The notes: a model not told the origin generated them from the letters alone. A stretch of 18,345 nucleotides of DNA from Candidatus Aenigmatarchaeota archaeon (GCA_043808015.1 JAZDFI010000019.1:1-18345); one strand, 5' to 3'. Shown: positions 1 to 18,345, numbered from the stretch's first letter. Made by a program: numbers and translations.

Positions 1-962
1 ACCGGTATGTAGCTTTCTTTCACCAGTTTGAATCTTTCGACCGCGTATCTTATCGCCAGCAATCCAATAGCAATGAGCGACATTACAGTATCCTGCGATG
101 CGAAGTCAGGGGAGACTGCAAACGCCCTTGATAAAATGAAATACGAGAAAAACATCACGGGGTAAGACCATAAAAGCGTTTTCACGTGCCTGTTCAACAG
201 AAGCGACGCTACGACGGCTATGCCGATCATGAGAAGCGGTATTCTTATCATGCCCGACGAGCCGGCCATGAGCGCGAAGAACACTCCCGAAAGGACGGCG
301 TAGGCCATGCTTTTGGCAAACTTTATTTTTTCAGGCTCTAGATTAAGTTTTTCAATGAGCGCAAGCGGGTGGATGAGCAGGCGTTTCCAGCCGAATTCCT
401 TGGTCACGTCCTGGGATTTCACACTCCTGACTAAAAAATAAAGAGCAAGTATCATGAAGAGGCCGGTCGGCGGCTCCTTTTCCATGAAACCTGCCGAAAC
501 CCTGTAGAGTATGCCCGGCGTGAACGCCAGGAATGCCGCTGACAAAAGACCGATCTTTTTGTTGTTGAAAATTTCCTTGCCTAAAAAATACATGAAAAAT
601 ACCTGCAGCGCTCCGATGAAGGCCGGGACCCACACGCCGACCCAGTACATGGACCATCCGAACATTGGGTTGAGAATGTAATAAAACATCGGGTAAAACC
701 AGATGACTATAGTATAATCAGTCTGCCTGTTTGGCCCTCCCGGAACAGTGTTGAAAGCCGCCATCGTGTCGTGAGCTGGAACTTCGCCGTGCTCGATTAT
801 ATCTTCCGCCATCCTGAGAAAAAAGTGAGTGTCGATTTCCAGCATCTGAGGGTATGTGAATTTCGTGCCGGGTATGTATCGTAAATACCATGCCGATGTG
901 AATATTATGAGCAGCAGGAAAACCCAGTAATATTTTTTTATAATATCAAGAAACTTGTTCAT
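1..962 (-). CDS. aglB: Oligosaccharyltransferase AglB/STT3-family membrane protein, N-terminal 320 aa (runs off the window start)
   Basis: Not in the ORF track. My translation from ATG 962 is open to the window edge: MNKFLDIIKKYYWVFLLLIIFTSAWYLRYIPG...QMLEIDTHFFLRMAEDIIEHGEVP...VWVPAFIGAL..MYFLGKEIFNNKKIGLLSAAFLAFTPGILYRVSAGFMEKE. This matches the STT3 layout (TM1-R, EL1 Asp, RxxAGxx[D/E]x[D/E]) with many TM segments. The C-terminal WWDYG motif is outside the window. Confidence 0.85.
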   Translation of the reverse strand, partial: MNKFLDIIKKYYWVFLLLIIFTSAWYLRYIPGTKFTYPQMLEIDTHFFLRMAEDIIEHGEVPAHDTMAAFNTVPGGPNRQTDYTIVIWFYPMFYYILNPMFGWSMYWVGVWVPAFIGALQVFFMYFLGKEIFNNKKIGLLSAAFLAFTPGILYRVSAGFMEKEPPTGLFMILALYFLVRSVKSQDVTKEFGWKRLLIHPLALIEKLNLEPEKIKFAKSMAYAVLSGVFFALMAGSSGMIRIPLLMIGIAVVASLLLNRHVKTLLWSYPVMFFSYFILSRAFAVSPDFASQDTVMSLIAIGLLAIRYAVERFKLVKESYIP

Positions 963-983
963 ACATGGTAAATATCACGGTAT

Positions 984-1050
984 TATTTAAATCTAGCTTT
1001 TTTGGCTAGTGCCAACGTCCATTGCCGAACAACTTTTAAAAGGTTTAAAA
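984..1050. promoter_or_regulatory. Divergent archaeal TATA boxes for aglB (minus) and the HMG-CoA synthase operon (plus)
   Basis: TTTAAATA on the minus strand at 991-984, about 22 nt before the aglB ATG. TTTAAAAA on the plus strand at 1043-1050, upstream of ATG 1087. Confidence 0.55.
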
Positions 1051-1086
1051 ACCCACGTGACCCCTTTATTTAATACAGGTTTTTGC

Positions 1087-2130
1087 ATGAAAGCTGGCAT
1101 AGTCGGATATGGAGCCTACGTCCCGCAGTGGAGAATAAAAGCATCGAACATTGCGCGGATATGGGGTTCTGACCCGGAAAGGCTCAAAGATTTTCTTGAA
1201 GAGAAAAGCGTTCCTGGTCCGGATGAAGATGCTGCAACAATGGCAGTCGAAGCCAGCCTTCGCGCAGTCGCAGTCGCTGGCATAGACCCGATTGAAATAG
1301 GAGCGGTCTACGTCGGCAGCGAAAGCCACCCTTATGTCATCAAGCCGACGGCGTCGATAGTCGCTGAAGCGATAGGCGCGACGCCCGAGATGACGGGCGC
1401 AGATCTCGAGTTCGCATGCAAGGCAGGGACGGCAGGCATCCAGATATGCATGGCCATGGCGGAGTCGAATAAGATAAAATACGGGCTTGCCATAGGCTCC
1501 GATACAGCTCAGGGACGGCCCGGCGACGAACTAGAATACACGGCAGCCGCCGGCGCAGGCGCTTACATAATTGGCAGGGAAAACATAATCGCAGAGATAG
1601 AGGATACATATTCATTCACGACCGATACGCCTGATTTCTGGAGGCGCGAAGGAGAGGATTTCCCCCGCCACGGCGGGCGCTTTACTGGCGAACCGGCATA
1701 TTTCAAACACGTCCTGGCAGCGACAAACGGCCTGCTGAAAAAGACAGGGAAAAGCGTGAATGACTTCGATTATTTCGTGTTCCACCAGCCCAATGCCAAG
1801 TTCCCGCTCACCGCGGCGAAAATCCTGGGCATACCGCAGGAAAAAATGACTCGCGGGTTGCTAGTGCCTCAGATAGGCAATACATATTCTGCGGCGACGA
1901 TGATTGGCCTGGCACGCGTCCTCGACGTGGCACATCCGGGCGACAGAATTATGCTGACTTCATTCGGCTCCGGGGCCGGCTCCGACTCGTTCGCCATCAC
2001 AGTCACCAAAAACATCACCAGGATGAGAAAAAAGGAAAACTCCGTCGATGACATGATAAAAATCAAGAGATACCTTGAATATGCCGAATACATCAAATTC
2101 AGGAGAAAAATAAAGGGTGTTCATGCATGA
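1087..2130 (+). CDS. Hydroxymethylglutaryl-CoA synthase, archaeal type
   Basis: Starts [13 protein letters not shown]. Motifs [19 protein letters not shown] (Glu), EFACKAGT (catalytic Cys), FHQPN (His), GNTYS and [10 protein letters not shown] moved the start from 1009 to ATG 1087 because family homology begins there and AGGT lies just upstream. Confidence 0.95.
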
Positions 2131-3314
2131 ACTTGAATAGTATGAAGCCGATAAGAGGCGTTGCCGTGATAGGCACCGGCCTGACCAAGTTCGGCGAGCA
2201 CTGGAACATGGGGCTCAAAGAGCTGGCGGTAGAAGCAGGCATAAAAGCAGTCGAAGACGCAGGCATAACCGGACAGGAACTGCAGCTTCTTGTTGGCGGA
2301 AACATGTCCGGCGGTTTGTTTGCCGGGCAAGAGCATGGTGCAGGCCTGCTGGCGGACTACCTTGGCCTCAACCCAATACCTGCAATAAGGACAGAGGGCG
2401 CGTGCTCTTCTGGTTCGCTTGCAGTAAGAGTCGGATACCTCGCCGTCGCTTCAGGCATGTATGATTTCGTCGCAGTCGGCGGAGTTGAGAAGATGACGGA
2501 CGTTTATGGGCCGCAAGCCACGACTGCGCTATCCGGAGCGATGGATTACGAAACTGAAGCGTATTTCGGCGTCACGTTCCCCGGCATATATGCACTTATC
2601 GCCAAAAGGCACATGCATGATTTCGGCACGACGCGAAGGCAGCTTTCATTGGTGGCTGTAAAAAACCACAGCAATGCCCAGCACAATCCATATGCCCAGT
2701 TCAGAAACAGGATAACCGCCGACGACGTTGAAAAGTCCGCGCTTGTCGCAGATCCGCTAAGACTGCTTGATTGCTCGCCGCTCACGGATGGTGCTGCAAC
2801 CGTCATTCTCGCTCCAGCTGACATAGCCAGAAAATACACAGACACTCCTATTTACATAAAGGCATCGGCTCAAGCGTCCGACACGCTCAGCCTTTTTTCA
2901 AGGCGCAACATAACAACGCTCGATGCGACAGTCCATGCGGTCAGAGACGCTTACAGGCAAGCGAGGATAACGCCTAAAAACGTCGATTTCGCCGAAGTGC
3001 ACGACTGCTTCACCATAGCTGAAATATGCGCTTATGAGGACTTGGGATTCACACAGAAAGGCAAGGGCGGAAAAATGATAGAAAATGGCGAAGTCGAGCT
3101 CGGCGGCAGAATCCCTATCAACACATCAGGCGGTCTGAAAGCGAAGGGCCATCCGGTCGGAGCTACAGGAGTGGCCCAGATAGCCGAATTGGTAGCCCAG
3201 CTGAGAGGCGAGGCCGGCAAACGCCAGGTAAAAAACGCCCACATAGGCATGGCGCATAACGTAGGCGGATCCGGTGCGACAGTAAGCGTTCACATACTTT
3301 CAAACAAGAAATGA
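2127..3314 (+). CDS. Acetoacetyl-CoA thiolase (archaeal, SCP2-like thiolase)
   Basis: EGACSSG (catalytic Cys), [30 protein letters not shown] and HNVGG. ATGA overlap with the HMGS stop indicates translational coupling. Confidence 0.95.
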
Positions 3315-3330
3315 TTCATGTTCAGGATTG

Positions 3331-3741
3331 ATGCATATGACAAAAGAATTCGCGGTTCCGTTCCACTGGAGACGCTTTAGAGAGCGCTACCAGCTCATAG
3401 GCTCCAAGTGCGACCACTGCAAAAAAACATTCTATCCCATAAGAATCATATGTCCCTATTGCAGAAGATCGGGACATATGAAGGATATGAAGTTTTCCGG
3501 AAATGGAAAGGTTTTTTCATACACCATAATACGCGCCGCGCCGGAAGGCTTTAAGGAATACACCCCTTACATAATCGCGATAGTTGAACTGGAAGAGGGC
3601 GCCAAGCTGCTTTCGCAGGTGGTTGACTGCGACCATAAAGACATCAAAATAGGCATGAGGGTCAAGTCGTGCTTCAGAAAGATAAGAAGCGAAAACGATA
3701 CAGGCATCGTTCTTTATGGTTTCAAATTCAAGCCGGCCTGA
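3331..3741 (+). CDS. DUF35 Zn-ribbon/OB-fold protein, scaffold subunit of the archaeal thiolase-HMGS complex
   Basis: CDHC...CPYC zinc ribbon, GKVFSYTII, PYIIAIVELEEG, IGMRVKSCFRK and YGFKF. It directly follows the thiolase. The start could be 3328, 3331 or 3337. Confidence 0.92.
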   Translation: MHMTKEFAVPFHWRRFRERYQLIGSKCDHCKKTFYPIRIICPYCRRSGHMKDMKFSGNGKVFSYTIIRAAPEGFKEYTPYIIAIVELEEGAKLLSQVVDCDHKDIKIGMRVKSCFRKIRSENDTGIVLYGFKFKPA

Positions 3742-3764
3742 TTTCATAAAACCGCCGTTATAAA

Positions 3765-3772
3765 TTTAAAAA
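3765..3772 (+). promoter_or_regulatory. TATA box for the DUF1015 gene (probably a leaderless transcript)
   Basis: TTTAAAAA at 3765-3772, about 23 nt before ATG 3795, with no Shine-Dalgarno sequence in between. Confidence 0.55.
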
Positions 3773-3794
3773 CCGGGTGCCATAATATAATTCT

Positions 3795-5105
3795 ATGGTC
3801 AACATCAAGCCATTTCCAGGATACCGCTACAACACGGAAAAAGTCAGAATGGAAGATGCCTTTTCACCTCCGTATGATGTTATAAATCCGGCAATGCAGG
3901 AGGAGCTTTACAAAAAATCAGCCTACAACATAGTCAGGATAATACTGGGCAAGGACGAAAAAGACGATAACGAAACAAAAAATAAATACACGCGCGCCGC
4001 CAGCTTCTTCAGAACATGGATAAAGAGCGGGCATATCAAACAGGATGACAAACCGCACATGTACGTGTACTCGCAGGAATTCCTAGCGGGTGGCAAAAAA
4101 ATGGAAAGAACCGGTCTTATAACAACAACCGAGCTCGAGGCGCTGGGAAAGAACATACTGCCGCATGAATTCACGCTGAGCGGTCCGAAGGTCGGCAGGA
4201 AAATCCTCCTTGAAAAAACAGAGGCCAACTTCGGCCAGATATTTTCCATATACCTGGACAAAAAGATGATAGTGGAGTCCATTCTTGAAAATGAGAAAAA
4301 GAAGGCGCCCGAATTCGACGTGGTCGACTTCGAGGGAATAAGGCACAAGCTCTGGACAATAAAGGACGAAACTGCGATAAAAAAAATAATAGAAGTCATG
4401 CGCGACAAGAAAATTTTCATCGCGGACGGTCACCACAGATACGAAACGTCACTGGAATATAGCAAAGAGCATACGGATAACGAGAAAGCAAAATACATAA
4501 TGATGACGCTGGTGAACATAATGAATAAAGGCCTTGTAATACTTCCGACGCACAGGCTCGTTAAAGACATCAGCGTTGATGCAGCCAAATTAATAGACGG
4601 GCTGAAGCGCAATTTCAGCATAGAAATTTTCGAATCCGGCAAAGACAACGGGAAGGAAGCCAGAGAAAAGATGTTCAAAGGGATGAAGACAAACGAGAGC
4701 AAACATGCATTCGGCATGTATCTCGGCGGCAACAGATATTTCGTTCTCACGCTTACGGATGAAAAGATTATGGATCAAAAAGCCAAAGACCACGCGAAGC
4801 CATGGAGGCGACTGGATGTAAGCATCCTGCACACGCTGATATTGGACGGTCTTCTGGGGATTGATACGAGCAAGCCCGAAAAACAGCAGTATATAGAATA
4901 CATGAAGGACACAAAGGACGCCGTTGATGAATGTGTGAATAAGATCAAAGGCGGAGCATGCAAGGTCGTGTTTTTCATGAACCCGACAAAAATAGATGAA
5001 GTCGTGGACGTGGCTGAGAGCGGCGAGCGGATGCCGCAGAAGTCGACGTTCTTCTACCCGAAGGTTTATACCGGATTAGTGATGTACAGGTTCGGGGAAA
5101 AATAA
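3795..5105 (+). CDS. DUF1015 family protein (ParB/Srx-like catalytic core; candidate serine kinase/phosphoserine phosphotransferase)
   Basis: Hallmark segments IKPFPGYRY, SPPYDVI, ILPHEFT, FIADGHHRY, ILPTHRLV and MPQKSTFFYPKVYTGL. The family call is confident; the function is inferred. Confidence 0.88.
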   Translation: MVNIKPFPGYRYNTEKVRMEDAFSPPYDVINPAMQEELYKKSAYNIVRIILGKDEKDDNETKNKYTRAASFFRTWIKSGHIKQDDKPHMYVYSQEFLAGGKKMERTGLITTTELEALGKNILPHEFTLSGPKVGRKILLEKTEANFGQIFSIYLDKKMIVESILENEKKKAPEFDVVDFEGIRHKLWTIKDETAIKKIIEVMRDKKIFIADGHHRYETSLEYSKEHTDNEKAKYIMMTLVNIMNKGLVILPTHRLVKDISVDAAKLIDGLKRNFSIEIFESGKDNGKEAREKMFKGMKTNESKHAFGMYLGGNRYFVLTLTDEKIMDQKAKDHAKPWRRLDVSILHTLILDGLLGIDTSKPEKQQYIEYMKDTKDAVDECVNKIKGGACKVVFFMNPTKIDEVVDVAESGERMPQKSTFFYPKVYTGLVMYRFGEK

Positions 5106-5151
5106 CATTTTTAAGTTCGATAGTAAATTTCTATAATAGGTTGGTGATTTA

Positions 5152-6237
5152 ATGAAAAGTTGGGAAAAACACGTCAAGTTGTTCATACCGGGCCCGGTTG
5201 AGGTTTACCCGGACGTACGTGCAGAAATGGCGAGGCCGATGATAGGTCACAGGTCATCCGCTTTTCAGGATCTATACGCAGATACGATTGCAAAGCTGAA
5301 AAAAGTCCTATTTACGCAGAATGACGCATTCCTCTCGACGTCGTCAGCGACGGGCGTCTGGGAGGCGTGCGCCAGGAACTGCATCGAGAAAAAAGCGCTT
5401 GCATGCGTCAATGGCGCATTCTCGGGGAGCTGGCACAAAGTGGCTCTGGCGAACGGAAAGGATGCCGATAAAATCGAGGTGCCCATGGGCAAGGCCATAA
5501 AGCCGGAGATGATAGACGAGAAGCTGGCGACTGGCGAATACGACTCGCTCCTCTTCGTTCACAACGAGACGAGCACGGGAGTGGCGAATCCGCTTTACGA
5601 AGTGGCCGAAGTCATGAAAAAATATCCGGACGTTCTTTTCATGGTGGATGCCGTGAGCTCCATGACGGGCATGAAAATAGAAGTGGACAAGCTCGGCATA
5701 GACGTATGCCTTGCAAGCGTGCAGAAGGCTTTCGCGCTTCCGCCGGGACTCGCCGTCTTCACTGTCAGCAAGAAGGCGTACGAGCGCGCCGAAAAAATAA
5801 AAAACCGCGGCTATTACTTCGACTTCCTTGTTTTCAAAAAATACGCCGAAAAAAACCAGACGCCTTCGACGCCGGCGATACCGCAGATATACGGTCTCAA
5901 CATGCAGCTCGACAAAATGCTGCACGAAGGCATGGAAGCGCGCTTCGAGCGCCACAAGCACATGGCCGATTTCACGAGAAAGTGGGCGCTTGACCGCGGC
6001 TTCGAGCTGTTCGCGGAAAAGGGGTACGAGTCGAACACTCTTACCACCGTGAACAACAACAAGGGAATCGTCGTTGCGGACCTCATAAAGAAACTCGAAC
6101 AAAAAGGTATGACCATAAGCAACGGCTACAAGGACCTTAAAGAGAAAAACTTCCGCATTGCCCACATGGGCGACATGAAGATTGCAGACATAAAAGAGCT
6201 GCTTGAAACGATAGATGAAATTCTGAGGGGAGGATAA
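5152..6237 (+). CDS. Class V PLP-dependent aminotransferase (serine-pyruvate/archaeal phosphoserine aminotransferase-like)
   Basis: FIPGP, IGHRS, VHNETSTG, VDAVSS, SVQKAF (PLP Lys), TPSTP and FRIAHMG. GGTGA RBS upstream. A SerC role is inferred from adjacency to serA. Confidence 0.88.
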   Translation: MKSWEKHVKLFIPGPVEVYPDVRAEMARPMIGHRSSAFQDLYADTIAKLKKVLFTQNDAFLSTSSATGVWEACARNCIEKKALACVNGAFSGSWHKVALANGKDADKIEVPMGKAIKPEMIDEKLATGEYDSLLFVHNETSTGVANPLYEVAEVMKKYPDVLFMVDAVSSMTGMKIEVDKLGIDVCLASVQKAFALPPGLAVFTVSKKAYERAEKIKNRGYYFDFLVFKKYAEKNQTPSTPAIPQIYGLNMQLDKMLHEGMEARFERHKHMADFTRKWALDRGFELFAEKGYESNTLTTVNNNKGIVVADLIKKLEQKGMTISNGYKDLKEKNFRIAHMGDMKIADIKELLETIDEILRGG

Positions 6238-6238
6238 A

Positions 6239-7120
6239 ATGAAAATCCTTATTTCGGACCCGTTTTCGAAGGACCTGCCAAAAAGACTTTCCGAATTCGG
6301 CACGGTCACGGAAAACAAAGACGAATTTTCAGATGCCGATGTAATACTCGTCAGGAGCGCGACCAAGGTCGACAGGGCATACATAGACAACGCAAAAAAC
6401 ATGAAGCTGGTCATACGCGGCGGCGTCGGACTCGACAACATAGACGTCAACCACTGCAACGGGAAAGGCATATTGGTGAAGAACACGCCGGAAGCATCAA
6501 GCATCGCCGTCGCCGAGCTCGTATTCGCCCTAATGCTCGGCATAACGAGAAACGTCGTGACAGCGCACAATTCCACGAAAAAAGGCGAGTGGGTCAAAGG
6601 CCTCAAGGGCACCGAACTTTACGGCAAAACTCTTGGCGTCATCGGCCTCGGCAGGATAGGGACCGAGGTGGCGAAACGCGCGAAGGCGTTCGGCATGAAC
6701 GTAGTCACGGGCAACGAGCATGGCAGACCGACAGAGTATGCGCACGCCATCCCTACGGAAGACGTCTTCAGCAAGTCGGATTTCATATCGCTTCACGTGC
6801 CGCTCACGGACGAAACGAAGGGAATGATAAACAAAAGCACAATCGAAAAAATGAAAGACGGCGTGATAATCATAAACACGGCTAGGGGGAAACTCGTCAA
6901 CGAAAATGACCTTGCCGAGTCCCTGAAAACGGGCAAGGTAAAATACGCGGGACTCGATGTTTACCAACAAGAGCCGCCAGTGGGATCACCGCTGCTTTCA
7001 CTCGAGAATGTCCTACTGATGCCGCATCTAGGGGCGCAGACCGCAGAGAACATGCAGCGCATAGGCGATATTGTTTATCATCAGATAAAGGATTTCAAGC
7101 ACGCCAATCCTAAACTATGA
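6239..7120 (+). CDS. serA: D-3-phosphoglycerate dehydrogenase / D-2-hydroxyacid dehydrogenase, short form without an ACT domain
   Basis: VRSATK, RGGVGLDNID, GLGRIG (Rossmann), INTARG, LDV..EP and PHLGAQT. GGAGG RBS; begins 1 nt after the aminotransferase stop. Confidence 0.8.
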   Translation: MKILISDPFSKDLPKRLSEFGTVTENKDEFSDADVILVRSATKVDRAYIDNAKNMKLVIRGGVGLDNIDVNHCNGKGILVKNTPEASSIAVAELVFALMLGITRNVVTAHNSTKKGEWVKGLKGTELYGKTLGVIGLGRIGTEVAKRAKAFGMNVVTGNEHGRPTEYAHAIPTEDVFSKSDFISLHVPLTDETKGMINKSTIEKMKDGVIIINTARGKLVNENDLAESLKTGKVKYAGLDVYQQEPPVGSPLLSLENVLLMPHLGAQTAENMQRIGDIVYHQIKDFKHANPKL

Positions 7121-8120
7121 AGTCCATGTCCATCCACGAATAGCTCAGAATATTGCCGGCCCTAAGTGCAACATCGATCTGGAAATCATTCGAATGCCTG
7201 AGGAATTTCCTGAAAACGATGCCTATTTTTATCTGTTTCGCCAGCGTCTTTTTCCATTCCCTTTCGTATTCGCTCAAAACAGAGGCGCTGAAATCATCGA
7301 ACCTGAACGCTTTCTCGACGACTCTGGCTGCGATTTCCGCGCATGTCAGGCCGTAAATGACGCCCCCGCCAGACCACGGTTTTACCTGGCCGGCCGAGCT
7401 GCCTATGAGCAACGTTAGTTCTCCATAAGTTTTTTTTGCCGGGCCGATCGGAATCATGCCCGCGAATTTTTCATATTTTTTTATGCCGAAGAATCTATCG
7501 ATATCCGAGAATTTGACGTCACTTCCCCAAGCACCATATTCAGTCGTCTTTCCACGCGGTATTCTCCAAAAAAAGCCGTCTCGCAGGAGCTTTTTGTTAA
7601 AATAAAGGTCGACATTGCTGGCACGGCTTTCGTTGTTTGTGATGGCTATAAGCCCTTTGACGGAGTTCCTTCTGCCGGCAAGCAGCGAGTTGGGGCCGTC
7701 ACAAACGAGCGCTATCCTGCCAGTTACAACGCCACTGTTCGTTGAAATCTCCGCGCAGTCGCTTTTTATTTTTATTCCGGTAACCCTGCGGTTCAGCATT
7801 ATTTTACAACCAGCGAGCTTGGCTATTTTTTTGTCGAAAAGTGGGCGGTTTATGACATACGCGGCCCGCGGTCTTCTCAGCACAAGTTCGCTTTTTCGGG
7901 AATGGAGAACTGCGGAATCGACGGTATTTTCCACGACATCCCAGCTTTTTATATCCGGAAAAAACTTCTCTATGTTTCTCGATATAAGGCCTGAGCATCT
8001 CAGAGGCTTGCCTATTTCACGGTCTTCTTCGATAACCAGAACATCGTATCCCATCTTCCTGCAGAGCCCGGCCGCATAGAGACCGACAGGGCCGCCGCCT
8101 ACAACGATTACATCGTGCAT
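7110..8120 (-). CDS. Geranylgeranyl reductase-family FAD-dependent oxidoreductase
   Basis: DVIVVGGGPVG, PLRCSGLIS, INRPLFD, CDGPNS, FFWRIP and AGQVKPWSGGG. ATG 8120 is preferred over 8138 or 8165 on homology start and TATA spacing. Confidence 0.85.
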   Translation of the reverse strand: MHDVIVVGGGPVGLYAAGLCRKMGYDVLVIEEDREIGKPLRCSGLISRNIEKFFPDIKSWDVVENTVDSAVLHSRKSELVLRRPRAAYVINRPLFDKKIAKLAGCKIMLNRRVTGIKIKSDCAEISTNSGVVTGRIALVCDGPNSLLAGRRNSVKGLIAITNNESRASNVDLYFNKKLLRDGFFWRIPRGKTTEYGAWGSDVKFSDIDRFFGIKKYEKFAGMIPIGPAKKTYGELTLLIGSSAGQVKPWSGGGVIYGLTCAEIAARVVEKAFRFDDFSASVLSEYEREWKKTLAKQIKIGIVFRKFLRHSNDFQIDVALRAGNILSYSWMDMDFIV

Positions 8121-8143
8121 CCCAAGCTTCCTGCCCATGTAAT

Positions 8144-8157
8144 TGTTTATATAAACA
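8144..8157. promoter_or_regulatory. Palindromic TATA element TGTTTATATAAACA between the divergent GGR and secF genes
   Basis: Perfect 14-bp palindrome containing TTTATATA on both strands. Its centre is about 30 nt from both ATG 8120 (minus) and ATG 8180 (plus). Confidence 0.7.
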
Positions 8158-8179
8158 TTATTCAAATAGTTAAGATATT

Positions 8180-9028
8180 ATGAAGTTCGACCACAAGATG
8201 CTTCTCGTAATACCGGTGGCAGTTTTTTTGATATCTGCAGCCATATTTGTCAGCCAGTATGCCCAGACAGGCGAACTGCTTAAACGCTCGATAGACATGA
8301 AAGGCGGCCTTGTGATAACGATAAACACTGAAGAAAGGCTGGACACGGCCGCGATAGAGCTGGGACTCAAGCAGAATTTCAGCCCGGTCAATGTCAGGGA
8401 AGTGCGCAGCTTCCGCGGCTACGGAACCGTGATAGAAACGTCCGCGGACATGAAATCTGATGACATAATTGCCGCGGTGAAAGCGATGGGATTCGACGCA
8501 TCCAACACGGACGTCGAGTCGATAGGCCCGTCGCTTGGCGCGTCTTTCTGGAACCAGGCGCAGATAGCGATTCTGGGTGCGTTCATCCTCATGAGCATCG
8601 TGGTTTTCATAATATTCAGGTCCGTCGTCCCTTCGGCGGCTGTCATACTTTCGGCTTTCTGTGACATTTTCATGACGCTGGCTTTCATGCAGCTTTTCGG
8701 AATAGAGCTCTCGCTAGCGGGACTAGCCGCGATACTGATGCTGATAGGTTACTCCGTCGATACGGACATAATGCTCACATCACGCCTGCTCAAAGAATCC
8801 GACGATAAAACACTTAACGACAAGCTCAGGCATGCGCTAAAGACTGGCCTTACCATGACGCTCACGTCGATAGGAGCGCTCATGCCGCTTCTGGTGCTTG
8901 GCATTTCGCCTGTAATAACGCAGATAGCGACAGTCCTGATGATAGGCCTGGCTTTCGACATCATGAACACGTGGCTGACGAACTACGCGATACTGAAGTG
9001 GTATTGCGAAAAGAAAGGAATGGTATAA
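8180..9028 (+). CDS. secF: Protein translocase subunit SecF
   Basis: N-terminal TM, SIDMKGG, IGPSLG, five further TMs and IGYSVDTDI (conserved Asp). Confidence 0.95.
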   Translation: MKFDHKMLLVIPVAVFLISAAIFVSQYAQTGELLKRSIDMKGGLVITINTEERLDTAAIELGLKQNFSPVNVREVRSFRGYGTVIETSADMKSDDIIAAVKAMGFDASNTDVESIGPSLGASFWNQAQIAILGAFILMSIVVFIIFRSVVPSAAVILSAFCDIFMTLAFMQLFGIELSLAGLAAILMLIGYSVDTDIMLTSRLLKESDDKTLNDKLRHALKTGLTMTLTSIGALMPLLVLGISPVITQIATVLMIGLAFDIMNTWLTNYAILKWYCEKKGMV

Positions 9029-10860
9029 TGTTGAAATATTGGAGAATCCTGCTGCTGGTGATAATGGTTTCGGCGAGCCTTCTCGCCATATTCCTGAAAC
9101 CCCAGTATATGGGCGTCCAGGTGGCTTATGTTTATTCGGATTCGCCTGCCAAAGGCATCATACAAAACGGCATGATAATAACGGACGTCAACGGCAAGCC
9201 TGTGCAAAACTCGCAGGACTGGGATGCCGTCGTCAAAGGGTACGCGGGCCAGATTAAGATAAAGGCAAACAAGCTGGAATACAAGTTCAACGTCAGCCAG
9301 AACGCGACCGGCATCGGCATAGAGGTCACTGATATTGAAAGGACGAACCTCGATTTCGGCCTGGACATCAAAGGCGGCACCAGAATACTTCTCAGGCCTA
9401 AAGAAAACGCCTCGGCCCAGATGCTCGAGCAGATAATAGGCACGCTCCAGACAAGGGCGAACATATACGGCCTCAAGGAAATACGCTTCATCCCGGTCTC
9501 CGGCATCGGCGGCGAATATTACGTGCAGATAGAGACGACCGGCGTAGGCAACGAGATAGTCGACACTCTTCTTTCGAAACAGGGAAGCTTCGAGGCAAAG
9601 ATATCCAAACCGGTCGCCATAAGCGACGGCAAGGGAGTTCTTGAGCTCGGCCAGAACAAGTACGACGTCGAATATGCCGGCGGCGATGCGGTAAAAATAT
9701 CCAACCTGACAGTATCGCTTAATGACACTTTCACTCTCGATGACGTGGATTTTGAGCTGGTCAACATAACCAGCACAGGTGACATAATACTGCTCGGTTC
9801 GGCCTACAAAGGCGATGACATAGAGCTCGTATACAGCGATGCGCAGCATTCGGGCATAATGCCCGGCAACAATTATTTTGAGTTTTACTTCGGCATTCTG
9901 GTATCGGAAAAGGGTGCGAACCGCTTCGCGAAAATAACATCCGGCATACCTTCACAACTCGACCTAAACTCGGGCGAATATTACCTGAAGGACTGCCGCA
10001 TATTCCTGTTCCTTGACAACCAGCTGGTTTCCGACCTTAGAATATCATCCAACCTTGGCGGCAAGGCATACACGACGCCGCAAATAACTGGTTCGCGCGA
10101 AACTAAGGAAACCGCCCTCGAAGAGAAACTCAAGCTTCAGACCATCCTGAGATCCGGCGCGCTTCCGGCGAGTCTGGAAACAGTCTCTGTAGGCGTGATT
10201 TCACCGACCCTCGGCAGCAATTTCATGCCGTCGATAGCGTTTGCCATGGCGCTGGCCGCGGTGATGGTAATGGCAGTGATTTTCATAAGATACAGGAAAC
10301 TGAGCGTTTCATTACCAATCGCGGCGATAGGCTTTTCCGAAGTAATCATAATCTTAGGCATAGCCTCGAACAACGACATGGTGATATGGGGACCCGTTAT
10401 CATATTGAACATCACGCTCATCGCGCTGGCATGGTGGAAGAAATACGAAGTCGACCCGACCGCGTGGATCGGAGCCGTTCTCATTCCAATGCTCGGCCTG
10501 TTCATGTCGTGGACCATAGATTTGCCGGTCATAAGCGGCATAATAGCGACGCTGGGCATAGGCGTCGACAGCATGATAGTCATAGCCGACGAAACGCTTT
10601 CCAAGAAGACGGAAGAAAAGAAAATAATGTATACAATGCGCGACAAGATAAAGCGCGCCCTCTTCATAATTTTCGGTTCCGCTTCGACGATAATAGCCGC
10701 TATGGTGCCCATCGGCTTCATCGGCATAGGCTTCGTCCGCGGCTTCGCCATAACCACAGTCATAGGCGTTCTTGTCGGCATTCTAGTGACAAGACCCGCT
10801 TACGCCGAGGTCGTGGAGATGGCGGCTGAAAGGGCTAAGCATAAAGAACACAAAAAATAG
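9028..10860 (+). CDS. secD: Protein translocase subunit SecD with an N-terminal PDZ-like domain
   Basis: MLKYWRILLL TM, GLDIKGG, LRSGALP, ISPTLG, GIGVDS (conserved Asp) and VRGFA...TRPAY. The TAATG overlap with the secF stop gives start 9028 rather than 8971. Confidence 0.93.
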   Translation: MLKYWRILLLVIMVSASLLAIFLKPQYMGVQVAYVYSDSPAKGIIQNGMIITDVNGKPVQNSQDWDAVVKGYAGQIKIKANKLEYKFNVSQNATGIGIEVTDIERTNLDFGLDIKGGTRILLRPKENASAQMLEQIIGTLQTRANIYGLKEIRFIPVSGIGGEYYVQIETTGVGNEIVDTLLSKQGSFEAKISKPVAISDGKGVLELGQNKYDVEYAGGDAVKISNLTVSLNDTFTLDDVDFELVNITSTGDIILLGSAYKGDDIELVYSDAQHSGIMPGNNYFEFYFGILVSEKGANRFAKITSGIPSQLDLNSGEYYLKDCRIFLFLDNQLVSDLRISSNLGGKAYTTPQITGSRETKETALEEKLKLQTILRSGALPASLETVSVGVISPTLGSNFMPSIAFAMALAAVMVMAVIFIRYRKLSVSLPIAAIGFSEVIIILGIASNNDMVIWGPVIILNITLIALAWWKKYEVDPTAWIGAVLIPMLGLFMSWTIDLPVISGIIATLGIGVDSMIVIADETLSKKTEEKKIMYTMRDKIKRALFIIFGSASTIIAAMVPIGFIGIGFVRGFAITTVIGVLVGILVTRPAYAEVVEMAAERAKHKEHKK

Positions 10861-10867
10861 CGCTGGT

Positions 10868-11416
10868 TTATCCCTTGACGACCCTGGAAACATTACCTTC
10901 CAATTCTACGTAATTATCCTTTATAGTTGCCTTTCCCAGGAAGTCGTTTATCGATACCGTTCCGCTTTCAGTCGCTTCATTCCAGTTGCCTGATGTCAGA
11001 ATCATCTTCATGCCCTTAAGTTCGAGAGAGCTTATTTTCAGCTCGCTTATGCCCAGGGTTCCAATGTTTTCCTTTATGGTCAGGCTGCTGCCGGTCTCCC
11101 TGAAATACGAAACCTTGTTTTTCATGTCAATCGATGCAGTTCCTTTGAAGTTGCCGATTTCGCCCGTAGCTGTGGTTATGTTTATCGGGTCGGCGGAGTT
11201 GAGCTCGAACGTCTCCGGGTAGAATGTCAGTTTTATGGTCTCGCTTCTTTTAACGGGGGTGGTGAAAAGGTTGCCTATCGGCGACGAATCGAACCAATTC
11301 TTTATCATGCCGAAAAAATCGGAAAGCAGACCCTCCGCCTTGGCCGATTGCACGGTAGCGGCGAGCGTTATAGACATCACCAGAAACACAAAAGCTATTG
11401 CCAATATCTTTGTCAT
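10868..11416 (-). CDS. Hypothetical secreted protein
   Basis: 182-aa ORF filling the gap, with signal peptide MTKILAIAFVFLVMSITLAATVQSAKA (AxA site). TTTAAATA lies upstream on the minus strand at 11453-11446. Confidence 0.8.
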   Translation of the reverse strand: MTKILAIAFVFLVMSITLAATVQSAKAEGLLSDFFGMIKNWFDSSPIGNLFTTPVKRSETIKLTFYPETFELNSADPINITTATGEIGNFKGTASIDMKNKVSYFRETGSSLTIKENIGTLGISELKISSLELKGMKMILTSGNWNEATESGTVSINDFLGKATIKDNYVELEGNVSRVVKG

Positions 11417-11513
11417 ATTTTCACTTATTAACTATTCGGGAAGAATATTTAAATTGTAAGCAGCCCGGGCATTTTCATTAAAATATAAAAACCTATAAAT
11501 ATTCGGTCGGCAT

Positions 11514-12701
11514 ATGATAGGTATGGATATTCTCTCACCACTTCTGGGCACAGGCGATAACTGGATATCGCTACTTGTATCTTTCGCGATGTTCGGAGTG
11601 CTGTTTTTCTTTTACCCGAGGATAATGCTGTCGCAGATAATGTGGAAGCTGGAGAGGACAGCGGAAGAGCTCGAGGTGATGGCCGAAGAGTCGAAACAAT
11701 TCATGGCCGAGCAGATATCTAAAAACCCGGACAAGAAGCTCAGGGACTCGGTCAACAACTTTTTCGAGTTCTTCGTCATATCGCCGGTAGCGCTCGACCC
11801 GTATGGAGTGGTAAAGAAATTGGACCTTGTTATACAGAATGAGAAGACGCGCTTCACTTACTTTGTCAACCAGGTGGCGCCTCACATGAACGCGGAACAG
11901 AAGGCAAACACGGAGATGGGCCTTGCCGGCGGCATTGAGATGCACACCATAGCGAAAATAATCAGGCATTACGTCGAACTCATACGCCAGACGAAATCAT
12001 ACCAGATAGCGCTCATCATCCAGATGCAGCTGCCGCTTATCGAAAAAATAGCGAAGTCCATTTACGATGGCACCAGGGCTCTGGCCAGGGGCGAGCCAGT
12101 AGGCGATGGCCTCGGCCCGCTCGTCGCGGCGGAACTTATGGAGCCGAAAGCGAAAGAAATCGAAGAAGACATAGTGATGTCCGAAATCACGATAGATGGC
12201 AGGAAGTGCTTTGTAATGAAAGCCAAAGGCCCCGGCGGACGCCTTGGAAGACCCGGCAAAGCCGTGGAAAAAATAGTAGCCAAGAACAAAATAGCCATGA
12301 TAATAACGATAGACGCGGCCGCAAAGCTCGAGGGAGAAAAGACAGGCGCTATAGCGGAGGGAGTCGGAGTCGCGATGGGCGGCCCGGGCGTCGAGCGCAC
12401 ATACATAGAAGACGTCGCCGTTAAGCACAACATACCCATCGATTCCGTAATAGTCAAGATGAAATCAGAGGAAGCCATAATTCCCATGAAAAAGGAGATA
12501 AAGGACGCAGTTCCCGCAGCGATAGAAAGGATCAGGGAATCGTTAAAACGAACGCGAAAAGGCGACAAAATAATAATCGTCGGCGTAGGCAACACTTCCG
12601 GCGTCGGCAACGATAAAAAAGCGGCAGCCGAAACGAAGAAGTGGGTAGACGACTACGACAAAAAAACCAAGAAAGAAAAGAAACGCAAAAAGTTTTTCTG
12701 A
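11514..12701 (+). CDS. DUF1512 family membrane-anchored protein
   Basis: N-terminal TM, FVISPVALDPYGVVKKL, AKIIRHY, PVGDGLGPLVA, AKGPGGRLGRPG, IDAAAKLEGEKTG.IAEGVGVAMGGPGVER and GVGNT. TATAAAAA lies about 23 nt upstream. Confidence 0.85.
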   Translation: MIGMDILSPLLGTGDNWISLLVSFAMFGVLFFFYPRIMLSQIMWKLERTAEELEVMAEESKQFMAEQISKNPDKKLRDSVNNFFEFFVISPVALDPYGVVKKLDLVIQNEKTRFTYFVNQVAPHMNAEQKANTEMGLAGGIEMHTIAKIIRHYVELIRQTKSYQIALIIQMQLPLIEKIAKSIYDGTRALARGEPVGDGLGPLVAAELMEPKAKEIEEDIVMSEITIDGRKCFVMKAKGPGGRLGRPGKAVEKIVAKNKIAMIITIDAAAKLEGEKTGAIAEGVGVAMGGPGVERTYIEDVAVKHNIPIDSVIVKMKSEEAIIPMKKEIKDAVPAAIERIRESLKRTRKGDKIIIVGVGNTSGVGNDKKAAAETKKWVDDYDKKTKKEKKRKKFF

Positions 12702-12703
12702 TT

Positions 12704-13630
12704 TTATTCATCTTTTAGCAACAGCTCAACGTCTTCCGGATTGAGTATCACTTTGTTGAATTGTTCAAAATCGTCGCGTATTCTGGGGCATGACGTATTG
12801 ACGAGAACGTCGATTTTCATGCCAAGCAGCTTTTCCGCGGTGAAATAGTCGCCCACGAGCACGTAGGCATTTTTGCCGGCGGCCTTGAGGTCGCGCCTGA
12901 TTTTCAGCGCTAGTTTTATTTTGCTTTGTCCGGGTTTTGTGGATACCAGTATGCCGAAATTTTTCATGACCCTCGCCTTCTCGATTCTCAGCCGGCGCTT
13001 TATTTCAGACTTGTTCTTTTCACCCATCAGGTTTTCCAGCCTGCGGTTTTCAATGTCGAGGAATAGCACGGGCTTCCCAACCCTTTCCTGCAGGCCGAGC
13101 GGATGAAACCTGCCCGACCCTATAAACAAATAACAATCAACCATTTTTTCGTATTTTTTGGCTTGCAAAGCGTCGCAGCCCATTATCTTGCCGCCGTCGC
13201 GGACGCTGAAGCCGCGACCCTCCATGTATTTTTTCGCGGCTTTCAGCGCGCCCAAAAATTGCACAGTCGTCACGAGACAGATATTTTTATATTTTATTTG
13301 GTTTTCAAAATCGCGCAATAGCGGCACGAAATCATAATCCATGAAATAATCGTAGTAAATCACAGGCACCGCGCTAGCGATACCCATGTCCGCATGGCCT
13401 ATGTGCAAAAGCGCGTCGCAGTCCAGCGATTTCGCCTCCCTGTCGCGCAGGTCGCACGCGCCAAAGCACGGCTCTATCGATACCAGCACATCGAAGCCGT
13501 TTTTTTCAAGCGCGTCGGACAATACCTGCACACCCGTCTTGAGACCCTCAGGCACCTGCACCAGAACTCTTTTCGCCCGTTTCCCTTTAAGCAGGCCCGT
13601 TATTTCGGATACCCTCTTTTCATCAAACAT
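12704..13630 (-). CDS. dph2: Diphthamide biosynthesis enzyme Dph2 (2-(3-amino-3-carboxypropyl)histidine synthase)
   Basis: QVPEGLK, PCFGACD, HIGH, TTVQF, MGCD, GSGRFH, STKPGQ and NTSCPR, which include the three Fe-S cysteines. Confidence 0.95.
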   Translation of the reverse strand: MFDEKRVSEITGLLKGKRAKRVLVQVPEGLKTGVQVLSDALEKNGFDVLVSIEPCFGACDLRDREAKSLDCDALLHIGHADMGIASAVPVIYYDYFMDYDFVPLLRDFENQIKYKNICLVTTVQFLGALKAAKKYMEGRGFSVRDGGKIMGCDALQAKKYEKMVDCYLFIGSGRFHPLGLQERVGKPVLFLDIENRRLENLMGEKNKSEIKRRLRIEKARVMKNFGILVSTKPGQSKIKLALKIRRDLKAAGKNAYVLVGDYFTAEKLLGMKIDVLVNTSCPRIRDDFEQFNKVILNPEDVELLLKDE

Positions 13631-13649
13631 GATGTTAATTTCAGCGAAG

Positions 13650-13698
13650 TATTTAAAACATTAAGCAATCGACGTAAGTCGTGCGGAACGTTTAAAAG
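13650..13698. promoter_or_regulatory. Divergent TATA boxes for dph2 (minus) and HMG-CoA reductase (plus)
   Basis: TTTAAATA on the minus strand ending near 13650, about 20 nt before the dph2 ATG. TTTAAAAG on the plus strand at 13691-13698. Confidence 0.5.
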
Positions 13699-13731
13699 CA
13701 GATTGATTTAAGTTAGAATATGGTGATTTCA

Positions 13732-15012
13732 ATGGCAGAAGAATTCCATGAATTTTACAAGAAGTCCGTCGAAGAGCGACTCAATATACTCAAGCATGCA
13801 GCCAGCCTCACTGATGATGAAATCAAGGTTCTACGGGGAAGCGCGATAGGCATGGGTATCGCCGATCGCATGATAGAAAACGTCGTGGGAACGTGCGAAC
13901 TGCCAATCGGCCTCGGCCTCAATTTTCTCGTCAACGGAAAAGAATACATAGTCCCTATGTGCATCGAAGAGCCGTCTGTTGTGGCGGCGGCATCGTATGC
14001 CGCCAAACTCGCCAGGCCAGGAGGCGGCTTTAAAACATCCAGCGACGACCCCATAATGATAGGGCAGATACAGATCCTGGGGTTCAAAAACATAAAAGAT
14101 GCGAAGGCTTCGATACTCAGAAAAAAGGCGCAGATAATATCCAAGGCCAACGAGAGGGACTCGGTCCTCGTCAGCTTCGGCGGCGGGGCGAAGGATATGG
14201 AAGTCAGGGAAATCAAGTCCGAAATAGGCACCATGATAGTGGTTCATCTTCTTGTTGATGTGCGCGATGCGATGGGCGCGAACGCCGTCAATACAATGTG
14301 CGAGGCGGTTTCACCGTTCCTGGAAGAGCTTACGGGCGGGCACGTGCGACTCAAAATAATATCCAACCTCGCGGACAGGCGGCTTGCGAGAGCGAAAGCC
14401 GTGTGGAAGAAGGACGAGCTCGAAAAATCGACAAAAGGCCTCATGAAAGGAAGCGACGTCATCGACGCGATAATAGAAGCATACCAGTTCGCAGCGAACG
14501 ATCCTTACAGATGCTCTACGCACAACAAAGGCATAATGAACGGCATTGATGCGGTCGTAATAGCGACTGGCAATGACTTTAGAGCGGTGGAAGCAGGCGC
14601 GCATTCTTACGCATGCGTCTCGGGTACATACAAGCCGCTCACAAAATATTACAAGGACAAAAACGGCGACCTTGTCGGCGAAATAGAATTGCCGATCGCC
14701 GTCGGCACGGTCGGCGGCGCGACCCGCACCAAGCCGGAAGCAAAAATTGCGCTGAAAATTCTGGGAGTCAAAACATCAAAGGAGCTTGCCGAAGTCATCG
14801 CATCAGTCGGGCTCGCCCAGAACTTCGCGGCGTTACGAGCGCTCTCGACGGAAGGGATTCAGCGCGGTCACATGCGCCTGCACGCAAAGAACATCGCAGT
14901 CACTGCAGGCGCGAAAGGCGAAGCCATCGAAAAAGTCGCGGCTGATATGGTAGCAGAAAAAAACATCAGCGTCTCCAGGGCGAAGGAAATGCTGGAAAAT
15001 ATGAAGAAATAG
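13732..15012 (+). CDS. mvaA: HMG-CoA reductase, class II (MvaA type)
   Basis: MIENVVG, EEPSVVAA, DAMGAN, THNKGIMNG, GNDFRAVEA and EGIQRGHMRLH. GGTGA at 13722-13726 favours ATG 13732; ATG 13720 is an alternative. Confidence 0.95.
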   Translation: MAEEFHEFYKKSVEERLNILKHAASLTDDEIKVLRGSAIGMGIADRMIENVVGTCELPIGLGLNFLVNGKEYIVPMCIEEPSVVAAASYAAKLARPGGGFKTSSDDPIMIGQIQILGFKNIKDAKASILRKKAQIISKANERDSVLVSFGGGAKDMEVREIKSEIGTMIVVHLLVDVRDAMGANAVNTMCEAVSPFLEELTGGHVRLKIISNLADRRLARAKAVWKKDELEKSTKGLMKGSDVIDAIIEAYQFAANDPYRCSTHNKGIMNGIDAVVIATGNDFRAVEAGAHSYACVSGTYKPLTKYYKDKNGDLVGEIELPIAVGTVGGATRTKPEAKIALKILGVKTSKELAEVIASVGLAQNFAALRALSTEGIQRGHMRLHAKNIAVTAGAKGEAIEKVAADMVAEKNISVSRAKEMLENMKK

Positions 15013-15017
15013 ACCGT

Positions 15018-15173
15018 TCAATCCCAATTTTCATTCATCGGGTCAGGAAAATCAGAAGAGTAAAGGTCGATTCTGCCCGGGTTATCTTTCATCGTGTAAA
15101 CTTTGAAAGCGCCGTTTTTGTATTCCACCTGAATTGTTAAGCCGTTTTTTTTAATTTCGTCCATCAAATTCAT
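15018..15173 (-). CDS. Small hypothetical protein, 51 aa
   Basis: Not in the ORF track. My translation is MNLMDEIKKNGLTIQVEYKNGAFKVYTMKDNPGRIDLYSSDFPDPMNENWD*. It fills the gap and ends 5 nt from the mvaA stop. Confidence 0.5.
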   Translation of the reverse strand: MNLMDEIKKNGLTIQVEYKNGAFKVYTMKDNPGRIDLYSSDFPDPMNENWD

Positions 15174-15205
15174 CTCGAATTAAACTAACGCTTAAATGCA
15201 ATAAG

Positions 15206-15228
15206 AACATAATGTTATTATTATAACA
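15206..15228. promoter_or_regulatory. Overlapping inverted repeats, candidate operator
   Basis: AACAT-A-ATGTT (15206-15216) overlaps TGTTAT-TATT-ATAACA (15213-15228) in the divergent intergenic region. Confidence 0.35.
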
Positions 15229-15247
15229 AAAGCTGAAGGAGAATGTT

Positions 15248-15904
15248 ATGGTTACCGTAAGCCACATCGCGCAGAAAATCGTTAACGAGCGGCCATTCCT
15301 ACAGGAAGCGCTTTCTAAGGGTATAGTGTCTTATGCGGCGCTGGCGAATCAGCTTCACACGGAAATCGAACTTGAGATGGGAAAGAAAATAAAGCCCTTC
15401 ACCATAATCATGGCACTCAGGAGATATGCCGAAAAAATACGCGTCGTGAATGAAAAAATAAAATTCGACTTTCACAGCGAAGTCACTATGAAGACGAACC
15501 TTTGCGACATCTGCATCGTAAAATCGCCGAAACTGATGTCGGAATTGAAAAACCTTTATGGCATGGTTGACTTTTCACGAGGCGATACTTTCAACGTGAG
15601 CCAGGGTAATTATGAAATATCGATAGTGACCAACGAAAAACACAGAAAAAAGCTTCTCTGCCGTCTCAGCAACGAAAAAATAATAGATGTCAAGGAAAAT
15701 CTAGTCTCGCTTTCGCTGCGTTTTCCAGAGGAGTTTTTCGATACACCCGGTGTCATTTTTCAGATAATAAGAAACCTTGCCTGGGAAAAAATCAACATAT
15801 ACGAAGCGATATCGACTCACACGGAGTTCACGCTGGTAATCAGCAATAAGGATTCCGTCAGGGCGTACAGAATGCTGCAGAGCATGACCGAATCAGGCAA
15901 GTGA
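15248..15904 (+). CDS. ACT-domain protein with an N-terminal helical (HTH-like) region; putative amino-acid-responsive regulator
   Basis: N-terminus PFLQEALSKGIVSYAALA...IIMALRRY. C-terminal aspartokinase-like ACT segment TPGVIFQIIRNLAWEKINIYEAISTHTEFTLVI. No kinase domain. Confidence 0.75.
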   Translation: MVTVSHIAQKIVNERPFLQEALSKGIVSYAALANQLHTEIELEMGKKIKPFTIIMALRRYAEKIRVVNEKIKFDFHSEVTMKTNLCDICIVKSPKLMSELKNLYGMVDFSRGDTFNVSQGNYEISIVTNEKHRKKLLCRLSNEKIIDVKENLVSLSLRFPEEFFDTPGVIFQIIRNLAWEKINIYEAISTHTEFTLVISNKDSVRAYRMLQSMTESGK

Positions 15905-17239
15905 TGCGATTTCTTTGTCAACTTCGGCGCGCACCAGTTTTTCCAGCCGCTTAAACTCGCTTTCGCTGTTCGCTTCCCATCTCAGAACCAGCGCCGGTTG
16001 CGTGTTTGATGCGCGGATTATGAACCACGAATCCTTGAAATCGACCCTTACGCCGTCTATGATAGTCAGCCTCCCCATAGCGCCGAGTTTTTTCTTCAGG
16101 TTTTCCACAACCTGGAATTTCTTGTCGTCAGGACAATGGATTCTGGTATCGTCAGAGGTGATATACTGCGGAAGCGACGCGACCATCTGCGAGAGCTTTT
16201 CTTTCGAATCTGAAAGGAGTTCGGCAATCTTGGCCGATGCGAATATGCCGTCGTCGTAATTGTAACTCTCGCTGAAATAGTAGTGGCCTGACGTTTCGCC
16301 GCCGAGGATGCATTTTTCCCTGGCCATTATCTCCTGTATGTACGAGTGCCCGACTTTCGAGACTATTGATACGCCCCCGGATGATTTTATCACGTCCGCG
16401 ACGAGCTTTGAAGAAAGGATTTCCTGCACTATTTTTGCCCCGGAGTTTTTGGCCAGCGCGCTTTTTATGAGCAGCGCAAAGGCTTTGTTGTTTTCGATTA
16501 TTATGCCCTTCTCATCAACGAAGCCGACGCGGTCACCGTCGCCATCGTAAGCTATGCCAACGTCCGCATTCGCCTCTTTCACTTTTGTCTGCAAGTCCTT
16601 AAGATTCGCTCGTACCAGCGGGTCCGGGTGATGATTGGGAAAATTGCCATCCGGCTCGCAGTGAAGCTCCGTGACTTTGCACCCAAGCTTTCTGAAAAGC
16701 GCGCATGATATCCTGCCGGCCACGCCATTGCCCGCATCAATGACGACGGACAATGGCCTTTTCAAGCGGATATTTTTTACGATAAAATTAATGTAGGCGT
16801 CATCCATGCGCTTTTCAGTCGCTTTGCCGCCGCCACCGGATTTTTGCGGGCCTGCTTTCACCATCGCCTCGACTTTCCCTATTCCAGTTTCGTAGGAAAG
16901 GCAAAGGCCTTTTTTGCCGCAGAGCTTAATGCCGTTGTATTCCTTGGCGTTGTGGGAGCCCGTTATCATAGTGCCACCGTCGATTCCGGAGCTGGCGACT
17001 GTGAAATAAAGCACGGGCGTAGGCACGAAGCCCACGTCTATTACATCGAGCCCGGCTCCGGTAAGGCCGCGCAGCAGGTTCCTTCGCAGGTCAGGGCTGC
17101 TCGTCCTCACGTCCGCGCCTAGCGCGACCGTCCCTCGGCCTATGAAAGCCCCGAAGGCGAGGCCTATCTTGTAAGCCAGATCGCCATTTAACTGCGACGG
17201 GTAAACGCCGCGTATGTCATAAGCCCTGAAAATCGACAT
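15893..17239 (-). CDS. Phosphomannomutase/phosphoglucomutase
   Basis: IFRAYDIRG, ITGSHN (phospho-Ser), DGDGDR (metal loop), GETSGH and RASNTQP. GGTGA RBS upstream. Confidence 0.95.
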   Translation of the reverse strand: MSIFRAYDIRGVYPSQLNGDLAYKIGLAFGAFIGRGTVALGADVRTSSPDLRRNLLRGLTGAGLDVIDVGFVPTPVLYFTVASSGIDGGTMITGSHNAKEYNGIKLCGKKGLCLSYETGIGKVEAMVKAGPQKSGGGGKATEKRMDDAYINFIVKNIRLKRPLSVVIDAGNGVAGRISCALFRKLGCKVTELHCEPDGNFPNHHPDPLVRANLKDLQTKVKEANADVGIAYDGDGDRVGFVDEKGIIIENNKAFALLIKSALAKNSGAKIVQEILSSKLVADVIKSSGGVSIVSKVGHSYIQEIMAREKCILGGETSGHYYFSESYNYDDGIFASAKIAELLSDSKEKLSQMVASLPQYITSDDTRIHCPDDKKFQVVENLKKKLGAMGRLTIIDGVRVDFKDSWFIIRASNTQPALVLRWEANSESEFKRLEKLVRAEVDKEIASLA

Positions 17240-17273
17240 AGAGTCACCGTGATAATTTTTAATTGCGAGGCAT

Positions 17274-17321
17274 GCTTAAAAGCGTAAAAGCGCATTTGAG
17301 GCGCGTTAAACCATTTAAATA
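17274..17321. promoter_or_regulatory. Divergent TATA boxes for PMM/PGM (minus) and rpoL (plus)
   Basis: TTTTAAGC on the minus strand at 17281-17274. TTTAAATA on the plus strand at 17314-17321, about 22 nt before the rpoL ATG. Confidence 0.55.
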
Positions 17322-17342
17322 CATTACGCACATATTTAGTCT

Positions 17343-17612
17343 ATGAAATTGACTGTTTTGGAAAATGTTGGCGGCAAGCTGGTGCTCGAGGTCAAGGGAG
17401 AAAACCACACGTTCCTCAACCTGCTTAGAGACACGGCATGGGGCGCGGGCAGCAGGCAGTCGTCCTACATGATAGAGCATCCGTACCTTTCCGAGCCGAA
17501 GCTGATAATCAGGGCAGACAACCCGAAAAAGGTTCTCGATAACTCCGCGCAGGCGATAATAGACAGCGCAAAGGAATTCGAGAAGGAGTTCAGGCGCGTT
17601 TCTAAGAAGTAA
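17343..17612 (+). CDS. rpoL: DNA-directed RNA polymerase subunit L (Rpo11)
   Basis: 89 aa with GENHTFLNLL and YMIEHP...PKLII, typical of the RpoL/RPB11 family. Confidence 0.93.
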   Translation: MKLTVLENVGGKLVLEVKGENHTFLNLLRDTAWGAGSRQSSYMIEHPYLSEPKLIIRADNPKKVLDNSAQAIIDSAKEFEKEFRRVSKK

Positions 17613-17624
17613 GGCATTTTTTGT

Positions 17625-18221
17625 ATGCTTGGGTCGATAAAACCTGAGATCCGCATAATAGGCTTCGACGACGCTCCTTTCACCTTTACCGACAAAGAGA
17701 CGCTCGTGTTAGGAGTCGTGTGCAGGGGCGGAACCCAGCTGGACGGCGTAGTAAGCGTCGCTATCGACGTAGATGGCACCAACGTCGCTGAAAAAATGAC
17801 CCGGGCCATAAATTCAAGCCCGCACAAGGACCAGCTCAAAATAATCATGCTCGACGGCGTGACGTTCGGCGGCTTCAACATAGCAGACATAAACGCTCTG
17901 AACAAAAAAACAGGCCTGCCTGTCATCGTGGTGATACGGGAAAGGCCGCGCATGGAAGCTATAAAAGCAAGCCTTTCCAAATTCAAGGATGCTGAAAAGC
18001 GATGGAAACTCATAGAAAAAGCCGGTGTTATACGTCCTGTGAGCGTGACCAACAAGGTCATCAAGGAAACGAAGACAATATATTATCAGGCGGCCGGAAT
18101 ACGAAACGAAGACGCGGAGAATATAATCAAGCTCACGGCAGTCAATTCATCCGTGCCTGAGCCAATCAGGATGGCGCACATTTTATGCAGCGGACTAAAA
18201 GACGCAAGAAAACTGAAATAA
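17625..18221 (+). CDS. DUF99 family protein (endonuclease V-like fold)
   Basis: IRIIGFDDAPF, GVVCRG, VDGT, IMLDGVTFGGFNI.D, GLPVIVV and PEPIRMAH. Confidence 0.88.
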   Translation: MLGSIKPEIRIIGFDDAPFTFTDKETLVLGVVCRGGTQLDGVVSVAIDVDGTNVAEKMTRAINSSPHKDQLKIIMLDGVTFGGFNIADINALNKKTGLPVIVVIRERPRMEAIKASLSKFKDAEKRWKLIEKAGVIRPVSVTNKVIKETKTIYYQAAGIRNEDAENIIKLTAVNSSVPEPIRMAHILCSGLKDARKLK

Positions 18222-18345
18222 GAGGCAAAAACCAGACTGCAAAAAGGAAATGGCTAGACATGGATGGCCCGGCTGGGACGCTGTTTTACATATTCCTGGG
18301 CATATTCATGGCGTTTGGCATAAACATCATACTCGGCCAGGCGCT
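18185..18345 (+). CDS. Probable signal peptidase I (Sec11-type), N-terminal fragment running off the window end
   Basis: My translation is MQRTKRRKKTEIRGKNQTAKRKWLDMDGPAGTLFYIFLGIFMAFGINIILGQA..., a basic tail plus a TM helix resembling the segment before the catalytic Ser of archaeal signal peptidases. The catalytic motif is not visible. Alternative start at 18260. Confidence 0.5.
   Translation, partial: MQRTKRRKKTEIRGKNQTAKRKWLDMDGPAGTLFYIFLGIFMAFGINIILGQA

Follow-up and report, generated by a model that had tools for sequence, protein, structure and literature searches.

Within a single archaeal phylum, a protein of the DUF1015 family fills the operon slot that related genomes give to the phosphoserine phosphatase SerB. 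The example analyzed here lies in an 18,345-nt stretch of DNA (the window; JAZDFI010000019.1:1-18345) from Candidatus Aenigmatarchaeota archaeon (GCA_043808015.1), a DPANN archaeon with a genome of about 0.93 Mb. A DUF1015 protein (P0001), an aminotransferase (P0002) and a short SerA (P0003) are encoded there by three genes that probably form one serine-pathway operon. According to our in silico analysis, this operon is likely to be a phosphorylated serine pathway in which the DUF1015 protein performs the phosphoserine/serine step. The analysis establishes the family, the fold and the conserved residues of P0001, the structure of the operon and the swap with SerB.

DUF1015 was named "SerBK" by Price et al. 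(GapMind 2026, PLoS Genet; PMC13759103), who credit the first suggestion of this role to Hofmann et al. 2018. CBO1128, a DUF1015 protein of Clostridium botulinum, rescues an E. coli serB::kan mutant (10.1101/2024.10.14.618325; PMC13759103), BT1151 of Bacteroides thetaiotaomicron is required for growth with L-serine as nitrogen source (10.1101/2024.10.14.618325), and CDIF630erm_01132 of Clostridioides difficile is a further member (PMC13759103). The top Foldseek match of DUF1015 is SbnI (10.1101/2024.10.14.618325; PMC13759103), and AlphaFold 3 docks ATP to the family with confidence (ipTM 0.91; PMC13759103). DUF1015 proteins have been proposed to be kinases that work in two directions; for the reverse reaction, the equilibrium constant is estimated at 4e-4, and cellular ATP is usually above ADP (PMC13759103).

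In bacteria, the SerBK function is thus already proposed and genetically supported, and our locus is a new example of it, not a discovery. P0001 has in common with the bacterial proteins the full-length Pfam family, the association with serA and with a gene of serC type, and the likeness to SbnI and SerK. No SerB above the curated cut-off was detected in its genome, which is 90.7% complete. Unlike them, it belongs to an archaeal host, and it is encoded with a short SerA and an aminotransferase of class V and AGXT type.

Organization of the locus

The three ORFs are co-oriented and tightly spaced (Table 1). The DUF1015 and aminotransferase genes are 46 nt apart, a 1-nt gap separates the aminotransferase stop from the dehydrogenase start, and the unit is closed by a convergent gene at 7110-8165. 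As the first-pass annotation had claimed, these genes have a TATA-like box of their own, which we read as a putative promoter. Boxes of the TTTAAATA type are found 25-35 nt upstream of 7 other genes in the window, and each strand of its 18.3 kb contains 18 such words. The absence of a HAD-family serB from the window was also confirmed (0/18 ORFs scanned with Pfam encode a HAD protein), but a SerB-like HAD-IB gene is present on another contig.

Table 1. Features of the DUF1015 locus, with positions counted from the first nucleotide of the window
Feature	Position	Strand	Remarks
TATA-like stretch (TTATAAAT then ATTTAAAAA)	3758..3776	+	20-37 nt 5' of the DUF1015 ATG; putative promoter, read from the sequence
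DUF1015/SerBK-family protein P0001, 436 aa	3795..5105	+	SerK/SbnI-like core at about 117-434, N-terminal extension, two insertions
His124-Glu125 (HE)	4164..4169	+	Glu125 is the proposed catalytic base; invariant
Asp211-Gly-His-His-Arg215 (DGHHR)	4425..4439	+	putative ParB/Srx-type nucleotide/phosphate loop; invariant
Lys416 ... Pro422-Lys423 (motif MPQKST..FYPK), C-terminal	5040..5063	+	invariant columns
GGTGAT 5' of the aminotransferase gene	5143..5148	+	Shine-Dalgarno-like; sequence read, putative role
Class-V (AGXT-type) aminotransferase P0002, 361 aa	5152..6237	+	PF00266; putative phosphoserine aminotransferase
GGAGG 5' of the dehydrogenase gene	6229..6233	+	sequence read
Short (type III-like) D-3-phosphoglycerate dehydrogenase P0003, 293 aa	6239..7120	+	no ASB or ACT

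Family and conserved residues of P0001

P0001 matches the whole DUF1015 profile (PF06245, positions 1-325 of 325; E 2.8e-89, 299.7 bits for a Pfam cut-off of 25.8) and is the only DUF1015 copy of this genome. It is 43-44% identical to named bacterial DUF1015 homologues, and no HAD family match was found in it with Pfam or NCBIfam. By sequence, P0001 is a predicted functional stand-in for SerB from outside the SerB family.

The two motifs singled out in the first-pass annotation, LPHE (PHE at 4161-4169) and IADGHHRY (Asp at 4425), were correctly placed. They correspond to residues 122-125 and 209-216, Asp211 being encoded at 4425-4427. As H124, E125 and D211-R215 are invariant in 126/126 aligned homologues and again in 80/80 sequences of a second set, the conservation of the HE and DGHHR motifs exceeds chance. 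The 126-sequence alignment has 12 invariant columns, all present in P0001, which include R135, K416 and K423 in addition to these residues; the same 12 are invariant in the second set.

Divergent stand-alone copies of DUF1015 were also observed. They keep all the catalytic residues and lie beside a seryl-tRNA synthetase gene, in genomes where no gene resembling SerA was found at E<=1e-20.

Likeness to the serine kinases SerK and SbnI

In a comparison of a PF06245-family profile with the PDB, 1vk1 (E 0.0059) and SerK (E 0.04) accounted for the best 4 of 5 matches. In this alignment, IADGHHRY lines up with IVDGHHRW, residues 67-74 of SerK and 1vk1, and the stretch around Lys416 with 'SPKTT' at SerK 219-223. 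In a truncated model of P0001, residue 1 (117 of the full-length protein) pairs with SerK residue 22 in 6/6 alignment rows and with SbnI residue 12 in 3/3. Because full-length residue 117 falls on SerK 22, Glu125 would correspond, by offset from the alignment start points and if the eight residues are ungapped, to SerK Glu30 and SbnI residue 20. SerK residue 30 is the one mutated in 5x0e, 5x0g, 5x0j and 5x0k. The proposed match of the HE and DGHHR motifs to the SerK active site is supported, by alignment for DGHHR (SerK 69-73) and by offset for Glu125.

P0001 covers the entire SerK/SbnI kinase, that is, the ParB/Srx-like core and the C-terminal domain. Pfam assigns it to DUF1015 only, and ParB_N (PF02195) was found neither in P0001 nor genome-wide at E<=1. 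With profile E-values of 0.006-0.04, the apparent kinship of DUF1015 with SerK and SbnI is at the superfamily level.

P0001 also differs from both kinases. SerK (T. kodakarensis TK0378; 5x0b, 5x0e, 5x0g, 5x0j, 5x0k; P. furiosus homologue 1vk1) has about 242 residues compared to 436 in P0001, and the two are 13-15% identical. P0001 is extended at its N-terminus by about 116 residues with conserved positions of their own (P26 is invariant and Y27, D28, N45 and R48 are nearly so), and has a Glu-to-Asp spacing of 86 residues instead of 39, and an additional insertion after DGHHR. SerK is ADP-dependent, and serine assimilation through it has been proposed in Thermococcus (PMC5120207), whereas the physiological direction of P0001 appears to be towards serine. 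SbnI (Staphylococcus; 5uje, 5ujd, 6nr6), which is 12-14% identical to P0001, supplies phosphoserine to the staphyloferrin B siderophore pathway and has a C-terminal regulatory part.

DUF1015 and SerB alternate in one operon slot

We sampled 201 Aenigmarchaeota-like genomes, which belong to the phylum of our archaeon. The DUF1015-aminotransferase-SerA cassette is present in 6 of them, with SerB above the curated cut-off in 0/6, and the gene order is kept in 5/5 other genomes with a close DUF1015. A SerA ortholog with 67% identity or more was detected in exactly these 6 cassette genomes out of 201, the next best reaching 45%. True SerB above the cut-off occurs in 4 genomes, all without DUF1015, and in 3 of the 4 it adjoins, or is fused with, a matching aminotransferase and short dehydrogenase: the order is SerB-aminotransferase-SerA in G054 and G067, and a SerB-SerA fusion lies beside the aminotransferase in G053. 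A fifth genome, G094, carries a single SerB-aminotransferase-SerA frame of 859 aa.

As the cassette genomes lack a SerB above the cut-off, the SerB genomes lack DUF1015 and the partners are the same, these data support that DUF1015 fills the operon slot of SerB. The reading put forward in the first-pass annotation, in which a SerK-like enzyme replaces SerB in a phosphoserine pathway, is thus supported by the active-site residues, the conserved synteny and the presence of SerB in the same slot and in fusions. The two proteins are unrelated in fold and chemistry. SerB (TIGR00338; M. jannaschii PSP, 1f5s), which takes the same position ahead of the aminotransferase and SerA in this phylum, is a DxDxT aspartyl-phosphate hydrolase, whereas DUF1015 has a ParB/Srx-type nucleotide site. 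Their alternation in one slot, together with the SerB fusions, is not described in the passages of PMC13759103 cited here and is, relative to these, new.

With regard to the expected anti-correlation of DUF1015 with serB, the cassette and SerB above the cut-off do not overlap within the phylum (0/6 and 0/4), and 2 of the 3 DUF1015-bearing control genomes (B. thetaiotaomicron and M. acetivorans) have both. The statement that DUF1015 commonly neighbours serC/serA was not upheld in metagenomes, where an aminotransferase of this type was found at 7/80 and a SerA-like gene at 5/80 DUF1015 loci; of the 31 loci flanked by 2.5 kb or more on each side, 3 have the former and 3 the latter.

Other candidate phosphoserine phosphatases

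No SerB (TIGR00338) above the cut-off was detected in this genome, which is 90.7% complete, so that a true SerB could sit in the missing part. The HAD-IB paralogue on another contig scores 106.6 bits to SerB, for a cut-off of 144.15, and its top match in the PDB is the phosphoserine phosphatase of M. jannaschii (E 3.5e-26); by sequence it could be a real SerB. This paralogue is found in 12/16 genomes of the family. Three of these (G073, G025 and G026) have neither a SerA-like gene (E<=1e-20) nor DUF1015, which argues that it is not tied to the serine pathway. It also lacks a Glu and an Arg kept by 5/5 SerB-grade sequences of the phylum; we take these two positions to be Glu20 and Arg56, which bind the substrate in the M. 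jannaschii enzyme. No phosphoserine phosphatase of the histidine-phosphatase type was found in this genome. One IMPase-family gene is present, and the IMPase family includes another type of SerB (PMC13759103).

Partner enzymes

P0002 is an Aminotran_5 protein (Pfam E 6.5e-27) with 2dr1 (3e-77) and the SerC structure 3ffr (1.4e-42) among its best PDB matches. It is 44-49% identical to the aminotransferases located beside true SerB and SerA (G054, G067 and G053); its identity to the central section of the G094 frame is 35%. All 19 NCBIfam families listed for it are below their cut-offs, the best being glyoxylate and pyruvate aminotransferases, and serC_3 reaches 97.8 bits for a cut-off of 401.65; we therefore infer the substrate of P0002 from its context.

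P0003 contains 2-Hacid_dh_C (E 5.4e-61) and 2-Hacid_dh (E 2.4e-24) and no other Pfam domain. Its best family is TIGR01327, with a score of 311.8 bits and a match to positions 33-303 of 525, compared to 222 bits for glyoxylate reductase; like P0002, it stays below all NCBIfam equivalog cut-offs. The TIGR01327 score is below the cut-off of 454, in a model of 525 positions of which P0003 can match only about 270; the SerB-linked dehydrogenase of G054 (391.8 bits) is likewise under it. The top PDB matches are PGDHs (1ygy, 1wwk and human PHGDH), and P0003 is the sole 2-hydroxyacid dehydrogenase found genome-wide at E<=1e-20. Neither Pfam nor the span of the TIGR01327 match indicates an ACT or intervening domain in P0003. 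The reported lack of ACT was thus confirmed, but the hint of a catabolic role drawn from it was not, because the phylum's dehydrogenases that are linked to SerB, with 304 and 314 aa, are just as short and likewise without ACT. At another locus, L069, DUF1015 adjoins a full-length SerA with ACT. The genome also encodes PGK, GlyA and a CysK/M-type cysteine synthase.

Proposed mechanism

We assign P0001 with good confidence as a SerBK acting at the phosphoserine/serine step. In the proposed pathway, the short SerA would oxidise 3-phosphoglycerate, the class-V aminotransferase would produce O-phosphoserine, and the DUF1015 protein would then do the job of SerB in related genomes. Glu125 would act on the serine hydroxyl, and the DGHHR loop and the C-terminal Lys would hold the phosphate and the nucleotide. 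The phosphoryl group of phosphoserine may pass to a bound nucleotide and from there to water, with the phosphatase reaction as the net result; when serine is in excess, the same site may phosphorylate it. We infer the substrates and the chemistry of these enzymes, and the details of the latter, a reversible phosphoryl shuttle via a bound nucleotide, are put forward tentatively, as they may well prove different.

In AceK, the isocitrate dehydrogenase kinase/phosphatase of E. coli, the phosphatase activity is the kinase reaction run backwards, coupled at one active site to hydrolysis of the nucleotide bound there. By analogy, AceK offers a possible precedent for reconciling the kinase fold of DUF1015 with a SerB-like role, although its fold is different and its substrate is a protein. 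If the coupling of the back-reaction to nucleotide hydrolysis is true, it would explain how serine synthesis can be driven by a kinase fold although the equilibrium constant is only about 4e-4. More generally, SerBK might be a two-way enzyme of kinase build, with ADP or AMP as phosphoryl-shuttling cofactor, freely exchangeable with SerB in evolution, and with stand-alone copies that salvage phosphoserine; this broader analogy is speculative and rather doubtful.

Alternative interpretations

DUF1015 could instead be a fully reversible serine kinase that converts phosphoserine and ADP (or AMP) to serine and ATP (or ADP), the variant of the first-pass annotation in which the phosphoryl group is conserved. 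Its SerK/SbnI-like fold and residues, the confident ATP docking and the two-direction proposal (PMC13759103) and the ADP dependence of SerK itself (PMC5120207) fit this scheme. The unfavourable equilibrium and ATP/ADP balance (PMC13759103) go against it; net flux would call for a phosphoserine:serine ratio of several thousand. Moreover, a hydrolase, SerB, fills the slot in related genomes, which implies that the operon need not conserve energy to work, and we regard a purely reversible kinase as unlikely. A little less plausible still is a cassette that is catabolic only, in which DUF1015 phosphorylates serine, the partners lead to 3-phosphoglycerate, and the HAD-IB protein ends any synthesis. 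The presence of the HAD-IB paralogue with its M. jannaschii match, the missing feedback domain of P0003, the need for BT1151 in the use of L-serine nitrogen (10.1101/2024.10.14.618325) and the serine assimilation route proposed for SerK (PMC5120207) can all be read in this way. Yet the paralogue is also present where a SerA-like gene (at E<=1e-20) and DUF1015 are missing and lacks the Glu and Arg of SerB-grade sequences, the short dehydrogenase is also the SerB-linked form, and the homologous SerB operons can only be biosynthetic.

A non-phosphorylated route, in which P0002 would be a serine-pyruvate or serine-glyoxylate aminotransferase, P0003 a hydroxypyruvate reductase and DUF1015 a glycerate kinase, would suit the AGXT type and the NCBIfam matches of P0002 as well as the glyoxylate reductase score of P0003. 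It is very improbable, as P0003 scores 90 bits more to PGDH, orthologous partner genes adjoin or are fused with a true phosphoserine phosphatase, and the rescue of E. coli serB by a DUF1015 protein calls for action on phosphoserine (10.1101/2024.10.14.618325). We give even less credit to a role of DUF1015 as a nucleotide switch or pathway regulator without catalysis, comparable to CTP switches of the ParB type, even though the ParB-CTPase fold often serves as a switch (PMC12704722). P0001 carries neither a DNA-binding nor a dimerisation domain, its match to the enzymes SerK and SbnI spans their entire length and its putative catalytic Glu is invariant, and a DUF1015 member replaces an enzyme in E. 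coli (10.1101/2024.10.14.618325).

Significance

With 10311 representative clusters that match PF06245 at E<=1e-3, DUF1015 is a large family, for which a role has been proposed only recently, and the locus described here provides an archaeal example of SerBK in a reduced genome. The phylum offers a natural swap, in which the first position of an X-aminotransferase-SerA unit is taken by SerB, fusions included, or by DUF1015. This swap supports the functional equivalence of DUF1015 and SerB independently of the bacterial genetics, and is compatible with either a kinase working in reverse or a hydrolase. It also supports assigning both partners, the short dehydrogenase and the aminotransferase of AGXT type, to the phosphoserine pathway in these archaea. 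For annotation, it means that DPANN genomes 'lacking serB' need not be serine auxotrophs.

Organization of the locus and genomic context

According to our analysis, the DUF1015 gene (protein P0001) is the first of three co-oriented genes preceded by a TATA-like stretch, as the first-pass annotation had read the locus. Boxes of the TTTAAATA type are also found 25-35 nt upstream of seven further genes of the window. The DUF1015 and aminotransferase genes are separated by 46 nt, with GGTGAT preceding the latter, and the aminotransferase and dehydrogenase genes by 1 nt, with GGAGG preceding the dehydrogenase gene. A convergent geranylgeranyl-reductase-like gene overlaps the 3′ end of this cassette. 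None of the 18 window ORFs scanned with Pfam encodes a HAD protein, in agreement with the proposed lack of a HAD-family serB in the window. Searches of the window returned 0 Rfam matches, with no riboswitch, and 0 tRNAs.

Coordinates of the cassette and of related or neighbouring features
Feature	Location	Strand	Details
TATA-like stretch, TTATAAAT then ATTTAAAAA	window 3758-3776	+	20-37 nt 5′ of the DUF1015 ATG
DUF1015 gene (P0001)	window 3795-5105	+	PF06245, E 2.8e-89, profile positions 1-325 of 325
Class-V aminotransferase gene (P0002)	window 5152-6237	+	PF00266, E 6.5e-27
D-2-hydroxyacid dehydrogenase gene (P0003)	window 6239-7120	+	PF02826 and PF00389
Geranylgeranyl-reductase-like gene	window 7110-8165		convergent
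Mevalonate genes	window 1009-3741 and 13720-15012
SecF- and SecD-like genes	window 8180-9028 and 8971-10860
DUF7523 + ACT_7 protein	window 15248-15904
Cysteine synthase and phosphoglycerate kinase	G000:C15:3611-4447 and 9079-10188 (L112, L113)		~5 kb apart
HAD-IB, SerB-like protein, 223 aa	G000:C5:8672-9343 (L002:1486-2157)		106.6 bits to SerB, cut-off 144.15
SerB, class-V aminotransferase, short dehydrogenase, in that order	G054, G067		aminotransferase 49% identical to P0002
SerB-dehydrogenase fusion, 508 aa	G053:C3, L029:4691-6217	-	SerB part 197 bits, above cut-off
Aminotransferase gene after the fusion	G053, L029:3615-4694		44% identical to P0002
SerB, class-V aminotransferase and PGDH-like parts, one 859-aa frame	G094:C84, L030:3586-6165
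Divergent DUF1015	L023:5090-8529 (G019:C2); L025:3555-7042 (G141:C20)		377-387 aa, 26-27% identity to P0001

The cassette is surrounded by archaeal genes identified with Pfam, namely AglB/STT3, HMG-CoA synthase with a thiolase and a DUF35 protein, and HMG-CoA reductase; diphthamide synthase, RpoL and Endo_dU are further archaeal genes of the window. The genome (G000), 90.7% complete, spans 39 contigs that total 934 kb. Among named homologues of P0001, the top match (66% identity) carries the label Candidatus Aenigmarchaeota; a genome from the window genome's own family encodes an identical protein.

Among the mevalonate genes, those for HMG-CoA synthase, thiolase and the DUF35/OB-fold scaffold protein stand immediately 5′ of the serine operon, with HMG-CoA reductase farther along. 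The listed SecF- and SecD-like ORFs share 58 nt, and the true SecD start probably lies downstream of the listed GTG. The stand-alone DUF7523/ACT_7 protein, encoded 8 kb from the ACT-less SerA, weakly resembles the regulatory part of aspartate kinase. Elsewhere in the genome, the CysK/M-type cysteine synthase encoded near phosphoglycerate kinase scores 378 bits with TIGR01136, above cut-off; O-phosphoserine is the substrate of some archaeal cysteine synthases.

P0001 is a structural relative of the free serine kinases

The DUF1015 family is large and tight: it comprises 10311 representative clusters at E ≤ 1e-3, of which 2356 remain at E ≤ 1e-30, and named archaeal and bacterial homologues are 43-48% identical to P0001 over the full length. 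In 126 aligned sequences, P26, H124, E125, R135, D211-G-H-H-R215, K416, P422 and K423 are invariant. The motifs LPHE (residues 122-125, PHE at 4161-4169) and IADGHHRY (residues 209-216, Asp211 at 4425-4427) lie exactly where they had been placed.

The P0001 sequence itself gave only chance-level FliS matches against PDB chains (E 0.018), no matching NCBIfam model and no Pfam match to ParB_N. An AlphaFold2 model built from the 126-sequence alignment (mean pLDDT 96.5) was compared with the PDB using Foldseek. Nine matches were significant (E 3.8e-8 to 1.7e-4, probability 1.00), and all are free serine kinases or a homologue: 1vk1, SerK (5x0b, 5x0k, 5x0g, 5x0e and 5x0j) and SbnI (6nr6, 5uje and 5ujd). 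Both enzymes named as relatives in the first-pass annotation were thus recovered. The family profile ranked 1vk1 (E 0.0059) and SerK (E 0.04) first among PDB sequences; its alignment pairs IADGHHRY with IVDGHHRW (SerK 67-74) and the C-terminal ...MPQKST with ...SPKTT (SerK 219-223). Because IADGHHRY aligns to IVDGHHRW, DGHHR is one motif common to DUF1015 and SerK.

A profile of residues 86-240 (80 sequences) did not recover SerK from the PDB, its sole match being unrelated (E 7.2). For this reason, residues 117-436 were folded and the alignment start points were used to compare the HE region with SerK, which is not a sequence-level alignment. By these start points, SbnI residue 20 would be the equivalent of Glu125 in P0001, provided that no gap intervenes. 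Compared to SerK, P0001 is longer by about 116 N-terminal residues, has a Glu-to-Asp spacing of 86 residues instead of 39, and carries an extra insertion after DGHHR. P0001 is a superfamily relative of SerK, outside the SerK family.

DUF1015 and SerB alternate beside the same partner enzymes

The best equivalog for P0003 is PGDH TIGR01327 (311.8 bits, positions 33-303 of 525), compared to 222 bits for glyoxylate reductase. Its top PDB matches are PGDHs, and it is the sole such dehydrogenase in the window's genome at E ≤ 1e-20. P0002 is AGXT-type, with 2dr1 (3e-77) and the SerC entry 3ffr (1.4e-42) as best PDB matches, and falls under every NCBIfam cut-off. As sequence-based assignments, those of P0002 and P0003 are not decisive taken alone.

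We sampled 201 genomes of the phylum; the numbers below are low, and genomes that are related do not count as independent cases. DUF1015 is above cut-off in 8 of them. Five genomes other than the window's hold close copies (46-66% identity), and all five keep the order DUF1015-aminotransferase-dehydrogenase, both partner matches being partial in G195. Dehydrogenases with 67% or higher identity to P0003 occur in the six cassette genomes and nowhere else in the sample, where the next best reaches 45%. SerB exceeds its curated cut-off in four of the 201 genomes (G054, G053, G067 and G056). None of these four has DUF1015, and no SerB above this cut-off occurs in the six cassette genomes.

In G054 and G067, the short dehydrogenases are 42% and 39% identical to P0003 and 304 and 314 aa long, respectively. 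The fusion partner of SerB in G053 is likewise a short PGDH-like dehydrogenase. The G094 frame holds the entire phosphorylated serine pathway within one polypeptide; its SerB part scores 131 bits, slightly below cut-off, and SerB motif I (FDLEGT) lies just upstream in another frame, so that the N-terminus is apparently affected by a frameshift or an assembly error. The adjacency and fusion of SerB to homologous aminotransferases and dehydrogenases therefore tie these partners to a bona fide phosphoserine phosphatase. DUF1015 occupies the position held by SerB.

The window's genome also encodes a SerB-like HAD-IB protein, for which the M. jannaschii phosphoserine phosphatase is the top PDB match (3.5e-26). 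This protein is present in 12 of the 16 genomes of the family, including three (G073, G025 and G026) without DUF1015 and without a SerA-like gene at E ≤ 1e-20. In the alignment, it has Ser/Thr and Asp where five SerB-grade phylum sequences all keep Glu and Arg, positions that correspond to Glu20 and Arg56, which bind the substrate in the M. jannaschii enzyme. Its spread independent of the cassette and the missing Glu and Arg speak against a role as the SerB of the pathway, though it may still have phosphoserine phosphatase activity. The genome encodes one IMPase-family protein; in its 90.7% complete sequence, we did not find a histidine-phosphatase type, SepRS or ParB_N/SerK.

Distribution and neighbourhoods of DUF1015 copies

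Transfer of the window's DUF1015 from outside the lineage was rejected, as all family copies form one clade (support 99) in a quick tree. Two deep subclades are found inside it. With copies of another genus (L019, L020), the window's DUF1015 shares 66% identity, but with those of its own genus (L021, L022, L024) only 46-49%, whereas the neighbours at these five loci present no such split (aminotransferase 78-83%, dehydrogenase 67-74%). This identity split and the two subclades suggest that the DUF1015 gene alone was exchanged within the family.

Divergent DUF1015 proteins of two genera (G019, G141) keep all 12 family-invariant residues, and their genes lie directly 5′ of those for a class-Ib (Tyr/Trp) tRNA synthetase and seryl-tRNA synthetase. 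At E ≤ 1e-20, these two genomes yielded no SerA-like gene. The divergent proteins may contribute to serine supply via phosphoserine salvage.

In 80 metagenome DUF1015 loci (34-42% identical to P0001), this aminotransferase type is nearby in 6-7, a SerA-like gene in 5 and both in 3; when only the 31 loci flanked by 2.5 kb or more on either side are considered, the aminotransferase and the SerA-like gene are each near 3. Because canonical SerC would escape tblastn with P0002 at E ≤ 1e-10, the number of loci with serC is at least that given here. No neighbour is dominant in the 80 loci (Amidase_3 12, VWA 11, Germane 8). The claim that DUF1015 commonly neighbours serC/serA thus points to a real link, but one far from general (7/80 and 5/80 loci). 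At one of these loci (L069), the SerA beside DUF1015 is a full-length protein that includes an ACT domain. The absence of ACT is therefore not linked to DUF1015, and the ACT-less SerA does not serve as a pointer to a catabolic role.

Discussion

According to Price et al. (10.1101/2024.10.14.618325; PMC13759103, PLoS Genet, Nov 2026), DUF1015 genes are often near serA and serC, and of 50 genomes in which a close homologue lies near serA, 47 are without a high-confidence SerB. CBO1128 rescued E. coli serB::kan, and BT1151 is required when L-serine is the nitrogen source. SbnI was the best Foldseek match, ATP docking gave an ipTM of 0.91, and the family was named SerBK and proposed to be a bidirectional serine kinase (PMC13759103). 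The same study states that no biochemistry exists for it, and none was found among the texts accessible to our full-text literature search. From our analysis, we infer that the DUF1015 enzyme acts on phosphoserine and serine.

The opposite direction has been proposed for SerK, as a route from serine to 3-phosphoglycerate, and in some Desulfurococcales serK adjoins genes for a dehydrogenase and an aminotransferase (PMC5120207). For the window, our reading is that the cassette makes serine from 3-phosphoglycerate, because SerB-type operons are only biosynthetic and because PGK, GlyA and a CysK/M-type cysteine synthase are all encoded in the genome.

The equilibrium constant of the kinase reaction run in reverse was estimated at 4e-4 (PMC13759103). 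A simple reverse kinase is disfavoured, because, by our reading of this constant, a phosphoserine-to-serine ratio of thousands would be needed. We therefore favour a net phosphatase reaction at the kinase-like site, the phosphoryl group possibly passing via a bound nucleotide and then being hydrolysed, while the forward kinase reaction would still be available at high serine. This would be analogous to AceK, whose kinase back-reaction is coupled to hydrolysis of bound nucleotide. The detail of this mechanism is speculative and held with rather low confidence.

The core idea of the first-pass annotation, a SerK-like enzyme in the place of SerB, is right, in view of the family membership, fold, conserved active-site residues and operon shown here, together with the replacement of SerB by DUF1015. 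This idea was published earlier for bacteria, and the window locus is a new archaeal case. The alternation of SerB and DUF1015 and the SerB fusions in one phylum are new here and provide independent comparative support.
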